DNA from: Brevundimonas sp.
Lineage (GTDB): Bacteria > Pseudomonadota > Alphaproteobacteria > Caulobacterales > Caulobacteraceae
Length of the DNA: 64,000 bases
Direction: 5' to 3' (one strand)
Assembly (NCBI RefSeq): GCF_004296955.1
Contig: NZ_SCVB01000055.1
A program made the position numbers and the translations under genes. A model generated the notes under the pieces. The model saw nothing but the letters and a program-made list of their open reading frames with translations. It had not been told where the DNA came from and made no database searches. Shown in pieces: positions 1 to 64,000 of the stretch. Positions within the stretch are counted from its first letter, which is position 1. Each line of letters starts with the position of its first letter.

Positions 1-819
1 TCGTCGATCCTGTCGGACGATCTGGCGGAAGCCATCTACGACGCCATCGAGGACAAGGCGGTCAAGGCCATCGTTTTCCGCGTTTCCTCGCCCGGCGGCT
101 CGCCGGAGGCCTCGGAGCAGATCCTGGCGGCGGTGCGCGCGGCCAAGGCGGCGGGCAAGCCGGTGGTGGTGTCCATGGGCGACTATGCGGCCTCGGGCGG
201 CTACTGGATCAGTTCGGAAGCCGACTGGATCGTGGCCCAGCCCTCGACCCTGACCGGTTCGATCGGGGTGTTCGGCGGCAAATTCGTGCTGGCCGACGCG
301 CTCGGCCGGTTCGGCGTCGACATGCGCAACCTGTCGATCGGCGGCGACTACGCCGACTCCTTCTCGCCCTCGCAGGACTTCACTCCGGCCCAGCGCGCCG
401 CCTTCGCGGCCCAGATCGACCGGACCTATGAAGAGTTCATCGCCCGCGTCGCGGCCGGGCGCCGCCTGCCGCCGGCCCGGGTGCGCGAGATCGCCCGCGG
501 CCGGGTCTGGACCGGCGCCCAGGCGCGGCAGATCGGCCTGGTCGACCAGCTGGGCGGGCTGGAGGAGGCCGTGGCCAAGGCGCGCGAGCTGGCCCGCATC
601 CCCGCCGGGGATTCGGTGCGCTTCAAACGCTATCCGGAGGCCAAGTCGCCGTTCGAGGCCCTGTCCAGCGCCTTCGGCGTCTCGGGCGAGGCGGCGCGGG
701 TTCTGGTCGGCATCGGCGGGGTCATGAACGACCCGGCCGCAGAGGCGACCGTTCGCCGCATCCAGACCGACCGGGCCCGGGCCTCGGGCGCGTCCGTGCT
801 GGCGGATCAGCCCTATTGA
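1..819 (+). CDS. sppA: Signal peptide peptidase SppA (S49), 5'-truncated by window edge
   Basis: Frame open from base 1 (…VFRVSSPGGSPEAS…); motifs SMGDYAASGGYW, TGSIGV, GRVWTGAQA, GLVDQLGG. Confidence 0.93.
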   Translation, partial: SSILSDDLAEAIYDAIEDKAVKAIVFRVSSPGGSPEASEQILAAVRAAKAAGKPVVVSMGDYAASGGYWISSEADWIVAQPSTLTGSIGVFGGKFVLADALGRFGVDMRNLSIGGDYADSFSPSQDFTPAQRAAFAAQIDRTYEEFIARVAAGRRLPPARVREIARGRVWTGAQARQIGLVDQLGGLEEAVAKARELARIPAGDSVRFKRYPEAKSPFEALSSAFGVSGEAARVLVGIGGVMNDPAAEATVRRIQTDRARASGASVLADQPY

Positions 820-936
820 GCCTGCGGCGCGCGCCCCGGAACACTCGCCTGTGAAGGGGCCGGTCATTGACCGTTCACCCGAGTGGACCGACATTGAGCG
901 TTCGGCGTTGTTTCCAGCGTCTGTGAAGGTGTTTTG

Positions 937-1266
937 ATGACCGAGTCCGACCGTCTGACCTTCGGCCCCGGCAACGGGGCGGGCGCGCGACGCCCGTCGA
1001 ACGGCCTGCGGGAGTCCGTCATGTGGCTGGGCGGCGTCATCGCGACGGTCGCGGCCATGGCCGTCGGCGCGGTGCTGGCGGTCTTCACCGCCGTGGCCGT
1101 GGCGGTCATCGCCCTGTTCGCGGCCGTGCTCGTCTTCTTCGCCGGCCTGGCCATGGGCGCGCGTCGCAAGGCGGTGATCCGCACCCGCCGCGGCGACGAC
1201 GTCATCGAGGCCCGCAAGGTCGACGGCGCCTGGGTCGCCTATGGCTGGGAGCGGCCGGGCCGGTAA
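937..1266 (+). CDS. Small hypothetical membrane protein
   Basis: Long hydrophobic stretch followed by a C-terminal 'VIEARKVDGAWVAYGW' motif; ATG at 937 preferred over TTG 934. Confidence 0.7.
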   Translation: MTESDRLTFGPGNGAGARRPSNGLRESVMWLGGVIATVAAMAVGAVLAVFTAVAVAVIALFAAVLVFFAGLAMGARRKAVIRTRRGDDVIEARKVDGAWVAYGWERPGR

Positions 1267-1274
1267 GACGCGCC

Positions 1275-2036
1275 GTGCTGACCGTGAAGGACGCCCCGTC
1301 CCCCAATTTCGACGCCCGCCGCGGCCCGCCCGACATGCTGGTGCTGCACTATACCGGCATGCGCACCGCCGATGAGGCGGTGGCCCGGCTGCGCGATCCC
1401 GAAGCCAGGGTCTCGGCCCACTATGTCGTCGACGAGGACGGCTCGATCCTGCGGCTGGTGGCCGAGGAGCGCCGCGCCTGGCACGCGGGCAAGGGCGGCT
1501 GGCAGGGCGAGACGGACTGCAACGCCGCCTCGATCGGCATCGAGATCGTCAATCCGGGCCATGAGTTCGGTTATCGCGACTTCCCCGAGGTCCAGATCGA
1601 CGCCGTGATCAGCCTGGTCAGCGACATCCGCACCCGCTGGACCATCCCCGACGCCCGCATCATCGGCCATTCCGACTTGGCACCCGAGCGCAAACAGGAC
1701 CCCGGCGAGCGGTTTCCGTGGAAGCGGCTGGCCTCGGTCGGACACGGCCTGTGGTTCGAGCCCGCGCCCGAGCGGATCGCGGCCTTGGGCGCGCCGCTGG
1801 GCGTCGGCGACGAGGGTCTGGGCGTGATCGTCCTGCGCGCCGGCCTGCACCGGCTGGGCTACGCCCTGACCCCGGGCGGTGAATATGACGCGGCGACCCG
1901 GCTGACCGTGGAGGCCTTCCAGCGCCACTGGCGGCCGGGGCAGGTGGACGGGATCGCCGACGGCGAGACGCGGGCCACCCTGATGGGCGTGCTCCAGCTG
2001 GCGACGGCGGAGAGCGTGACGGGCGTGTTGAACTAG
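1275..2036 (+). CDS. N-acetylmuramoyl-L-alanine amidase (Amidase_2, AmpD/AmiD-like) with C-terminal peptidoglycan-binding domain
   Basis: LVLHYT, VSAHY, RAWHAG, SIGIE, IIGHSD…RKQDPG, AFQRH motifs; GTG start at 1275 (track start 1023 is a GC-rich extension). Confidence 0.92.
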   Translation: MLTVKDAPSPNFDARRGPPDMLVLHYTGMRTADEAVARLRDPEARVSAHYVVDEDGSILRLVAEERRAWHAGKGGWQGETDCNAASIGIEIVNPGHEFGYRDFPEVQIDAVISLVSDIRTRWTIPDARIIGHSDLAPERKQDPGERFPWKRLASVGHGLWFEPAPERIAALGAPLGVGDEGLGVIVLRAGLHRLGYALTPGGEYDAATRLTVEAFQRHWRPGQVDGIADGETRATLMGVLQLATAESVTGVLN

Positions 2037-2123
2037 AGGAAAACGTTCTCCCTCCCCCGAAGTGGGGAGGGACGGCGAGCCGTCAGGCGAGCCCGGGTGG
2101 GGAATTCCGCCGCTTGCGCTGTA

Positions 2124-2152
2124 TTGATAAAAACAGCCAAAGATTGTATAGT
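2124..2152 (+). promoter_or_regulatory. Sigma70-type promoter of the DUF559 gene
   Basis: TTGATA(2124-2129)-N17-TATAGT(2147-2152) in an AT-rich patch. Confidence 0.7.
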
Positions 2153-2172
2153 ATATGCAATCGGAGGAAGCT

Positions 2173-2553
2173 GTGGATTCTGCAGTCGAAAGGGCGCGCG
2201 CCATGCGAAAGGCGATGACGCCGCCCGAGTTGAGGCTCTGGAAATCACTGCGGCGGCTGCGCGCCGAGGGCCGACATTTCCGACGGCAGACGCCTTTTCG
2301 GGGCTATTTTCTGGACTTTGTTTGCCATCGGAGCCGGCTGGTGATCGAGGTCGATGGACAGATGCATGAGCATCGCGCGGAGCATGACCGGACCCGTGAC
2401 GCCGTGCTTCTTCGACAAGGCTACCGCACCCTGCGCTTCACCAACGAGGCGGTGCGGGATCACATCGACTGGGTGATGGACCGGATCAGGACCGAGCTTG
2501 CCGCCGGCATACCCCACCCGGGCTCGGCTTCGCCTCGCCGTCCCTCCCCATGA
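2173..2553 (+). CDS. DUF559 endonuclease-domain protein (Vsr/PD-(D/E)XK-like)
   Basis: RARAMRKAMTPPELRLW, HFRRQ, LDFVC, LVIEVDGQMH, D..RD..L…GY..LRF; GTG 2173 follows GGAGG (ATG 2155 lies upstream of the likely TSS). Confidence 0.88.
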   Translation: MDSAVERARAMRKAMTPPELRLWKSLRRLRAEGRHFRRQTPFRGYFLDFVCHRSRLVIEVDGQMHEHRAEHDRTRDAVLLRQGYRTLRFTNEAVRDHIDWVMDRIRTELAAGIPHPGSASPRRPSP

Positions 2554-2603
2554 AGGGGAGGGAGAACGTTGACGCCGTCTCCCGAAAAGCCCACCTAGCC
2601 CCC

Positions 2604-2977
2604 GTCAGACGGCCGGGCGGTCGCGGCGGGGGCTTGCTCCGTCGAGGAAAGTCCGGGCTCCACGGTGAAGAGGCGGCGGGCAACACCCGCCCGGGGCGAC
2701 CCGAGGGATAGCGCCACAGAAAGCAAACCTCCGGCCTTGCGAGGCCGGTAAGGGTGAAAGGGTGGGGTAAGAGCCCACCGCGTGCCTGGCAACAGGGACG
2801 GCATGGCAAGCCCCGCCTGGAGCAAGACCGAATAGGGATGTCGCGCGGCTTCGGCCGCAGGGTTCACCGCCCGAGGCGTCCGGGTAGGTCGCGAGAACCA
2901 TCCGGCGACGGGTGGTCCAGAGGAATGATCGTCACCGCTTTCGGGCGGTACAGAACCCGGCTTACAGGCCGTCTGAC
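2604..2977 (+). ncRNA. rnpB: RNase P RNA (type A)
   Basis: GAGGAAAGTCCGGGCTCC, AGCGCCACAGAAA, GGTAAGGGTGAAAGGGTGGGGTAAGAGCCCACC, ACAGAACCCGGCTTA; P1 ends GTCAGACGGCC/GGCCGTCTGAC. Confidence 0.98.
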
Positions 2978-3039
2978 ATTATTTTTGGGGCGCTAACGTT
3001 CGCGACGCGGTCGCTCACTGCTTGAGCGCTGCCTGGGCG

Positions 3040-3216
3040 CTAGAAGCGCTTGCGGGCCTTGTCGGCGGCGTCGATCAGCCGGAGGCCGGAGATCTCGGCC
3101 GCGTCCGCCGTCAGATCCATGGCGGCTTCCGGCGGGTCCTTGACGACCACCGCCCCGTCGACGGCCCGGGGGGACATCGGCTTGGTCGGGTCAGAGGGAA
3201 CAGGCTTGTCTGGCAT
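3040..3216 (-). CDS. 58-aa small protein absent from the ORF track
   Basis: MPDKPVPSDPTKPMSPRAVDGAVVVKDPPEAAMDLTADAAEISGLRLIDAADKARKRF*; host-like codons; GGAAC-N16-GGTT promoter just upstream. Confidence 0.7.
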   Translation of the reverse strand: MPDKPVPSDPTKPMSPRAVDGAVVVKDPPEAAMDLTADAAEISGLRLIDAADKARKRF

Positions 3217-3348
3217 GGCTGCAAAACCCGCACCGCAGGCGAGAGTTCCGCGAGACGGGGAGGCCGTCGTGGCGAACCGCCCGCGCCGTTAACCCTTTGG
3301 CCCGTATTGCGGCGCAGGATTGGTCCACAGCCTGTTTATACTATCGAT

Positions 3349-3363
3349 GTTCTGTGTATGTTC
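3349..3363 (+). promoter_or_regulatory. Alphaproteobacterial LexA box
   Basis: Exact GTTC-tgtgtat-GTTC, 6 nt after TATACT (3337-3342). Confidence 0.6.
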
Positions 3364-3414
3364 ACGGCGTTACAGGCGGGTTCGCCGCATTTCAGGTTAA
3401 CCGGCGTCAACTAA

Positions 3415-3450
3415 TCCCATTGAGACCCATTTCATCCCATGCTATCCCAG
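3415..3450. promoter_or_regulatory. MraZ operator (four CCCA repeats at 10-bp period)
   Basis: CCCA at 3416, 3426, 3436 and 3446, i.e. TGGG repeats on the minus strand, upstream of mraZ. Confidence 0.8.
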
Positions 3451-3534
3451 ACGCTTGGCGCGGGGTTGGTTTGCGCCGCGTGATGTTCACGGGGATCAGA
3501 GGGGCGGATCGAAGGATCCGAGTTGGGGCAGGGC

Positions 3535-3969
3535 GTGTTTCTCTCGACCTACGAGAAACAGTTGGACGGGAAGCGACGCCTGCTGATCCCGCAGGAGTTC
3601 CGCACCGCCGACAATGGCGCCGAGCACGGCGTCTTCTGCTTCTTCGCCCTCGCCGACGATTGTCTTGAAGCCGGCGGCGACCGGCTGATGGCCGAATATG
3701 TCGCCCGGATCGAGGCCCTGCCGTTCGGCAGCGACAAGCGCACCGCCCTGGAAGAGACCTTCTACGCCGGCCAGCGCCCGCTGTCGTATGACGGCGGCGG
3801 CCGCATCACCCTGCCGGAAAGCCTGTGTCAGGACGCCGGCCTGGGCGAGGATGTGGTCATCGTCGGCCTCGGGCCGCGCTTCCAGATCTGGGATCGGGCG
3901 CGCTGGAAGGCCCGTCTCGGCGGGCGCCGCGCCCTCGCCCGCCAGGTCATGAACGGGGAGGAGGCATGA
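3535..3969 (+). CDS. mraZ: Division/cell wall cluster transcriptional repressor MraZ
   Basis: [17 protein letters not shown] and D..GRI.LP repeats; first gene of dcw cluster; GTG start. Confidence 0.95.
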
Positions 3970-4931
3970 CCGCGCCCCACGCCCCCGTGCTGCTGACTGA
4001 GGTGCTGGAAGCCTTGGCCCCCCGCGCCGGCGACGTAATCATCGACGCCACCTTCGGCGCCGGCGGCTATACCCGCGCCATCCTCGCGACCGGGGCGACG
4101 GTCATCGCCCTGGACCGCGACCCGACGGTGCAGCCGTACGCCGACGCCGTGGCCAACGACTATCCGGGCAAATTCCGGCTGGTTCGCACGCCCTTCTCGG
4201 GTCTCGCCCAGGCCTTCGCCGACAGCGGCGAAGCGCGGCTGGACGGGGTGGTGTTCGACATCGGCGTCTCGTCGATGCAGCTGGACCAGGCCGAGCGCGG
4301 CTTCTCCTTCATGCGCGACGGGCCGCTGGACATGCGGATGTCGGAGGAGGGCGAGACCGCCGCCGACATCGTCAACGGCTGGGACCACGGCCCGCTGGCC
4401 CATATCTTCAAACTGTACGGCGACGAGCGCCAGTCGGGCCGGGTGGCCACGGCCATCCTGCGCCGCCGGGCCGAGCGGCCGTTCGAGCGGACCCTCGATC
4501 TGGCCGAGGTGGTCGAGAAGGCCCTGGGCGGACGTCGCGGCGCGCCGATCCATCCGGCCACGCGGGTGTTCCAGGCCCTGCGCATCGCCGTCAACGACGA
4601 GCTGGGCGAACTGCGCGCCGGGCTGGAGGCGGCCGAGGCGGCGCTGTCTCCCGGAGGCCGGCTGGCGGTGGTCACCTTCCATTCGCTGGAGGACCGCATC
4701 GTCAAGGCGTTCCTGACCGAGCGGACCGGCAACGCCCCCGGCGGCTCGCGCCATGCGCCGGTCGCGGTCGAGACCCGCAAGCCCAGCTTCACCCTGTCCT
4801 TCAAGGGCGCGCGCGAGGCCGGCGAGGCGGAGCGGGCGGACAATCCCCGCGCCCGGTCGGCCAAGCTGCGCGCCGCGGTGCGCACCGACGCCGCTCCCTG
4901 GGGCGCCTTCGGGGGGAGGATCGCCGCATGA
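3966..4931 (+). CDS. rsmH: 16S rRNA m4C1402 methyltransferase
   Basis: [57 protein letters not shown]. Confidence 0.98.
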
Positions 4932-5332
4932 GCCCGGCCCTCGCCGCCGTGAACCGGCTCTACGCCTGGAAGATCCGCGGGGTCCGCTGGATCGAGATCA
5001 TCGGCGTCCTGCTGGTCGCGGCCATGGTCTTCTCGGTCTATCTGGCCAAGGCGGCGGCGGCCCGCGAGAGCGCGCGCATCTCCGACCTCGAGCGCCAGAT
5101 CAGCGACAACGGCCAGCGGGTCCGCCTGCTGCGCGCCGAGGTCGCCCGGCTGGAACGGCCCAACCGGCTTGAGGCCCTGTCGCGCGGCGCGGGCCTGGGT
5201 CCGGTCGACGTCCACCGCCAGGCCACCGCCGAGAGCTTGCCCGACCTCGCCCCCATCCCCGAGCCGAGGCCGGTGATCGTCGCCCCGACGCCCGCCCAGC
5301 CGTCCGCGCCCGCCGTGGAGGTCGAGCAATGA
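4928..5332 (+). CDS. ftsL: Cell division protein FtsL
   Basis: Single TM helix, coiled coil and '[10 protein letters not shown]'; position between rsmH and ftsI. Confidence 0.85.
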
Positions 5333-7065
5333 GCGCCCACGACCCGCATGCGGGCCCGCGGCCGGTCGCGTCCTGGGGCGTGCGCCGCTTCACGCCGTCG
5401 TGGCGCTGGCTGACCGAGGCCATGTGGTGGGTCGAGCACGCCTTCGGCCGCGCCCACGCCGACGCCCGGCCCGAGGAGGACACCCGGGTCCGCATCTTCG
5501 TCATCCTGTCGGTCTTTTCGGCGGTGTTCGTCTGCCTGACGCTGGGCGCGGTGCATGCGGCCCTGCTGACCGCCGGCGCCGGCGGCGCCGGTTCGAGCCA
5601 TCCCAATGCGGTGGTTCGCGCCGATCTGGTCGATCGCAACGGCGCCCTGCTGGCCACCAACATCGTCCACTACGGCCTCTATATCGACCCGGCCCAGGTC
5701 TGGGACCGCCCGGCGGCGGCGGCGCAGATCCGGCGCGCCCTGCCGCGGGTCTCGAAGGCCCGGCTGGAGGCCGCCCTGTACGGCGACCGCCGCCTGCTGG
5801 TGGTCAACCGTCTGACCCCGCGCGAGAAGGTGGCGATCCACAACCTCGCACTGGGCGGCGTCAGTTTCGAGCCCGAGGACGTGCGCGTCCAGCCGCTGGG
5901 CGAGTCGGCGCGCCATGTGATCGGCAATGTCGACACCGGCGGCGTCGGCCTGTCCGCGGCCGAGCGCGCATTCAACGACGAGATTCGCGCCGCCGGGGCG
6001 CGGGGCGAGAGCTTCCAGATCTCCATCGACCTGCGCGTCCAGGGCGTGCTGGAGAATGAACTGGCCGCCGCCGCCGAGGCGACCCAGGCCAAGGGCGCCG
6101 TCGGCATCATCACCGACGTGCAGACCGGCGAGGTCCTGGGCATGGCCAGCTGGCCGGCGTCCAACTCGCGCAACCTGGCTGCCGCCGCCACCTATGAGAT
6201 GGGCTCGGTGTTCAAGACCTTCACCGTCGCCGCCGCCATCGACACCGGCCGGGCCGACATGAACACCCTGCTGGACGCCTCGGAGGCGCTGCAGATCGGC
6301 AGCCGGCGGATCACCGACTTCCACGCCCAGAACAAGGTGATGACGCTGGAGGAGGTGTATCTGCACTCGTCCAACATCGGCACCTCCCTGCTGGCGACCC
6401 AGATGGGCCCGCGGGTGATGCGCGACTATTTCGGCCGCTTCGGCCTGCTGGACGAGGCCCCGTTCGAATTCCCGTCGGAAAATCCCATCACGCCCCGCGA
6501 CTGGTCGGACTCGACCCTGGCCTCGCTGTCGTTCGGCTATGGCGTCTCGGTCACTCCGCTGCAGGTTGCGGCGGCCATGGCCGCGCTGACCAACGGCGGA
6601 CGCTACATCCCGCTGACCCTGCGCAAGGGCGGTTTGCCGAATGCGCCGGTGCGCCAGGTGGTCTCGCCGGAGACCTCGCGGGTCATGCTCGACCTGCTGC
6701 GCCGCAATGTGGTGCGCGGTTCGGGCGGGCGGGCCGAGGCGCCGGGCCTGCGCGTCGGCGGCAAGACCGGCTCGGCCAACAAGTCGGTCAACGGCCGCTA
6801 CAGCACGGCCCATGCGGTCGGCACCTTCGCCGCCGTCTTCCCCGCCGACGGCCCGGTCAACGCCCGCCGCTACCAGATCCTGGTGCTGATCGACGAGCCC
6901 CAGACCTATCCGCGCACCGGCGGCTTCGTCGCCGCCCCGGCGGTGGGACGCATCGCCGACCGCATCGCGGGTTTCCTCGGCGTCGCGCGCCGCGCCGACC
7001 CCTATCGCACCGCCCTGGGCGATCGCATCCCGGCCTTCGAGGACCTGGAAGGCGACGGCCGATGA
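5329..7065 (+). CDS. ftsI: Penicillin-binding protein 3 transpeptidase
   Basis: DLVDRNG, YEMGSVFK (SxxK), SSNIG (SxN), GGKTG. Confidence 0.96.
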   Translation: MSAHDPHAGPRPVASWGVRRFTPSWRWLTEAMWWVEHAFGRAHADARPEEDTRVRIFVILSVFSAVFVCLTLGAVHAALLTAGAGGAGSSHPNAVVRADLVDRNGALLATNIVHYGLYIDPAQVWDRPAAAAQIRRALPRVSKARLEAALYGDRRLLVVNRLTPREKVAIHNLALGGVSFEPEDVRVQPLGESARHVIGNVDTGGVGLSAAERAFNDEIRAAGARGESFQISIDLRVQGVLENELAAAAEATQAKGAVGIITDVQTGEVLGMASWPASNSRNLAAAATYEMGSVFKTFTVAAAIDTGRADMNTLLDASEALQIGSRRITDFHAQNKVMTLEEVYLHSSNIGTSLLATQMGPRVMRDYFGRFGLLDEAPFEFPSENPITPRDWSDSTLASLSFGYGVSVTPLQVAAAMAALTNGGRYIPLTLRKGGLPNAPVRQVVSPETSRVMLDLLRRNVVRGSGGRAEAPGLRVGGKTGSANKSVNGRYSTAHAVGTFAAVFPADGPVNARRYQILVLIDEPQTYPRTGGFVAAPAVGRIADRIAGFLGVARRADPYRTALGDRIPAFEDLEGDGR

Positions 7066-8531
7066 GCGCGACCCGGCCCGCCCCGATCAAGCTGTCGGAA
7101 CTGCTCCGGCGCGACGTGGCCGCCGATCCGATGATCACCGGCGTCACGGCCGACAGCCGCAAGGTCGCGCCGGGGTCGCTGTTCGTGGCCCTGCCGGGCA
7201 ACGCCGCCGACGGCCGCGCCTTCATCCCCCAGGCCCTGTCGCAGGGCGCCGCCGCCATCCTCGCGCCGGCGGACACCGATGCGCGCCTGGCCCCGCTGCT
7301 GGTCACCTCGGGCGACGTGCGCCGCGCCTACGCCATCGCCGCGCGGGGCTTCTACGGATCCCAGCCGGCGACCTGCGTCGCCGTCACCGGCACCAACGGC
7401 AAGACCTCGGTCGCGGCCTTCTGCCGCCAGATCTGGGCGTCGCTCGGCCTGCACGCAGCGAGCATGGGCACCCTCGGGGTTTTGGCGCAAAACGGTAACG
7501 TTAACCGCGAGTTGACAGGACCCGGCCTGACCAGCCCCGACGCCGCCGACGCCGCCCGGATGCTGGCCGACCTGGCCGAAAGCGGCGTCACCCATCTGGC
7601 GCTGGAGGCCTCGTCGCACGGCATCGACCAGCGCCGGCTGGACGGGGTCACCCTGCAGGCGGCGGCCTTCACCAATCTGAGCCAGGACCATCTCGACTAT
7701 CACGGCGACATGGCGGCCTATCGCGACGCCAAGCTGCGCCTGTTCGACACCCTGCTGCCGCGCGGCCGCACGGCCGTGCTGAACGCCGACTCGGACGCCT
7801 ATTCCAGCTTCGCGGCGGCCTCGATCATGTCGGGGCTGGGCGTCATGGCCGTGGGCGAGCGCGGCCGGGACCTGGCGCTGATCGCCCGCCGGGCCGTGCC
7901 CGAGGGCCAGCGCCTGACCCTCGACGTGCGCGGGGACCTGCATGAGGTGCTGCTGCCGCTGGCCGGGGCCTTCCAGGCCTCCAACGCCCTCGTCGCCGCC
8001 GGCCTGTGTATCGCCGCCGGCGAGACGCCCGCACGGGTGCTGGCCGCGCTGGAGACGATCACCGGCGCGCCTGGGCGGCTGCAGCGCATTCCCGGAAGCG
8101 GACGCGGCGAGGTCTATGTCGACTACGCCCATACGCCCGACGGGCTGGAGACGGTGCTCAAGGCCCTGCGCCCGCATGCGACGGGGCGGCTGATCGTGGT
8201 GTTCGGCGCCGGCGGCGACCGCGACAGGGCCAAGCGGCCGATGATGGGCGAGATCGCCGGGCGGCTGGCGGACGTGGCCATCGTCACCGACGACAATCCC
8301 CGCTCCGAGGACCCCGCCGTGATCCGCAAGGCGGTCCGGAAGGGCTGCCCGGCCGCGCAGGAGATCGGCGACCGCCGCGTCGCCATCCGCGAGGCGATCG
8401 AAATGATGGGCGACGGAGATGTGGTGATCATCGCCGGAAAAGGGCATGAGCAGGGACAGATCGTCGGCGGGGCCACCCATCCGTTCGACGACGCCACCGA
8501 AGCCGCCGAAGCCCTCCGCCTCCATGCCTGA
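7062..8531 (+). CDS. murE: UDP-MurNAc-tripeptide synthetase
   Basis: VTGTNGKTS, LEASSHG, FTNLSQDHLDYH, DYAHTPDG, DDNPRSED, AGKGHE. Confidence 0.98.
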   Translation: MSATRPAPIKLSELLRRDVAADPMITGVTADSRKVAPGSLFVALPGNAADGRAFIPQALSQGAAAILAPADTDARLAPLLVTSGDVRRAYAIAARGFYGSQPATCVAVTGTNGKTSVAAFCRQIWASLGLHAASMGTLGVLAQNGNVNRELTGPGLTSPDAADAARMLADLAESGVTHLALEASSHGIDQRRLDGVTLQAAAFTNLSQDHLDYHGDMAAYRDAKLRLFDTLLPRGRTAVLNADSDAYSSFAAASIMSGLGVMAVGERGRDLALIARRAVPEGQRLTLDVRGDLHEVLLPLAGAFQASNALVAAGLCIAAGETPARVLAALETITGAPGRLQRIPGSGRGEVYVDYAHTPDGLETVLKALRPHATGRLIVVFGAGGDRDRAKRPMMGEIAGRLADVAIVTDDNPRSEDPAVIRKAVRKGCPAAQEIGDRRVAIREAIEMMGDGDVVIIAGKGHEQGQIVGGATHPFDDATEAAEALRLHA

Positions 8532-9918
8532 AACACCGCTCTGGACCTCCGCCGAGATCGTCGCCGCCACCGGGGGGACGCTGGCAGGCCCTGCCTTCGA
8601 GGCGACGGGTCTGACCTACAACAGCCGCGAGATCGCCCCGGGCGATCTGTTCCTGGCGCTGAAGGGCGCGCGGGACGGCCATGACTTCGCCGCCGCCGCC
8701 TTCGCGGCCGGGGCGACCGGAGCCCTCGCCGAACATGCGGTCGACGGCGGCCCTTCGGTGATCGTGTCCGACACCCTGCGCGGCCTCGAGGCGCTCGGCA
8801 TGGCGGCCCGCGACCGGACGTCGGCGCGGCGCGGGGCCGTGACCGGCTCGGTCGGCAAGACCAGCGTGACCCAGGCGATCAAGGCCGGGCTGGACCTCGC
8901 CGGTCCGTCCCACGCCTCGATCAAGAGCTACAACAATCACATCGGCGTCCCGCTGACCCTGGCGCGGATGCCGCGCACGACCGAGCGGGCCGTGTTCGAG
9001 ATCGGCATGAATGCGCCCGGCGAGATCGCGCCCCTGTCGAGGATGGTGCGGCCGCATGCGGCCTGCGTCACCACCGTCGGTCCGGTGCATATCGAGGCCT
9101 TCGCCGACGGCGAGGCGGGGGTGGCGGCGGAGAAGGCGGCGATCTTCGAGGGCCTGGCCGAGGACGGCGTCGCGGTGTTCAACGCCGATGTGGCCTTCGC
9201 CGCCGTGCTGGAAGCGGGCGCGCGCCGCGCCGGGGGGCGGATCGCGACCTTTGGATCAGGGGCGGGCTGCGACGCCCGGCTGATCGACTTCCAGCCGCAC
9301 GAAACGGGCGCGCGCGTCCGGGCCGAACTGTTCGGCCGCCCCATCGATTTCCAGCTGGCCCAGTCCGGCTTCCACTGGGGGCTGAACAGTCTCTGCGTCC
9401 TGCTGATGCTCGACGCGCTCGATGTGTCGCTCGACACCGCCCTGGCCGCCCTGTCGGAGTTCCAGCCGCTGGCGGGCCGGGGACAGACGATGACGGTCCA
9501 TGCGCCGGGCGGCGACTTCACCCTGATCGACGAGAGCTACAACGCCAATCCGCTGTCGATGGCGGCTGGCTTCCGCAGCCTCGGGGCGCGGCAGCCGTCC
9601 GCCGGCGGCCGTCGGGTGGTGGTGCTGACCGACATGCTGGAGCTGGGCGACCAGTCCGAGGCGCTGCATGAAGGCCTGGCCGGCCCGATCGACGCCGCGG
9701 GCCTCGATCTGGTCCACGCCGCGGGGCCGGAGATGAAGCGGCTCTATGACGATCTACCGGGCTCGCGTCAGGGCCTGTGGCGCGAGACCGCCGCCGAACT
9801 GGCCGCCGAGGCCGCCATGCTGGTCGGCAAGGGCGATATCGTCATGGTCAAGGGTTCCAACGGTTCGAAGGCGTCGCTGGTCGCCAAAGCTCTTGCTGCT
9901 CTGGGAGGGGCCGCCTGA
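8524..9918 (+). CDS. murF: UDP-MurNAc-pentapeptide synthetase
   Basis: [40 protein letters not shown]. Confidence 0.97.
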
Positions 9919-11027
9919 TGTTCTATCTGCTCTATCTCCACTACGCCGACATCGCGCAGGACTATCCGCTGCTCAATCTGGTCCAGTACCAGACGGTGCG
10001 GGTGGCGCTGGCCATGGCCACAGCCATGATCGTCGCGGTCGCCATGGGCAGCCGTTTCATCGCCTGGATGCGGGTCAAACAGGGCAAGGGCCAGCCGATC
10101 CGCTCGGACGGCCCGGTCTCGCACCTGTCCAAGGTCGGCACCCCGACCATGGGCGGGCTGATGATCCTGGCCGGGATCGCGGTGGCGGTCTTCCTGTGGG
10201 GCGACCTGACCAACCCCTATATCTGGATCGTCTCGGGCGTGACGGCGGCCTTCGGCCTGCTGGGCTTCATCGACGACTACGCCAAGGTGTCGAAACAGAC
10301 CTCGGCCGGGCTGACCTCGAAACAGAAGCTGCTGGCCCAGGTGGTCGTCTCGGTCGTCGCCGGGGTGCTGACGGTGCTGTGGATGACGGCCTCGCCGACC
10401 ACGCCCAACCTTGAGACCTCGATCGCCTTCCCCTTCTTCAAGGCGGTGCTGCTCAATGTCGGCTGGTTCTATGTCCTGTTCGCCGCCTTCACCATGGTGG
10501 GCTTCTCCAATGCGGTGAACCTGACCGACGGGCTGGACGGCCTAGCCATCGTGCCGGTGATGATGGCGGCGGGCGCTTTCGGCATCATCAGCTACCTCGT
10601 CGGCAACTTCATCTTCTCGGACTATCTGGGCGTCCACCATGTGCCGGGCTCCGGCGAGCTGGCCATCTTCTGCGCCGCCATCATCGGCGGGGGCACGGGC
10701 TTCCTCTGGTACAACGCCCCGCCGGCCAAGATCTTCATGGGCGACACCGGTTCGCTGGCCCTCGGCGGCGCGCTCGGCGCCATCGCCGTGGCCACCAAGC
10801 ACGAGCTGGTGCTGGGCATCGTCGGCGGCCTGTTCGTCATCGAGGCGGCCTCGGTCATGATCCAGGTCGCCTATTTCAAGGCCACGAAGAAGCGCATCTT
10901 CCTGATGGCCCCGATCCACCACCACTTCGAGAAGATGGGCTGGCCGGAGTCGACGGTGGTGATCCGCTTCTGGATCGTCGCCGCCATGCTGGCCCTGCTG
11001 GGGCTGGCGACGTTGAAGCTGCGATAG
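9918..11027 (+). CDS. mraY: Phospho-MurNAc-pentapeptide transferase
   Basis: [41 protein letters not shown]. Confidence 0.98.
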
Positions 11028-11031
11028 AGCC

Positions 11032-12396
11032 ATGATCCCGGTCCCCGGCTTTGAAGGGCGGCGCGTCGCGGTCTTCGGCCTGGGACGGTCGGGGCTGACG
11101 GCGGCGCGCGCGCTCAAGGCCGGCGGGGCCCTGCCGGTGCTGTGGGACGACAGCGTCTCCAGCCGGATGCAGGCCGAGGCTGAGGGGTTCGCGGTCGAGG
11201 ACCTGACGTCGGCCGACTGGTCGGGGTTCGCCGCGCTGGTCCTGTCGCCGGGCGCGCCCCTGACCCATCCAAAGCCGCACTGGACGGTGGGCAAGGCGAA
11301 GGCGGCTGGCGTCGAGGTGATCGGCGACATCGAGCTGTTCGCCCGGGCGATCGCGGCCCTGCCGGAGGCGGAGCGTCCGAAGGTGGTGGCCATCACCGGC
11401 ACCAACGGCAAGTCGACCACCACGGCCCTGATCGGCTGGGTCCTGAAACAGGCGGGGATGACCGTCCACGTCGGCGGCAACATCGGCATCGGCGTGCTGG
11501 CCCTGCCGGCGCTGACGCGGGATGCGGTCTATGTGATCGAGGTGTCGAGCTATCAGCTGGACCTGACGACGAGCTTCGCGCCGGACGTGGCGATCCTCAC
11601 CAACATCAGCCCGGACCATTTGGACCGGCACGGCGGGATGGAGGGGTATGTCGCGGCGAAGGCGCGGATTTTCGCTCATGCGGGCCTGTCGTTGGTCGGC
11701 GTGGATGAGGAATGGGGCCGGCGCATCGCCGCCGGCATGGCCGACGCCCGGACCGTCTCGACGAGCGGAGCGCCCGCGGACATCGGCGCCTCGGACGGGC
11801 GGCTGACAGCCGCTGGCGAGACCATCGATCTCTTGGCCGCCCGCTCGCTCCCCGGCCGCCACAACGCCCAGAACGCCGCCTTCGCCTACGCCGCCGCCCG
11901 GGCGCTCGGCGTCCCGCACGACGCCGCCGTCCAGGGCCTCATGACCTTCCCCGGCCTCGCCCATCGCATGGAGGAGGTCGGCCGCCTCGGCCGCGTCCGC
12001 TTCATCAACGACTCCAAGGCCACCAACGCCGACGCCGCGCGACAGGCCCTGTCGTCCTATGAGCGCAGTTTCTGGATCGCCGGCGGGCGGGCCAAGGCGG
12101 GCGGCATCGACGATCTGGAGGACCTGTTCCCGCGGGTGGTCGAGGCCTTTCTGATCGGCGAGGCGGCCGGGCCGTTTGCGGCGCGGCTGGGCGACACCCC
12201 GCACCGGATCAGCGGCGACATGGCCTCGGCCGTCAAGGCCGCCGCCGAAGCCGCCGCCGCCACCGGGCGCGAGGAGGTCGTGCTGCTCAGCCCCGCCGCC
12301 GCCAGTTTCGACCAGTATCCGGACTTCGAGGCCCGGGGCGAGGCGTTCCGCGCCGCCGTCCTTAACCTCGGGGCTACGCCTTCGGTTCATGGTTAG
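11032..12396 (+). CDS. murD: UDP-MurNAc-L-Ala:D-Glu ligase
   Basis: GLGRSG, ITGTNGKSTT, EVSSYQL, NISPDHLDRH, NDSKATN, SPAAASFDQY. Confidence 0.98.
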   Translation: MIPVPGFEGRRVAVFGLGRSGLTAARALKAGGALPVLWDDSVSSRMQAEAEGFAVEDLTSADWSGFAALVLSPGAPLTHPKPHWTVGKAKAAGVEVIGDIELFARAIAALPEAERPKVVAITGTNGKSTTTALIGWVLKQAGMTVHVGGNIGIGVLALPALTRDAVYVIEVSSYQLDLTTSFAPDVAILTNISPDHLDRHGGMEGYVAAKARIFAHAGLSLVGVDEEWGRRIAAGMADARTVSTSGAPADIGASDGRLTAAGETIDLLAARSLPGRHNAQNAAFAYAAARALGVPHDAAVQGLMTFPGLAHRMEEVGRLGRVRFINDSKATNADAARQALSSYERSFWIAGGRAKAGGIDDLEDLFPRVVEAFLIGEAAGPFAARLGDTPHRISGDMASAVKAAAEAAAATGREEVVLLSPAAASFDQYPDFEARGEAFRAAVLNLGATPSVHG

Positions 12397-12402
12397 CGAA
12401 CC

Positions 12403-13584
12403 ATGACCGCCCACAACTACAGCCCCGCCTTTTCGCGCAACGACCAGAGCCCCATTGCGAAGTGGTTCTGGACGGTCGACCGTGGCCTGCTGGCCGCGGC
12501 CCTGACCCTGATCGCGCTCGGCGTGGCGCTGAGTTTCGCCTCCAGCCCGGCGGCCATCCTGGCCGATGAATCGATCTCGGATCCCTTCCACTATTCGTGG
12601 CGGATGATCGTCTGGGCCTCGGGCGGGACGACGGCCATGCTGCTGGCCTCCCTGCTGTCGCCGCGCGGGGTGCGCCGGATCGCCCTGCTGGCGCTGCTGG
12701 GCGCCATCCTGACCATGATGGCCCTGCCGTTCATCGGCGACGAGGTGAAGGGGGCGGCGCGCTGGATCAACCTGGGCCCCTTCAGCCTGCAGCCGTCCGA
12801 ATTCGCCAAGCCCGGCCTGATCGTCTTCGCCGCCTGGATGTTCTCGGAGGCGCAGAAGGGGCAGGGGGTGCCGGGCGTCTCGATCGCCTTCGGGACCTGG
12901 GCCCTGACCGTCGGCCTGCTGCTGATCCAGCCCGACATCGGCCAGACCCTGCTGATCACCACCACCTTCATGGCCGTCTTCTTCATGGCCGGGGTGCCGC
13001 TGAAATGGGTCGCGGCCCTGGCGGCGGCGGGCGCCGGCGGCGTGGTCGGCCTGTATTTCGCCTTCAGCCACATGCGCGACCGTCTGAGCCGCTTCTTCTC
13101 GCCCGAGACCGCCGACACCCACCAGATCGACCGCGCCTCGGAGGCCATCCGCGCCGGCGGCCTGGTCGGGCGCGGGGTCGGCGAGGGGGTGATGAAACGC
13201 CACGTCCCCGACCTGCACACCGACTTCATCTATTCGGTCGGCGCCGAGGAGTTCGGCCTGGTCCTGTCGCTGGCCATGATCGCCCTCTACGCCTTCATCG
13301 TGGTGCGCGGCATGCGCCGGGCGATGAAGCTGACCGATCCGTTCGAACAGACGGCGGCGGCGGGGCTGTTCATGCTGATCGGCCTGCAGGCCTGCATCAA
13401 TATCGCGGTGAACCTGAACCTGATCCCGACCAAGGGGATGACCCTGCCCTTCATCAGCTATGGCGGCTCGTCGATGCTGGCCATGGGGCTGACCATGGGC
13501 CTGGCCCTTGCCCTGACCCGCCGTCGGCCGGGCGCCTATGAGCCGGGGACCAGCCTGCCGGATCGCGGGCGGATCCTGCCATGA
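12403..13584 (+). CDS. ftsW: SEDS peptidoglycan polymerase FtsW
   Basis: GAARW, QPSEFAK, QPDIG, HTDFIYS…EEFG, PTKGMTLPFISYGGSS. Confidence 0.97.
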   Translation: MTAHNYSPAFSRNDQSPIAKWFWTVDRGLLAAALTLIALGVALSFASSPAAILADESISDPFHYSWRMIVWASGGTTAMLLASLLSPRGVRRIALLALLGAILTMMALPFIGDEVKGAARWINLGPFSLQPSEFAKPGLIVFAAWMFSEAQKGQGVPGVSIAFGTWALTVGLLLIQPDIGQTLLITTTFMAVFFMAGVPLKWVAALAAAGAGGVVGLYFAFSHMRDRLSRFFSPETADTHQIDRASEAIRAGGLVGRGVGEGVMKRHVPDLHTDFIYSVGAEEFGLVLSLAMIALYAFIVVRGMRRAMKLTDPFEQTAAAGLFMLIGLQACINIAVNLNLIPTKGMTLPFISYGGSSMLAMGLTMGLALALTRRRPGAYEPGTSLPDRGRILP

Positions 13585-14687
13585 CCGCACGGGTCTGCGT
13601 CGTCGCCGCCGGGGGCACCGGCGGGCATATGTTCCCGGCCGAGGCGCTGGCGCGCGAACTCCAGGCGCGGGGCTGGCGCATCGTGCTGGCCACCGATCAT
13701 CGCGGCGAGGCCTATGCCCAGGCCTTTCCGGCCGAGGAAAGGATCGCGCTGGACGCCGCCACCGGTCGCGGACCGGTCGGCATGGCCAAGGCGGGCGTCG
13801 CCATTGCACGCGGCCTGTTCAAGGCGCGGTCGGCGCTGAAACGGCTGGATGCGGCGGTGGTGGTCGGCTTCGGCGGCTACCCTTCCGCCCCCGCCCTGCT
13901 GGCGGCGCTGAGCCAGGGGCGGCCGACCCTGGTGCACGAGCAGAATTCTGTGCTGGGGCGGACCAACCGCTGGCTGTCGCCCTATGTCGGCGCCGTCGCG
14001 GCGTCGTTTCCGAACCTGCTGCTGGTCCCGCATGGCGTCGGCGCGCGGGTCAGCCTGATCGGCAATCCGGTGCGGCCCGACATCCGCGCCCTGTTCGACC
14101 GCCCGTACGCCGCCCCGACCGCGCGCGGGCCGATCCAGGTGCTGGTCACCGGCGGCAGCCAGGGCGCGCGCATCCTGTCCGAGGCCGTGCCCCAGGCCTT
14201 CGCCGCCCTGCCGGCGCCGCTGCGCAAGCAGCTGCGGGTGCAGCAGCAGTCGCGGCCCGAGATGCTGGAGACCGCGCGGGCGATCTATGCCGGCGCGGGG
14301 ATCGAGGCCGAGGTGGCGCCCTTCTTCGGCGACATGGCCCGGCGGCTGGCGACGACGCATCTGGTCATCGGCCGGGCCGGGGCCTCGACCTGTTCGGAAC
14401 TGGCCGTGGCCGGCCTGCCGTCGCTGCTGATCCCGCTGAAGATCGCCATGGACGACCACCAGCGCTTCAACGCCGCCAGCCTGGCCGAGGCCGGCGGGGC
14501 CGAGGTGGCGCCAGAGGACGAGGCGACGGCGGAGCGTCTGACGGCGGTCCTGCAGGCGATGCTGTCCGATCCGGCGCGGCTGACGGCGATGAGCGCGGGT
14601 GCGAAATCGGCCGCCCTGCCGGACGCGACGGCGAAGCTGGCCGACATGGTCGAGGCCGCGGCGGCGGGGCGGAACCCTCCCGCCTGA
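13581..14687 (+). CDS. murG: Lipid II GlcNAc transferase
   Basis: GGTGGHMFP, GFGGYPS, HEQN, GNPVR, GGSQGA, RAGAST. Confidence 0.98.
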   Translation: MTARVCVVAAGGTGGHMFPAEALARELQARGWRIVLATDHRGEAYAQAFPAEERIALDAATGRGPVGMAKAGVAIARGLFKARSALKRLDAAVVVGFGGYPSAPALLAALSQGRPTLVHEQNSVLGRTNRWLSPYVGAVAASFPNLLLVPHGVGARVSLIGNPVRPDIRALFDRPYAAPTARGPIQVLVTGGSQGARILSEAVPQAFAALPAPLRKQLRVQQQSRPEMLETARAIYAGAGIEAEVAPFFGDMARRLATTHLVIGRAGASTCSELAVAGLPSLLIPLKIAMDDHQRFNAASLAEAGGAEVAPEDEATAERLTAVLQAMLSDPARLTAMSAGAKSAALPDATAKLADMVEAAAAGRNPPA

Positions 14688-14712
14688 GGCGGTAAGGGCC
14701 TATAGGGTCTGA

Positions 14713-15831
14713 ATGCCCGCCTTCGTCACGGACCTGTCCCGAGAGATTTTCCGCCTCTGGCAGGAGTTCTACTGGCTGCCCGAATGGGCGGTGATCACCG
14801 TCATCGTGGTGGGCTTTCTGTTCATCGGCTGGGCCGCCAACCAGCTGGTTTTCGCCCTGCTGAAACTGGCCGTGCGCAAGCGGGACGTCTTCTGGCGCGG
14901 CACCGTCGGTCGGGCGCGGCTGAAGGTGCGGATCGCGGTGATGATCGCCGCCATGGCCCTGGCGGTCACCGTCTCGCCGCTGGATCCGGAACCGTCGCTG
15001 CTGATCCGCCAGACCCTGCTGTTCGTCTTCATCCTGACCATGGGCTGGATGCTGATCGGGGCCTCGGACATGTGGGCGGTGGTCTATCTGCGCCGCTTCA
15101 ACATGGAGACCGAGGACAACCTGGTCGCCCGCAAACATGTGACCCAGGCCCGCATCCTGCAGCGGGTGGCGGCCCTGCTGATCGGCATCGTCACCCTTGG
15201 CCTCGCCCTGCTGACAATTTCGGCGGTGCGTCAGTGGGGGCTTTCGCTGCTGGCCTCGGCGGGGGTGGTGGGCCTGATCGCCGGCCTCGCCCTGCAGCCG
15301 TTCCTGACCAATATGATCGCCGGCATCCAGATCGCCACGGCCCAGCCGATCCGGCTGGACGACGCCGTCGTCGTCGAGGGCGAATGGGGGACGATCGAGG
15401 AGATCACCTCGACCTATGTGGTGGTCAAGCTGTGGGACTGGCGGCGGCTGGTCCTGCCGCTCAGCTATTTCATCAACAAGCCCTTCCAGAACTGGACCCG
15501 GGAATCGGCGCGGCTGATCGGCTCGGCCTTCCTGTACGTCGACTATGAAGCGCCGATGGAGCGGCTGCGGGCCGAGCTGGAGCGGATCTGCCGCGCCAGC
15601 CTGTTCTGGGACGGCGATGTGATCAGCCTGCAGGTGGTCGAGATCACCGAACGCACGGCCCAGGTCCGCTGCCTGGCCAGCGCCCGCAACGCCCCGACCG
15701 CCTTCGACCTGCGCTGCGAGATCCGCGAGAAGATGCTGGCCTTCATGCGCGACGAATGCCCCGAGGCCCTGCCCCGGGACCGGGTCGCCATGGACCGGCC
15801 CGGCGAGGGCGGAATTCTTCCGCCTTCGTAA
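14713..15831 (+). CDS. MscS-family mechanosensitive ion channel
   Basis: N-terminal TMs; SLLASAG..GL..GLA.Q..L.N..AG; PIRLDD.V.VEGEWG.IEEI. Confidence 0.9.
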   Translation: MPAFVTDLSREIFRLWQEFYWLPEWAVITVIVVGFLFIGWAANQLVFALLKLAVRKRDVFWRGTVGRARLKVRIAVMIAAMALAVTVSPLDPEPSLLIRQTLLFVFILTMGWMLIGASDMWAVVYLRRFNMETEDNLVARKHVTQARILQRVAALLIGIVTLGLALLTISAVRQWGLSLLASAGVVGLIAGLALQPFLTNMIAGIQIATAQPIRLDDAVVVEGEWGTIEEITSTYVVVKLWDWRRLVLPLSYFINKPFQNWTRESARLIGSAFLYVDYEAPMERLRAELERICRASLFWDGDVISLQVVEITERTAQVRCLASARNAPTAFDLRCEIREKMLAFMRDECPEALPRDRVAMDRPGEGGILPPS

Positions 15832-15866
15832 CCGGGCGTTGACCGCGCCGGGTCCAGGATGGGTTC

Positions 15867-16592
15867 ATGGCGCGCTTCATGACCCTCGATTTCGCCGATG
15901 GCGACCGGCCGCAGACGCTGGCCCGGGTGCTTGAGATGGCGCGCGGCGGCTATGGCTATGTGGTCACGCCCAATGTCGATCACGTGGTCAAGCTGATGGA
16001 CGGCCGCGTCGGGCGCGACGTCTATGAAGGCGCCGCTCTCAAGGTCTGCGACAGCCGGATCCTCAGCCATCTGGCGCGGCTGCGCGGCGTGACCCTGCCG
16101 GTCTATCCGGGCTCGGACATGACCGCGGACCTGCTGGCCTCGCCGGCCGCGGAAGGCCTGACCATCGCGGTCTTCGGCCCCGACCGCGCCGCGTTCAACG
16201 ACCTCGCCGCCCGCTATCCGCGCCAGAGGCTGAAATACCTCGAGGCGCCGATGCTGGTTCCCGGCACGCTGGGCTGGCGGGCCGCCGTCGGCCACGCCGC
16301 CGGGGCCGAGTGGGACGTGCTGCTGGCCTGCGTCTCCTTCCCCAAACAGGAGCTGTTCGCCCACGCCCTGCGCGCCTGCGGCCGCAAGACGGGGGTGACG
16401 CTGTGCGTCGGCGCCTCGGTGGACTTCCTGACCGGCCGCCAGCAAAGGGCGCCGCGCATCTTCCAGCGGCTGTCGCTGGAATGGTTGCACCGGTTGCTGA
16501 GCCAGCCGCGGCGGATGTTCCGCCGCTATGTGATCGAGGGGCCGGCGATCTTCGGGTGGTTCGTGCGGACGGAAGTGCTGGGCTCGCGCTAG
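15867..16592 (+). CDS. WecB/TagA/CpsF family glycosyltransferase
   Basis: [25 protein letters not shown]…LEWLHRL..PRR..RRY. Confidence 0.92.
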
Positions 16593-19500
16593 GCCGCCAC
16601 GATCTCTTCCGCCTGGCTCAGGTCCACGCTGACCAGCTGCGAAACCCCCCGTTCCGGCATGGTCACGCCGTAAAGGCGGTCCATCCGGCTCATGGTCACC
16701 GGGTTGTGGGTGATGACGATGAAGCGGGTGTCGGTCCGCTTCCGCATCTCGTCGAGCATGCGGCAGAAGCGGTCGACGTTGGCGTCGTCCAGCGGGGCGT
16801 CGACCTCGTCCAGCACGCAGACCGGGGCCGGATTGGCGAGGAAGACGGCGAAGATCAGGGCCGCCGCCGTCAGGGCCTGCTCGCCCCCGGACATCAGGCT
16901 CATCACCGCCAGCCGCTTGCCGGGCGGGCAGGCGTAGATCTCCAGCCCCGCCTCGAGCGGATCGTCGCTCTCGACCAGTTTCAGCTCGGCCTGGCCGCCG
17001 CCGAACAGGGCTTCGAACAGGCTCTTGAAATTGTCGTTGATGACGTCGAACGCCGCCACCAGCCGCTCGCGGCCCTCGGCGTTCAGCTCGTCGATGCCGT
17101 CGCGCAGCTTGGCGATGGCGCTGGTCAGGTCCGACCGCTCCACCTTCATGGTCTGCAGCCGGTCGCCGTATTCGATGGCCTCTTCTTCGGCCAGCAGGTT
17201 GACCGCGCCGAGGGCCTCGCGCTCGCGCTCCAGGCCGTACAGCAGGCTTTCGGCCCCGGCGGCGTCGGGCGGGCGGGCGATGGCGTCGTCGGTCAGCTTC
17301 TGACCGAGCTCCTCGGGCGACATCTGCGCCGTTTCGCGCAGGTTGCTCTCGGTCTCGGCCAGCTTCTCGGCCGCGGCCTCGGCCCGCGCCGCCAGACCGG
17401 CCCGCGCCTCGCGCGCCGACGACGCCGTCGCCTCGGCCGCCCGCGCGGCCCGGTCGGCCTCGGTCGCCGCCCCCTCGGCCACGGCGAGAGCGTCGCCGGC
17501 GGCCTTGCGGCGGGTCTCGGCGACGGTCAGGGCGTCGAGCAGGGAGGAGCGCTGCGTCGCCAGCTGTTCAGGGGCCGCCGAGGCCGCCTTCAGCCGGGCC
17601 GCCGTCTTCTCCGCATCCTTTTCGAGCGCCGCGATCCGCGCCGTGGCGTCCTTCGCCCGGGCGGCCCAGCCGTCGCGTTCACGGGTCAGACCGTCCAGCC
17701 GCGCCTGACGCCCCGCGACCTCGCGCGCCTCGGCGTCGCGCTCGACCCGCGCCGTCGCCGCCGCGCCGCGCGCCGCGTCCGCCGCCGTCCGCGCCGCCGC
17801 CAGTTCGGCGCGCAGGCTGTCCAGCGTCTCGGACGGGGCCTCGCTCCCTTGCGCCTCGGCCAGCGCCGCCTGCGCCGCCTCGACCTCGGCGGCCAGCCGG
17901 GTCAGGGTTTCGTCCAGCGCCTGGGCCCGGGCCTCCTTGCGCGCCTGGTCGCGGCCGAGGCTCTCGACCCGGTCGCGGGCGGCGGTGACGGCCTTGTCGA
18001 GCGGGAAGGGCGCGGCGCGGGCGGTCTTCACGGCTTCCTCGGCGGCGCGGAAGGCTTCAGTGGCGGCCTTCAGCGCGGCCTGGGCGACCTCCAGCGCCGG
18101 CTTGCCGGAGTCGATCTCGGCTTCCAGCTCTGACAGCCGGGTGCGCTGGGCCAGCCGCACCGCCGCCGGGCGCGGGGCCTCGGCGCGCTGGACGAAGCCG
18201 TCCCAGCGCCACAGGTCGCCGGCGACGGTGACCAGACGGGCGCCGACGGGCAGGCCTTTGGCCAGCCGTTCGATCTCGCTGGCCGGGGCCAGGCCGCACA
18301 GGGCGAGACGGGCCTTCAGCTGGTCCGGGGCCGAGACATGGTCGGCCAGCGGCTCGACGCCGGTCGGCCAGACGGGGGCGGGGACCTCGGCGCCGGCCCA
18401 GTAGGCGGCGGCCTTCTTGTCGAGCGCCGCGTCCAGATCGTCGCCCAGCGCCGCGGCCAGCGCCGCCTCATAGCCCTTGCCGGCCTCGACGCTGTCCAGC
18501 GCCGGGGCGTGTTCGCGCTTGCCGTGGACCAGCAGCTGGGCGAGGCCGCGCGCCTCCGTCTGCAAGCGTCCCAGACGGTCCTCGGCCGCGCGGGCCGCCG
18601 TGCGCGCCTCGGCCTCGGCGCGGGCGCGGTCGCCGCGTTCCGCCTCGGCCGCCTCGACCGCCGCGCGGGCTGCCGCCAGCTCGGCCTGGGCCGCCTCCAG
18701 CGCCGTCTTCGCGGCCTCGATCTCGGGCGTTTCCAGCGGGCCCAGCGCCGCGCGTTCGGACTGGGCCGAAGCCAGCTGCGCCTCCGCCCGGGCGACGCGG
18801 GCCTCGGCGTCGCGCTTGCGGGCGGTCTCGGCGTTTACCCGGGCCTCGACCGAGGCGGCGGCGCCGGCGACGCGCTCGACCTCGGCGTCGGCGGCCTTGC
18901 GGGCGTCCTCGGCGGCGGCGAGGGCGGCTTCCAGCTCCGGCCCGCGCGTCGGGGCGCCGGCGATCTCGGCAGTCAGGGTCTCCAGCGCCGCGCCCAGCCG
19001 GGCCAGTTCGCCCTCCGCGTCCCCGGCCATGGCCGTTTCGCGCTCGATGTCGGCGGCGATGCGGGCGGCCTCGGCCGTCAGGCGGTCGACCTCGGCGCGG
19101 GCGGCCTGTTCGGCCGTGTCGAGCCGGTCGCGTTCAAGGCTGGCGCGGTGCAGCAGGGCGCCGGCGACGGCGTCCTCCTCGCGCGCCGGCTTCAGCGCCT
19201 CCTGGGCCGTCAGGGCGGCGGTCTGGGCCCGGCTGGAGGCGGCGGTCGCCTCGCCCACCGCCCGGTCGGCGTCGGCCAGCTCCTGCGCGGCGGCCTCGGC
19301 GGCCACGCGCGCATCGTTCCAGCGCACGAACAGCAGCGCCGCCTGCAGGGCCCGGATCTCGGCCGAGATCTTCTTGTACCGCTCGGCCTGGCGCGCCTCG
19401 CGCCTCAGCCGGGTCAGCGCCGTCTCCAGTTCGCGGCCGATGTCGTCCAGACGGTCGAGGTTGGCCTCCGCCGCCTTCAGCCGCAGCTCGGCCTCGTGCC

Positions 19501-20029
19501 TGCGCGTGTGCAGGCCGGCCACCCCGCCGGCTTCCTCAAGGATGCGGCGGCGGTTCTGCGGCTTGGCGGCGATCAGCTCGCTGATCTGGCCCTGACGAAC
19601 GAGGGCCGGGCTGTTCGCGCCGGTCGAGGCGTCGGCGAACAGCAGTTGCACGTCCCGCGCCCGCACCTCCTTGCCGTTGATGCGATAGGTCGAGCCCTGG
19701 CCGCGGTCGATGCGGCGCGACACCTCCAGCAGGGGACTGTCGGTGAAGGGCTGGGGCGCCCGGCGCTGGGCGTTGTCGATGGTCAGCTGGACTTCGGCGT
19801 GGTTGCGCGGCGGGCGGTCGGCGGCGCCGGCGAAGATGACGTCGTCCATGCCCTGGCCGCGCATGGCCTTGGCGGAGTTGGCGCCCATGACCCAGCGCAG
19901 GCCCTCCAGCACATTGGACTTGCCGCAGCCATTGGGGCCGACCACGCCGGTCAGGCCCGGCTCGATATGCACCTCGGCGGGATCGACGAAGGACTTGAAG
20001 CCGACGAGCCGGAGGCGCTGGAACTGCAT
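16589..20029 (-). CDS. smc: Chromosome segregation protein SMC
   Basis: [14 protein letters not shown], long coiled coils, [14 protein letters not shown]. Confidence 0.97.
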
Positions 20030-20042
20030 GGTCCCTACGCGG

Positions 20043-20678
20043 TCACTGGCCTGAAGCGGCCGCCCGGATCGCGACCTCCAGCCCGCCCAGCGAGCGGTCC
20101 GTCACCCGGCGGCCGTTGACGAAGAAGGCCGGGGTGGTGTTGGCGCCGGCCGTGTTCGCGCTGTCGACGTCGCGGTTGATGGCCTCCAGGGTCGCCGGGG
20201 TCGCGACGCAGGCCTCGATCTGGGCCTGGGTGCGACCGCTGACGGCGATCGCCGGTGCGTACCAGGCCTCGCGCGTGCCGCCCCGGAAGACCGCGTCCTG
20301 CCCGAGCATCAGGGCCGAGGCGACGTCGAAGAAGCGCTCCGGCGCGGCGCAGCGGGCCAGGGCCGCCCCGGGCAGGGACATTTCCTCCGGCAGGGTCGGC
20401 AGGTTGCGGAACACGAACCGGACCTGGCCGGTGTCGATGAAGCGCGCCTTGAAGCCCGGATAGACGAACCGGTGCCAGTCGGCGCAGTGGTTGCAGGCGA
20501 AGGAGGCGTATTCGACCACCGTCACCGGGGCGTCGGCGCGGCCGATGCTGCGATCGGCCGCGGTGACCGGGGCCAGGGCCTCGCGCGCGACAGCCGGCGC
20601 CGACCCCGCGCCCGAGGTCGCGATGATCGGCGCCAGCAGGGCCAGCGCCAGGATCAGGAAGGATCGCCGCCCGGCCAC
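20043..20678 (-). CDS. DsbA-family thioredoxin-like protein (CNHC)
   Basis: [20 protein letters not shown]…TPAFFVNG; start uncertain (GTG 20678). Confidence 0.85.
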
Positions 20679-20686
20679 CGCTGCGA

Positions 20687-21340
20687 TCAGCCCTTGGCCA
20701 GTTCGGCCTCGATGGCCCGCGACAGATCGGCCATGGAGGCGCCTTCGCCGCCGGGGGTGACGACCTCGACGCCGTTGACGAAGAAGGCGGGCGTCGAGTT
20801 GACGCCGGCCTTCATGGCCGCTTCCGAGCGCTCCTCGGAGGCCTTCAGATTGGCCGGATCGGTGATGCAGGCGTCGATCTGGTCGTTGTTCAGACCGGCG
20901 CCGTTGCCGATGCGGAACAGGGTGTCGCGCGGATTCACGCCGGCGCGCCATTCGCCCTGGCTGGCCATGATGCCGTGGATCACGTCGAAATATTTGTCCT
21001 CGCCGGCGCAGCGGGCGATCATGAAGCCGGCGACGGCGACGTTGGCCGGCGGGGTCGGCAGTTCGCGGAAGACGTAGCGGACCTTGTTGGTGTCGACATA
21101 GGCAGCCTTGAACGCCGGCCAGGTCTGCTCCTGCCAGGTGGCGCAGTGCGGGCAGGTGACCGAGGCGTATTCGATCACCGTGACCTTGGCGCCCTCGGCG
21201 GCGCCCAGGGCCATGTCGCCCTCGGCGGCGGTCGGCGTGCCGCCGCCGTTGCAGCCGGCCAGGGTCGCCATGGCGGCCATGGCTGCGGCGGTCATCGCCG
21301 CGCGGCGGCTCATGGCGGCGTATTTGGTCTGGGCGCTCAT
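20687..21340 (-). CDS. dsbA: DsbA-family lipoprotein (CPHC)
   Basis: Lipobox LAGC; VIEYASVTCPHC; STPAFFVNG. Confidence 0.88.
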   Translation of the reverse strand: MSAQTKYAAMSRRAAMTAAAMAAMATLAGCNGGGTPTAAEGDMALGAAEGAKVTVIEYASVTCPHCATWQEQTWPAFKAAYVDTNKVRYVFRELPTPPANVAVAGFMIARCAGEDKYFDVIHGIMASQGEWRAGVNPRDTLFRIGNGAGLNNDQIDACITDPANLKASEERSEAAMKAGVNSTPAFFVNGVEVVTPGGEGASMADLSRAIEAELAKG

Positions 21341-21526
21341 GGGGTCGTCCTCAACTGGTGGGCGGGATTCTGGAGAGCATCGCGCGATTCCCCGGAAATG
21401 CGCGCGCTGGGGGCGGTAACGATCGTCGTGGCTGTGGCGGGCAGTTTATCGTCGAACTGTCGATCTAGCCAAAGATGTTCCGCCGCGCCAGCGGCCTCGC
21501 TTCTGCAGCGCCCGGGGGCCGCAGGG

Positions 21527-22456
21527 TCAGGGCGCGGCCTCGACCGGGACGCCGCGACGGAACAGGATCGCCTGCACGCTGTCGTCGCCGGCCAGATGCA
21601 TGGCGCCGACGGCGATGAAGGCCGTGCCCGAGCCCTCCAGCAGGGTCTGGATCTGGTCCGCCCAGCGGGTGTTCCGGCGCACCAGCAGCGCGTCGTACAG
21701 CGCGGGGGTGGCGCGCAGCGGGTCAACGGCGACGGCCTGGAGGGCGTCGACATCGCCGGCCGCCCAGGCCTCGACCATGCGGTCGACATCCGTCTGGGCG
21801 GCGTCGAAGGCGGCGAGCGAACGGCGGAGGAAGGCGAGTTGCCCCTCTTCCGGGAAGCCGGCCAGCATGCGGATCTGCTCGTCCGGGGTCTCGAAGCCGG
21901 AGACCGCCATGCCCGCGGCCTCGGCGCGCGCCCTGAGGATCGGCTCGACGCCGGACTCGGTCGCATAGCCGGCGCGCAGGATGGAGGCGGTCTGCACCGT
22001 CACGCCGGCCAGCCACGGCCGCATCGGCTCCATGTTCGCCGCGCTTGAGCCGATGGCGCGGGCGGCGGCGTCGAGCGCCGTCCGTTCCTCCGCCGTCAGC
22101 AGGCCCGACAGGGGCCGCTCGGGGGACAGGCCATGTTCGCGGATGATCGGCAGCAGGACGCTCTGGTCCGCGGGGGCGGCGACCTCGATGATGAGCTGCG
22201 AGGCGGCGGCGAAGGCCTGGTCGACCCGGTCGGAGCCCCAGGCCGTGGTCGGCCGCAACAGGTGCATGGTCCCGAAGAGATAGAGGACGGAGTCGGCGTC
22301 GCGCACGACCCACAGGGCCGGACCCGCCCCTTCGGCCGGGGGAACGGCGCGGACGGCCGGGGCGGCGTCCTGGGCCAGGGCGGCGGCCGGCGCGGCGGCG
22401 GCGAGAAGCAGTCCGACGAGGACGGCGGCGATCTTGAGAGGGCCGGAAAGCGACAT
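21527..22456 (-). CDS. TraB/GumN family protein
   Basis: Signal peptide; LYLFGTMH, FETPDEQ, RRN..W, AVGAMHL. Confidence 0.9.
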   Translation of the reverse strand: MSLSGPLKIAAVLVGLLLAAAAPAAALAQDAAPAVRAVPPAEGAGPALWVVRDADSVLYLFGTMHLLRPTTAWGSDRVDQAFAAASQLIIEVAAPADQSVLLPIIREHGLSPERPLSGLLTAEERTALDAAARAIGSSAANMEPMRPWLAGVTVQTASILRAGYATESGVEPILRARAEAAGMAVSGFETPDEQIRMLAGFPEEGQLAFLRRSLAAFDAAQTDVDRMVEAWAAGDVDALQAVAVDPLRATPALYDALLVRRNTRWADQIQTLLEGSGTAFIAVGAMHLAGDDSVQAILFRRGVPVEAAP

Positions 22457-22565
22457 GTCAGGGTCCATTCGTTGAGGGCGGGGTGCGGGCGAGCGAAAGC
22501 CGCGGACCGACAGGGTCCGTTGCAGGCGGGTCCGACGAGGCGGACGCGGAGGCGGTTGAGGTCGT

Positions 22566-22982
22566 CTAGCGGGCGGTCGGGACGTCCGGGACGCGCCTGC
22601 AGGCGGTGAAGGCCCACAGGGCGTAGCCGAGGGTCAGCACCAGGGCGGAGGCGACGGCGATCATCGAGCCGGGGTCGGCCACGGCCAGCGGGGCGAAGGC
22701 CCAGAGCCCCGCCTGGGTCAGGCCCGCCAGGGTCAGGGACCAGCCGCCGACCCGCAGGGCGGCCTGGGTGCGGCGCTCGACGAGGGGCGAGCGCGGCGCC
22801 CCGCTGATGCGTTTGGGCATCAGGTTGGCGTAGCCGGCCAGTCCCAGGCCGATCAGGATCTGCAGGGCCCGGCGGGCGCCGTCGGCCCCGATCAGGCCGG
22901 CGCCTTCGGCGTAGCGCAGGCCGGCGGCGGCGGCGAGAAACAGCAGGGCGATGGTGATCGCCGTCGTGATCCGGGGGCTCAT
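22566..22982 (-). CDS. SdpI/YhfL-like membrane protein
   Basis: Four hydrophobic segments with 'GYANLMPK'; coupled to an SdpR-like regulator. Confidence 0.65.
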   Translation of the reverse strand: MSPRITTAITIALLFLAAAAGLRYAEGAGLIGADGARRALQILIGLGLAGYANLMPKRISGAPRSPLVERRTQAALRVGGWSLTLAGLTQAGLWAFAPLAVADPGSMIAVASALVLTLGYALWAFTACRRVPDVPTAR

Positions 22983-23278
22983 GATGGGTCTCCCTTGGAG
23001 GGGCGGGGCGCGGCGACATTGCCGATGCCGAAGGTCTGGCTGAAGCCGAGCAGGGCGTCCTCAAGGACGGACAGCTTGAGCCGGTAGGTGATGGTCGTGC
23101 CCTGTTTGTGCGCGTCGATCAGATCGGCTTCGCGCAGGACATTGAAATGCGCCGACATGGTCGGCCTGGAGACGGCGAATTGCTCGCTCAGCTCTCCGGC
23201 GGTCATCGGCCGCTGGCGCAGCAGCTCCAGCACACGGCGGCGCGTGGGATCGGCGAGAGCCTTGAAAACCTTGTTCAT
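22979..23278 (-). CDS. ArsR/SdpR-family autorepressor
   Basis: VFKALADPTRRRVLELL..RPMTAGEL…SRPTMSAHFNVLREADL. Confidence 0.92.
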   Translation of the reverse strand: MNKVFKALADPTRRRVLELLRQRPMTAGELSEQFAVSRPTMSAHFNVLREADLIDAHKQGTTITYRLKLSVLEDALLGFSQTFGIGNVAAPRPSKGDPS

Positions 23279-23285
23279 GGCTCAG

Positions 23286-23313
23286 TGTTTAGCTAAACAT
23301 CGAAATAAGTCAA
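23286..23313 (-). promoter_or_regulatory. Promoter with overlapping palindromic operator for the ArsR gene
   Basis: TTGACT-N16-TAAACA on minus strand; perfect 14-bp palindrome TGTTTAGCTAAACA (23286-23299) covers the -10. Confidence 0.75.
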
Positions 23314-23339
23314 GCGGTCTGTCCCGGCGGGCGGTCCGC

Positions 23340-23906
23340 TCAGCCTCCTGAACGGTCGCGGCCCTTTTCGGGGTCGCCCAGGACGGCGCGGCCCAGCCGC
23401 TCCAGCGGTCCCTTCAGGGCCTCGGGCGCGGCGTCGAGCGCGGTCCTCAGTTCGGCCTCCTCATGGGCGGACAGGGGCTGGGCGGCGGGCCGGCGCGCGG
23501 GGGCGGCGGCGATCTCCGACGGCGGCCTGACCGGGCCCTGGGCGATCCTGAGCCGGTCGACGCTGCCGGCGCCGAGGAACAGATTGACCCGGGCGAGGAT
23601 GTCTTCGGACTGGTGCTGCACCAGCAGGGCGGCCGGGCCGGCGACGCGAAGCTCCAGGGTGCCCCCGGCGCCGCCGCGCCCCTTGGTCAGCTTCTGCGGC
23701 CGCGTCACCCGCGCCAGCCGGTCGCCGACGATCTCGCGCCAGCGCGGCTCCAGCGCCGCGGCGCCGCGCCCGAATTTGCCGTCCAGCTCCTTGATCAGGT
23801 CCTGCAGCGCCCTTCCGGCCCGGGGCGCTGGCCGCGGGATCGGACGGGTGCGCCGCCGCGACAGGATCTCGCGGGTCTCGGCGTCTGTGGGCAGCGTGCG
23901 GCGCAT
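23340..23906 (-). CDS. DUF721/DciA-family protein
   Basis: W.EIVG..LA….P.KL; ALLVQHQSEDIL.RVN.FLG..V..LRI.Q; sits between mutY and dsbA. Confidence 0.85.
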   Translation of the reverse strand: MRRTLPTDAETREILSRRRTRPIPRPAPRAGRALQDLIKELDGKFGRGAAALEPRWREIVGDRLARVTRPQKLTKGRGGAGGTLELRVAGPAALLVQHQSEDILARVNLFLGAGSVDRLRIAQGPVRPPSEIAAAPARRPAAQPLSAHEEAELRTALDAAPEALKGPLERLGRAVLGDPEKGRDRSGG

Positions 23907-23927
23907 TTAGGGTTTATAGCGCGGGCG

Positions 23928-24962
23928 ATGGCCGCCGTCCCCACTCCCGTTCCCGCCCTCCGCGCCGCCCTGCTCGACTGGTACGACGCCCATGGGCGGA
24001 TCCTGGCCTGGCGCGCGGCGCCCGGAGCCGCGGCGCCCGACCCCTATCGGGTCTGGCTGTCCGAGGTGATGCTGCAGCAGACCACCACGCCCCACGCCAC
24101 GCCCTATTTCCAGGCCTTCACGACCCGCTGGCCGACGGTGAAAGATCTCGCCGCGGCCGACGACGGCGAGGTCATGGCCGCCTGGGCCGGGCTCGGCTAC
24201 TACGCCCGCGCCCGCAACCTGCTGGCCTGCGCGCGGGCGGTGGCGAGGGACCACGGCGGGGCCTTCCCGGACACCGAGGCCGGACTGCTGGCCCTGCCGG
24301 GGGTCGGCGCCTATACCGCCGCCGCCGTCGCCGCCATCGCCTTCGGCCGCCCGGCCAATGTGGTCGACGGCAATGTCGAGCGGGTCATGGCGCGTCTGTT
24401 CGCGGTCGAGACCCCGCTGCCCGCCGCCAAACCGGAGCTGAGGCGGCTGGCCGCGACCCTGGTCGCCGACGATCGCCCCGGCGACTGGGCGCAGGCGCTG
24501 ATGGATCTCGGCGCCACCGTCTGCCGGCCGGGCGGGCCGCTGTGCGAAGCCTGTCCGCTGACAGCGTGGTGCGCGGCCTTCGCCTCCGGCCATCCCGGGC
24601 GCTGGCCGCTCAAGACCGCAAAGGCCGACCGGCCGCACCGGACCGGCACGGCCTGGGTGCTGCGCGACGAACAGGGGCGGGTGGCGCTGGCGCGCCGGCC
24701 GGACAGGGGCCTGCTGGGCAGCATGCTGGGCCTGCCGACCTCGGACTGGACGGCCGGACCGGCCGAGGCCGAGACCGGGCCGCCGGTCGCCGCCCACTGG
24801 CGCGACGCGGGCGCGATAGAACACGTCTTCACCCATTTCTCCCTGACCCTGGCGGTGCGGGTCGCCGAGGGGGCGGGCGACTTCCTCTGGACCGATCCCG
24901 ACGAGGCGCTGGCGTCCCTGCCGACCGTGTTCCGCAAGGCGCTCGAGCGGGGGCTGGCCTAG
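23928..24962 (+). CDS. mutY: A/G-specific adenine glycosylase
   Basis: WLSEVMLQQT, GLGYYARARNL, LPGVGAYTA, VDGNVERV, C-X6-C-X2-C-X5-C, HVFTHF. Confidence 0.97.
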   Translation: MAAVPTPVPALRAALLDWYDAHGRILAWRAAPGAAAPDPYRVWLSEVMLQQTTTPHATPYFQAFTTRWPTVKDLAAADDGEVMAAWAGLGYYARARNLLACARAVARDHGGAFPDTEAGLLALPGVGAYTAAAVAAIAFGRPANVVDGNVERVMARLFAVETPLPAAKPELRRLAATLVADDRPGDWAQALMDLGATVCRPGGPLCEACPLTAWCAAFASGHPGRWPLKTAKADRPHRTGTAWVLRDEQGRVALARRPDRGLLGSMLGLPTSDWTAGPAEAETGPPVAAHWRDAGAIEHVFTHFSLTLAVRVAEGAGDFLWTDPDEALASLPTVFRKALERGLA

Positions 24963-27106
24963 CGGACGGTGCGCACCGTGACCGGGCCGTCGCGGCGCAG
25001 GGGGATGACCACCGTGTGGTTGCCCATCTGCTGGAACGCCAGGTCGACCACGCCCTCTCCGACCCGGAGATTGGTGATGTTCAGCCGGTCGATGCCCGCC
25101 GGCAGGACGGGATCCTGGATTTCCACCGTCCCGGCGACGGCGTCGACGCTGACCCCCAAAGCCGACTGCAGCATCAGGAAGACGGATCCCGCCGCCCAGG
25201 CCTGGGGCAGGCAGGCGACCGGATAGGCGATGGGCGGCTCGCCCGGCAGCCGTTCGAAACCGCAGAACAATTCCGGCAGGCGCAGATGGAAATGCGTCGC
25301 CGAGGCGTAGATCTCGCCCAGCAGCAGGGCCACGGCGCGGCGCTCGCCGTAGCGGGCCATGCCGGCGGCGGCCATGGCGGTGTCGTGGGGCCAGACCGAG
25401 CCGTTGTGATAGCTCATCGGATTGAACCGGGCCTGGCCGGTGGCCAGGGTCCGGATGCCCCAGCCCGAGCGGAATTCGGCGCCCAGCAGCCGTTTCGACA
25501 CCCGCTTCGCCCGCTCCGCCGACGGCAGGCCGGTGAACAGCAGATGGCCGGCGTTCGATCCGATCGAGCGGCACTGCTCGCCGTCGCCGTCGAGGGCGAT
25601 GGCGTAGAAGCCCTCGTCCTCCATCCAGAACCGGTCCTCGACCAGCGCCCGCACGCGTTCCGACTGGGCCGCCCACTGAGCCTGACGGTCGTCGCCGAGC
25701 GTGGCGGCGAGATCGGCCATCGCCCGCCACGCGGCGTAGGCGTAGCCCTGCACCTCCAGCAGGGCGATCGGCCCCTTGGGAAACCGCCCGTCGGTGTGGA
25801 AGATGGAGTCCTCGGAATCCTTCCAGCCCTGGTTGGACAGGCCGGTCTCGGCGCCGCGCTGGTAGCTGATCAGGCCGTCGCCGTTGAAGTCGCCGTGGTC
25901 CTTCATCCAGCCGGTCGCGGCGACCAGATTGGGCCAGAGCCGCCGGATCAGATCGAAATCGCCAGTGCGCCGGGCGTAGGCGCCGGCGAGGGCCACGAAC
26001 AGGCAGGTGGTGTCGACCCCGCCGTAGTAGAGGCCGAACGGCACCTCGCCGAGAGCGCTCATCTCGCCGCCGCGGGTCTCGTGCATGATCTTGCCGGGGG
26101 CGGAGTCCTGGAAGGCCGAGACCTCGGTCGCTTGACGCATGGCCAGATAGGTCAGCACCCCCCGGGCGAGGGACGGGTCGAGCCAGAGCATCTGCCAGGC
26201 GGTGATGATCCCGTCCCGCCCGAACGGCGTCGAGAACCAGGGCGTCCCGGCATAGGGATAGGGGCCGGTCGGCAGGTCGGTGGTCAGCAGGGCCACGTCG
26301 GCGCGCGACTGGTCCAGCCAGTCGTTGAAGCGCGGACTGCGCGGTCCCCTGAGCGAGGCGCCGCGGCGGCGACGGGTCCGCATCGACAGTCTGGCCTGGA
26401 CAGCGTTGAGCCGGTAGCGCGCCTCGTCCGGGGCGTCGCAGCTGTCGGCGCCGCATTCGATGTAGAGGTCGCAGCGCCGGCCCTTGGGCAGGCTGAACAT
26501 GAACTCGGCCCGGCCGCCGCTGAGCCGGGCCGGCGGCTCGGAGAAGGCCAGGCAGCTGGTCCGCGCGACCCCGTCCAGCCCGGTGTATCGAAAGGTCACG
26601 CGCCGGCCGTCGTGGCTGGGCGCCTCGGCGGTCCCGCGGTGGTTCCGGAGCGTGCCCCGGACCTGGAAGATGTCGGCGAAATCGACGGCGAAATCGAAGG
26701 CGAGGGGCAGCAGCACGTCCTCGACGCCGTGATTGACCATACGCACCCGTTCGAACATCCGCCGGTCGCGAACGAAGCGGCGGCGCTCGATGTGCAGGAC
26801 CCCCGCCGGCGCCGACCGTCCGCCCATCGGCGGCAGGGGCCGGTTGGTCGAATGGCAGGTGAAATAGACATTGTCCTGGCTGACGCCGGAGCTCAGTCGC
26901 GACGGCCGCGCCAGTCCGGCGGTCATGACGAACCGGGAGAGGAGGCGGGTGTCGTGATCGAACAGGCCGTCGGCGCCGCCCTTCAGATCGCCCCAGCCGT
27001 CGGCCACCAGGAAGGTGTCGGCGTCCTTCAGCGCCATCAGCCGTTCGAGCCCGTCGGCCTCGGAGGTGTCGGCGGCGGTGGTCTGGACCGAATAGGCGTC
27101 GTCCAT
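24959..27106 (-). CDS. Amylo-alpha-1,6-glucosidase / glycogen-debranching-like enzyme
   Basis: AGTPWFSTPFGRD, PGKIMHE, YYGGVDTT, NQGWKDS, YHNGSVWPHD, LPELF, PQAWA. Confidence 0.9.
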   Translation of the reverse strand: MDDAYSVQTTAADTSEADGLERLMALKDADTFLVADGWGDLKGGADGLFDHDTRLLSRFVMTAGLARPSRLSSGVSQDNVYFTCHSTNRPLPPMGGRSAPAGVLHIERRRFVRDRRMFERVRMVNHGVEDVLLPLAFDFAVDFADIFQVRGTLRNHRGTAEAPSHDGRRVTFRYTGLDGVARTSCLAFSEPPARLSGGRAEFMFSLPKGRRCDLYIECGADSCDAPDEARYRLNAVQARLSMRTRRRRGASLRGPRSPRFNDWLDQSRADVALLTTDLPTGPYPYAGTPWFSTPFGRDGIITAWQMLWLDPSLARGVLTYLAMRQATEVSAFQDSAPGKIMHETRGGEMSALGEVPFGLYYGGVDTTCLFVALAGAYARRTGDFDLIRRLWPNLVAATGWMKDHGDFNGDGLISYQRGAETGLSNQGWKDSEDSIFHTDGRFPKGPIALLEVQGYAYAAWRAMADLAATLGDDRQAQWAAQSERVRALVEDRFWMEDEGFYAIALDGDGEQCRSIGSNAGHLLFTGLPSAERAKRVSKRLLGAEFRSGWGIRTLATGQARFNPMSYHNGSVWPHDTAMAAAGMARYGERRAVALLLGEIYASATHFHLRLPELFCGFERLPGEPPIAYPVACLPQAWAAGSVFLMLQSALGVSVDAVAGTVEIQDPVLPAGIDRLNITNLRVGEGVVDLAFQQMGNHTVVIPLRRDGPVTVRTVR

Positions 27107-27192
27107 GGAAAGTCCGGTGCGGTCAAAGACGGGATCAGCCTCGCCCGTGAATACGAACGCTTGATGGCCATAACCCGTTCATCCGGCGCCGC

Positions 27193-28305
27193 TCAGAGCC
27201 CGGCGGCGAAGCTCCGGTCTTCCGACGGCCGCAGCGGGACGACCGCGTCTTCAAGCGTCGCCTCGGCGAACGGGCGTCTGGCGAGGAGGTCGCCGTAGAC
27301 GTCCAGATAGCGGCGCGCCATGGCCGTGGCCGAGAAGCGCAGGTCGAACCGGGCGCGGATCGCCTCGCGGTCCAGCAGGTGGGCGCGGCCCGCGGCGGCC
27401 ACCGCCTGTTCGACGGTGTCGACGAGAAAGCCGGTCGCGCCGTCCTCGATGATCTCGGGCGTCGAGCCGCAGCGGAAGGCGACCACCGGCGTCCCGCAGG
27501 CCATGGCCTCGATCATCACCAGGCCGAACGGCTCGGGCCAGTCGATCGGGAACAGCAGGGCCTCGGCGCCGCCGAGGAAGGCGGACTTCTGGTGGTCGCC
27601 GATCTCGCCCACGAACTCGACCAGCGGGTTGGCGTCGATCATCGGCTTGATGACCGTCTCCCAGTAGACCCGGTCGGCGGCATCGACCTTGGCGGCCATC
27701 TTCAGCGGCTTGTTGAGCTTGGTGGCGATCTCGATGGCGCGGTCGGGCCGCTTCTCCGGCGAGATGCGGCCGAGGAAGGCCAGATAGCCGGCGGCCTTGG
27801 GGCTGAACCGGTACAGGTCGCCGGGCATGCCGTGATGGACGGTGGCCTTCCAGCTTGCGCCGGGCAGGGGTCGGCGCTGGTCGTCGGAGATCGAGACGAG
27901 GCCGAACTGCGGCCAGCGCTCATAGACCCCCGGCAGGTCCTTCAGATCCAGCCGCCCGTGCAGGGTGGTCAGGGTCTTGTCGGCGCAGCGGGCGAAGAAG
28001 GGGAAATGCACCATGTCGGTGTGGAAATGGATGACGTCGAAGTCGTCGGCCCGCTTCAGCACCTCGGACAGCAGGGTCATGTGCGCCGCCAGGTCGGATT
28101 TGAGCGGGGCCGGGTCAAGCCGGATGGCCTGGTCGCGGACCGGGATCAGGCGCGCCCGCGTTTCGGCGTCGGCGCTGGCGAACAGGGTGACCTCATGGCC
28201 CAGATCGACGAGGGCGTCGGTGAGGTGGGCGACGACCCGCTCGGTCCCGCCGTACAGTTTCGGCGGCACGGCTTCGTACAGCGGCGTAACCTGGGCGATC
28301 TTCAT
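27193..28305 (-). CDS. Glycosyltransferase family 4
   Basis: VPPKLYGGTERVV, FLGRISPEK, PIDWPEPFGLVMIEAMACGTPV. Confidence 0.95.
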   Translation of the reverse strand: MKIAQVTPLYEAVPPKLYGGTERVVAHLTDALVDLGHEVTLFASADAETRARLIPVRDQAIRLDPAPLKSDLAAHMTLLSEVLKRADDFDVIHFHTDMVHFPFFARCADKTLTTLHGRLDLKDLPGVYERWPQFGLVSISDDQRRPLPGASWKATVHHGMPGDLYRFSPKAAGYLAFLGRISPEKRPDRAIEIATKLNKPLKMAAKVDAADRVYWETVIKPMIDANPLVEFVGEIGDHQKSAFLGGAEALLFPIDWPEPFGLVMIEAMACGTPVVAFRCGSTPEIIEDGATGFLVDTVEQAVAAAGRAHLLDREAIRARFDLRFSATAMARRYLDVYGDLLARRPFAEATLEDAVVPLRPSEDRSFAAGL

Positions 28306-28345
28306 GGCGATGGTTCCTGACGCCCCCTCAGGGCGCCGGCTCAGC

Positions 28346-28370
28346 AACGACCCGGCCCCTCCGAAGTTCC
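28346..28370 (-). promoter_or_regulatory. SigmaT/EcfG general-stress promoter of GT4-glucosidase operon
   Basis: Exact GGAAC-N16-CGTT on minus strand. Confidence 0.75.
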
Positions 28371-28455
28371 GGAAACGCCGGTTTTCTTCCACAAAACCGG
28401 CGGGTTAGGCTGGATTTAATGTCGGCTACCGGTCATTGCGCCGACCCGGACCGCC

Positions 28456-30507
28456 TCAGATGGCCAGACCCGGATCGCCTTCGCGGATTTCCTGCCTGAG
28501 TTCGGGCGCCGCCCCCGGTCCCCAGAGCGCGACGCGATGGGCCACCCGGTAGACCAGGGGGCCGCCGTCGTCCCGGTCACTGCGTTCGTGCGGAATGGGT
28601 ATGCAGACGAATTCGGTCTCGAGTTCGTCGGCCGAGGCCCGCACGGTCGCGTAGCCGTGGCCGGCGAAGTCCATGAATCTGAGATGCGGAGCCAGCTCCG
28701 GGTTGCGCGCGGCGCGCGCCCGGGCGGGATCGCCCGTCTCATGCAGGACGAGGGCGGACCGGACGCCGTGCATCAAGGTCATGCCAAAGGCGCTCTGGCT
28801 CGAGCCGTCCGGCCTGTCATGAATGTAGAAGGGCCGCATGGGGTGGTCCCGGGGCATGCCCAGTTGCTGCACCTCGGCGAATGTCTGGGACGAGATCGAG
28901 CCGGTCACGAATTCGACGCCCACGGGATCATACGCCCGGGGCGGCAGGGTCTTGCTGGGATAGCCGGCCCAGAAGGCGTGTTTGTCGCCGGCCACGACGG
29001 TGAATCCCGTGATTCCTTCCTCGCGGATCATGTCGAAGATCTCGGCGTGTTCGACCCCGTAGCCGCCGCCCTGCATGATCCCGTACCCGGCGCCCGCCGG
29101 CCACCGGTCCGCGAACGCCTGAGACAGGTTCTGAGGATCGGTGCGCCCGGTCAGCGTGCCGAACGAATGGCCCCAGATCTTCCACGGCGCCCGGGCGGCG
29201 CGCAGCCGGTCCTTGAACCAGGCCATCTGCTCAAGGCCGAGATAGGCCTCCGGCGGCGCGTCCATGTTCGGATTGGGAAAGTCTGCTGCACCGACCCGGA
29301 TGGAGGCCGGCGGGGCGCCCCCGCCATAGTCGCGCCCCTGGTCGAGAACCGCGTACATGTCCTCGGGAATGGCGCCGCCGAACTTCAGGTCCGGGTGACC
29401 GCTGTAGGTGCCGCCCGGCGAGCCGAATGAACGGTTGTCCGTCAGGATCATGTCGACGTTCCTGCCGTACCGGAACGCCCTCTGGATCTGCAGCGCCTTG
29501 ATGGCGGCCAGGTTGTTGGGCTCCAGCCCCGTTCCCCGCGCGTCGAGTTCGGCCAGAGGCATGTCCTGCACGGCGGGCGCCTCGAAAACATCCCCGCTTC
29601 CGGGCTTGCGGACCCGCGCCGGCTGATACTCGTACCAGGCCTGACTCGCGGCGACCTTGAGCGTCTGCGCGGGGCGGATTTCGCCGCCCAGAATCCGCTG
29701 GCTCTGGTAGGAGCGCCAGTTGAACTCGTGATTGTCCCAGACGGGCACGAAGGGCCAGCGGGCCCGGGCGTCCTGCAGGTCCGGGTCGAGCAGATAACCG
29801 CGATAGGCCGTGCGGTAATCCTCCAGGTCCGCCGGGATGTTGAAGGTCTCCACCTTCTCGCCCGTCGGATAGCGCACGATATCGCGAAGGCGTCGGCCTC
29901 GTTCGACGCCGCCGGGCCGTTCTTCCGGATACCAGACCAGTTCGTAGATGAAGTCGCCCAGGTGCAGGACGAAGCCCAGCTGCGCGTCGCGGGGCTTGCG
30001 CCCATCCTCATGGATCATGCGGCGCCAGGCGTTCATCGCGCCCTGGGTGACGTCCTGACAGCTGACGAAGGCGAAGGTCACCGGCCGGGCGTCGTCGTCC
30101 GCCGGCGCCGTCAGGGTGCGGCCGATGCGGCTGGCGTTCCCCGCCTCGTCGACGAAGCGATACCAGTACTCCCGCGCCGGCCTGAGCCCGGCGGCGAGGA
30201 AGCGGCAGGTCCAGTCGGTGGCCGCGGTCACGGCGACGTCGCCGCGCGCGACCACCTCCGAAAATCCAGGGTCGCCGGCGACCTCGACCGTCAGGCGATG
30301 CGACGCCACGCCCTGGTCCGGCGCGCGGCGCGTCCACAGGATGACGCTGTCCGCCCGCGGATCGCCCGAGGCGACGCCGTGCGGATACAGGTCCCGGCGC
30401 TCTCTGGCGGTCGCCGCCCGCGCCGCGCTCGGTCCGAAGGCCAGGGCCGCGCCCAGCGCCGCGGCCTGGGCGGCGAAGGCGCGCCGCGAAAGTGCGAACC
30501 TGTCCAT
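28456..30507 (-). CDS. phoD: Alkaline phosphatase D family protein, Tat-exported
   Basis: SRRAF signal; GVASGDP..DSVILWTR, LHLGDFIYE, WDNHE, GDKH. Confidence 0.92.
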   Translation of the reverse strand: MDRFALSRRAFAAQAAALGAALAFGPSAARAATARERRDLYPHGVASGDPRADSVILWTRRAPDQGVASHRLTVEVAGDPGFSEVVARGDVAVTAATDWTCRFLAAGLRPAREYWYRFVDEAGNASRIGRTLTAPADDDARPVTFAFVSCQDVTQGAMNAWRRMIHEDGRKPRDAQLGFVLHLGDFIYELVWYPEERPGGVERGRRLRDIVRYPTGEKVETFNIPADLEDYRTAYRGYLLDPDLQDARARWPFVPVWDNHEFNWRSYQSQRILGGEIRPAQTLKVAASQAWYEYQPARVRKPGSGDVFEAPAVQDMPLAELDARGTGLEPNNLAAIKALQIQRAFRYGRNVDMILTDNRSFGSPGGTYSGHPDLKFGGAIPEDMYAVLDQGRDYGGGAPPASIRVGAADFPNPNMDAPPEAYLGLEQMAWFKDRLRAARAPWKIWGHSFGTLTGRTDPQNLSQAFADRWPAGAGYGIMQGGGYGVEHAEIFDMIREEGITGFTVVAGDKHAFWAGYPSKTLPPRAYDPVGVEFVTGSISSQTFAEVQQLGMPRDHPMRPFYIHDRPDGSSQSAFGMTLMHGVRSALVLHETGDPARARAARNPELAPHLRFMDFAGHGYATVRASADELETEFVCIPIPHERSDRDDGGPLVYRVAHRVALWGPGAAPELRQEIREGDPGLAI

Positions 30508-30617
30508 GTCAGTCGTCCTCCCGGCGCGAGGAGGCGCTGACCGCGATGCCGGGTCAACTTACGGTCTCGTAACCCCGGACCGGGTCAGGAGGACGGCGCC
30601 GGACGGCGACGCCTGCG

Positions 30618-31773
<1,156 letters not shown>

Positions 31774-32063
31774 CGTGCGTCCTGCTCCCTTGAGAGAGAC
31801 GCCGGCCGGCGGAGCCGCTGGATGAGGCGTGGGAGGGCGCCGCCGGTGCGCTTTGCCGCCTCATGGTGCATCGGCGTCCCGAACTCGCGCCGAACACGCC
31901 GCCGGAGACTGACTGAACCGGCTGACGCGGGCGAACGCCGGGCGGGGCGTTCGGCCCTTGGAGAGGCTCGCGCCGAGGGCCTGGCCTGCACGCGATCCGT
32001 GTTTGGCCTAACCGGCTCCCGCCGTGCTATGCATCGCCCCGTACGCTCCGACACAGGTCCGCC

Positions 32064-34952
32064 ATGCCACAGACTCATCGCGCCGGAAGCGCGCCCGCGT
32101 TTGAAACGCCCCTCCCGTCGTGGCTCAGCCTCAACGCCGACCGCCGCGGCTTCGACGGCCCTTCTGGTCCGCCGTCCCTGACCGTCTCCGGGGCCGCGAC
32201 TCACCTGACGCGGGCGGGGCTGTCGTGGAGCGCTCTGGGCGAGAGCGCTGTCGTCACCTTCGCCTTTCGCGGATATCCGGTCACCCTGCCGGAGGGCGTC
32301 TCGGGATTCTTGCCGTTCACCAGAGTGCAGATGGAGGCGACGCTGCTGGCCCTCCAGGCCTGGTCGGATGTCGCCAACATCACCTTCGTCAGGCAGGATG
32401 ACGGCGGCGGTTACTCGAACAATGCGACGATGTTGTTCGGCGCCTACTCCAGCGGCGCGGACGGTGCGGCCGCCTTCGCCGCCCTGCCGGGCTCGACAGC
32501 CTCCAGTTCCGTCGCCGGTGACGTCTGGATCAACGGCTCTCTCTCGTACAACGCGGCCCCGACCGTGGGCGGCTACGGCCATCTGGCTCTGGTGCACGAG
32601 ATCGGTCACGCCATAGGCCTGCTTCACCCCGGCGACTACGACGCCGACCCGGGAGTGCAGATCACCTATCGGGAGCACGCCGACTATTATGAGGACTCCA
32701 ACCAGTACACGGTGATGAGCTATTTCAGCGAAGTCGCGACCGGCGCCCAGTTCGGGGCAGGCCGATATGTCTCCGCGCCCATGCTGGACGACATCGCGGC
32801 GGCCCAGCGGCTGTACGGGGCGAACTACGAAACTCGGAGCGGCGACACCGTCTACGGCTTCAACTCGACCGCGGATCGGCCCTGGTTCTCGGCGGTCGCC
32901 GGAGGCCAGGCGCCGGTATTCGCCGTTTGGGACGGGGGCGGAACGGACACACTGGACTTCTCTGGGTATGCCTTCGCCCAGGTGATCGATCTGAGGCAGG
33001 GCGGGTTTTCGAACGTCGGAGGGCTGACGGGCAATGTTTCGATCGCCATCGGCGCGGTGATCGAGAATGCAATCGGGGGAGCCGGGGACGACCGGTTCTA
33101 CGGCAACAGCGCGGACAATCGGTTCACCCCGGGCGGCGGATCCAACCGCATCGACGGGGGCTCCGGCGTGGACACCGTCGTGTTTTCCGGCGCGCGCTCG
33201 GCCTACACGGTGTCGGAGAATGGCGGAGCTATTGTGGATGTGATCGGGCCGGAGGGAACGACGGAAATTCGGAACGCCGAATTTCTGGTCTTCTCCGACC
33301 TGACCCTTGAGGTGCTGGTCCTGAGCGGTCTGACGCTGACGGGAGACGTCACCGACGAGCTGGTTCGCGGCTCCGGCTTTTCGGATTCCTTCGACGGCTC
33401 TGACGGCGATGACCGGATCTATGGTCTCGAGGGGCTGGACTACCTCGGCGGCGGCCGTGGCGACGATTTCATGGATGGCGGAGCCGGCGACGACTTTCTT
33501 TCCGTCGACGCGGGCGATGACACGATCCTCGGCGGCGACGGCGTCGACACGCTCAACATCGGCGGCGCCCTCAGCGGAGTGGTGCTCGACCTGCAGGCCG
33601 GGCTGATGACGGGGGAAGCTACCGGCACGGACCGGGTGGGCGGCATCGAGCGCGTCACTGGCTCCCCGTTCGCCGACCGGCTGACCGGGGATCAGAACGA
33701 CAACTACATCTATGGCGTCGCGGGCGTGGACATCATCCGCGGCGGCGGCGGGGACGATGAGCTTGTCGGCGGCATCGGGGAGGCCGGCGGCGCCGAAGTC
33801 CTTGTCAAGGCGCGGGAGCAAGCGAACGGATCGATGGGGACGGCGGTCTCGCTCGACGACGCTTTCGACCAGATCCGTGAAGAGGGTCCGCACACATTCA
33901 TTGTGCCGCGGGCGAGCGTCGTGGCCGCTACCCACGGCGGCAACGAATATTACGCCTTCACCACCTTTCACGCCGACGCCTATGTCCGGCTCGACATTGA
34001 TGGCGCGACCTTCGACTCCGTGATCCGGATCTTCGACGCCAACGGGGTGGAACTCGCGCGCAACAATGACGGGACCTATACCGGCGATGGCGGCGTCCCC
34101 GGCGATTCCTGCCTGACGTACGCAGTCGCGACGCCGGGCGTCTATTACGTCCAGGTGAGCGCCTTCTCGGGGATGACGGGGACGGCCGTGCGGTCCGAGC
34201 CGCCTCCACCGGGTCAGACCTACACCCTGAATGTGGTCGTCTCGGGCCACCCGACGCAACCGACCTATGCTCTGGGATCGACGCTGTTCGGGGATGCAGG
34301 CAACGACATCCTGCACGGGACCCACGAGAATGATGTGCTCGATGGCGGCTCGGGCAATGACACCATTTATGCCGGCGGCGGCAACGACGTGATCAATGGG
34401 GGCGAGGGTTGGGACAAGCTTTGGCTCAGAGGCGCCTGGAATGGTGAGTATCGGCTGCTGATGCTCAGCGAGGGCGAATACCTTGTGAAGGGCGCCGAGG
34501 GCGCTGACTACATTTCCGGCATCGAGGTCCTCGACTTCGGCAATGGCACGGTCATCGATCTTGGCCGCCTGTATGCCTCGGGCGCCTTCGAAGGCCGGTC
34601 GGACGGACTCTCGTTCAGCGATCTCGGCGTGCTGGCGTGGGACATCGACTCGCCGCTGGTGCTGCCGACGTCCGGCGACCCGGATTCGCCGGTCAAGGGT
34701 GGGGGAGAGGGTCCCCATATCCTGCCCGGAGCGACTGGCGAGCCGTTCTTCGATCCCGCCCCGGACCTCCCCGGTCACGGCGAAAACCTTCCGCCTGTCT
34801 GGCCGATCTACCCCGCCGCGCCGGCTGTCGCGACGTGCATGACTCCCCCGGACCCGTTGTTCAGCCCCCTTCACCGCGCTGACTCGGACCTGCTCAATCC
34901 GGGAGACGTCGCCTTGTTCGAAGCCGGGCGTGCTTGGGACTGGTTTCACTAG
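32064..34952 (+). CDS. Serralysin-like M10B metalloprotease with RTX repeats, PPC-like domain and Pro-rich C-tail
   Basis: HEIGHAIGLLH (HEXXHXXGXXH), TVMSY Met-turn, PMLDDIAA.QRLYG, many GGxGxD nonamers. Confidence 0.92.
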   Translation: MPQTHRAGSAPAFETPLPSWLSLNADRRGFDGPSGPPSLTVSGAATHLTRAGLSWSALGESAVVTFAFRGYPVTLPEGVSGFLPFTRVQMEATLLALQAWSDVANITFVRQDDGGGYSNNATMLFGAYSSGADGAAAFAALPGSTASSSVAGDVWINGSLSYNAAPTVGGYGHLALVHEIGHAIGLLHPGDYDADPGVQITYREHADYYEDSNQYTVMSYFSEVATGAQFGAGRYVSAPMLDDIAAAQRLYGANYETRSGDTVYGFNSTADRPWFSAVAGGQAPVFAVWDGGGTDTLDFSGYAFAQVIDLRQGGFSNVGGLTGNVSIAIGAVIENAIGGAGDDRFYGNSADNRFTPGGGSNRIDGGSGVDTVVFSGARSAYTVSENGGAIVDVIGPEGTTEIRNAEFLVFSDLTLEVLVLSGLTLTGDVTDELVRGSGFSDSFDGSDGDDRIYGLEGLDYLGGGRGDDFMDGGAGDDFLSVDAGDDTILGGDGVDTLNIGGALSGVVLDLQAGLMTGEATGTDRVGGIERVTGSPFADRLTGDQNDNYIYGVAGVDIIRGGGGDDELVGGIGEAGGAEVLVKAREQANGSMGTAVSLDDAFDQIREEGPHTFIVPRASVVAATHGGNEYYAFTTFHADAYVRLDIDGATFDSVIRIFDANGVELARNNDGTYTGDGGVPGDSCLTYAVATPGVYYVQVSAFSGMTGTAVRSEPPPPGQTYTLNVVVSGHPTQPTYALGSTLFGDAGNDILHGTHENDVLDGGSGNDTIYAGGGNDVINGGEGWDKLWLRGAWNGEYRLLMLSEGEYLVKGAEGADYISGIEVLDFGNGTVIDLGRLYASGAFEGRSDGLSFSDLGVLAWDIDSPLVLPTSGDPDSPVKGGGEGPHILPGATGEPFFDPAPDLPGHGENLPPVWPIYPAAPAVATCMTPPDPLFSPLHRADSDLLNPGDVALFEAGRAWDWFH

Positions 34953-35132
34953 CCGCCGCGCCCCGCATTTTTCGCGGGTTCCGCAGCCGGCCGCTCTGAA
35001 GCGGAACCGTCACACCCGCTCACGTTTTGTTACACCCTCAGCCTCGCCTTGCCGCCCAACGCGCGGTAAGCGGGGCCTTGCACCGCGAGGGATGCCAGTC
35101 CCCGCGTTCGACTACGGCTCAGGGACCATGCG

Positions 35133-37823
35133 ATGACTCAGTGGGTGTACGGCTTCGGCGGAGGCTCCGCCGACGGCGACGCGTCGATGAAGAACCTCCT
35201 CGGCGGCAAGGGCGCGAACCTGGCCGAGATGTCCTCGCTCGGTCTGCCGGTGCCGCCCGGCTTCACCATCACCACCGAGGCCTGCGTCCACTACTATTCC
35301 AGCGGCCAGACCTACCCCGCCGCCCTGGCCGACCAGGTCGCCGCCGGGCTGAAGAAGGTCGAACAGGTCGTCGGCAAGACCTTCGGCGACGCGAAGAATC
35401 CCCTGCTGGTCTCGGTCCGCTCAGGCGCCCGCGCCTCCATGCCCGGGATGATGGACACCGTCCTCAATCTCGGCCTCAACGATGAGACGGTCGAAGGGCT
35501 CGCCGCCCTGTCCGGCGACCGCCGCTTCGCCTTCGACAGCTATCGCCGCTTCATCACCATGTACTCCAGCGTCGTGCTGGGCCTGTCGCATGACGACTTC
35601 GAGGAGGTGCTGGACGATCACAAGGACCGCCTCGGCGTCACCATCGACACCGACCTGTCCGCCGCCGACTGGGAAAAGGTCGTCGCCGACTACAAGGCTG
35701 TGGTCGAGGACCGGCTGGGCCATGCCTTCCCGCAGGATCCCCATGACCAGCTGTGGGGCGCCGTCTCGGCCGTCTTCGCCAGCTGGATGAACGACCGGGC
35801 CAAATTCTATCGTCGCATGCACGATATCCCCGAGAGCTGGGGCACGGCGGTCAATGTCCAGTCCATGGTCTTCGGCAATATGGGCGAGACCTCGGCCACC
35901 GGCGTGGCCTTCACCCGCAACCCGTCGACGGGCGAGGCCCGGCTGTACGGCGAGTTCCTGATCAACGCCCAGGGCGAGGACGTCGTCGCCGGCATCCGCA
36001 CGCCCCAGTCCCTGACCCGGGCCGGGCGCGAGGAGATGGGCGAGAGCGCCCCCTCGATGGAAGAGGCGATGCCGGAGGTGTTCGGCCAGTTCGTCGAGGT
36101 CGTCGGCCGGCTGGAGAGCCACTACCGCGACATGCAGGACATCGAGTTCACGGTCGAACAGGGCCGGCTGTGGATGCTGCAGACCCGCAACGGCAAGCGC
36201 ACCGCCAAGTCGGCGCTGAAAATCGCCGTCGATCTGGCCGCCGAGGGCGTCATCTCCGAGGAGGAGGCCGTGTCGCGCGTCGAGCCGGCGGCGCTGGACC
36301 AGCTGCTGCATCCGACGCTCGATCCGAAGGCCGCCCGCACGGTGGTGGCCGCCGGCCTGCCGGCCTCGCCCGGCGCGGCCACCGGCAAGATCGTCTTCGA
36401 CGCCGACGAGGCCGAGCGCCTCAACCAGCTCGGGGACGCCGTGATCCTGGTGCGCGAGGAGACCTCGCCCGAGGACATCCACGGCATGCACGCGGCGCGC
36501 GGCATCCTGACGGCCCGGGGCGGCATGACCAGCCATGCCGCCGTCGTCGCCCGCGGCATGGGGCGCCCCTGCGTCTGCGGCATCAATGAACTGTCGATCG
36601 ACGAGAAGGCCGGGACCTGCACGGCCCGCGGCCGCACCTTCAAGGCCGGCGAGATCATCACCATCGACGGCTCGAAGGGCGAGGTGCTGGACGGCGCCGT
36701 GCCGATGATCGAGCCCGAGCTGACCGGCGACTTCCAGACCCTGATGGCATGGGCCGACAAGGTGCGCCGCCTGCGTGTCCGGGCCAACGCCGAGACGCCG
36801 CTGGATGCGAAGACCGCGCGCGGCTTCGGCGCCGAGGGCATCGGCCTGTGCCGGACCGAGCACATGTTCTTCGACGACGCCCGCATCGCCGCCGTGCGCG
36901 AGATGATCCTGGCCGACGACGAAGCCGGCCGCCGCCTGGCCCTGGCGAAGATCGCGCCGTTCCAGAAGGCCGATTTCGTGGAACTGTTCACCATCATGGC
37001 CGGCCTGCCGGTGACGGTGCGCCTGCTCGATCCGCCGCTGCACGAATTCATCCCGCACAGCGACGCCGAGATCGACGCACTCGCCGTCACGCAAGGGCTG
37101 GACGCCGCCAAGCTGAAGCGGCGCGCCAAGGAGCTACACGAGACCAACCCCATGCTCGGCCACCGCGGCTGCCGTCTCGGCGTCGCCTATCCCGAGATCT
37201 ACGAGATGCAGGTCCGCGCCATCCTCGAGGCGGCGCTGGAGGTCAAGGAAACCGCGGCCGAGGCCCCCATCCCCGAGATCATGCACCCGCTGGTCGCCCT
37301 CGGGCTGGAGATGAAATACCTGCGCGAGCTGACCGACCGCACGGCCGAGGCTGTCTTCGCCGAGGCCGACGACCGGGTCGACTATCTGGTCGGCACCATG
37401 ATCGAACTGCCCCGCGCCGCCCTGCGCGCCGCCGACCTGGCCGAATACGCCGAGTTCTTCTCCTTCGGCACCAACGATCTGACCCAGACCACCTTCGGCA
37501 TCTCCAGGGACGACTCCGGCCGCTTCCTGCAGGCCTATATGGACAAGGGCATCTTCGAGACCGACCCCTTCGTCCGGCTCGACCAGGACGGCGTCGGCGA
37601 CCTGATCCGCATCGCCGCCGAACGGGGCGGGGCCGCGCGTCCGGGCATCAAGATGGGCATCTGCGGCGAACACGGCGGCGACCCGTCCTCCATCGCCTTC
37701 TGCGAGGCGGTCGGCCTCGACTATGTCAGCTGCTCGCCCTACCGCGTGCCGATCGCCCGGCTGGCGGCGGCCCAGGCCGCGCTGCACGCCCGCGCCGGGA
37801 CGGAGCGCGAGAAGGATCGCTGA
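35133..37823 (+). CDS. ppdK: Pyruvate, phosphate dikinase
   Basis: LLGGKGANLAEM, SVRSGA..SMPGMMDT, GGMTSHAAVV, GLCRTEHMF, SFGTNDLTQ, GICGEHGG. Confidence 0.99.
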   Translation: MTQWVYGFGGGSADGDASMKNLLGGKGANLAEMSSLGLPVPPGFTITTEACVHYYSSGQTYPAALADQVAAGLKKVEQVVGKTFGDAKNPLLVSVRSGARASMPGMMDTVLNLGLNDETVEGLAALSGDRRFAFDSYRRFITMYSSVVLGLSHDDFEEVLDDHKDRLGVTIDTDLSAADWEKVVADYKAVVEDRLGHAFPQDPHDQLWGAVSAVFASWMNDRAKFYRRMHDIPESWGTAVNVQSMVFGNMGETSATGVAFTRNPSTGEARLYGEFLINAQGEDVVAGIRTPQSLTRAGREEMGESAPSMEEAMPEVFGQFVEVVGRLESHYRDMQDIEFTVEQGRLWMLQTRNGKRTAKSALKIAVDLAAEGVISEEEAVSRVEPAALDQLLHPTLDPKAARTVVAAGLPASPGAATGKIVFDADEAERLNQLGDAVILVREETSPEDIHGMHAARGILTARGGMTSHAAVVARGMGRPCVCGINELSIDEKAGTCTARGRTFKAGEIITIDGSKGEVLDGAVPMIEPELTGDFQTLMAWADKVRRLRVRANAETPLDAKTARGFGAEGIGLCRTEHMFFDDARIAAVREMILADDEAGRRLALAKIAPFQKADFVELFTIMAGLPVTVRLLDPPLHEFIPHSDAEIDALAVTQGLDAAKLKRRAKELHETNPMLGHRGCRLGVAYPEIYEMQVRAILEAALEVKETAAEAPIPEIMHPLVALGLEMKYLRELTDRTAEAVFAEADDRVDYLVGTMIELPRAALRAADLAEYAEFFSFGTNDLTQTTFGISRDDSGRFLQAYMDKGIFETDPFVRLDQDGVGDLIRIAAERGGAARPGIKMGICGEHGGDPSSIAFCEAVGLDYVSCSPYRVPIARLAAAQAALHARAGTEREKDR

Positions 37824-38005
37824 TCGAAGCGCTCGCACTGCCACAAAACTGTCGTGGTTGAAGTAACGCGGTCTGTGCCTCCTGTCGCACAGTCATCGTT
37901 ATGTATTCAGCCGCCACTGGAACGCCTCTTTCGACCACCCATTTGTGTCCTCGCTGGATGGGGCTGGCAGCCGTTGGTTGTCACATCTAGAGGATACAAG
38001 AAACA

Positions 38006-38533
38006 ATGCGTAACATTCTTCTCGCCACCGCCGCCCTTACTCTGATCGCGGCGCCGGCCATGGCCCAGGATCCCGCGAGCCCGGTGACCGGCTCCATCGG
38101 TTACACCCAGCTGGACACCGACGGCGGCGACCTCGGCGCCGTCACCGGCCGCGTCGGCTACGACTTCACCCGCAATTTCGGCGTCGAGGGCGAGGCCTCG
38201 ATCGGCGTCAAGGACGATGACATCACCTTCGGCGGCGTCGACGGCAAGCTCGAGCATGACTGGGACGCCGCCGCCTATGGCGTCGCCAAACTGCCGATCA
38301 ACCCGAACCTCGAACTGTTTGGCCGCCTCGGCTACGGCACCACCTCGGTCACCGCTGACGTGGCCGGCGCGACGGCCTCGGCAGATGGCGAAAGCGTCAA
38401 CTACGGCGTCGGCGCCAACTACTTCATCGACGGCCGCAACGGCATCCGCGCCGACTGGACCCGCCGCGACTTCCGCGACGACGGCGCCGGCGAGGCGGAC
38501 ACCTATGGCCTGAGCTACGTCCGCCGCTTTTAA
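38006..38533 (+). CDS. Outer-membrane beta-barrel (OmpA-like 'porin family') protein
   Basis: Signal peptide APAMA; alternating beta strands; C-terminal YVRRF. Confidence 0.85.
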   Translation: MRNILLATAALTLIAAPAMAQDPASPVTGSIGYTQLDTDGGDLGAVTGRVGYDFTRNFGVEGEASIGVKDDDITFGGVDGKLEHDWDAAAYGVAKLPINPNLELFGRLGYGTTSVTADVAGATASADGESVNYGVGANYFIDGRNGIRADWTRRDFRDDGAGEADTYGLSYVRRF

Positions 38534-38546
38534 AGGCTGACCCCCG

Positions 38547-38590
38547 AAAAGACGAAGGCGCGCATCCGCGGGGATGCGCGCCTTTTCGTT
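38547..38590. terminator. Bidirectional intrinsic terminator
   Basis: 13-bp stem AAGGCGCGCATCC/GGATGCGCGCCTT with A-tract before and T-tract after, between convergent genes. Confidence 0.88.
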
Positions 38591-38610
38591 GGGTCGCGGT
38601 CAGGTCCGGA

Positions 38611-38874
38611 TCAGGCGACGCCGGGCTGCAGCGCCCACCGCATCGAGCCTTCGCCGAACGGTTTGAAGAACAGGTCGCGGTATCGTTCGAACACCTCGAC
38701 GATCCGGTTGGCCAGGTCCTGGGCGACGGTCTCGCCGCGCTGTCGCTTCATCGCACAGACGCACTGGACCACGTCGCGCTGATGGGCCGAGCCGCCCATG
38801 CTCTTGAGCACCGCGGCGATATCCTGCGCCAGCGGATCGATCTGCGCTCCCCATGGAGTGGTGTTCTGAGCCAT
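38611..38874 (-). CDS. 87-aa hypothetical protein, possibly winged-helix
   Basis: MAQNTTPWG…LKSMGGSAH..DVV…FFKPFGEGSMRWAL; host-like codons. Confidence 0.7.
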   Translation of the reverse strand: MAQNTTPWGAQIDPLAQDIAAVLKSMGGSAHQRDVVQCVCAMKRQRGETVAQDLANRIVEVFERYRDLFFKPFGEGSMRWALQPGVA

Positions 38875-39003
38875 CCGGGACACCCCCTGTTCTCGACACT
38901 GGCGAACCGGTCGCAAAATCTTGCGGACGATGCAAGCGTGGCCGCGAATTCGTGATCGAAGGGAATGTCGGGAGCCGCTGCGGCCGAACGGCGTTCAGGT
39001 CCC

Positions 39004-39483
39004 ATGACCGCAAATCGCCTCATCCTCCTGTCCATCCTGGCGCTCGCCGGGTGCGGCCGGGCCGAGACCAATCCACCGACCGATCCGGCCGCGCCCATCG
39101 ACACGCCGGAGGCCCAGGCGCCGGCGCCGACCCCGCCGCCCGGCGTCGGTTCGATCATGCCTGGATCGGGGCCGCAGACCTTCGTCGGGCGCTGGGCCGC
39201 CAATGCCGCCTGGTGCGCGAACCCGCAGGGCGCCGAGCGGCCGATCGAGATCACCACCACCCGGTTCGAGGGCTATGAGAACAGCTGCGGAATCCTGTCG
39301 ATCAGCCAGGTCTCCGACGGCTATGAGGCGGCCCTGGCCTGCGCCGCCGAAGGCGAGACCACGAGCGAGCGGATCCGCATGGCCGTGCAGGGCGACAGCC
39401 TGCGCCTGACCTGGCTGAATCGGAACAATGCGGTGGTCAGCCTGGCGCGGTGCCCCGCGCCGGCCGCCGCCCCGGCGTCCTAG
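39004..39483 (+). CDS. Hypothetical lipoprotein
   Basis: Lipobox LAGC, Pro-rich linker, FVGRWAA…C domain with four Cys. Confidence 0.8.
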   Translation: MTANRLILLSILALAGCGRAETNPPTDPAAPIDTPEAQAPAPTPPPGVGSIMPGSGPQTFVGRWAANAAWCANPQGAERPIEITTTRFEGYENSCGILSISQVSDGYEAALACAAEGETTSERIRMAVQGDSLRLTWLNRNNAVVSLARCPAPAAAPAS

Positions 39484-40574
39484 TTGAAGAGGAAATTCAT
39501 CACGTCGCCGTCGCGGACGACATAGGCCTTGCCCTCGGCCTTCATCTTGCCGGCCTCCTTCGCGCCGGCCTCGCCTTTCAGGGCGATGAAGTCGTCGAAG
39601 GCGATGGTCTCGGCGCGGATGAAGCCCTTCTCGAAATCGGTGTGAATGACGCCGGCGGCCTGGGGGGCGGTGGCCCCGATCGGGATCGTCCAGGCGCGCG
39701 CCTCCTTCGGGCCCACGGTGAAATAGGACTGCAGTCCCAGCAGGGCGTAGGCCTCGCGGATCAGCCGGTTCAGGCCCGGTTCGGCCAGCCCCATGCTCTC
39801 GAGGAATTCCAGCTGCTCGGCCTCGTCCAGCAGGGCCAGTTCGGAATCGATCTTGGCCGAGATGACGACCGCCTTGGCGTTGTCCCGGGCGGCGCGGGCC
39901 GCGACCTGGTCCGACAGCGCATTGCCCTTGTCGGCCGAGTTCTCGTCGACGTTGGCGACATAGAGGGCGGGCAGGGAGGTCAGCAGCTGCAGCATGTGCC
40001 AGGCTTTCTGGTCCTCCTTGTCCACCTGGACCACGCGGGCGGGCTGGCCGGCGCGCAGGGGCGTCAGGGCCATGTTGATCAGGCGCAGCGTCTGCTGGGC
40101 GTCCTTGTCGCCGCCCTTGGCCTTCTTCTCGACGTTGACGACGCGCTTCTCGAGGCTTTCGAGGTCGGCCAGCATCAGCTCGGTCTCGATGATTTCGAGG
40201 TCGCTGACCGGGTCGATGCGGTTCTCGACATGGGTGATGTCGTCATCGACGAAGCAGCGGGCCACGAAGGCGACGGCGTCGCAGTCGCGGATATTGGCCA
40301 GGAACTGGTTGCCCAGGCCCTCGCCCTTCGACGCGCCGCGCACCAGGCCGGCGATGTCCACGAAGGTAATCCGCGAGGGGATGATTTCCTTCGAGCCGGC
40401 GATGGCGGCCAGCGCCGCCAGGCGCGGCTCGGGCACCGCCACGTCGCCGGTGTTGGGCTCGATGGTGCAGAACGGATAGTTGGCGGCCTGGGCCGCCGCC
40501 GTCCGGGTCAGGGCGTTGAACAGGGTGGACTTGCCGACATTGGGCAGGCCGACGATCGCGACTTTCAGGGCCAT
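39480..40574 (-). CDS. ychF: Redox-regulated ATPase YchF
   Basis: GLPNVGKSTLFN, NYPFCTIEPN, DIAGLV.GAS.GEGLGNQFL, IHTDFEKGFI. Confidence 0.99.
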   Translation of the reverse strand: MALKVAIVGLPNVGKSTLFNALTRTAAAQAANYPFCTIEPNTGDVAVPEPRLAALAAIAGSKEIIPSRITFVDIAGLVRGASKGEGLGNQFLANIRDCDAVAFVARCFVDDDITHVENRIDPVSDLEIIETELMLADLESLEKRVVNVEKKAKGGDKDAQQTLRLINMALTPLRAGQPARVVQVDKEDQKAWHMLQLLTSLPALYVANVDENSADKGNALSDQVAARAARDNAKAVVISAKIDSELALLDEAEQLEFLESMGLAEPGLNRLIREAYALLGLQSYFTVGPKEARAWTIPIGATAPQAAGVIHTDFEKGFIRAETIAFDDFIALKGEAGAKEAGKMKAEGKAYVVRDGDVMNFLFN

Positions 40575-40655
40575 GGTCTTGGGGAGGTTCCTCGTGAGCG
40601 CGAGCCTTTAGCCGGTCATGGCCGGTTTGTCAGTCTCGGGCTTTGTCGCGTCCGT

Positions 40656-41138
40656 TCAGTGAGCGCCGGGGGCCGCGTCGGCGTCGGCGCCGGGGGCCGC
40701 CGGCTGGCCGACGGTCGCGGTCACCTCGACCGGCGCCGAAGAGGCGAAGGTCAGGGTCAGGGCGACGGTGTCGCCGGCGACCAGGGGCTCCTTGACCCCC
40801 AGCAGCATCAGGTGGTTCCCGCCCGGCTCCAGGGCGACGGCCTGGCCGGCGGGCAGGGCGAGCCCGTCCCTGAGCTCGCGCATCATCATCATGCCGCCCT
40901 CCATCCGGCTCTCGTGGATCTGGACCAGATTGGCGGCGGGGCTCTCGACCGCGGTCAGGCGATCGTCGGCGGCGGCCGTCAGGGTCAGATAGCAGCCGGT
41001 CATCTGGCGGCCGACCGGCGTGGGCCGGCAGATCGCGCCCGCCGCCTGCACCGTCGGCGCCGTCCCGGACCCGGAGCCCGAAGGGCTGCAGGCGGCCAGC
41101 GCCAGCAAGACGGCGGCGAAGATCGGGGCGCGGGTCAT
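40656..41138 (-). CDS. Copper chaperone PCu(A)C
   Basis: Lipobox LAAC; IHESRMEGGMMMM; PGGNHLML. Confidence 0.92.
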   Translation of the reverse strand: MTRAPIFAAVLLALAACSPSGSGSGTAPTVQAAGAICRPTPVGRQMTGCYLTLTAAADDRLTAVESPAANLVQIHESRMEGGMMMMRELRDGLALPAGQAVALEPGGNHLMLLGVKEPLVAGDTVALTLTFASSAPVEVTATVGQPAAPGADADAAPGAH

Positions 41139-41275
41139 GGCGGACTTCCTGCTCAGGTTTCGCGCGGTCTATCGTCCCGCCGGACGCCCGGCAAGGCGGC
41201 GTCCCGTCGCGCTTGCGCATGGACAGCCCAGGGGACGCGTGACACGCTTCCGCACGCAATCCGGGAGCCTGAGAG

Positions 41276-42718
41276 ATGATCCACCGCCTCGCACTGATGA
41301 CGGGCGTCGCCCTGACGATGATCGCGGTCTCCCCGGCCTCGGCCCAGGATGCGGCTCCGGCGGCGCAGGACGGCTCGGGCGGGCCGGATGCGGTGTCGCT
41401 GACCATCTACAACCAGAACATCGCCCTGGTGGAGGACACGCGCTCGCTGACCCTGCCTTCGGGTCGCTCGCGCCGCGAGTTTCCGGGCGTATCCGCCAGC
41501 ATCCGCCCCGAGACCGTCGGCCTGTCCGGTCGGGGCCTGTCGGTGGTCGAGCAGAATTTCGACTACGACCTGCTCACCCCCGACAAGCTGATGCAGTCGG
41601 CCGTCGGCGACGAGATCGGCATTGTGCGCACCAACCCGGGGAGCGGGGCGCAGGAGACCCAGCGGGCCACGGTGCTGGCCGCCAACCAGGGCGTCGTGCT
41701 TCAGGTCGGCGATCATATCGAGGTGCTGCGCGACGACGGTGTTCCGACCCGGGTGATCTTCGACGAGGTGCCCGCCAATCTGCGGCCCCGGCCGACGCTC
41801 AGCGTCACCCTCGACGCCGAGGGGGCGGGCCAGCGCGATGTGACCCTGACCTATCTGACCACCGGCCTGCAGTGGAAGGCCGACTACGTCGCCCGGTTCG
41901 ACGAGCGGGCCGGACGGCTGGACCTGACCGGCTGGATCACCCTGACCAACCAGTCGGGCGTGACCTTCACCAACGCCGACACCCGGGTGGTCGCGGGCGA
42001 CGTGTCGCTGATCAACGGCAATAATCCGTATGGCCGGGGCTACCCGCAGCCCCCGCGCCCTCCCGTGCGCGGCAACGGCACGGAGCAGGGCGGCGCCCAG
42101 GGGCTGGCCGACGTCTACATCTACCCGCTGCCCGAGCCGGTCACCGTGGCCAACAACCAGACCAAACAGGTCGGGCTGATCGACGTCGCCGATGTGCCGG
42201 CCTCGAAACGCTATCTGTTCGAGGCCGACAGCTTCACCAGCGAGACAGAACCCCGCGCCGCCGAGGTGGCGGTGATCTTCTCCAACGACCGCGCTTCCGG
42301 CGTGGGAACCCAGCTGCCGGCCGGGGTCGCCCGGGTCTATGTCAATGACGAGGCCGGCGAGCCGCGCTTCATCGGCGAGGACCAGGTCGCCCATACGCCG
42401 GCCGGATCGGATATCGTCATCACCACCGGACAGGCCTTTGACGTCACGGTGCAGCCCCGGGTCGTTTCCAGCCAGGCGGCGCCCAAGCCCGCCTACTATC
42501 GCTGGCGGACGCGTTTCGAGATGGAATACACGGTCCGCAACGCCCGCTCCGAGGCCGTCGTCGTCGAGGTTCGCCAGCACGGTCTGGGCCGCGACACCCA
42601 GCTGCAGGGCCAGTCGATCGAGGGGGTGGTCCAGGACGCCAACACCATCGTCTGGCGCGTGCCCGTGCCCGCCAATGGCGAAACCGTGCTGACCGCTGCC
42701 GTCGTCACCGGCGGCTGA
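41276..42718 (+). CDS. DUF4139 domain-containing secreted protein
   Basis: Signal peptide; LTIYN…ALV, NFDYDLL.P..L, YLT.GL.WKADYV, L.GWITL.N. Confidence 0.85.
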   Translation: MIHRLALMTGVALTMIAVSPASAQDAAPAAQDGSGGPDAVSLTIYNQNIALVEDTRSLTLPSGRSRREFPGVSASIRPETVGLSGRGLSVVEQNFDYDLLTPDKLMQSAVGDEIGIVRTNPGSGAQETQRATVLAANQGVVLQVGDHIEVLRDDGVPTRVIFDEVPANLRPRPTLSVTLDAEGAGQRDVTLTYLTTGLQWKADYVARFDERAGRLDLTGWITLTNQSGVTFTNADTRVVAGDVSLINGNNPYGRGYPQPPRPPVRGNGTEQGGAQGLADVYIYPLPEPVTVANNQTKQVGLIDVADVPASKRYLFEADSFTSETEPRAAEVAVIFSNDRASGVGTQLPAGVARVYVNDEAGEPRFIGEDQVAHTPAGSDIVITTGQAFDVTVQPRVVSSQAAPKPAYYRWRTRFEMEYTVRNARSEAVVVEVRQHGLGRDTQLQGQSIEGVVQDANTIVWRVPVPANGETVLTAAVVTGG

Positions 42719-42723
42719 TCGCC

Positions 42724-44325
42724 GTGCAGCGCCTGATGCTCGCCGCGGCCTTCGCCGCATTGGCCGGACCCGTCTGGGCCCAGGTCGAGGTCGTCTCGCC
42801 CGGATCGGAGCGGACGGCGGTGGTGATCTATCGCGACCGACCGGTCGATACCGCACTGCTGCTCGAACGGTCGAACCAGCCCTGGGAGCGGCTGGATCAG
42901 GAGGGGCTGGCCCTGATCGTCGAGATGCGGACCATCGACCTGCCCGCAGGCGAGGCGGTGATCCGGCTGCGCGGCGTCGCCACCGGCATCGTGCCCCAGA
43001 CTGCGACCCTGGACGGACTTCCGGCGCAGGTGATCGAACGCAACACGGACTTCGACCTGCTCAGCCCCGGATCGCTGCTGCAGCGCTCGGTGGGCGAGGT
43101 TGTCCGGGTGGTCCGCACCAATCCGGCCACCGGGGAGCAGGTGGAGAAGGCCGCCGTCGTCCGCTCGGGGCCCATGGGGACGGTGCTGGAGATCGACGGC
43201 AGGCTGGAGGCGTTGAACTGCTCCGGCCTGACCGACCGCATCCTGTTCGACCGGGTGCCCGAGGGGCTCAGCGACCAGCCGGTGCTGTCGATCCGCACCC
43301 GGGCGGAGACGGCCGGGCGGCACACCGTGACCCTGGCCTATCTGGCGACAGGACTGCAGTGGTCGGCCGACTATGTGGCGCGCCTGAACCCCGACGGCCG
43401 GTCGCTGGCCCTGACCGGCTGGATCACCCTGGCCAATTTCGGCGGCACGGGCTTCGCCGACGCGCCGGTGCAGGTCGTCGCCGGCAATCTGAACCGGGAC
43501 GAGGACACTGTGCCGGTCGAGCCGACGGAAGTGGCGCGCGCGCCGGTCTGCTGGCCGATGGATACGACGACGGGCGCGCCGGAGGAGATCGTGGTGACCG
43601 GCTACAGGGCGGGGCGCGGCCTCGTGACGGCCTCGCCGGTCGTGCAGGTCTCGGAGGAGACCGAGATCTCTGACGTCATCGTCACCGGCTCACGCATCAG
43701 GGCCCGGCTCGGCGAGCTCGGCGACTACAAGATCTACACCCTGCCCGAGCCGACCGACGTCAACGCCCGCCAGACCAAGCAGGTGCAGTTCCTCGAACAG
43801 GCCGATGTCGATTTCACCCGCACCTATGCGGTCACGATCGAGGCGGGCGAGGACTCCGAACCGGGGCGGCCGGTGCTGATGCTGCGGCTGAAAAACGATG
43901 AGGACGGCGGCCTCGGCCTGCCCCTGCCGGGCGGCGGGATCAGCCTGTTCGAGACCCAGGTCGGCCAGACCCTGTTCACCGGCCAGGCGCGGTTCGAGGA
44001 CAAGGGCGTCGGCCTGCCGCTGGAACTGCGCTTCGGCGAGGCCATGGACCTGACGGTCGAGCAGGAGACGGTCGAGCTGGAAACGCGGGGTCGGGCCGGG
44101 GACTACGAGCGGATGCGCGCCTCGCTCGCCGTCACCGTCCGCAATGACAAGCCCCAGGCCGTCGAGATCGAGATCACGCCGCGCGAGACCGGGGCTCGCG
44201 GTTTCCGCATCGTCCGCTCAAGCGCGCGGAGCGTGATCGCCCCCGGCGGCTATCCGATCTGGCGGTTGCGCATCCCGGCCGGGGGCAGCCAGGTCCTGAC
44301 CTACACGATCGAGTACGAAACCTAG
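42724..44325 (+). CDS. DUF4139 domain-containing secreted protein (paralogue)
   Basis: DFDLLSPGSLL, YLATGLQWSADYV, LTGWITLAN, GDYKIY.LPEP…QTKQV; GTG start. Confidence 0.85.
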   Translation: MQRLMLAAAFAALAGPVWAQVEVVSPGSERTAVVIYRDRPVDTALLLERSNQPWERLDQEGLALIVEMRTIDLPAGEAVIRLRGVATGIVPQTATLDGLPAQVIERNTDFDLLSPGSLLQRSVGEVVRVVRTNPATGEQVEKAAVVRSGPMGTVLEIDGRLEALNCSGLTDRILFDRVPEGLSDQPVLSIRTRAETAGRHTVTLAYLATGLQWSADYVARLNPDGRSLALTGWITLANFGGTGFADAPVQVVAGNLNRDEDTVPVEPTEVARAPVCWPMDTTTGAPEEIVVTGYRAGRGLVTASPVVQVSEETEISDVIVTGSRIRARLGELGDYKIYTLPEPTDVNARQTKQVQFLEQADVDFTRTYAVTIEAGEDSEPGRPVLMLRLKNDEDGGLGLPLPGGGISLFETQVGQTLFTGQARFEDKGVGLPLELRFGEAMDLTVEQETVELETRGRAGDYERMRASLAVTVRNDKPQAVEIEITPRETGARGFRIVRSSARSVIAPGGYPIWRLRIPAGGSQVLTYTIEYET

Positions 44326-44954
44326 CCCTCGCCCTTCGCGGCGTTCTGGGCCGCCTGGCGGGGGCTGAACTTGGGCGCGGGGGCGAGGCGCATGACCTCG
44401 GCCTGGTAGCGGTCGTCGTCGCCGGCGAGGGCGAAGGGCAGGGCGTCGGCCACCGCCGTCAGCATCGGCTCCAGCCAGGTCCGGTCGGCCTTGTGGAAAT
44501 CGCTCAGCACATGGCCGTGCACCAGTTCCGGCGCGCCGGGGTGGCCGACGCCCATGCGGGCGCGGCGGAAGTCGGGGCCGAGCTGGCTGATCAGGCTGCG
44601 CACGCCGTTCTGGCCCGCCGCGCCCCCGCCGGTCTTCATGCGGAAGCGGCCGGGGGCCAGGTCGATCTCGTCATGGAAGACGATGACGGCGTCGGGCTGA
44701 ACCTTGTAGAAGCGCGCCGCCTCGGCCACCGCCCGGCCGCTCTCGTTCATGAAGGTCTGGGGCTTCATCAGCAGGACGCGCACCGGGCCGCCCGGGGTCG
44801 GGACCTCGCCCTCGCGGATCACCGACTGGAATTTGGCCCGCTCAGGACCGAACGACCAGCGCCGCGCGATCTCGTCGGCGGCCATGAAGCCGATGTTGTG
44901 GCGGTTGCCCTGATACTTTGCGCCCGGATTGCCCAGGCCGGCGATGATGATCAT
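44322..44954 (-). CDS. pth: Peptidyl-tRNA hydrolase
   Basis: GLGNPG..Y..NRHNIGF, KPQTFMNESG, VFHDEID, GGAAGQNG. Confidence 0.97.
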   Translation of the reverse strand: MIIIAGLGNPGAKYQGNRHNIGFMAADEIARRWSFGPERAKFQSVIREGEVPTPGGPVRVLLMKPQTFMNESGRAVAEAARFYKVQPDAVIVFHDEIDLAPGRFRMKTGGGAAGQNGVRSLISQLGPDFRRARMGVGHPGAPELVHGHVLSDFHKADRTWLEPMLTAVADALPFALAGDDDRYQAEVMRLAPAPKFSPRQAAQNAAKGEG

Positions 44955-44975
44955 GGCGCGAGGTCCGGATAAGGA

Positions 44976-45007
44976 AACGGCCCCGTCCGTTTCCGGATGG
45001 GGCCGTT
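44976..45007 (-). terminator. Hairpin between rplY and pth
   Basis: AACGGCCCCGTCCG-TTTC-CGGATGGGGCCGTT; short T-run on the minus strand. Confidence 0.6.
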
Positions 45008-45032
45008 CCAGTAGCAGGTTGTCGAAAGGCGA

Positions 45033-45719
45033 TCAGCCCTCGGCGGTGTCTTCCGCGGCGGCTTCGCCGGCTTCTTCGGCGGCGGCCTGTTCGGTCGCTT
45101 CGACCTCGGCGGCGACTTCGGCGTCGTGGGCCTCGTCCGCGGCGGCCGAGATGGCGGCCGAAGACGTCTTGATCGAGGCGATCACGAAGTCACGGTCGGT
45201 GATGGTGGGCTCGACGTCCTTGGTGCCCTTCAGGTCGGTCCAGCGGATGGTGTCGCCCATCTTGTGGTTGGCCAGATCGACGATCAGGTCTTCGGGGATG
45301 TGATCCGCGCGGACCTTCACCTCGACCGAGTGACGGACGACTTCCAGCGAACCGCCCTGACGGAAGGCCTCGCACTGGTCCTGGTTGATGAAGTGCACCG
45401 GCACCTCGATCTTGATGGTCTGCTTCTCATCGACCCGCATCAGGTCGAAGTGCAGCGGACGGTCCGACACGGGGTCGAACTGGACATCGCGGGCGATGAC
45501 CGGCTGGCTCTCGTCGCCGTACTTCAGCGTCACCAGGTGGCCCAGCAGCTTGCCGGTGTAGAGCGACTTGCGGAAGTCGCGCTCGTTCACCGAGATGGCC
45601 ACGGGGGCCTTGTCGCCGCCGTAAAGCACGCCCGGGACCATGCCCGCGCGGCGCGCGGCGCGAGCGCCGCCAGTGCCGACGCCATCACGGACGTCCACGT
45701 TCAGAATGATCTCGGCCAT
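45033..45719 (-). CDS. rplY: 50S ribosomal protein L25/Ctc
   Basis: ARAARRAGMVPGVLYGG, HFDLMRV, VEVPVHF, acidic tail. Confidence 0.97.
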   Translation of the reverse strand: MAEIILNVDVRDGVGTGGARAARRAGMVPGVLYGGDKAPVAISVNERDFRKSLYTGKLLGHLVTLKYGDESQPVIARDVQFDPVSDRPLHFDLMRVDEKQTIKIEVPVHFINQDQCEAFRQGGSLEVVRHSVEVKVRADHIPEDLIVDLANHKMGDTIRWTDLKGTKDVEPTITDRDFVIASIKTSSAAISAAADEAHDAEVAAEVEATEQAAAEEAGEAAAEDTAEG

Positions 45720-45873
45720 CGCCTCGCCTCAACAACACAAACGCCGCGCTGACCAGTCAGCCCTCGCGGCGGGGTCTCGGGACCCTGAATTCAAGAGCGC
45801 GGGTCATTACACGCCAACCGGCGCGGACGCAACCGCTGCAAGCGTCATTGCGACGCCTGACCGAAATCTTGCG

Positions 45874-46977
45874 TCAGCGCCCGCTGTTCAGGGCCGAGGT
45901 CGCCGACGCCGAAGCCGCGGCCGCCGCCTCGGCCACGGGGGTCTGGACCGGGGCGGAATCGGAGGCTCCGGCGGCCACGGCGGTCGCCGGGACCTCGATG
46001 GGGGCGGGGATGAGGTTCTGGGCCGTGCAGGTGGCCAGGTCGCGGGCCACGTGGCGGCCGACGCAGAACATGTCCTCATAGCTGGGCCGCGAGGCGGCGA
46101 GGCACTGGAACAGCATCAGCTTGGACATGTTGAGGCAGAATTCGCTGTTCTGCTCGACCGTGAGGGCCTCGGTGTTGGCCCGGGCCTCCTCGCCGCCGGC
46201 GCCGAGGGCCGCAAGGGCGGCCAGGGCCAGCGAGCGGGCGACCGCGGGGGTATAGGGCGGTCCCGAGCGCGACGGGTTCAGCGACAGGCCTGAGCCGCTG
46301 TTGGCGGCCGCGAACAGCCGGGCGGATTCCTCGGCCGACGGCAGCATCTGCACGGCCGACAGGGCCTTGGCGCCCTCCAGCCGCGTCACCCGGTCGGTGA
46401 TGTGGGCCGTGGCCCAGCGGCGGCGCGGATCGTTGCGCGCCTGAATCGTATAGGCGTCTTCCTCGACGGCGTCGGCGATCACCAGCATGGCCGCCGAATC
46501 GCGGCCGATGGTGTCGATGATCAGGCCGGCGGCGGCGTCGGCGCCGGGCAGGGTGGCCGCATAGGCGGGGTCGGCGACGATGCGGGCGATCATCTCCTGG
46601 CGGATCGCCGGGTCGACGGCGAAGGTGCGGACGCCCTGGACGAACTCCGGCGACTGCAGCGCCAGGATCGAGCCATAGGCGATCATGCCGCGCGACAGCT
46701 GGGCCGGCTCATAGGAGGCGCCCTTGCGGATCGCGGCCTGGATGGACTCGGCGCTGGTGAAGCCGGCCTGAATGGTCTGGGCGTCGCGCATGAAGGCGAC
46801 ATAGATGGAAGCGGCCTGGGCCACGCCTTCGTTCAGGCTGACCGCGGGCGGGGGCGGCGGGGGCGGCGGGGGCGCGGGGGCCGGTTCCGGCTCGGGTGTC
46901 GCGCAGCTGGCCAGAAGGGCGGCGGCGGCGGCTGCGGCGGCCAGCGAAAGGCCGCGACGCGGAAGAGCCTCAAACAT
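45874..46977 (-). CDS. Conserved hypothetical lipoprotein
   Basis: Lipobox LASC, poly-Pro linker, C-terminal four-Cys motif (CLNM…CLAA…CVGRH…C). Confidence 0.78.
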   Translation of the reverse strand: MFEALPRRGLSLAAAAAAAALLASCATPEPEPAPAPPPPPPPPPAVSLNEGVAQAASIYVAFMRDAQTIQAGFTSAESIQAAIRKGASYEPAQLSRGMIAYGSILALQSPEFVQGVRTFAVDPAIRQEMIARIVADPAYAATLPGADAAAGLIIDTIGRDSAAMLVIADAVEEDAYTIQARNDPRRRWATAHITDRVTRLEGAKALSAVQMLPSAEESARLFAAANSGSGLSLNPSRSGPPYTPAVARSLALAALAALGAGGEEARANTEALTVEQNSEFCLNMSKLMLFQCLAASRPSYEDMFCVGRHVARDLATCTAQNLIPAPIEVPATAVAAGASDSAPVQTPVAEAAAAASASATSALNSGR

Positions 46978-47062
46978 ACGAAATCCCCACAAGGACGCGC
47001 GGCGCACCGGGGCGCCGAAAGTTCGGAGGCCTTATAACGCGCCGGGAACCGTTTTCCGACCG

Positions 47063-47998
<936 letters not shown>

Positions 47999-48203
47999 GT
48001 CCGGTCATCCTTTCGCCGTCATCGCCCGGCTGAGAATGCTTCCGCGGCGCTGGCGCGCTTCATACCAGCGGACGGCCCGGCCACAAGGCGCGGCGCGCCT
48101 TTTTGGCGTTCTTCTTCGCGCATTGGCGTGGACCAGTTCGCTGGTGTAGAGATCGCGTCTCGTTTTTCGGGGGCGCCGACGGGTCCGCACCCGCCGGCAT
48201 TTC

Positions 48204-49064
48204 ATGTTGAGGTCGTCCTTGCCTGCTTCCAAATTCCGCGCCGGCCTGATCCTGGCCACCGTGGCTGTTTCGGCCCTGACGCTCTCGGCCTGTAACGGCG
48301 GCTCCAACCGTCCGCGCCTGGCCTATGAGGAGCGCCCGGTCGAGGCGCTCTACAACACCGGCTACCAGCGCCTGCAGCGCCAGCGCTGGGCCGACGCGAT
48401 CGACTATTTCCAGGAGGTCGAGCGCCAGCATCCGTATTCGGAATGGTCGCGTCGCGCGATCCTGATGCAGATCTACGCCTATTATCAGAACAGCAACTAC
48501 GTCGAGGCCATCGCCGCCTCGGACCGGTTCATCCAGCTGTTCCCCGGCAATCCCAGCGCGCCCTACGCCTTCTACATGAAGGCCCTGTGCAATTTCGAAC
48601 AGATCACCGACGTCGGCCGCGACCAGGGCTACGCCCAGGCGGCGCTGGACGGCCTGCGCGACGTGCAGCGCCGTTATCCCGGCACCTCCTACGCCACCGA
48701 CGCCTCGGTCAAGATCGACATGGTCAACGACCAGCTGGCCGGCAAGGAAATGGCCATCGGCCGCTACTACCAGCGCGCCGGCCAGCCGCTGGCGGCGCTG
48801 AACCGCTACAAGGCGGTGATCGACAACGAAGCCTACCAGCGCACCTCGCACACGCCCGAGGCCCTGTACCGGCTGGTCGAGGTCAATCTGACCCTGGGCC
48901 TGAAGGAAGAGGCGACCCGCAACGGCGCCGTGCTCGGCTTCAACTATCCGGGCAGCCCCTGGTACGCCGAGGCCTACGCCCTGCTGACCGAGGACGGCCG
49001 CCAGCCCGACGTCGCCCCGACCGGCCAGCGCGAGAGCTGGCTGCGCCGGATCATTCCGGGCTGA
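48204..49064 (+). CDS. bamD: Outer membrane protein assembly factor BamD
   Basis: Lipobox LSAC; TPRs; VERQHPYS, RDQG, KEMAIGRYY; adjacent to recN. Confidence 0.95.
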   Translation: MLRSSLPASKFRAGLILATVAVSALTLSACNGGSNRPRLAYEERPVEALYNTGYQRLQRQRWADAIDYFQEVERQHPYSEWSRRAILMQIYAYYQNSNYVEAIAASDRFIQLFPGNPSAPYAFYMKALCNFEQITDVGRDQGYAQAALDGLRDVQRRYPGTSYATDASVKIDMVNDQLAGKEMAIGRYYQRAGQPLAALNRYKAVIDNEAYQRTSHTPEALYRLVEVNLTLGLKEEATRNGAVLGFNYPGSPWYAEAYALLTEDGRQPDVAPTGQRESWLRRIIPG

Positions 49065-49065
49065 C

Positions 49066-49080
49066 GTTTCTGATATGTTC
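49066..49080 (+). promoter_or_regulatory. LexA box upstream of recN
   Basis: GTTT-ctgatat-GTTC, one mismatch to GTTC-N7-GTTC; recN is a typical SOS gene. Confidence 0.65.
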
Positions 49081-49208
49081 CGCTAACCTCGGGCTTTACC
49101 CGGGGGTCGAATGGCCAGCATTCTCCGGCGTCGCCCGAGAGATCGATTCGCTTTGCCTCATCCTGATCCCCGCGCCTCCCGTCCCGTGACCCTCGCCGGA
49201 GCGGGCCC

Positions 49209-50909
49209 GTGCTGACCGCCCTCTCCATCCGCGACATCGTGCTGGTCGATGTGCTGGACCTCGAGGTCGACGGCGGCCTGACCGTCCTGACCGGCGAGAC
49301 CGGGGCCGGCAAGTCGATCATCCTCGACGCCCTCGGCCTCGCCCTTGGCGCGCGGGCCGACGCCGGCCTGGTGCGGGCGGGAGCCAAACAGGCCTCGGCC
49401 ACCGCCGTCTTCACCGCCCCCGACGACCCGGCCCTGATCGCCATGATCAGCGAGCGGGGCTTCGACGTCGCGCCCGGCGAGGACCTCATCCTGCGCCGGA
49501 CGCTCGCCGCCGACGGCCGCAGCCGCGCCTTCGTCAACGACCAGCCGGCGGGGGTGACCGCCCTGCGCGAGATCGGCCAGGCCCTGGTCGAGGTCCACGG
49601 CCAGCACGAGACCGTCGGCCTGCTGGACTGGAAGACCCACCGCGCCCTGCTCGACGCCTACGGCGGCCTGCAGCCCCAGCTGGACGGCGTCGCCGCCGCC
49701 GCCGAAAAGCTCAAGGCCGCCGAACGCACGGTCTCCGACCTCAAGGCCGCCGCCGCCGACGCCGCCTCGCGGGCCGAGGAACTGACGCAGAACCTCACCG
49801 ACCTCGACGACCTCGACCCGCGCGCCGACGAGGAGACCGAACTGGCCGGCGAACGGGCCATCCTCGGCGCCGCCGAAAAGGCCGTCGCCGACCTCGCCGA
49901 CGCCCGCGCCTCCCTGGGCGGGGACAAGCTGTCCCAGAAGCTGTCGGCCGCCCTGCGCGCGGTCGAGCACGCCCGCACCCGGGCCGGGCAGGCGGGCACG
50001 GACCCCGAACACCCCCTGCTGCAGAAACTGGCCGCCGCCGCCGAGGCCATCGACCGCACCATGGTCGAGGCGGAAGAGGCCATCGCCTGCGTCGACGCCG
50101 CCGCCAACGCCTTCGACTTCGAGCCCGGCCGCCTCGACAAGGCCGAGGAGCGGCTGTTCGCCCTGCGCGCCGCCGCCCGCAAGCTGAACACGTCCGTCGA
50201 CAGCCTGCCCGTCCTGCGCGTCCGTTTCCGCGAACAGCTGCGGCTGATCGAGGACGGCGCCGAGGCCATCAGCGTCGCCGAACGCGCCGCCTCCGCCGCG
50301 CGCGAGGCTTATGACGTCGCCGCCATGCTGCTGACCTCGGCGCGGGAAGCCGCCGCCGACCGGCTGACCGCCGCCGTGATGGAGGAACTGGCCCCGCTGA
50401 AACTGGAGCGCGCCCGCTTCCGCGTCGCCTTCGAGCCCGTCGCCGAGGGCCGTCGCGGCCCGCTGGGCGTCGAGACCGTCCGCTTCGAGATCGCCACCAA
50501 CGCCGGGACCGCCTTCGGCCCGCTGGACGCCATCGCCTCGGGCGGCGAACTGGCCCGTTTCGCCCTCGCCATGAAGGCGGCCCTGGCGGGGCGCGAGGAC
50601 CAGCGCCAGCCGGTGATGATCTTCGACGAGGTCGACCAGGGCGTCGGCGGCGCCGTCGCCTCCGCCGTCGGGGCGCGGCTTGAGCGGCTGGCGCACGGCG
50701 CCCAGGTGCTGGTCGTGACCCACAGCCCCCAGGTCGCCGCCCGCGGCCACGCCCACTGGAAGGTCCGCAAGGCCGACGCCGGCGGGGTGACCACCACCAC
50801 CGTCGATACGCTGGACGACGAGGCGCGGCGCGAGGAGATCGCGCGGATGCTGTCGGGCGCGGTGGTCACCGACGAGGCGCGCGCGGCGGCGCGGTCGCTG
50901 ATCGGGTGA
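49209..50909 (+). CDS. recN: DNA repair protein RecN
   Basis: LTGETGAGKS, VHGQHE, ASGGELAR..LA.K, IFDEVDQGVGG, VTHSPQVAA. Confidence 0.98.
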   Translation: MLTALSIRDIVLVDVLDLEVDGGLTVLTGETGAGKSIILDALGLALGARADAGLVRAGAKQASATAVFTAPDDPALIAMISERGFDVAPGEDLILRRTLAADGRSRAFVNDQPAGVTALREIGQALVEVHGQHETVGLLDWKTHRALLDAYGGLQPQLDGVAAAAEKLKAAERTVSDLKAAAADAASRAEELTQNLTDLDDLDPRADEETELAGERAILGAAEKAVADLADARASLGGDKLSQKLSAALRAVEHARTRAGQAGTDPEHPLLQKLAAAAEAIDRTMVEAEEAIACVDAAANAFDFEPGRLDKAEERLFALRAAARKLNTSVDSLPVLRVRFREQLRLIEDGAEAISVAERAASAAREAYDVAAMLLTSAREAAADRLTAAVMEELAPLKLERARFRVAFEPVAEGRRGPLGVETVRFEIATNAGTAFGPLDAIASGGELARFALAMKAALAGREDQRQPVMIFDEVDQGVGGAVASAVGARLERLAHGAQVLVVTHSPQVAARGHAHWKVRKADAGGVTTTTVDTLDDEARREEIARMLSGAVVTDEARAAARSLIG

Positions 50910-51024
50910 CCCGGTAGCGGCCGTGTGTGTTGCTGAAAGCGGACGGTCCGGAGGTCGGCTATGGGGGGTTAGCGGACATGGAGGAGCGTTTGCTGCCGAC
51001 TCCTAGAGCGAATATAGCCGGGAT

Positions 51025-51342
51025 ATGGAAGTCGCTCTCATATTCCTGCTCACGATCAGCTTCGGGGTGGCCTCGATCGCCCTGACCTTGGCGACTGTGT
51101 CGCGCATCAGTCGCTGGGCGGAGGGGCGTTACGTCCCGAACCTAGGGAAAAACAGGGCGGCGATGCGCATGATCCCGAAGGCGCAACTAATCGCGGTCTA
51201 CCTCGCGTTCGCGCTCGTCCTTTTTGCGTTCCTCGCTTGGAATTGGTCTGCCGGGTCGGTGAAATCTGCTAGCGCCATCTTGGGTCTAATCGCGCTCGTC
51301 TATATCGGCTGGTTCTCGATCCGGTGGCGACATCTCCGATGA
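51025..51342 (+). CDS. Small 3-TM hypothetical protein (cassette 1)
   Basis: 105 aa, atypical codons; TTGCTG-N17-TATAGC-N6-ATG suggests a leaderless transcript. Confidence 0.7.
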   Translation: MEVALIFLLTISFGVASIALTLATVSRISRWAEGRYVPNLGKNRAAMRMIPKAQLIAVYLAFALVLFAFLAWNWSAGSVKSASAILGLIALVYIGWFSIRWRHLR

Positions 51343-51418
51343 GCCACATTTGAGACCCTGCTCACGGCAACGTCTGACGTCCGCAATGGGTCGGAAGCAG
51401 ACAACGCCGCATGGGTAG

Positions 51419-51631
51419 CTAGCGGACGACCTCGTCGCGCTGCTTCTGCTTGAACGAGCGGAAACCCACCATCCAGTTGAACGCCATGAGCAGAAACCAA
51501 GCCGCCCAAGCGGGCCACCAGTTCGTCATCAGGATTGGGACGAGAACCACCACGAAGGCACCGAGGTTCAGCCTCATCAGCCACCTCGGTGTGCGATCTC
51601 GCATGTGATAGGCGACATCCATGATGCTCAT
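51419..51631 (-). CDS. Small 2-TM hypothetical protein (cassette 2)
   Basis: 70 aa, Trp-rich and hydrophobic; stop codon inside a hairpin unit. Confidence 0.65.
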   Translation of the reverse strand: MSIMDVAYHMRDRTPRWLMRLNLGAFVVVLVPILMTNWWPAWAAWFLLMAFNWMVGFRSFKQKQRDEVVR

Positions 51632-51707
51632 GCGGCCTTATCCCCCGTGAGCCGCAATGTCCGCAATGGGTCGGGAGCGGACTGTCGCGTGAGAGTGGGT
51701 AGCGAAC

Positions 51708-51968
51708 CTATCCGATCCGGTTCGCAATGTGGGTGCGGTAGCGTCGCTCCACTGCCGTGCCCGTCTGATAAAGCGCCAGCCCAATGAGAATGAAGGCGGC
51801 TCCGCCGGCCAAGTTCACCGCCCACAGCTTCATGTCATTCGAACGCATGAGCCAAGGTAGATTGGTCATTGTGATGAGGATGGCGACAACTGCGAAGGCG
51901 ACACCGAACCATCGCATCCAAGCGATTATGAACAGATAGTAGTTCTGGATCGAAGTCGGCTTTGCCAT
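51708..51968 (-). CDS. Small 2-TM hypothetical protein (cassette 3)
   Basis: 86 aa from MAKPTSIQNYYLF; stop abuts a hairpin unit. Confidence 0.7.
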   Translation of the reverse strand: MAKPTSIQNYYLFIIAWMRWFGVAFAVVAILITMTNLPWLMRSNDMKLWAVNLAGGAAFILIGLALYQTGTAVERRYRTHIANRIG

Positions 51969-52051
51969 TCCGATAATGTGAACGACACCTCGGCGGATGC
52001 CAACGTCCGCAATGGGCCGGGAGCGGACGGTCGCCTGAGGGCAGGAAGCGG

Positions 52052-52312
52052 TCATTCGCCGCCGTCGCTCAGGTCGAGGCCGCTACTCTCGTGTCGCCCT
52101 GATCTGTGGTTCCGGCGCTCGAACACGGCGCCAATGACCGCGCACACACCGAAGACCGCCAGGGCGGCATAGGCGACCGGACTGTCCGCCCGTCCTGTAA
52201 GGACACAAAACAGGCCGACAGCCCAGGCGGGCCACGCCACGCCGACAACCAAAACCCTCAGCCACAGGGGCAGAGACCGCAACCATGCTGCAACGGATGT
52301 TTTGGTCGCCAT
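52052..52312 (-). CDS. Small 2-TM hypothetical protein (cassette 4)
   Basis: 86 aa from MATKTSVAAW; stop overlaps the end of a hairpin unit. Confidence 0.68.
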   Translation of the reverse strand: MATKTSVAAWLRSLPLWLRVLVVGVAWPAWAVGLFCVLTGRADSPVAYAALAVFGVCAVIGAVFERRNHRSGRHESSGLDLSDGGE

Positions 52313-52423
52313 AGCTACAGCTTGGAGGTGGGGCCGGGACGCCCGCAACGCCCTGAAACCCGACGGTTACGCCCGCGCGGCCAGACGACAGTCCCTTCGC
52401 CGGCCGAACGGACCTGAACAACG

Positions 52424-53809
52424 CTATTCCTTCGCCTTGGCCGACCCCTTCGTGGCCCGCTCCACCACGGCCTTGCCGGCGTCGGTCTGGGCCAGCCCCT
52501 CCAGCATCGCGCCGAGGGCCTGGCCGCCCTTCGCGCTGAACACGTCGGTGATGCTGTTCATGCCCGCGGGCACGTCGCCGCCGGTCACGATCACCTTGAT
52601 GTCGGCCTCGCTCAGCGCCTGGGCCTGGGCGACGCCCACGGTCTGCCCGGCCTTGATCTGCTCCACGCGCACCAGATAGGTCTGGTAGCCCTCGTTGCCG
52701 CCGATCTCCCGGGCCAGTTCGATCTGCGTCGAGACCGGCGCCAGAAGCAGCAGCCGCTCGGCCTCGGCGCGGCTCTGGCCCTGCGCCAGCAAGCCTTCGG
52801 CGTCGAGCTTCTGCTGCGCCAGGGTGCCCTGCGCGACCAGCTCCAGCCGCTGGCGCTCCGCCTCGGCGGAGATGACCTGCTGCTGGCGCTGGCCCTCGGC
52901 CCGGATGACCGTGACCTCGCGCTCCTGCGCGGCCTGGACCTCCGCGACCCCCTTTGCGATGTCGGCGGCGCGCGTATCGGCGACCAGCTTCACATCCATC
53001 TCGCGTTCGGTGGTGACCTTCTGGGCGACCAGAACCTCCTGCTCGGCGACCTGTTTGGCGATGCCGACCTGCTTTTCCTGCTCGGCCGTGCGCATGCCGA
53101 CCTGCTGCAGGGCGTCCTGCTGGTTCACCTCGACGATGCGCTCGGCCTCGATTTCCTTGGTCCGGGCCATCTGGCTGTTCATCGCCACGGCTTCGCGGCT
53201 CTCGCGGTCGATGCGGGATTTTTCCTTCGCCATGATGTTGGCGATGACCTGGGAATTGGCGCTGTCGCGGATGTCCATGAACTCGATGTTCTTGACCGTC
53301 TCCACGCCCCACGCCTGAAGCTGGTTGTCCACCTGGGCGGTGAAGGCCTCGGCCAGGGTCGATCGGGCTTCGAGGATGTCCTCGAGCTTGTGGGTGGCCA
53401 GAACGTTGCGGACGGCGCCCTGGAGAATGCCGGACAGCTGGTGCTGCAGTTCGTCGAAATTGGCGACCTTCTCCGCCGCCGTGTCCGACTTGGCGATCCG
53501 CATGAAGGCCTGCACGTCGACGCGGAACGGCAGGCGCCCGGTGTCGTAGGCCTCGTAGTCCTTCAGGTTCACGTCAAAGATGGAGACCGGAAATTTGGTC
53601 ACCAGCACGCCGATGCTGGGCAGGAAGGCCGGCCACTCATAGTAGACGTTTCCGGCTTCCTGACTGGCGCCGTAGCTGACGCGCGAGCGGCCGCGCTGGA
53701 CGATGTGAACCTCGTTGGTCGGGACCACCCGGCGCAGAACCAGCGCAATCAGGAATCCAAAGGCGAACACGCCGAGCGCGACGCCGCCGGCAACGAAATA
53801 CATGATCAT
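52424..53809 (-). CDS. SPFH/flotillin-family protein
   Basis: N-terminal TM, RRVVPTNEVHIV, SPFH-like domain, Ala/Glu/Gln-rich coiled coil; GGGGGA RBS before ATG 53809. Confidence 0.88.
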   Translation of the reverse strand: MIMYFVAGGVALGVFAFGFLIALVLRRVVPTNEVHIVQRGRSRVSYGASQEAGNVYYEWPAFLPSIGVLVTKFPVSIFDVNLKDYEAYDTGRLPFRVDVQAFMRIAKSDTAAEKVANFDELQHQLSGILQGAVRNVLATHKLEDILEARSTLAEAFTAQVDNQLQAWGVETVKNIEFMDIRDSANSQVIANIMAKEKSRIDRESREAVAMNSQMARTKEIEAERIVEVNQQDALQQVGMRTAEQEKQVGIAKQVAEQEVLVAQKVTTEREMDVKLVADTRAADIAKGVAEVQAAQEREVTVIRAEGQRQQQVISAEAERQRLELVAQGTLAQQKLDAEGLLAQGQSRAEAERLLLLAPVSTQIELAREIGGNEGYQTYLVRVEQIKAGQTVGVAQAQALSEADIKVIVTGGDVPAGMNSITDVFSAKGGQALGAMLEGLAQTDAGKAVVERATKGSAKAKE

Positions 53810-54045
53810 GGAATCCCCCGATACTCGCCGGACTATGTCCACAAAACCCGGGCGTCGCAACTATCGCGGGAGGCTGCCCGCCGGCGGCTCGCTCCTGGCC
53901 GCCTTGACGTGAAGGCCAGCAGAGACGGTCGGCTCAGGCTCACATGTCCGCAATGGCGGCGGACGTCGCGCGTTCGGCGGATCCCCGACTTTCGGCGGCC
54001 TGTCGATCGCCTCGACCCGCCGCGCTCCTGATCTTCCCCGTAGGG

Positions 54046-54477
54046 TCAGACCAGGTCGGCGGGGCGGTGGTAATGTTTTTCCGCATCATGCAATATATTC
54101 AACAAGATGCTCACGACCTGTGCGGCCGTTCCGTCCTGGGTGACGATGTTGAAGGCCTGTTGACTGAGCGGAGTCCGGTCGGGTCTGGCCATGGCCCAGC
54201 TCGGGAACAGGCGTTGTTTGATCGGCCACTCATTCAGGACGATGACATCCTTGTGTCTCTTGTCCGCCCTGATGCGCGTCATGAGTTCGTCCAGCTTTTG
54301 AGCGTCACCTTCGAGCACTTGAACGAATTTGCCATCCGGGTGAGCGAGGCAGCCCGTGATCTTGTCTCGCCGGTTGTTTCTGACCGAGCTCGTGAATATT
54401 GCATCGAGCGCAGCGACGTCATCGTCGGCTATGGTCGCCGTGCTCCTGTAAACGATCCGCCGCAGAGATTTCGTCAT
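54046..54477 (-). CDS. Stand-alone BLUF blue-light photoreceptor
   Basis: IVYRS (Tyr), RNNRR..ITG (Asn), FVQVLEG (Gln), D.RH, F..WAM (Trp/Met). Confidence 0.92.
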   Translation of the reverse strand: MTKSLRRIVYRSTATIADDDVAALDAIFTSSVRNNRRDKITGCLAHPDGKFVQVLEGDAQKLDELMTRIRADKRHKDVIVLNEWPIKQRLFPSWAMARPDRTPLSQQAFNIVTQDGTAAQVVSILLNILHDAEKHYHRPADLV

Positions 54478-54967
54478 GAGGAGATCCTTCCGGGCGCCTG
54501 CAGACCCAGGTTGGGACCCTAGGCGCCAAGCGGGCTCTCTCAATGACCTGGATCAAGCCGTCCCTGATCGGTCCAGGCGGGCGGGCGCCGGGGTCCGCGC
54601 CGAAGGCCGGAAATCCCCTCCGCCCAGGTGTGTATTCCCGCCCCGTGTCTTCTCGCCCCTTGAGGACCGCGATGCGCCACTTCCGCCCCTCCGGCGCGCG
54701 CCGGAATCGGTCCCGCGACCGTTTCTGACGCAGGCCCGTGCATAATGGTGAAATGCCCGCCGGGCCTGGGTCTTTGACATTGCATGAACCGTCGCCGCCA
54801 CCGCCAAGGGGCCGGCGAAGCGTCCTCAGCGGGCGATGCCTGACTGGCGGACTTCCCAGCCGACATTTTTTGTCCGGAATGCGAGACTCTCTGCCCTTCG
54901 GTTGAAGGCCGCGAGGTTGCTGATCCGGCAGTGCGCGTCCCTTCTCCGGCAAGGGGAAAAGGAAGAC

Positions 54968-55771
54968 CTACCCCCGCAGGACCTTCAGCAGCTGCGGATG
55001 CAGCTCCGAGTTCGTCGCCAGGATCTGGGCCCCCGTCTCGGGCCGGCCCTCGCCGTCGATGGTGGTGACCACGCCGCCCGCCTCGGTGACGAACAAAATG
55101 CCCGCGGCCACGTCCCAGGGGCTCAGGTTGCGCTCGTAGTAGGCGTCGTACCGCCCCGCGGCGACCCAGGCGAAGTCCAGCGCCGCCGAACCCAGCCGGC
55201 GGATGCCGGCGACGCGCTGGCCGACGGCGTGGATGTCCTTGATGGCCTGGGCATGCCCCGTCTTGCCGATGAACGGCAGGCCGGTGGCGATCAGGCTTTC
55301 CGACAGATCGCGCCGGCCGGCGACGCGGATGCGCTGGTCGTTCAGATAGCAGCCCTTGCCCTTCTCGGCCCAGAACAGCTCGTTCATGACGGGGTTGTAG
55401 GTCACGCCGGCGACGATCTCGGACGACCCGTCCGGCGCCGTGCGCTGCAGCCCCACCGTGATGGCGAAATGGGGCATGGCGTGCATGAAGTTGGTGGTGC
55501 CGTCGATCGGGTCGACGATCCACATGTGGGACTTGTCCGTCCCCTCGATCATGCCGCGCTCCTCGCCCAGGAAGCCGTAGCCGGGGCGGGCCTTCATCAG
55601 CAGTTCGTAGAGGGTGTCCTCGGCCCGGATGTCGGCGGCGGTGACGAAGTCGCCGGGCCCCTTGCGCGAGACCTGCAGCTGGGCGACCTCGCCGAAGTCG
55701 CGCAGCATGGGCCGGGCGGTCTTGCGGACCGCGTCCAGCATGACGGTGACGAGGGCGGAAGCGAGGGCCAT
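54968..55771 (-). CDS. suhB: Inositol monophosphatase family protein SuhB
   Basis: RDFGEV..LQVSRKGPGDFVT, GEE, WIVDPIDGTTNF, RRLGSAALD, WDVAAG. Confidence 0.95.
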   Translation of the reverse strand: MALASALVTVMLDAVRKTARPMLRDFGEVAQLQVSRKGPGDFVTAADIRAEDTLYELLMKARPGYGFLGEERGMIEGTDKSHMWIVDPIDGTTNFMHAMPHFAITVGLQRTAPDGSSEIVAGVTYNPVMNELFWAEKGKGCYLNDQRIRVAGRRDLSESLIATGLPFIGKTGHAQAIKDIHAVGQRVAGIRRLGSAALDFAWVAAGRYDAYYERNLSPWDVAAGILFVTEAGGVVTTIDGEGRPETGAQILATNSELHPQLLKVLRG

Positions 55772-55839
55772 GGGGATCTCCTGGTCCGAAGGTCCTCAAA
55801 AGGCGGAAGCGCCCGGACAGTCGGAGAAGTTCAAGGGGG

Positions 55840-55907
55840 TAGGGCTTGGGGCTTAGGGCTTGGGAAGCAGGCGGATCTAAGCCCCAAGCCCTAATTTCTA
55901 GGCCCTA
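55840..55907. repeat. Heptamer-built palindromic intergenic element
   Basis: Perfect 17-bp inverted repeat TAGGGCTTGGGGCTTAG (55840-56) / CTAAGCCCCAAGCCCTA (55877-93), with further 7-mers on both sides. Confidence 0.85.
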
Positions 55908-56471
55908 CTCGGCGCGCCGGACGTATTCGCCCGTCGTCGTGTCGACGATGATCCGCTCGCCCACGCCCATATACGGCGGGATCATGATGCGGACGCCGTT
56001 GTTGGCGATGGCCGGCTTGTAGGACGACGAGGCCGTCTGGCCCTTCACCGTGGGCTCGGTCTCGACGACTTCCAGGGTCACCTGGTCGGGCAGGGTCAGG
56101 CCGATCGGCCGGTCCTCGTGCATTTCGATCACGACCTTCATGCCGTCCTGCAGATAGGCGACGCGGTCCTCGCCGACCCAGTCCTTCTGCAGCTCGGTCT
56201 GCTCGTAGGTGGCGTCGTCCATGAACACCAGGGCGTCGCCCTGCTCGTACAGGAAGGAGAAGTCCTTCTGCTCCAGCGTGACGCGCTCGACCTTGTCCTC
56301 CGACCGGAAGCGTTCGTTCAGCTTGTTGCCGGTCTCGAGGTTCTTGGCCTCGACGTTGGCGAAGGCGCCGCCCTTGCCCGGCTTGACGTGGCTGGCCTTG
56401 GTCACGACCCACAGGCCCTTGTTGTGCTCAATGACCATGCCGGGCTTGATGTTGTTGCCGTTGATTTTCAT
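55905..56471 (-). CDS. efp: Elongation factor P
   Basis: [30 protein letters not shown]…[14 protein letters not shown]. Confidence 0.98.
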
Positions 56472-56577
56472 GGGGTCTCGGAAAGGGATTGGGCGCAGCC
56501 GGCGCGGCGCGCGAACGGGCGCAGTCCCTAGAGGATGCCGCGCCATCCGGCAAGGCGTGGGCCCGGGCGCGGGTCGC

Positions 56578-57120
56578 TCAGTGCAGCGTCGCCTGCGCCG
56601 CCTTGTCCTCGACCCGGTTGGCGATCCGCACGCCGCCGCCGATGGGCGAGGCCATCTTGCCGGCCTGGGCGTCGATCTTGCGGGCCTCGTGGGCGAAGGC
56701 CGCCGCCATCCCCGCCGAGGACATGGCCGCGAGAATCTGCAGGCCGCGCCCGGCGGGCCGCAGGGCGATCCAGACGGCGTTTAACGCCTGCGCCCCGGCC
56801 CACAGCGACATGGCCACGGTCCGCTCGCGCGCCCGCGGCGCGTTCCAGACCCGCACCGCCGACAGGGTGGTGACCGAGAACACCGCCGGCAGGATCAGGC
56901 TCAGCGGCCCGCGCGGCCGTTCGGTGATCGGTGAATGGCCGTCGCCCGGCCGGTCGCGGGTCGGCGCCAAGGTCCTTGTCGCGAACAGGGTCGCGGCGAG
57001 GGCGAAGCCGACGGTCAGGCCGACCCCGATCAGCACATGGCCGGGATGCCGGCCCTCGGCGTTCAGAAATCCGGTCGCGGCGTCGCGGGCGTCGTCCAGG
57101 GCGTCGTCGATCGAGGTCAT
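56578..57120 (-). CDS. Divergent TspO/MBR-like membrane protein
   Basis: RVWNAP…[12 protein letters not shown] resembles the TspO core; several canonical Trp residues missing. Confidence 0.6.
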
Positions 57121-57146
57121 TCCATCTCCCTCCAGTCCGGGAAAGG

Positions 57147-57172
57147 AATGGACGGCCACGGAGGTCAGTTCC
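57147..57172 (-). promoter_or_regulatory. SigmaT/EcfG-type promoter of the TspO-like gene
   Basis: GGAAC-N17-CATT on minus strand, overlapping the bfr 3' end. Confidence 0.6.
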
Positions 57173-57665
57173 CGGTGGCGCTCTTGTCCGGGGCGATCTC
57201 GGTCATGGCGGATTGGAGATAGTTCTGCTCGCCCAGCTGTTCGATCAGCTTGTGCTGGGCCTCGAGGAAGTCGATGTGCTCCTCGGTGTCGTTGAGGATG
57301 CGCATCAGGATGTCGCGGCTGACATAGTCCTTGGCCGCCTCGCACTGGGCCACGCCGGCCATCAGGGTGTCGCGCCCGCCCAGCTCCAGCTGCAGGTCGG
57401 CGCCGAGGCATTCGAAGGCGTTCTCGCCGATCTTGAGCTTGTGCAGGTCCTGCAGGTTGGGCAGCCCGTCGAGGAACAGCACCCGCTTGATCAGCATGTC
57501 GGCGTGCTTCATCTCGCCGATGCTCTCGTCGTAGATGATCTGGCCGAGGTGTTTCAGTCCCCAGCTCTCGAACATGCGGGCGTGCAGGAAATACTGGTTC
57601 ACCGCCGTCAGTTCGTTGGTCAGCACCGCATTGAGCGTGCGGATGATCGCGGGGTCGCCCTTCAT
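57165..57665 (-). CDS. bfr: Bacterioferritin
   Basis: MKGD, NELTAVNQYFLH, ESIGEMKHAD, FLDGLPNLQ, DTEEHIDFLE. Confidence 0.98.
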   Translation of the reverse strand: MKGDPAIIRTLNAVLTNELTAVNQYFLHARMFESWGLKHLGQIIYDESIGEMKHADMLIKRVLFLDGLPNLQDLHKLKIGENAFECLGADLQLELGGRDTLMAGVAQCEAAKDYVSRDILMRILNDTEEHIDFLEAQHKLIEQLGEQNYLQSAMTEIAPDKSATGN

Positions 57666-57806
57666 GGCTCAGCTCCTGCCGACGGCGGCGATGAGTCGCC
57701 GCTTCGAACCGTGCTCATAACACGGCCGGCGGGAATGTGTTCAGTGGCGAACGCCTGTCGCCGGCGCTGTAATTGCGAGTAAAAGTCGTCCGCAGCGGGA
57801 CGGGGC

Positions 57807-57992
57807 CTATTCGGCCGCCATGGCGAAGGATTCGCGGCTGTCCTGGATCATCTCGCGCATCTCGCAGACGCAACGGGCGCATTGAACGGCGCACTGGTTG
57901 CGGGCGAAGACATCGCGCGGCCGGGTCGCGCCGGCCTCGATGGCGGCGGCGACGTCACGTTTGCGAAGACCATTGCAGTTGCAGACGTACAC
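57807..57992 (-). CDS. bfd: Bacterioferritin-associated ferredoxin
   Basis: MYVCNCN…CAVQCARC; directly upstream of bfr; GTG start. Confidence 0.93.
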   Translation of the reverse strand: MYVCNCNGLRKRDVAAAIEAGATRPRDVFARNQCAVQCARCVCEMREMIQDSRESFAMAAE

Positions 57993-58012
57993 GGCAGGAC
58001 GGATCCGACGGG

Positions 58013-58068
58013 TTGCGAATGGTTCGCTGTAGCATCAAGGGCCGGGCGAATGCAAGTCGTTCGCATTC
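58013..58068. promoter_or_regulatory. Two Fur-like boxes upstream of bfd
   Basis: TTGCGAATGGTTCGC (58013-27) and GAATGCAAGTCGTTCGCATTC (58048-68), both of TGCGA-N5-TCGCA type. Confidence 0.6.
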
Positions 58069-58117
58069 CGTACCACTCCGGTATTGACGCCGGACGCGGG
58101 GCGCCCCAGGCCGCAGC

Positions 58118-58777
58118 ATGGCCCGAGAACCCGTCGTCATCCCGCGTCCGCCCTGCCGGCTTTATCTGATCACGCCGCCGGCGATCCCCGATCTCGCGGC
58201 CTTTGCGCGCGCGCTCGAGGCGGCGCTGGACGCCGGCGACGTGGCGGCCCTGCAGATCCGGCTCAAGGACGCCGATGACGCCGCCGTGCTGGCCGCGGTC
58301 GCTGTGCTGAAGCCGATCGCCCAGGCCCGGGGCGTGGCCGTCATCCTCAATGACCGGCCCGATCTCGCCGCGCGCTCGGGCTGCGACGGCGTGCATCTGG
58401 GTCAGTCCGACGGCTCCGTCAGCGCGGCCCGCACCATGATGGGTCGGGACGCCATGATCGGCGTGACCTGCCACGACAGCCGCGAACTGGCCATGGACGC
58501 AGCCGAGGCCGGGGCCGACTATGTCGCCTTCGGCGCCTTCTTCCCCACCGCCACCAAGGCCACGGTCCACCGGCCCGATCCCGAGATCCTGACCATCTGG
58601 CAGGAGACGGTCGAGATTCCCTGCGTCGCCATCGGCGGGATCACGGCGGAGACCGCCGGCGGCCTCGCGCGCGCCGGGGCCGATTTCGTGGCGGTCAGCG
58701 CCGCCGTCTGGAACCACCCTGACGGAGCGGCCGCGGGAGTCCGGGCGCTGGACCGCGCGCTGGCGGCTGTGTCCTGA
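58118..58777 (+). CDS. thiE: Thiamine-phosphate synthase
   Basis: [53 protein letters not shown]. Confidence 0.95.
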
Positions 58778-58843
58778 CCTTCAGGGGATATTAGGAAGCC
58801 GGAGGCTAGGAAACCGGGACATAAACGCCGTCCGGACCTGAAG

Positions 58844-60544
58844 ATGCCCATGAGCCGCGCGCTCGACCCCGCCGAGCCGCCAACCCTTTCGTCAGAAGGG
58901 TCCGCCGGATCGCGCCCGCAAGGCGCCATCCAGTTCAACAGCGCCTCCGCCTTCTTCAAACAGCCGCTGACACCCGTCTTCACCGCCCTGACGGTGATGT
59001 TGCTCGTCGTCCTGGCCATCCATTTCGCCCGTTCAGCGGGCCTGGTGGCGGCGCTCTGGGGCGCGAACGGGGTGGCCGTGGCGGTCTGGCTGCGGAATAC
59101 GCGCGGGCCCCTGTACGACCTGTGTTTCGGCTCCCTGCTGGTCGTGGGCATTGCAGCGGGGGAGTTGCTGGCCGGCAATTCCTATCTGCTCACCGCGATC
59201 TTCACCGTCGCCAACATGATCGAGATCGTCGGCGCCGTCCTGCTCGCCCGACGCTTCGCCCCCACGCTCAATCTGGCCAGCGTCGACGGCGCCTGCCGGT
59301 TTCTGGCCAGCGTCGCCTTTGTCGCGCCCATTCCCGCAGCCCTCGTCGCCGGAGTCGCGTTGAACCTGACGGGCGGGACGGACATTCTTGACGCCGTCCA
59401 GACCTGGTGGTTCGGCCACGCCCTGGGGATCGCGGTGATCGCGAGCTTCGGCGTCTCCCTGACCCGTCGGCACCTGGCCATCCTGGTCAATCCCTGGCGT
59501 CTGATCGAGGCGGCGGCGTTGATGGGCCTCCTCACCGGAGCCTGCATCTTCGCCTATTTCCAGTCGCCCACGCCGGTGGGCTTCGTGGTCGTGCCGTTGC
59601 TGATCCTCATCGCGGCGCGGTTCCGGGTGATGGGCGTCACGACCGCCTTGCTGATCGTCTCCCTGCTCGCCATTGGCGGCACGGTCGCCGGCTACGGGCC
59701 GTATGTCAGTTCCGCGCCCGAACTCGCCCAACGCGCCCTGATGATGCAGTTGATGGTGCTGTTGGGCTGCCTGCCGATCCTGCTCGTGGCGGCCCTGCTG
59801 GAGGAGCGTGATCGCCTGTCGGAGCGCGCCAAGGCCGGGCAGCTCCGCGCCGAGCGGGCTTCGGCCGCCAAGTCCCGTCTGCTCGCCAATGTGGCCCATG
59901 AGATCAAGAGCCCCGTTGGCGGCGTGATCGGCATCGGGGAGCTGTGGAAGGCCGGTCAGCTGGGCCCGGTGTCTTCGACCCAGGCCGAAATGGCCGACAT
60001 GCTGGTCAAGACCGCCCGTCAGGTCGAGGCCCTGGCCCATGACCTGCTGGATGTCGCCCGCGCCGAGTCCGGCGCCGTCAAGGTCGAGCTTCGGCCGACC
60101 GACGTGCCCGGCGTTCTGGAGGACGTGCGCCGCGCCACCGCCCTGCGGCCCGACGCCGAGGGGCTGCGCATGGAGGTGATCAGCGAAGGGGACGGCCTCG
60201 TGGCCCTCGCCGATTCACAGCGCCTGGCCCAGGTCGTCGCCAACCTGGCCTCCAATGCGGTCAAATACGGCGGCGCCGGCGGCGTGGTCATCTTCCGCGC
60301 CAGCAAGGTCTATGACGGGGTGCGCATCGAGGTCATCGATCGCGGCGAGGGCCTGTCGGTCGAGAAACAGACCCAACTGTTCGAGCCGTTCAACCGCCTC
60401 GGCCTCGAGCGGTCGACGGTCGAGGGCCACGGCATCGGCCTGGCCCTGGCCAAGCGGCTGGTGGAGCTCCAGGGCGGTTCGATCGGGGTCACCTCGGCGC
60501 CGGGCGAGGGCGCGACCTTCTGGGTCGAGCTGCCGGCGGCCTGA
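58844..60544 (+). CDS. Membrane sensor histidine kinase with MASE1-like domain
   Basis: Multi-TM N-terminus (W.ANGVA, WWFGHALG); NVAHEIKSP, NLASNAVKY, DRGEG, GHGIGL. Confidence 0.9.
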   Translation: MPMSRALDPAEPPTLSSEGSAGSRPQGAIQFNSASAFFKQPLTPVFTALTVMLLVVLAIHFARSAGLVAALWGANGVAVAVWLRNTRGPLYDLCFGSLLVVGIAAGELLAGNSYLLTAIFTVANMIEIVGAVLLARRFAPTLNLASVDGACRFLASVAFVAPIPAALVAGVALNLTGGTDILDAVQTWWFGHALGIAVIASFGVSLTRRHLAILVNPWRLIEAAALMGLLTGACIFAYFQSPTPVGFVVVPLLILIAARFRVMGVTTALLIVSLLAIGGTVAGYGPYVSSAPELAQRALMMQLMVLLGCLPILLVAALLEERDRLSERAKAGQLRAERASAAKSRLLANVAHEIKSPVGGVIGIGELWKAGQLGPVSSTQAEMADMLVKTARQVEALAHDLLDVARAESGAVKVELRPTDVPGVLEDVRRATALRPDAEGLRMEVISEGDGLVALADSQRLAQVVANLASNAVKYGGAGGVVIFRASKVYDGVRIEVIDRGEGLSVEKQTQLFEPFNRLGLERSTVEGHGIGLALAKRLVELQGGSIGVTSAPGEGATFWVELPAA

Positions 60545-60636
60545 GCGCGGCGTTCCGCCGCGCGACGGACGGCGCGTGGACAGGCCGGCGGCCCGGGCGC
60601 AAGATTGCGTCTTGTTCGCCGTGAGGATCTGACGCC

Positions 60637-62055
60637 GTGGAATTTGACGCACTGCTGCTGTCGCGACTGCAGTTCGCCTTCACCATCGCCTTCCACATCC
60701 TTTTCCCGGCCTTCACCATCGGGCTGGCGGCCTTCCTGGCCGTGCTGGAGGGCCTGTGGCTCTGGACGAAGCGGGACGCCTTCAAGGTCCTGTATCTGTT
60801 CTGGGTCAAGATCTTCGCCCTCAGCTTCGGCATGGGCGTCGTCTCCGGCGTGGTGCTCAGCTACCAGTTCGGCACCAACTGGTCGGAGTTCATCCGCCTG
60901 ACCGGCGGAGTGATCGGCCCCTTGCTCGCCTATGAGGTCCTGACGGCCTTCTTCCTCGAGGCGTCCTTCCTCGGCGTCATGCTGTTCGGCTGGAAGAAGG
61001 TCGGGCCCCGGCTTCACTTCCTCGCCACCGTCCTCGTCGCCGTCGGCACCACCATCTCGGCCTTCTGGATCCTGTCGGCCAACAGCTGGATGCAGACGCC
61101 GCAAGGCTTCCAGATCATGGCCGACGGAACGCTTGAGGCGACCGACTATCTGGCGGTGATCTTCAATCCCAGCCTGCCGACCCGGCTGGCCCACATGCTG
61201 CTGGCCGCCTTCCTGACGACGGGACTGGTGGTTGGCGCGGCCTCGGCCTGGCAGGTATTGAAGGAGCGGGGCAGGGGCGTCGTCGAGGGCTGGACCGAGA
61301 GCCGGATCGCCCTCGTCATGGCGGTCGGGCTGGTCGCGGTCCTGGCCCCGCTGCAGCTGGTCGCCGGCCACCTCTCGGGCGAGGTCACGCACAAATACCA
61401 GCCGGCCAAGACCGCGGCGATCGAGGGCTATTGGGAGACCCGCTCCGACCAGCCGCTGCACCTGTTCGGCATCCCCGATCGCGACGCGCAGAAGAACCAT
61501 TTCGAGGTCTCCATCCCCGGACTCGGCAACGTCGTGCAGAACCTGCCGCGCGACGAGGTCATCCAGGGCCTCGACGCCTGGCCGCGCGAGGACCAGCCGC
61601 CGCCGTTCATCCCCTTCTTCGGCTTCCGCATCATGGTCGGGCTGGGCCTGCTGATGATCGCCCTCGGCGCGACCGGGGCGGTGCTGATCTGGCGACGCAA
61701 GCTGTTCGACACCCCCTGGTTCCTTCGCTTCTGCGTGGCCATGGGACCGTCCGGCTTCATCGCCGTCCTCGCCGGCTGGATGGTTACAGAGGTCGGCCGC
61801 CAGCCCTGGGTGGTGCAGGGGGTGCTCAAGACCCGGGACGCCGTTTCCCCGATCACCGCCGGCGAGGTCGCGACCAGCCTCACGGCCTATGTCCTGGTTT
61901 ATTCGATCGTGTTCACCGCCGGCGCGCTGTTCATCCTCCGGCTGATGGCCGAGGGCCCGGTCGCCGCCGTCGTCGAACCCTCGCCGCGCCAGGATCGCGC
62001 CCCGGGCTCGGCCCTGGCCAAGGCGCCCGCAGACACCACGCCGGGAGACGCCTGA
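60637..62055 (+). CDS. cydA: Cytochrome bd ubiquinol oxidase subunit I
   Basis: SRLQFAFT..FHILFP, YQFGTNW, YEVLTAFFLEA, NSWMQTP, QPAKTAAIEG, EVGRQPW. Confidence 0.97.
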   Translation: MEFDALLLSRLQFAFTIAFHILFPAFTIGLAAFLAVLEGLWLWTKRDAFKVLYLFWVKIFALSFGMGVVSGVVLSYQFGTNWSEFIRLTGGVIGPLLAYEVLTAFFLEASFLGVMLFGWKKVGPRLHFLATVLVAVGTTISAFWILSANSWMQTPQGFQIMADGTLEATDYLAVIFNPSLPTRLAHMLLAAFLTTGLVVGAASAWQVLKERGRGVVEGWTESRIALVMAVGLVAVLAPLQLVAGHLSGEVTHKYQPAKTAAIEGYWETRSDQPLHLFGIPDRDAQKNHFEVSIPGLGNVVQNLPRDEVIQGLDAWPREDQPPPFIPFFGFRIMVGLGLLMIALGATGAVLIWRRKLFDTPWFLRFCVAMGPSGFIAVLAGWMVTEVGRQPWVVQGVLKTRDAVSPITAGEVATSLTAYVLVYSIVFTAGALFILRLMAEGPVAAVVEPSPRQDRAPGSALAKAPADTTPGDA

Positions 62056-63086
62056 TGCTGGACCTCTCGCTGATCTGGGCCGGACTGATCGCCACCGCGG
62101 TCCTGCTCTATGTCACCCTCGACGGCTTCGACCTCGGCGTCGGCATCCTGTTCCCCTTCGCAAAATCGAAGGAGGAGCGGGACGTGATGATGAACACCAT
62201 CGCCCCGGTCTGGGACGGCAACGAGACCTGGCTGGTGCTGGGCGGCGGCGGTCTGCTGGCGGCCTTCCCCCTGGCCTATTCGGTGCTGATGCCGGCCCTC
62301 TACCTGCCGGTGCTGCTGATGCTGGCCGGACTGATCCTGCGCGGGGTGGCGTTCGAATTCCGCTTCCGCGCCCTCAACCGCGGCCGCAAATTCTGGACCC
62401 AGATGTTCGCCGGCGGCTCCATCCTGACGGCGGCGGCCCAGGGGCTGATCCTGGGCGGCTTCATCCAGGGCGTGACCGTCGAAAACGACCGCTTCGCCGG
62501 CGGACCGTTCGACTGGCTGACGCCCTACACCCTGCTGGTCTCGGCCGGCATCGTGGCCGGCTACGCCCTGTTGGGCGGGGCCTGGCTGATGATGAAGACG
62601 AAGGACAATCTGCACGGCGACGCCCGGCGCTGGACCCTGGTCTCGGCGGCCGCGGTCGCGGTCCTGCTGGCGGCGGTCAGCGTCGCGACCCTCGTGGTCC
62701 ACCACCGGATCGGCATGCGCTGGGGCATCGATACGGCCGAGGTCCAGATCGCCTGGGACATCCTCGCGCCGCGCCTGGCCATTCCGGCGCTTGGCCTGGC
62801 GGGTCTGGCGACGATCGTGCTCATGGCGCGAAGGGGATCCCACGTCTGGCCCTTCATCGGCGCCCTGCTGGTCTTCCTGTCGGGCTACGCCGGCCTGGCC
62901 GTCAGCTTCATGCCCTATATCGTTCCCTATGCGCTCGACTTCCGCCAGGCGGCGGCGCCGGACAACGCCCTGGGTCTGATGCTGGTGGGCACGGCCGTGA
63001 TCCTTCCGGCCATCCTCGCCTATACGGCCTGGGTCTACTGGGTCTTCCGCGGCAAGATCGACGGGGAGTCCGGCTATCATCATTGA
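62055..63086 (+). CDS. cydB: Cytochrome bd ubiquinol oxidase subunit II
   Basis: YVTLDGFDLGVG, PVWDGNETWL, LRGVAFEFR, YWVFRGK. Confidence 0.97.
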   Translation: MLDLSLIWAGLIATAVLLYVTLDGFDLGVGILFPFAKSKEERDVMMNTIAPVWDGNETWLVLGGGGLLAAFPLAYSVLMPALYLPVLLMLAGLILRGVAFEFRFRALNRGRKFWTQMFAGGSILTAAAQGLILGGFIQGVTVENDRFAGGPFDWLTPYTLLVSAGIVAGYALLGGAWLMMKTKDNLHGDARRWTLVSAAAVAVLLAAVSVATLVVHHRIGMRWGIDTAEVQIAWDILAPRLAIPALGLAGLATIVLMARRGSHVWPFIGALLVFLSGYAGLAVSFMPYIVPYALDFRQAAAPDNALGLMLVGTAVILPAILAYTAWVYWVFRGKIDGESGYHH

Positions 63087-63228
63087 GCCCGTCCCCCCGC
63101 CCGGGCCCGGCGAACCCTCCGGGCCGCTGTGGAAGCGTCTGGCCTGGTTTGCGGCCCTGGCCGTGGCCGCCTCGGCCGTGACGGCGACGGTCGCCTATGG
63201 GCTCAGGGCCTTGCCGTTCGCGGGCTGA
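63082..63228 (+). CDS. DUF2474-like small membrane protein after cydB; no ATG/GTG/TTG start
   Basis: IEPVPPPGPGEPSGPLWKRLAWFAALAVAASAVTATVAYGLRALPFAG*; only ATC/ATT codons in frame near the cydB stop. Confidence 0.5.
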   Translation: MEPVPPPGPGEPSGPLWKRLAWFAALAVAASAVTATVAYGLRALPFAG

Positions 63229-63245
63229 AAGGGGAAGGTCGGGGC

Positions 63246-64000
63246 ATGAAAGCCCTCGTCGCCACCACCGCCGCAGCCCTGCTGCTCGCCGCCGCCGCCC
63301 AGGCCCAGACGCCTCCGGGCCAGACCCCGTCTCCGGCCGCCGCAGCCGGTCCGCCCGTCAGCGACCTGACCCGCGGCCTCAACAGCGGACCGCCGGCGCC
63401 CGCCGTCTATCTGGCCCCGGCCCCGGCGCCGGTTACGCCGCCGTCCGCGGCCGCTGCGCCCACGCCGTCGCCAAGGCCCGCGACGACCGGCGCGCCGTCG
63501 ATCGCCGCCCCGCCGTCCGCCCCGCCGGCAATTGCGACGCCGCCCCGGGCGGCCCCCATCCCGGCGGCCCCGGCGCCCCAGCCGCGCACAGCGCCGATCA
63601 CGCCGCCGGCGGCGACAGCCGCGCCACGGACCCGCCCGTTGACCGCCGCCCCGGCGCCGGTTCCGACGCCGGCCCCCGCGCCGGCCCCCGTGATCGCGCC
63701 GGCGCCCGCTCCCGCTGCGCCGCCGCCGGCGGCCGCTCCGACCGTCACGGTGCTGGACGCCGCCGCCCGCGCCGCCCTGCCGTTCACCGCCGACCTGCCG
63801 GCCGGCTTCGAGATCGTCAGCGGCCGTCCCGGTCCCGATTTCCGCATCTACACGATCCGCCGCGGCGGCCAGTCGTTCGTGATGGTCTACACCGGCCCGG
63901 CGTCGCAGTTCCCGATCTACAGCGGCCAGATGGTCGAGGCCGGCGGCCGCGCCTCGATCGTCGCCACCGAGGACGGCCAGCGCCACGCCATGGAGCATCT
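63246..64000 (+). CDS. Secreted Pro/Ala-rich hypothetical protein, 3'-truncated
   Basis: Signal peptide MKALVATTAAALLLAAAAQA, long PA-rich linker, then a globular domain (LPAGFEIV…YTGPASQFPIY). Confidence 0.8.
   Translation, partial: MKALVATTAAALLLAAAAQAQTPPGQTPSPAAAAGPPVSDLTRGLNSGPPAPAVYLAPAPAPVTPPSAAAAPTPSPRPATTGAPSIAAPPSAPPAIATPPRAAPIPAAPAPQPRTAPITPPAATAAPRTRPLTAAPAPVPTPAPAPAPVIAPAPAPAAPPPAAAPTVTVLDAAARAALPFTADLPAGFEIVSGRPGPDFRIYTIRRGGQSFVMVYTGPASQFPIYSGQMVEAGGRASIVATEDGQRHAMEH

Follow-up and report, generated by a model that had tools for sequence, protein, structure and literature searches.

A DUF559 gene between inverted repeats of the BoxC/PIT/TM type in Brevundimonas: a candidate nuclease-repeat partnership

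The amidase-rnpB interval and its DUF559 gene

The window analyzed here is a 64,000-nt stretch of DNA from a Brevundimonas genome (69.5% G+C, 114 contigs, 93% complete). Positions 2042-2570 are occupied by a 529-bp unit in which two ~60-nt inverted arms enclose a promoter, a ribosome-binding site (RBS) and one DUF559 (Vsr-like) ORF. To its left lies the gene for an N-acetylmuramoyl-L-alanine amidase (1275..2036, + strand; Amidase_2 and PG_binding domains in Pfam) and to its right the RNase P RNA gene, rnpB (2605..2980, + strand; Rfam RF00010, 295 bits). The sequence TTGACG at 2569..2574 (+ strand) is the probable -35 element of rnpB, judging from alleles lacking the unit, which read TAG/TTGACG, and from an inferred spacing to the rnpB +1; the TT with which it begins also closes the right arm when the unit is present. 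Further out, a 110-aa hydrophobic ORF precedes the amidase gene (934-1266, + strand) and a 58-aa ORF follows rnpB (3040-3216, - strand), both without a Pfam match.

A repeat search of the window identified inverted-repeat blocks of 16/16, 19/20 and 24/28 matching nucleotides between the arms. The 24/28 block carries the inverted repeat on to 2112/2502, in a weak inward extension in which 2103..2112 pairs with 2502-2511. A blastn search against all 3.1 Mb of the genome aligned the two arms with 86.9% identity in 61 columns (E 3e-5). In fold predictions a 9-bp hairpin, TCCCTCCCC/GGGGAGGGA, forms in each arm (its loop is 6 nt long in one and 5 nt in the other) and precedes a weak small hairpin; folding of a 541-nt stretch is far better than that of its shuffles (z -8.1). 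The left arm (2042..2102, + strand), delimited by the repeat search, blastn, the 9-bp hairpin and a genome-wide mirror test, comprises a Y-run TCCCTCCCC (2049-2057), a loop (2058-2063), an R-run GGGGAGGGA (2064-2072), the weak second hairpin (2073-2094) and a mirror-symmetric third run, GGGTGGGG (2095-2102). The right arm (2512..2570, - strand), delimited by the repeat search, blastn and folding, has the same parts: a run CCCCACCC (2512-2519), the second hairpin (2520-2540), a Y-run (2541-2549), a loop (2550-2554) that contains the DUF559 stop codon, an R-run (2555-2563) and the outer end GAACGTT (2564-2570). The loops of the first hairpin differ between the arms (CGAAGT versus the complement of ATGAA), and so does the small hairpin, in which one base pair is swapped (GCC-GTCA-GGC versus GGC-GAA-GCC). 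The swap recurs between arms and between species, for example in orthologue L067. Arms, shared blocks and the compensatory stem change are all as the initial annotation had described them.

Transcription of the ORF may start from a sigma-70-like site, TTGATA-17 nt-TATAGT (2124..2152, + strand), which scores 10/12 matches where 0.1 such site is expected in shuffled sequence, and whose -35 is kept in orthologues as TTGAC. Over the -10 region lies a palindrome, GATTG-N11-CAATC (2142..2162), that reads GATTGCA-N7-TGCAATC in orthologues and could be an operator of this promoter. An RBS, GGAGG (2163..2167, + strand), precedes the ORF (2173..2553, + strand; Pfam DUF559, E 3.5e-32), which has a GTG start, a TGA stop and 126 codons for amino acids. 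The initial annotation was right in placing a promoter, an RBS and a DUF559 ORF between the arms, but the ATG at 2155 gives way as start codon to the GTG at 2173, since only this second in-frame start is conserved in orthologues. Nor is the ORF confined to the interior: it reads into the right arm, so that its tail PHPGSASPRRPSP (the last ~13 residues) is arm-encoded, and the TGA at 2551-2553 falls in the loop of the right-arm hairpin.

Pfam returned DUF559 and MTES_1575 as the only matches of the ORF product, with none to the Vsr family PF03852. Among PDB entries it matched 3HRL (E 5e-16), and an AlphaFold model (pLDDT 78) matched in Foldseek the same DUF559 protein (3HRL, E 2e-6), the homing endonuclease I-Bth0305I (3r3p, E 2e-4, TM 0.61/0.76) and Vsr (1VSR). 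Of these, I-Bth0305I is the closest solved relative known to be active. The model points to a Vsr-like PD-(D/E)XK nuclease fold, and nuclease activity is predicted from it. Putative catalytic residues D48, E59, D61 and D72 are invariant, and H65 and H71 nearly so. The E. coli YcjD model matches the protein as well (E 8e-19). A PADLOC search for defence systems gave only a weak match, to the nuclease part of DpdF, and no membership. The gene is maintained under purifying selection: among eight DUF559 orthologues dN/dS is 0.11 at dS 0.78, the adjacent amidase gene giving 0.126. We know of no role assigned to DUF559, a very large family. In the literature it figures as a fold relative of Vsr (PMC3424549).

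The arms as variants of the BoxC/PIT/TM motif

The TM motif of E. coli, CCCTCNCCC-N3-6-GGGNGAGGG-N3-GGGNGAGGG, combines a hairpin with a further G-rich block, the third, which is able to form a triplex by lying along the purine strand (Holder et al. 2015, PMC4666352). Knowledge of BoxC/PIT/TM repeats goes back to the 1990s. In vitro they adopt triplexes, and in genomes they are markers of unstable loci; they had no known function, origin or route of spreading, and the same paper reports neither an associated gene nor an association with mobile elements (PMC4666352). In the arms of the window the order is CCCTCCCC, loop, GGGGAGGG, small second hairpin and GGGTGGGG, the last being a mirror image of the purine run with T in place of A. 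Each of the six subtypes seen obeys this mirror rule in register (GGGAGAAGG being matched by GGATGAGGG, for example, and GGGGGAAGG by GGATGGGGG), and third runs that follow asymmetric Y/R hairpins in this genome are in mirror order in 35 cases versus 4 in direct order. Searching with the motif pattern found 37 arms in this genome and up to 179 in congeners, against 0-2 for a backwards-pattern control. The arms had been annotated as REP elements. This identification does not stand; on the strength of the three-block mirror structure we read them instead as long-loop variants of the BoxC/PIT/TM intrastrand-triplex motif (PMC4666352). Short forms of the second link occur in relatives (L026, L029, G035). 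REP elements served by a RAYT were rejected as a candidate, the Pfam profile of the HUH Y1/RAYT transposase (PF01797) having no match in this genome, nor in 37/40 relatives.

A DUF559 gene also meets such a repeat in E. coli K-12. There the 3' end of ycjD runs into a degenerate arm, whose loop contains the stop codon, and published TMECO no. 9 lies ~170 bp downstream. At this locus (L126, NC_000913.3 1351204-1351760) the protein ends ...RRSPSP*, and the loop that takes up its TGA belongs to a degenerate CCCTCTCCC hairpin, after which a partial second copy of the ycjD 3' end is followed by TMECO no. 9.

Altogether, the Brevundimonas genome holds ~55-60 TM arms of five subtypes, mostly arranged as gene-less inverted doublets. 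The window subtype (CCCTCCC/GGGTGGG) accounts for seven or eight such doublets of 135-190 bp and for two solo hairpins. The second and only other DUF559 gene, on contig C62, is 39% identical to that of the window and likewise lies between two arms. Their subtype, CCTTCCCCC/GGATGGGGG, is distinct from that of the window arms and also occurs as three gene-less doublets. Three of the five subtypes have no cognate DUF559 gene in this 93%-complete assembly, and the arm copies are diverged, with no sign of recent amplification in this genome; both observations count against a partnership between nuclease and repeat.

Four doublets of the window subtype (C2, C36, C102 and C79) retain GGGACTGGCGT beside CCCCACCC, 11 nt that are identical to the 3' coding end of the clade-A gene L064, and also ~13 nt resembling the left interior end of the gene-bearing unit. 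These shared ends fit an origin of the doublets by internal deletion, and homing of a gene into the centre of a doublet would leave the same ends. About 14 nt of the doublet centre are absent from the full gene-bearing element. The doublets of the C62 subtype (C110, C26, C65) contain no remnant of the C62 gene, so that the evidence for deletion derivatives is limited to the window subfamily. At the site orthologous to the C16 doublet, other species carry different small inverted-repeat elements, and a clean empty allele was not found there.

The two solo long hairpins (C61:5830-5862 and C13:41407-41439) read GTTCTCCCTCCCC, loop, GGGAGGGAGAAC. They resemble what recombination between the two Y-runs of a doublet would produce and could be deletion footprints. 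A separate non-coding repeat of ~500 bp is present in at least 10 copies and breaks the assembly. It lies at C2:19297-19790, C79:~1560-2050, C111:9887-10285 and C76:89247-89623 (just past the window end), and at the ends of C13, C16, C17, C26, C36, C39 and C54; in C2, C79, C36 and C13 its end adjoins a TM doublet or solo hairpin. It matches no Rfam family and has no long ORF.

DUF559 genes and TM arms across Alphaproteobacteria

The proposal that DUF559 loci generally carry flanking arms was checked at two taxonomic levels. Of the DUF559 loci in this genome and 40 Caulobacterales relatives (31 in all), 28 lie within 260 bp of a TM arm and 21 are flanked by arms on either side; most often the layout is that of the window locus, with the gene inside a doublet whose third runs face inward. 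Among 26 loci from 81 genomes spread over the class, the corresponding figures are 24 and 12. Both DUF559 genes of this genome conform. As a control, the rnpB loci of relatives carry 4 arms in 98 kb. The association between gene and repeat is well supported. No description of a DUF559-TM pairing was found in the literature on DUF559, ycjD, intrastrand triplexes and REPIN/RAYT.

Numbers vary together too. Across 41 genomes the count of arms correlates with the count of DUF559 genes (Spearman 0.76, p 1e-8, a statistic that ignores kinship). The nine genomes without DUF559 have 0-12 arms (median 6), versus a median of 47 in the 32 that bear the gene, and all five genomes with zero arms are without an intact DUF559 gene. 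DUF559 copy number, 2-6 per genome, follows the repeats and not the methylases; a role as Vsr partner of a methylase was considered and is not supported, as the presence of a C5-methylase does not follow that of DUF559.

The kind of arm is inherited along with the kind of protein. Defining a clade-A gene as one whose product is at least 53% identical to the window protein, a cut-off chosen after seeing the values, we found within the genus a median of 20.5 type-A arms in genomes with such a gene versus 3 in those without (p 2e-4, again ignoring kinship), and a type-A share of all arms of 0.28 versus 0.11. Three genomes (G005, G002, G015) retain 11-26 type-A arms without a clade-A gene, exceptions that count against a partnership. 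On a tree of 45 DUF559 proteins, arm subtype requires 9 changes versus 24 in shuffles (0/200 as low; like the statistics above, without phylogenetic correction), and CCCTCCCC arms match one protein clade (support 100/99), whose genes occur in six or more different genomic contexts.

Where one genome has several DUF559 genes, these paralogues share at most ~73% nucleotide identity. Going by these divergences, the paralogues are old and the gene-bearing unit itself appears to move only rarely. At two loci of another genome (L107 and L120, G053:C1:1038222 and 155452), 1.38-kb stretches each comprising a DUF559 gene and arms are 98.8% identical; in our comparisons they are the only apparent sign of recent duplication of a gene-bearing unit. 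A different arrangement is found at L090 (G019:C3:410300-415600), where a full RecQ helicase (DEAD, Helicase_C, RecQ_Zn_bind, RQC and HRDC domains) continues in frame into a C-terminal DUF559 domain; a TM doublet lies just past the stop codon and no arm is visible at the 5' junction. Other long open frames around DUF559 in relatives proved mostly to be GC-rich artefacts, this RecQ fusion being the only real one.

The orthologous element lies between the amidase gene and rnpB in this genome and in eight more species-level genomes, with 82-89% nucleotide identity across the region and a single orientation in all nine copies. Seven other congeners have an empty site, with a gap of 35-59 bp. The remaining congeners carry a gene-less TM doublet (G003), a ParE-like toxin pair (five genomes), a DUF6678 ORF (two) or other ORFs. 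The gap between the amidase stop codon and the rnpB -35 is in fact an insertion hotspot of congeners (L044, L046, L047, L049, L055; L042, L043; L051; L052; L045); in the five species with the ParE-like toxin (PF05016, E 5e-6) an upstream ORF of 63-69 aa accompanies it.

The search for empty amidase-rnpB alleles, suggested by the initial annotation, thus turned up clean ones. In G023 and G005, two close relatives, the empty allele reads TAG/TTGACG. Removal of everything bounded by the inverted repeats from the filled allele would give this sequence to within 2 nt, and no solo hairpin was left behind at the empty sites. Comparison of filled and empty alleles shows an element with palindromic ends (AACGTT), the nearest empty alleles being 5-7% diverged. 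A possible terminal CG or TT is indistinguishable from the palindromic repeat end, and a target duplication is not discernible. G023, a complete genome, has one type-A arm left and G005 has 26. In a tree of 2.35 kb of flanks these two empties nest inside the filled clade (98/96), and the AU test rejects a tree that keeps the filled alleles in one group (p 1.8e-8). The simplest reading would be a single ancient gain and, after it, clean loss or replacement on several occasions; exchange of alleles by recombination is the alternative. The element is old, not a recent insertion, and behaves as vertically inherited.

The left arm is almost invariant across orthologues over a divergence of dS 0.78 while the adjacent spacer varies freely, a pattern that argues for constraint on the arms. 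At L066 the loop of the right arm is the exact complement of the left-arm loop, a replacement that suggests exchange between arms. Extra arms occur at two further loci, a partial one past the right arm at L063 and one or more on both sides at L071.

A proposed nuclease-repeat partnership and the readings that compete with it

The unit at 2042-2570 is co-inherited as a DUF559 gene with its own promoter between two inverted TM repeats. The analysis demonstrates its architecture, the association and co-occurrence of gene and repeat, the inheritance of protein clade together with arm type, selection of the purifying kind and presence/absence polymorphism; a nuclease activity, its target and any mobilization are inferred. 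We propose a partnership of the REPIN/RAYT kind that employs a PD-(D/E)XK enzyme, the unit being the gene-bearing member of the family, and put the chances of this being correct at about even. A single-copy, vertically inherited nuclease gene would sit within its own repeat, and the dispersed gene-less doublets (~135-190 bp) would depend on it. The nuclease would recognize its own arms, probably as a hairpin or triplex on single-stranded or extruded DNA, and nick or cut at the folded arms; host repair or replication would then copy, homogenize or precisely remove doublets and, rarely, the gene-bearing unit. Because PD-(D/E)XK nucleases form, to our knowledge, no covalent intermediate, strand joining must come from the host, and because paralogues within genomes are old, the arrangement would be one of a resident gene with dispersed repeats, as for RAYTs, and not an IS-like element.

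The gene might instead be a passenger. A TM-bounded, MITE-like unit would be moved or reshaped by replication slippage at palindromes or by an unlinked host recombinase, and DUF559 would be cargo with a job of its own, such as Vsr-type mismatch repair or that of a methylation-sensitive or addiction nuclease, as for Caulobacter VsrA. VsrA, a DUF559 protein, is functionally linked to the ScmA cytosine methyltransferase, is SOS-induced and has been proposed to be a mismatch-repair nuclease (PMC12907096), and that link and induction lend this reading some weight, as do the presence of a C5-methyltransferase in this genome, the orphan arm subfamilies without a gene, and the incapacity of a PD-(D/E)XK nuclease alone for strand transfer. 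However, a methylase is present in 8/9 DUF559-less genomes and missing from two DUF559-bearing ones, and a Vsr repair role alone would not account for the arms. Cargo status would not explain why arm number and subtype track the gene and its clade, and it leaves unexplained the arms at nearly every DUF559 gene of the class; no other candidate enzyme was found, RAYT being absent. We regard a passenger gene as unlikely.

An origin by homing appears more improbable still. A free-standing DUF559 endonuclease would copy itself by break repair into the centres of existing TM doublets, whose own spread would have had a different cause. In fold the protein is nearest to I-Bth0305I, a dimeric EDxHD homing endonuclease that cuts a pseudopalindromic site (PMC3239194); the gene usually lies exactly between two arms; and the interior ends of the gene-bearing unit recur in gene-less doublets, ~13 nt of them at the left and ~11 nt at the right. 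Homing is plausible where the gene sits inside a doublet. But at L008-L010, L004 and L005 the gene lies between two complete doublets and not within one, copies within genomes are old and few, and the doublet centre contains ~14 nt that the full element lacks. The apparent dependence of arm numbers on the gene also goes unexplained.

We consider it very doubtful that the arms are simply control elements, that is, a terminator, insulator or translation block of a potentially toxic nuclease gene, their likeness to dispersed repeats being incidental or the repeats inserting preferentially beside such genes. The stop codon in the hairpin loop and the position of the unit between a gene end and the rnpB promoter, where control of read-through could matter, would suit such a role; on the other side, there is no U-tract, PIT elements had neither promoter nor terminator activity in earlier work (cited in PMC4666352), and genome-wide co-occurrence and the match of subtype to clade are left without explanation. 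Programmed inversion of the cassette between its arms is highly unlikely: DUF559 is enriched among predicted inversion targets (odds ratio 14.3, PMC9881135), but 9/9 orthologous copies share one orientation, there is no adjacent invertase gene, and inverting a self-contained cassette alters nothing outside it.

Returning to the partnership between nuclease and repeat, a wider version can be put forward only tentatively, with the balance tilted against it: DUF559 nucleases may be the long-missing partners of BoxC/PIT/TM repeats across bacteria, each clade cutting its own folded subtype and so driving copying, homogenization and precise removal. If true, REPIN/RAYT would be joined by a second partnership of nuclease and repeat, one that evolved independently and relies on the PD-(D/E)XK fold and a non-B DNA structure. 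The pairing would account for the TM repeats and for the DUF559 family at once, and would supply a second case in which a repeat and an enzyme form a long-lived, vertically inherited pair. It points to a small, 126-aa nuclease that may read DNA structure rather than plain sequence. The locus makes a good test case, with orthologues in nine species, clean empty alleles and gene-less doublets of the cognate subtype.

Judged as a possible transposon with MITE derivatives, the unit has inverted ends and encodes no known transposase fold. Its protein has the fold of Vsr (1VSR), and VsrA carries a DUF559 domain (PMC12907096); it differs in lacking an adjacent methyltransferase, the sole C5-methyltransferase of the genome being on another contig, and a PF03852 match. 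With I-Bth0305I (EDxHD) it shares the nuclease fold, and a selfish-element context is plausible (PMC3239194); however, the gene is intergenic (amidase-rnpB), with no intron or intein, it lies among repeats and not in a conserved host gene, and its product is a single domain without extra DNA-binding domains.

The arms share with BoxC/PIT/TM repeats a hairpin of a C-rich Y-run and a complementary R-run and a G-rich third run that mirrors the R-run, G to G and A to T or A; like those repeats, they occur in many copies between genes, frequently with two arm types paired in inverted orientation, and vary in their loci between close relatives. Two differences are the link from R-run to third run, ~22 nt with a small hairpin in the window arms versus ~3 nt in TMECO, and the pairing with DUF559, absent from the published description.

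The initial annotation had seen in the unit a REPtron analogue with another nuclease fold. The layout, the gene-less repeats and the non-HUH enzyme agree with that idea; the REP identity of the arms does not, these being triplex motifs and not REP hairpins. The enzyme, moreover, is a Vsr-like PD-(D/E)XK protein and not an HUH Y1 transposase, so that covalent-intermediate chemistry would not be possible. A family-wide fixed and syntenic element had been named as evidence against the analogy. The element is syntenic in nine genomes, under purifying selection, and behaves as if vertically inherited, which goes half-way towards that outcome. It does not refute the analogy, because RAYT genes behave alike. 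REPIN/RAYT systems show the same picture in several respects: a gene between inverted copies of its repeat; dispersed gene-less doublets alongside it; one gene copy per family, with conserved synteny, vertical descent and purifying selection; more than one gene family in a genome, each with a repeat subtype of its own; and few repeats where the gene is absent.

Follow-up and report, generated by a model that had tools for sequence, protein, structure and literature searches.

An array of small genes between recN and suhB

The window analysed here is a 64-kb (64,000-nucleotide) stretch of a Brevundimonas sp. contig. Just downstream of recN, whose stop codon lies at 50907-50909, it carries four small ORFs, a flotillin gene and a BLUF gene, a cargo that the earlier note had described correctly. 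Between these genes lie copies of a 24-nt unit in which two inverted 9-bp arms, GTCCGC-WWT and RRA-GCGGAC, flank an asymmetric 6-bp centre. Two kinds of centre occur, GGGTCG (A) and GGGTGG (B). Scores below are from a covariance model (CM).

50930-50977, + strand: entry composite of the array, immediately behind the recN stop; it joins the remnant of a short palindrome (TTGCTGAAAGCGGAC, 50930-50944) through 9 nt of spacer (GGTCCGGAG) to the unit listed next
50954-50977, + strand: lone B-type unit GTCGGCTATGGGGGGTTAGCGGAC in the recN/P1 gap (23.2 bits, E 0.0012)
51025-51342, + strand: ORF P1, 105 aa, predicted small membrane protein
51379-51427, + strand: A·B doublet 1 (57.2 bits, E 6e-12); A unit 51379-51402 (centre GGGTCG), B-position unit 51403-51427 (centre degenerate)
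51419-51631, - strand: ORF P2, 70 aa, predicted small membrane protein
51659-51707, + strand: A·B doublet 2 (68.7 bits, E 9e-15); A unit 51659-51682, B-position unit 51683-51707
51708-51968, - strand: ORF P3, 86 aa from the ATG at 51968, predicted small membrane protein
52005-52053, + strand: A·B doublet 3 (74.5 bits, E 3e-16), the top match of the whole data set; A unit 52005-52028, B-position unit 52029-52053
52052-52312, - strand: ORF P4, 86 aa from the ATG at 52312, predicted small membrane protein
52341-52413, + strand: three tandem degenerate 24-25-nt units in the P4/flotillin gap, found by alignment
52392-53874, - strand: flotillin (SPFH/Band_7) module; gene 52424-53809 (Pfam PF01145, E 3e-16)
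53877-54630, - strand: BLUF module; gene 54046-54477 (Pfam PF04940, E 6.5e-28)
53946-53989, + strand: truncated A unit plus a degenerate second unit in the flotillin/BLUF gap; the truncated unit GTCCGCAATGG-CGGCGGAC (53946-53964) is 19 nt long and misses five centre bases (20.8 bits, E 0.0046)
54930-54967, no strand assigned: native terminator-like hairpin of the recN/suhB intergenic region, beside suhB, matching the empty sites L013 and L018

The units had been placed at these positions and in one orientation by the earlier note; all are indeed on the plus strand, and their occurrence is far beyond chance. Three gaps contain strong 49-nt doublets and the other three contain degenerate copies. 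The spacing of about 25 bp between unit ends was also confirmed and arises because two related 24-nt units lie in tandem. The exact 12-mer GTCCGCAATGGG occurs three times in the window, always in this array, and just six times in the 3.1-Mb genome. In doublet 1 the stop codon of P2 falls within the right arm of the B-position unit. The units of the P4/flotillin gap were too degenerate to give a match in the CM scan of the window; the orthologous spot in the relative L014 scores 25.8 bits, and the last unit of the gap ends in AACGGAC at the left edge of the flotillin module. The truncated unit at 53946-53964 has an exact 13-mer, ATGTCCGCAATGG, in common with the strong units. T-tract terminators are absent at the units, in agreement with the reported lack of a poly-U tail, and a profile search found no PF00589 recombinase on the contig, in agreement with the reported lack of a nearby integrase.

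The DNA of the small ORFs has 57-60% GC compared with 69.5% for the genome, and searches of Pfam and PHROG gave no match for P1-P4 (70-105 aa). Among 80 recN loci of relatives, P1 has no homologue and the sole relative of P3 is a 37% match in L010. The flotillin module is common only to L086 (94%) and L014 (91%), with homology stopping at 52392 and 53874, and the BLUF segment is missing from both. The hotspot includes the flotillin and BLUF modules, though these are bounded by degenerate units only.

The recN-suhB interval in relatives

In the empty sites L013 and L018 the entire intergenic region matches the hairpin at 54930-54967, and all DNA from the recN stop to about 54930 is therefore inserted. 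Comparison of this interval, as the earlier note had advised, revealed that close relatives differ completely, from an empty site to 6 kb. The interval is empty (8-43 bp) in L013, L035, L037, L038 and L045, and in other relatives it spans 0.6-6 kb with 2-6 units and differing contents. A CM scan of the recN loci (1.2 Mb) placed 32/32 matches just downstream of recN, and the entry composite recurs after recN in L010, L015, L016, L019, L033, L034 and L086. The empty sites carry no unit, which counts against the mechanism proposed below, as entry of the first module would lack a site.

Distribution and order of the units

The unit family is specific to Brevundimonas, being present in 20/24 genomes of this genus and in 0/16 genomes of other genera in the order. 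Copy number ranges from 2 to 38 per genome; the source genome has about 20, in clusters of one orientation between housekeeping genes, and the complete genome G023 has 38, with its largest arrays at 8. A model scan suggested by the earlier note found that the units do not lie dispersed as solo REPs but cluster at many loci around single genes that vary. In 80 unit-to-unit intervals the median length is 496 bp, each filled by one ORF. The cassette genes face both ways (38 minus, 29 plus) and the units keep one orientation.

The arrays follow a simple order. Of 14 arrays, 12 open with a lone B unit and most close with a lone A, and the uninterrupted arrays of the source genome fit the same rule. 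Since the arrays read B-gene-A·B-gene-A, the module can be written as [B-gene-A]. With such modules, the first unit of an array would be a single B and the last a single A, and adjoining modules would form A·B doublets, hence the 25-bp period.

Anatomy of the units and position of the junctions

The units had previously been read as hairpins, and we rejected this reading. Across 78 copies we found no compensatory changes; 80.6% of cells pair (80.2% after shuffling), and 43 of the 78 lack the 9-27 pair. Folding is weak, with z-scores of +0.2 to -2.7. The supposed loop, GGGTCG, is the most invariant part of the unit, each position being kept in 72-78 copies and five of the six in 77-78. The left arm GTCCGC is kept in 72-77 copies, and variation is found at positions 7-9 and 16-18, flanking the centre. 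With this arm-centre-arm layout in two kinds, the units look like double-stranded core sites of tyrosine recombinases.

Several cassettes occur in more than one array. The segments 7603-8324 of L002 and 6785-7506 of L005 match at 98%, as do 8518-9035 of L001 and 7497-8014 of L005, and a cassette is shared by L033 and L098 at 97%; the adjoining DNA is different in all three pairs. We mapped the junctions of these three non-syntenic pairs and of three contig-graph branches by the six variable marker positions per unit. Identity of the cassette pairs begins or ends between unit positions 9 and 17, and the assembly graph of the source genome branches at the same spot; cassettes shared between arrays have their breakpoints within units, as had been anticipated, with the junctions in the 6-bp centre. 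By the C64/C44 junction the exchange lies no earlier than position 16, and by another junction no later than 15, which is compatible with a staggered exchange region of 6-7 bp, short of proof. The junction at L001 8504 looks like an A/B hybrid.

A candidate recombinase in relatives

The earlier note had placed the enzyme elsewhere, and a candidate does adjoin arrays in relatives and is absent from the source genome. It is a 214-aa PF00589 protein consisting of the catalytic domain only; comparison with the PDB gave no close match, and its best NCBIfam matches are weak and Xer-type. Three near-full-length copies exist in the genus, two intact and one with an in-frame TAG stop. All three share one layout: directly after the gene come a short palindrome, 9 nt of spacing, a B unit and then a co-oriented array. 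This is the layout of the recN entry composite, here 3' of the recombinase stop codon (L001, L007 and L101). At 27 array loci no other recombinase adjoins an array, save two serine recombinases in islands of G023.

Of 76 metagenomic homologues, 24 (about a third) have the motif AGCGG[AT]C in the 150 nt that follow the stop codon, at a density of 2.28 per kb versus 0.21 per kb elsewhere (p = 1.5e-17). An E. coli plasmid carries a 58%-identical gene with 24-nt units whose outer arm hexamers are near-identical and whose centre is different. Beside ten more distant alphaproteobacterial homologues (53-64% identity) we looked for GTCCGC/GCGGAC units and found none. Within the genus the intact gene is present in just 2/24 genomes, with remnants in 4 more; it is absent from the source genome, which makes the recN-suhB array an orphan, and from most element-rich relatives (G005, G016, G009). 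Its presence does not follow element number, which counts against it. From its adjacency to arrays, the 214-aa recombinase is the probable array enzyme.

Proposed mechanism and alternatives

We favour, with a probability of roughly 0.6, the explanation that the units are double-stranded site-specific recombination sites of single-gene cassettes and that a tyrosine recombinase of the 214-aa type is the probable enzyme. The results support the earlier proposal that they are recombination sites of a cassette system and not attC sites, CRISPR or terminators. Strand exchange would occur within the asymmetric 6-bp centre, and the mobile module would be one gene preceded by B and followed by A. Two directly oriented like sites would recombine to excise a circle of one gene and one A·B junction; in the reverse reaction the circle could insert at any like site. 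Incompatible A and B centres would permit cassette swapping by two exchanges, one between B sites and the other between A sites. The enzyme, about 200 aa with a match to the catalytic domain only, may itself be encoded on a module ending in a B unit and travel on plasmids and islands, and the orphan array at recN-suhB would be reshuffled only when it arrives in trans.

An unlikely alternative keeps the units as recombination sites and assigns them to host XerC/XerD or another conserved host recombinase, with the 214-aa gene as cargo. The source genome has both XerC and XerD, most array-bearing genomes are without the 214-aa gene, the unit layout is typical of Xer-type sites, and pdif modules are likewise said to lack a dedicated recombinase gene. 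However, the dif candidate AATGCGCATAA-GAGATA-TTATGCGAAAT shares with the unit, in register, only about 4/11 arm positions per side and differs in its centre, and an adjoining B unit at 3/3 near-full-length 214-aa genes is unexpected for random cargo. Similarly improbable is a genus-specific REP/BIME-like repeat that accumulates in intergenic DNA of foreign origin and low GC, with cassette boundaries at the repeats only as a by-product of homologous or illegitimate recombination between short copies. The units are short imperfect palindromes, strictly intergenic, at many loci of one genus, and any recombination between repeats puts breakpoints inside them; yet there are just 2-38 copies per genome, clustered, co-oriented and in strict B...A order, and base pairing is not conserved. 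The REP-associated transposase RAYT is absent from the source genome and occurs in 1/16 genus genomes. Invariant runs are at most 6 nt (up to about 9-10 nt between any two copies), and runs of 6 to about 10 nt are too short for efficient RecA recombination; nonetheless 6/6 mapped junctions lie at the same 6-9-nt spot.

We consider it very improbable that the units serve as expression signals, such as operators, insulators, promoter elements or RNA-processing hairpins, and were duplicated along with small paralogous genes. Almost all cassette ORFs do have a unit directly at their start or stop codon, and some reverse complements of the A arm read TTGCGG, like a -35 box, but the cassette genes are mutually unrelated and not paralogous, unit orientation is constant while genes face either way, and the units show no sigma-70 or terminator consensus, Rfam match or covariation. 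Identical cassettes in different arrays and empty sites would also be left unaccounted for. A diverged integron cassette array with unusual attC sites, that is, a cluster of attC sites without integrase (CALIN), would agree with the single-gene cassettes, the repeated sites and the lack of an integrase next to the array. This reading is effectively refuted: 0/61 genus genomes have an IntI above the TIGR02249 cut-off, the units are without RYYYAAC/GTTRRRY boxes and the long imperfect attC palindrome, and the cassettes have no orientation bias. Alphaproteobacteria are moreover reported to be without integrons and CALINs (PMC4889954).

Comparison with known systems

Our literature search found no published description of a system such as the cassette system proposed here. 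The pdif (Xer) modules of Acinetobacter plasmids, reportedly described by Blackwell and Hall in 2017, have 28-bp dif-like XerC/XerD sites in inverted orientation. Both systems have discrete gene modules between short arm-centre-arm tyrosine-recombinase sites, in many contexts and with no dedicated recombinase adjacent; the Brevundimonas sites differ in being not dif-like, co-oriented, of two centre types, chromosomal and linked in relatives to a dedicated small recombinase. Minimal tyrosine recombinases of the FimB/FimE type, of about 200 aa, act at short inverted-arm sites to invert a promoter segment. Enzyme size and inverted-arm sites are alike, but FimB/FimE are not known to be linked to cassette arrays. 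In Neisseria, the short palindromic dRS3/NIME repeats (6-N8-6) bound variable intergenic gene modules between conserved genes, and the proposed mechanism is either phage integration by a Piv-like enzyme or transformation followed by homologous recombination. Together with minimal mobile elements, they resemble the Brevundimonas arrays in having repeats at the edges of variable modules, but sequence, copy number and proposed mechanism differ and they are not known to follow a B...A order.

Cre/Flp cassette exchange with heterospecific lox/FRT sites is an engineering concept in which the same arms carry two different 6-8-bp centres flanking a segment, so that like recombines with like. The Brevundimonas arrays also have two site types with equal arms and different centres around a segment, as a natural array and not a laboratory design; we found no description of a natural system built in this way in the literature.

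The resemblance to integrons and CALINs lies in arrays of mostly single-gene, largely ORFan cassettes between repeated recombination sites (PMC4889954), in cassettes common to different arrays with junctions in the site, and in a recombinase gene at one end of some arrays, beside a special first site. Recombinase-less orphan arrays are common in both, and the array at recN-suhB is analogous to a CALIN. Unlike integrons, with their 57-141-nt folded single-strand attC sites and one platform, Brevundimonas has 24-nt arm-centre-arm units of two kinds in small arrays scattered over many chromosomal loci, and the candidate enzyme of about 200 aa is without the IntI-specific insertion. Because the cassettes face either way, there is also no common Pc-type promoter logic. 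The arrays point to integron-like gene shuffling in a class reported to be without integrons.

The recN-suhB array and its repeats

The window is C76:17961-81960 of a Brevundimonas assembly of 3.12 Mb (114 contigs, 69.5% GC). Its array lies directly downstream of recN and comprises four small cassette ORFs, P1-P4, predicted to encode small membrane proteins, followed by two larger genes.

50907-50909: stop codon of recN, array directly downstream
51025-51342, plus: P1
51419-51631, minus: P2
51708-51968, minus: P3
52052-52312, minus: P4
52424-53809, minus: SPFH/flotillin gene
54046-54477, minus: BLUF gene
54968-55771, minus: suhB

The P1-P4 stretch has a GC content of 57-60%, compared with 69.5% for the genome, and Pfam and PHROG searches of the four ORFs gave no match. 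A repeat search of the window recovered a 50-nt family at 51375-51424, 51655-51704, and 52001-52050, with a 13-mer at 53944-53956 as an additional member. The exact sequence GTCCGCAATGGG occurs three times in the window, all within the array, and six times genome-wide. With a covariance model trained on 15 genomic copies of the repeat, three doublets in the window scored 57-74.5 bits, and units were found after recN (50940-50982, E 0.0012) and before the BLUF gene (53941-53994, E 0.0046). The units at 52341-52413 are too degenerate for a model score; the orthologous place in L014, the recN locus of a relative, does score. Tandem Repeats Finder reported no 25-bp tandem in the window because the copies are too diverged. 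Repeat search and covariance model together confirm the repeats that the earlier note had placed between these genes.

Beside the suhB stop, a ~270-nt non-coding stretch (54613-54898) is 72-81% conserved in at least six other Brevundimonas species, independently of what adjoins it. The stretch has no Rfam match and contains a TTGACA box, GC hairpins, and a CATTTTTT run, features that make it a candidate small RNA.

Anatomy of the unit

Seventy-eight copies drawn from about ten genomes give the consensus AAY GTCCGC WWT GGGTCG RRA GCSGAC N GTCGCC TNA GGGYGG RAA GCGGAC. Each 24-nt unit consists of two inverted arms round an asymmetric 6-bp centre, GTCCGC-WWT / GGGTCG / RRA-GCSGAC (9 + 6 + 9 bp); in the doublet's second unit, which has diverged from the first as a copy of it, the centre is GGGTGG. 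Units were sorted by centre sequence into kind A (GGGTCG) and kind B (GGGTGG), the tandem doublet being A·B. The consensus has an almost constant left arm and centre, and one variable position in the right arm.

The earlier note had described the units as hairpins, a label that proved wrong. The supposed loop, GGGTCG, is conserved in 72-78 of the 78 copies at each position (77-78 at five of the six), variation in the 3' arm is uncompensated, and one stem pair, 9-27, is unpaired in 43 copies. Overall pairing equals that of shuffled sequences (80.6% and 80.2%), and neither RNAalifold nor pair counts detected covariation. Single-strand folds are weak, at -6 to -9 kcal/mol with z-scores of +0.2 to -2.7, and their stems are 6 bp and their loops 12 nt. 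Read from the sequences, this conservation pattern is the signature of a putative protein-binding arm-centre-arm site and not of a selected stem-loop. Simple tyrosine-recombinase core sites of the lox, FRT, or dif type share the layout of inverted arms and asymmetric centre, and the Brevundimonas units are probably recombination sites.

Other functions for the repeats were considered. An RNA element is contradicted by the lack of covariation and by an Rfam scan at E up to 10 that returned only chance microRNA-type matches. As intrinsic terminators the units fail because their folds are weak and no terminator-like site, with a GC-rich stem and T-tract, lies at any of them, while for promoters the consensus site is absent at the units.

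Distribution and array grammar

An nhmmer search of this genome gave ~25-30 copies. Almost all of them sit between housekeeping genes, in clusters of one orientation with a spacing of 160-850 bp, and many adjoin contig ends. In 20 of 24 further Brevundimonas genomes the model found 2-38 copies per genome; in 16 genomes belonging to other genera of the order it found none. Within 1.2 Mb of recN loci, all 32 model matches lie immediately downstream of recN. Arrays reach eight units in the complete Brevundimonas genome G023 (loci L001-L007). Unit-to-unit intervals (n = 80) have a median of 496 bp, with 75 of them below 1 kb, and the typical interval holds one ORF whose start or stop is within tens of bases of a unit. 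The units of an array all face the same direction, and relative to them the longest cassette ORF is oriented minus in 38 cases and plus in 29.

Twelve of 14 arrays open with a lone B and carry internal A·B doublets, and a lone A closes most of them. The uninterrupted arrays of this genome fit the same B...A grammar; in the window the order is B (50954), P1, A·B, P2, A·B, P3, A·B, P4, and a degenerate A beginning at 52341. From this grammar it follows that the doublet is the junction between modules and that the module itself is [B-gene-A].

Evidence for movement of cassettes between arrays

Cassettes are shared between arrays whose neighbouring genes differ. Within G023, L002 7603-8324 and L005 6785-7506 are 98% identical, as are L001 8518-9035 and L005 7497-8014, and in both pairs the neighbours differ. 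A third common cassette is found at 97% identity in L033, the recN-locus array of another species, and in L098 of genome G007, in non-syntenic positions. Junctions were read against the variable unit positions 7-9 and 16-18. Identity of the shared cassettes sets in past position 8 and stops at positions 15-17 of the A unit; on the left side of the L033/L098 cassette, identity starts at the B centre. Among the contigs of this genome, C77 and C10 agree as far as position 17 of an A unit, beyond which they diverge, and C64 and C44 differ up to position 16 and then coincide. All six mapped junctions, which represent few events resolved at variable marker positions only, are compatible with positions 9-17.

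The recN-suhB interval is just 8-43 bp in five loci (L013, L035, L037, L038, and L045), in which one terminator serves both convergent genes; elsewhere it spans 0.6-6 kb, with 2-6 units and unrelated content. Among 80 recN loci, counterparts of P1-P4 are lacking except in L010, where P3 has a 37% match; the flotillin module is common only to L086 and L014, and the BLUF module (53877-54630) is absent even from these two. The earlier note had proposed that the units are recombination sites of a cassette system. This proposal is supported by interval content that differs across relatives, by shared-cassette junctions that fall within the units, and by the clustering of units in same-orientation arrays instead of scattered solo copies; the enzyme itself we infer.

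Branch points in the assembly graph of this genome (C77/C10, C64/C44, and C42/C55/C44) lie inside A units or repeated cassettes, and cassette arrays are therefore one cause of draft fragmentation. For a single [B-gene-A] insert at C8:4335-4890, comparison with the empty sites of relatives defined neither a target nor a duplication because the intergenic DNA is too variable. In genomes G006 and G001 (L193 1700-1800 and L192 1345-1500) the same intergenic site is filled by tandem ~40-nt repeats, CTCAAGTAGCGCGAAGCGCGGTAGCGC. A separate family of REP-like palindromes, TTCCGCTCATCCCCGCGAAAGCGGGGACCCAG, unrelated to the A and B units, occupies this hotspot in several species, at L020 9730-9790 and in the recN-suhB intervals of L086, L009, and L015.

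A candidate recombinase

No recombinase lies near an array in this genome, whose six PF00589 matches (XerC, XerD, three phage-type integrases, and one sub-threshold fragment) are on other contigs. A 214-aa ORF lies ahead of the largest array of G023; it matches the catalytic domain PF00589 only, has weak, Xer-like NCBIfam matches, and has no relative in the PDB. Near-full-length copies of this gene in the genus number two in G023, the second with a TAG stop, and one in G004. Located 3' of each copy is a GTCCGY-CAGAAA-GCGGAC palindrome, followed by 9 nt, a B unit, and a same-orientation array, and the three sequences diverge directly after that B unit. The same entry composite of palindrome remnant, 9 nt, and B unit opens the recN arrays of eight species, including that of the window. 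Upstream, the three copies have a common TTGGCGCATT motif, at the position of which closer metagenomic homologues carry GTCCGC-N3-TGGCGC. Judged by eye, the upstream motif suggests a third centre type, in which case the gene for the recombinase may be a module as well.

The recombinase family is represented on 440 PLSDB plasmids, among them IncF plasmids of E. coli and Klebsiella with 58% identity, and it also occurs in 13 of the 301 alphaproteobacterial genomes sampled. The right-arm heptamer AGCGG[AT]C is 11-fold enriched (p = 1.5e-17) in the sequence downstream of 76 metagenomic homologues. The closest metagenomic homologues (66-90% identity) carry full A·B or B units; across a set of 80 metagenomic homologues, adjacent whole units are rare, and strong enrichment is seen for the right-arm heptamer only. 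The 24-nt units at an E. coli plasmid copy differ little from the Brevundimonas units in their outer arm hexamers, and their centre is TCGCTC. Arm-motif units were not found beside ten distant alphaproteobacterial homologues. Among 24 genus genomes, the gene is intact in two and a remnant in four more, and its presence shows no clear relation to element number, several element-rich genomes being without it. Because it is intact in so few genomes, absent from this one, and unaccompanied by units in the ten distant homologues, we hold the 214-aa recombinase, a candidate by association, at roughly even odds of being the enzyme that acts on the units.

Copies of the small recombinase with a single in-frame TAG occur at L007 4950-4952, in G030 (two copies), and in G007, and gene fragments persist in G013, G019, and G022; together these point to recurrent decay of the gene. 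Upstream of the recombinase in L001 (G023:C1:2672000-2691999), positions 2025-4382 hold three genes, one of them a 397-aa ORF that is ThiF/E1-like by eye, and the island may be a ubiquitin-like (Bil-type) defence system. At L002 5122-5183, also in G023, an inverted entry composite lies at the left edge of a plus-oriented array and could permit inversion.

Proposed mechanism and its implications

In the mechanism that we propose, like sites in direct orientation would recombine inside the asymmetric 6-bp centre. The excised circle would contain one gene and one A·B junction and could re-insert at any A or B with the grammar restored, while the swap of a cassette would combine a B with B and an A with A exchange. 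A rare A with B event would delete 25 nt and leave a single hybrid unit, as at L001 8504. The orphan array of the window would remain static until a recombinase-bearing element entered the cell.

More broadly, Proteobacteria may own a second, integron-independent cassette system, in which ~200-aa tyrosine recombinases that match the catalytic domain only act on 24-bp sites with common arms and mutually incompatible centres (A, B, and others), such that chromosomal hotspots, islands, and plasmids exchange single-gene [B-gene-A] modules by excision, insertion, and swapping. We place the probability of this reading at about 0.45, slightly short of an even chance. If it is true, a second cassette system fills the integron niche in Brevundimonas, and most arrays are orphan stores whose mobilisation requires the passage of an element with the recombinase. 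The reading would also be relevant to the lack of integrons long noted in Alphaproteobacteria, which are reported to be without integrons and CALINs, a finding the survey authors called "extremely puzzling" (PMC4889954). Should the mechanism hold, the units would add a new class to the natural recombination sites, one whose centres are heterospecific; many islets among housekeeping genes that are labelled "hypothetical" would gain a route to annotation, and the compact recombinase-site pair could serve as a genetic tool. With sites, module grammar, and a candidate enzyme sequence in hand, the proposal can be tested directly. Our search of the full-text literature turned up no account of the sites, nor of a cassette system built on this recombinase family.

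Comparison with known systems

The textbook vehicle for storing and reshuffling single genes in bacteria is the integron. The Brevundimonas arrays share with integrons ORFan single-gene cassettes, the occurrence of the same cassette in several arrays, and hotspots that are empty or hold up to 6 kb; as with integron and CALIN cassettes, single genes move between arrays (three shared at 97-98%, with junctions at positions 9-17). The defining features of an integron nevertheless fail. The integrase IntI (TIGR02249) is above cut-off in 0 of 61 Brevundimonas genomes, where partial matches are at Xer level only. The attC boxes RYYYAAC/GTTRRRY are absent from the 78-copy consensus, whose two halves are tandem and not inverted. 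Integron and CALIN cassettes are co-oriented behind a common promoter, whereas those of Brevundimonas face either way (38 minus, 29 plus).

Xer-dependent pdif modules, considered with other mobile elements exploiting Xer (IMEX), resemble the Brevundimonas arrays in having short arm-centre-arm sites without an adjacent enzyme. In pdif modules, however, inverted sites flank the module, whereas the units within a Brevundimonas array are co-oriented, are of two centre types, and are unlike dif. Aligned in register, the candidate chromosomal dif of this genome, AATGCGCATAAGAGATATTATGCGAAAT (C46:28657, minus strand), and the unit AAYGTCCGCWAT-GGGTCG-RRAGCGGACNT match at ~4/11 positions per arm and differ at the centre. 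REP elements with a RAYT (REP-associated transposase) are rejected since this Y1 transposase (PF01797) is absent from this genome and found in 1 of 16 genus genomes; a REP/BIME assignment is contradicted by pairing at the shuffled level and by 2-38 clustered copies per genome as opposed to many dispersed stem-loops. The system is integron-like in function and, in this genome, CALIN-like: the arrays show integron-like behaviour at the population level with different sites, and with a recombinase that is probably different from that of the integron and much smaller.

Follow-up and report, generated by a model that had tools for sequence, protein, structure and literature searches.

Genes and repeats between recN and the inositol monophosphatase gene

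The window, i.e. the whole 64,000-nucleotide stretch of Brevundimonas sp. DNA that was analysed, contains a variable region of 3.6 kb between recN and an inositol monophosphatase gene. The recN gene (49209..50909, plus strand; Pfam SMC_N) is the conserved left flank of this region, and its orthologues share 70-96% amino acid identity in 80 Brevundimonas loci. The right flank is the likewise conserved inositol monophosphatase gene (54968..55771, minus strand; Pfam Inositol_P). In many species with an "empty" site, recN and the monophosphatase gene are separated by 9-90 nt, and in others the same junction is occupied by 0.6-7 kb of differing cassettes. The close relatives of the window have either an empty junction or quite different cassettes. 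Homology on the left with nine relatives stops at 50977-50982, at the array head, and homology on the right restarts at 54607-54630 in G132, L058, L135 and L137. For instance, the genome G132, whose RecN is 96% identical, has sequence in common with the window up to 50977 and again from 54612, and the part in between is unrelated. The right end of the variable region (54593..54611, plus strand) contains a lone GTCCGC.

The array starts behind recN with a head (repeat 0; 50935..50977, plus strand) that consists of GAAAGCGGAC and one unit ending in TTAGCGGAC, and that matches positions 15-49 of the site model in nhmmer searches. The first gene of the array, ORF1 (51025..51342, plus strand, taken from the list of open reading frames), is a plus-orientation cassette for a predicted membrane protein of 105 amino acids without a match in Pfam, and its stop codon is located 36 nt upstream of repeat 1 (51379..51427, plus strand; 37.8 bits), in which unit A covers 51379-51402 and unit B 51403-51427. 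Three genes for small membrane proteins follow on the minus strand, namely ORF2 (51419..51631; 70 amino acids), ORF3 (51708..51968; 86 amino acids) and ORF4 (52052..52312; 86 amino acids, no Pfam match). They are separated by repeat 2 (51659..51707, plus strand; 47.7 bits), which is close to the consensus in both units, and by repeat 3 (52005..52053, plus strand; 45.7 bits), which also consists of units A and B. An alternative start codon of ORF4 may lie as far upstream as 52348.

The next gene (52424..53860, minus strand; Pfam Band_7) encodes a flotillin-like SPFH/Band 7 protein. A cluster of degenerate units (52341..52413, plus strand) with a period of about 25 nt, which ends in GAACGGAC, is located 3' of its stop codon. 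Its homologue in the relative L063 occupies the corresponding position and is a clear A+B site; the fourth unit, ending at 52413, is weak if taken alone. The flotillin gene is an older resident module. It is found with 91-94% nucleotide identity in L055, L063, L135 and L137 in differing surroundings, and in comparison with these relatives it has sharp ends at 52377-52422 and 53861-53885 of the window. A degenerate A+B-like site (53946..53990, plus strand; GTCCGCAATGGC matched with one mismatch) separates it from a BLUF-domain gene (54046..54543, minus strand; Pfam BLUF), an extra module that is missing in close relatives. In L135 and L137, which lack the BLUF gene, the region upstream of the flotillin gene is joined straight to the right anchor.

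A conserved site of two units throughout Brevundimonas

The site that delimits the cassettes comprises about 49 nt and is composed of two co-oriented units of 24-25 nt. Unit A has the consensus GTCCGCwwTGGGTCGGrAGCGGAC and is followed by unit B, a weaker copy (nGTCGCCTGAGGGTGGaaAGCGGAC). In the window, repeats 0-3 and the degenerate copies fit the pattern GTCCGCnnnGGGTsGnnAGCnGAC, are co-oriented and bound single-gene segments. Units were detected in 109 of the 121 Brevundimonas genomes, and a reversed control pattern gave essentially no matches. The unit is thus real and genus-specific. The genome of the window (G000) has about 20 copies, which are clustered in variable islands of low GC content. 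There are several arrays per genome, and the orientation of the sites is uniform in 47 of 49 arrays. The inner part of the unique cassettes (n=123) has a median length of 444 nt, and the arrays are hypervariable among close relatives. A lone unit A that might have been the primary target was not found in the empty junctions between recN and the monophosphatase gene. A second repeat (GTGTmTTCyCGCCCCGT...) was discarded as an anchor of the arrays because it also occurs far from them.

What is conserved in the site is its sequence rather than its pairing. Each unit could form a stem of 6 bp, but the "loop" GGGTCG is as invariant as the arms, the pair 4-21 is formed in only 49 of 115 copies (43%) and not a single compensatory change in the stem was found among these copies. 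The fold energies are also unremarkable (z -0.8 to -2.2). The lack of covariation and the weak folds rule out the hairpin as the selected feature.

The reverse complement of the 5' end of unit A reads TTGCGG. We hypothesise that this motif could serve as the -35 box of leaderless mRNAs from the cassettes. The distance between start codons and sites has its mode at 26-29 nt, and "AA" at positions 7-8 is mildly enriched beside ORFs in minus orientation (p=0.11 and 0.20).

Stop codons at the edges of the sites

A sequence-only reading of this region had proposed that the stop codons of the minus-strand genes sit on the last hairpin unit, as in attC cassettes. Direct reading of the coordinates bears out all four placements. 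The TAG codon of ORF2 (51419-51421) is located within unit B of repeat 1, the TAG codon of ORF3 (51708-51710) begins at the base next to unit B of repeat 2, the TGA codon of ORF4 (52052-52054) overlaps the end of unit B of repeat 3 and the TAG codon of the flotillin gene (52424-52426) follows 10 nt after the degenerate unit ending at 52413. The gaps between start codons and sites are small as well, with 27 nt for ORF2, 36 nt for ORF3 and about 28 nt for ORF4 (ATG at 52312); with the boundaries used here, they fall slightly short of the 36-59 bp given previously.

The stop-to-unit distances were also expected to be non-random in other clusters, and this is indeed the case genus-wide. In a set of 87 non-redundant cassettes whose site boundaries are exactly defined, 17 have their stop codon precisely 1 nt outside the unit, while a random-split null has a mean of 4.0 and 0 of 20,000 simulations reached 17. 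Stop codons at most 2 nt from the unit are present in 32 of the 87 cassettes as compared to 14 under the null. In the same set, which comes from many genomes, the ORF takes up about 90% of the distance from one site to the next, and a cassette has a median of 35 nt of non-coding DNA. The position of the stop codons on the units is due to this extreme compaction. Moreover, the semi-conserved edges AAy|GTCCGC...GCGGAC|rTT already represent two-thirds of many stop codons, and supply the AA of TAA or TGA to ORFs from either side. The coincidence of stop codons and units would thus be explained by base-tight packing of the cassettes, in which the edges of the sites at the same time act as stop codons.

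The same genes also keep their units elsewhere, as the sequence-only reading would have it. ORF2, whose homologues are 83-94% identical, is present in two metagenome contigs (L191, L192), where the cassette has both sites and the 27-nt leader is identical. ORF3 has 15 homologues with 56-99% identity, most of which also consist of 86 amino acids, and the copies in G068 and L189/L190 have a unit at the stop codon; in G068, the units on the flanks are degenerate. The suggestion that genes were precisely captured thus holds in so far as there are discrete gene-plus-site modules and not randomly inserted repeats. However, the sites are not attC sites and an integron integrase is lacking. The rule that a gene carries its site at the 3' end fails, too, because the ORFs have either orientation to the site (50 plus versus 65 minus, p=0.19); a stop-N-GTCCGC arrangement on the ORF strand occurs in both orientations and the stop codon abuts the unit either way. 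Moreover, exchange does not take place where the last unit ends; the exchange point maps to the centre of unit A. The analogy with attC is valid for function and not for membership.

Exchange of cassettes and a small tyrosine recombinase

Identical cassettes with changed neighbours were found within the genome G023 (L018/L021, L017/L021), at contig forks of the window's own genome (C10/C77, C44/C64) and between the loci L038 and L145. In pairs that share the left side, the first difference is located at positions 16-18 of the site, and in pairs that share the right side the last difference is located at positions 8, 16 and about 21. Thus, these comparisons show that cassettes have apparently been exchanged at the sites, and about nine informative pairs place the probable switch point in the centre of unit A, at approximately positions 9-17. 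In two pairs there is a disagreement of one base, at position 16. With a switch point in unit A, one end of a cassette would consist of "...AGCGGAC + unit B" and the opposite end of "GTCCGCwwTGGGTCG". The switch-point interval coincides with the longest run of invariant positions in the site, and homologous or microhomology recombination would therefore tend to resolve there, too.

A gene for a tyrosine recombinase of 208 amino acids is located at array heads and was found in 38 of the 121 Brevundimonas genomes. The gene is co-oriented with the array, and in 23 of 26 loci a co-oriented unit, which often heads an array, follows 5-50 nt 3' of its stop codon. The protein matches the catalytic domain only; the best matches are to Xer models, far below the cut-off, and it is not an IntI. 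Genomes with an intact recombinase gene have more units (9.1 versus 5.2, p=0.019), a link that is weak. The head "GAAAGCGGAC-N-unit" of the window array is also present downstream of the recombinase gene in other genomes, and here it stands behind recN without that gene. The G000 assembly (93% complete) lacks the small recombinase, and the arrays of this genome therefore resemble CALINs. It was also not found in the unit-rich genomes G005, G110, G016 and G125; in G005, the Phage_integrase set comprises only XerC, XerD and one other protein. A census of Pfam Phage_integrase proteins in repeat-rich and repeat-poor genomes did not reveal a family specific to the repeat-rich ones, and the 5-kb flanks of 49 arrays contain no recurring recombinase, as only the housekeeping genes of the recN locus recur.

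It can be envisaged that unit A functions as a double-stranded core site of the tyrosine recombinase type, in which 8-bp inverted arms (GTCCGCww / rAGCnGAC) would surround an overlap of 8 bp (TGGGTCGr). Upon excision, the resulting circle would restore one complete A+B site and could be inserted again at any A site. The 208-amino acid recombinase of the array heads in other Brevundimonas genomes is the candidate enzyme, and since its gene is absent here, the cassettes of this genome would move only if the enzyme came in trans, or through infrequent homologous events. We consider it probable (about 0.68) that mobile one-gene cassettes form an array from 50935 to 54611 of the window and that they belong to a Brevundimonas-wide gene-capture system, which is integron-like without being an integron and whose recombinase is missing here.

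Comparison with known systems and alternative explanations

Integrons are the textbook device for gene capture and shuffling. Their attC sites are imperfect hairpins of 57-141 nt (R''-L''...L'-R') that are recognised in the form of folded single strands, and crossover takes place at the G|TT of R'. The integrase IntI has a characteristic extra domain, and a group of at least two attC sites that lacks a nearby integrase is called a CALIN. The Brevundimonas arrays share with integrons and CALINs the co-oriented arrangement of compact, mostly single-ORF cassettes, which carry genes of unknown function as well as GNAT- and immunity-type genes: about 80 of 91 cassettes lack a Pfam match, and the rest include GNAT, SUKH-1, DUF4279 and the "integron cassette protein" Hfx_Cass5. 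Stop codons that are often part of the site edge, as with RYYYAAC, hypervariability between close relatives, an excised circle that would rebuild one full site, and array heads with a tyrosine recombinase gene in some genomes alongside recombinase-less arrays in many others are further likenesses. A true integron remnant with unusually short attC sites, for which the single-ORF cassettes, the embedded stop codons and the Hfx_Cass5 match would speak, is nevertheless hardly probable at all. In G000, the IntI model TIGR02249 gives only Xer-like matches below the threshold, and a search of the 121 Brevundimonas genomes, run without a positive control, found no IntI match at E<=1e-30. The Brevundimonas recombinase has only 208 amino acids, and its gene points in the direction of the array instead of diverging from it. 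Moreover, the site consists of two short units of conserved sequence and lacks a long imperfect hairpin; its length of 49 nt, the 6-bp arms, the weak folds, the lack of compensatory pairs and the central switch point, which is not a G|TT at the 3' end, rule out attC identity. Of the integron cassette rule, single ORFs are found and a common ORF orientation towards a 3' site is not. Several arrays per genome are a further difference, and Alphaproteobacteria are reported to be devoid of integrons, In0 elements and CALINs (PMC4889954). The sites of G000 without a recombinase are therefore analogous to a CALIN in architecture only, as they are not attC sites.

It might also be assumed that no dedicated enzyme is involved and that the 49-nt repeats merely provide portable homology for RecA-dependent or microhomology-driven shuffling after transformation or transfer by gene transfer agents, with the recombinase gene as a passenger that is often located beside a unit. 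The many unit-rich genomes without the recombinase gene, the array flanks without a recurrent recombinase and the coincidence of the inferred switch interval with the longest identical block (positions 1-16) are in line with this idea. We consider it unlikely, since the runs of identity do not exceed 15 nt and are far under the usual RecA requirement, and since it leaves unexplained the strict co-orientation in 47 of 49 arrays, the "loop" motif that is invariant across more than 100 species and the fixed unit behind the recombinase stop codon in 23 of 26 loci. The location of units directly 3' of stop codons in both orientations and the possible 6-bp stem are reminiscent of REP/BIME-like palindromes or of RNA hairpins acting as terminators or mRNA stabilisers, which could have gathered in AT-richer acquired DNA and whose role at RNA 3' ends would account for their position. 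REP/BIME elements are short palindromic extragenic repeats that occur in many copies across core intergenic regions, alternating in orientation within clusters. The units, in contrast, have only about 20 copies, are confined to variable islands, are strictly co-oriented and bound exchangeable genes, at which the flank-switch pairs place the exchange. A RAYT/Y1 transposase was not found in G000 (PF01797, 0 matches with positive controls), an Rfam scan of the island gave only chance miRNA matches, a T-run is missing after the stems, and the folds are weak, without covariation and with one stem pair mostly broken. This explanation is thus improbable.

The cassette ends form short inverted repeats (AGCGGAC ... 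GTCCGC) and insertion seemingly targets one position of a palindromic site. A non-autonomous transposon-like element of the PATE/MITE style, which inserts in the centre of unit A and is moved in trans by an HUH or other transposase, is quite improbable all the same, because neither a Y1_Tnp gene nor an evident target-site duplication was found and the tyrosine recombinase is the sole enzyme physically tied to the units. Xer-dependent dif modules (pdif) of Acinetobacter plasmids and IMEX are gene modules that are likewise bounded by short core-type sites of tyrosine recombinases, and their enzyme can be encoded elsewhere. However, the Brevundimonas sites are direct and not alternating, and a dedicated small recombinase is linked to them in other genomes. 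A dif-like 11-6-11 architecture of the unit was also ruled out, as the dif candidate of the genome (C46:28636; ATTTCGCATAA-TATCTC-TTATGCGCATT) bears no likeness to it.

Implications for gene capture in Alphaproteobacteria

No description of such a system was found in the literature searched, and the integron-like system of Brevundimonas is apparently undescribed. The complete absence of integrons from Alphaproteobacteria has been called "extremely puzzling" (Cury et al. 2016; PMC4889954). If the proposed system is real, the niche of integrons would be filled in a class that is reported to lack integrons, In0 elements and CALINs, and an answer to the puzzle would be at hand. The chances are about even that a second gene-capture platform of independent origin exists in Brevundimonas, and probably in other alphaproteobacteria with the same highly conserved 208-amino acid recombinase, such as Phenylobacterium. 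In this platform, a minimal tyrosine recombinase would excise, insert and shuffle the one-gene cassettes of several chromosomal arrays at 24-bp double-stranded core sites. If a different, much smaller recombinase acts on a short site that is defined by its sequence, gene-cassette platforms would have evolved more than once, and genetics would gain a compact new recombinase-and-site pair. Moreover, such a system would explain the small hypervariable islands in Brevundimonas, including the breaks of draft assemblies at these places.

Single-gene cassettes between recN and a flotillin gene

Between recN (49209-50909, plus strand) and an SPFH/Band 7 (flotillin) gene (52424-53860, minus strand), both identified with Pfam, the window carries a 1.5-kb island with a GC content of 0.57-0.60, compared with 0.70-0.76 in the flanks. 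A 49-nt repeat, here called the site, is present in three copies of the same direction (51379-51427, 51659-51707 and 52005-52053), and a partial copy, the head unit, lies directly 3' of recN (50935-50977). The site consists of unit A (GTCCGCwwTGGGTCGGrAGCGGAC) and unit B (nGTCGCCTGAGGGTGGaaAGCGGAC). The small ORFs of the island, ORF1 (51025-51342, plus strand), ORF2 (51419-51631), ORF3 (51708-51968) and ORF4 (52052-52312; the last three on the minus strand), encode predicted membrane proteins with zero Pfam matches.

By using an nhmmer profile, about 20 good copies of the repeat were identified in the window's own genome (G000), where they are grouped in arrays, many at contig ends. A degenerate unit pattern was present in 109 of 121 Brevundimonas genomes (0-30 copies per genome), in which a reversed control pattern had essentially no matches, and it is nearly missing outside Brevundimonas. 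Orientation was uniform in 47 of 49 arrays (198 repeats, all collected DNA). Between repeats lie 123 non-redundant segments with a median of 444 nt, nearly all of which contain one ORF that fills about 90% of the segment. Among 91 cassette proteins, about 80 lack a Pfam match; the remainder include two GNAT acetyltransferases, SUKH-1, DUF4279 (twice), NADAR, COQ7 and SIMPL proteins, and one matches Hfx_Cass5, an "integron cassette protein".

Exchange of cassettes among genomes

In many Brevundimonas species, recN and an inositol-monophosphatase gene are only 9-90 nt apart, corresponding to an empty site, and in others the junction holds 0.6-7 kb with or without detectable units. G132, a genome whose recN shows 96% amino acid identity, matches the window through 50977, where the head unit ends, and again from 54612; the intervening 4 kb is unrelated to the window, yet punctuated by the same repeats. 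The breakpoint at 50977-50982 is common to nine relatives. Moreover, the flotillin module was found at 91-94% nucleotide identity in four other genomes, where its ends are sharp and its neighbourhood differs. In the window, the BLUF photoreceptor gene forms an additional insertion of about 730 nt (53875-54606), delimited by a degenerate A+B-like site (53946-53990) and by a lone GTCCGC (54593-54598). The close relatives L135 and L137 lack this insertion, although they have the flotillin module in common with the window. The sequence-only reading implied that the unit travels with its ORF, and homologous ORFs elsewhere do carry it. Two metagenome contigs contain the ORF2 cassette with different neighbours, an identical 27-nt leader and a stop that is again 9 nt inside the site. 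Homologues of ORF3 (n=15) mostly have the same length of 86 aa; in G068 the cassette lies in another context with degenerate units on its flanks, and in loci L189 and L190 a site directly follows the stop.

The draft assembly of G000 forks inside unit A, where a single cassette continues into two distinct neighbours (C10:1-127 and C77:1-127; C44:632-680 and C64:51-99; C42:171 and C55:46670), which explains why many arrays lie at contig ends. This reflects either duplicated cassettes in the genome or a mixture of strains in the sample. At C10:475-800, an A-only unit directly adjoins a frame resembling the CheB methylesterase catalytic domain, and the array may have replaced or truncated the 5' part of this gene.

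Another genome-wide repeat, unrelated to the site (aacaGTGTmTTCyCGCCCCGTATmwTCyCGCCCCT), has about 12 copies, one of which (54625-54665) falls within the conserved right flank of the variable region, close to its edge. Further copies were found in G000 at C77:~1170, C13:34964, C23:29233, C52:4960, C61:5570 and 78209, C88:30243, and C106:4569 and 19863. With its TATAAT-like core, this repeat may act as a promoter or operator.

Position of stop and start codons

From the window alone it had been proposed that minus-strand stops sit on the last hairpin unit, as in attC cassettes. All four stops are indeed at the positions given: TAG of ORF2 (51419-21) lies within unit B, TAG of ORF3 (51708-10) immediately past it, TGA of ORF4 (52052-54) overlaps its end, and TAG of the flotillin gene (52424-26) is located 10 nt past a degenerate unit ending at 52413. 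The latter is weak alone; it aligns with an unambiguous A+B site that the relative L063 has in the corresponding position. The site boundary was exact in 87 cassettes, and for these the stop distances were compared with 20,000 simulations in which each cassette's non-coding DNA was split randomly. In 17 cassettes, the stop lay precisely 1 nt beyond the unit (4.0 expected; no simulation reached 17), and in 32 it was at most 2 nt away (14 expected); the median distance was 10 nt. The AA of many stops comes from the site edges because these are semi-conserved (AAy before GTCCGC and rTT after GCGGAC), and some B units, such as that at ORF2, hold the stop inside TTAGCGGAC or CTAGCGGAC. Thus, the stop-on-unit pattern is real and general. 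It is also symmetric: 50 ORFs run with and 65 against the site (p=0.19), and T(A/G)A-N-GTCCGC is read on the ORF's own strand in both directions. There is no "gene plus 3' site" rule.

In minus-orientation ORFs, the commonest spacing between the start codon and unit A is 26-29 nt (51632-51658 in the window and equivalent leaders). These leaders have no Shine-Dalgarno sequence; about 7-12 nt ahead of the ATG they carry a TA-rich element resembling a -10 box, and when the edge of unit A is read as its reverse complement, TTGCGG falls at about -35. Such a layout agrees with leaderless mRNAs for which the site would provide the -35 box, but enrichment did not reach significance (p=0.11).

The exchange point and the nature of the site

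Only about nine informative pairs of sites sharing one flank but not the other, drawn from within G023, between G000 contigs and between genomes, locate the switch point. Left-shared pairs are identical through unit A positions 15-17 and first differ at 16-18; in right-shared pairs, the last difference is at positions 8, 16 and about 21. Therefore, the switch point lies in the centre of unit A and not at the end of the last unit. A-by-B events also occur, since one and the same cassette follows an A-only site in L017 and an A+B site in L021, with GGAAGCGGAC as their common suffix. The switch window coincides with the site's longest invariant block, as would be expected if homologous resolution had set its position, which is possible. 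Regarding the site itself, among 115 distinct copies the "loop" motif GGGTCG varies as little as the arms do, only 49 of these copies can form stem pair 4-21, compensatory double changes are absent at every stem pair, and predicted folds are weak (-7 to -11 kcal/mol, z-scores -0.8 to -2.2). Unit A is therefore read as a conventional core-type site, which would comprise 8-bp inverted arms around an 8-bp overlap.

A small tyrosine recombinase at the head of arrays

In G023, the end of a 214-aa tyrosine recombinase ORF lies 1 nt ahead of an array. Its relatives, mostly of 208 aa, form a very large and very conserved family. The G023 protein matches Pfam Phage_integrase; its best NCBIfam matches are Xer models, far under the cut-off, and no PDB relative was found. 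The gene is present in 38 of 121 Brevundimonas genomes, often as a pseudogene, and in 23 of 26 loci a same-direction unit, frequently heading an array, lies 5-50 nt past its stop. The locus order is recombinase stop, GC-rich hairpin containing GAAAGCGGAC, 24-nt unit and cassettes, and the recombinase-hairpin-unit layout recurs in Phenylobacterium. The array head 3' of recN in the window has the same GAAAGCGGAC-N-unit sequence with the recombinase gene missing, and the gene was not found in the G000 assembly (93% complete). For this recombinase as the enzyme of the system, we consider the odds to be even.

Among other alphaproteobacterial genera, this 208-aa recombinase also occurs, with about 80% identity, in Chenggangzhangella methanolivorans (L181/L182), between metal-resistance and Fec transport genes, and in Phenylobacterium (L183-L185), where the stop is followed by the unit-like GTCTGCAAGGGGTGG..GCGGAC.

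Relation to known systems

Integrons and CALINs are the closest functional likeness. The relation between them is echoed in that genomes with an intact recombinase are richer in units (9.1 vs 5.2 per genome, p=0.019), yet several unit-rich genomes lack it. Of the attC-cassette interpretation, the cassettes stand and attC does not: the system differs in integrase, site architecture, crossover position and ORF orientation. No integron integrase was detected in G000 or the 121 Brevundimonas genomes, no RAYT in G000 and no recurrent recombinase in the array flanks, and Alphaproteobacteria have been reported without any integrons, In0 or CALINs (PMC4889954). A dif site was rejected because the unit is unlike the probable chromosomal dif of G000 (C46:28636-28663, ATTTCGCATAA-TATCTC-TTATGCGCATT). 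No description of this cassette system was found in the literature searched. We assign a probability of about 0.68 to a cassette-and-site mechanism, and the repeat-bearing region of the window is best explained as an array without a recombinase that belongs to an undescribed integron-like system.
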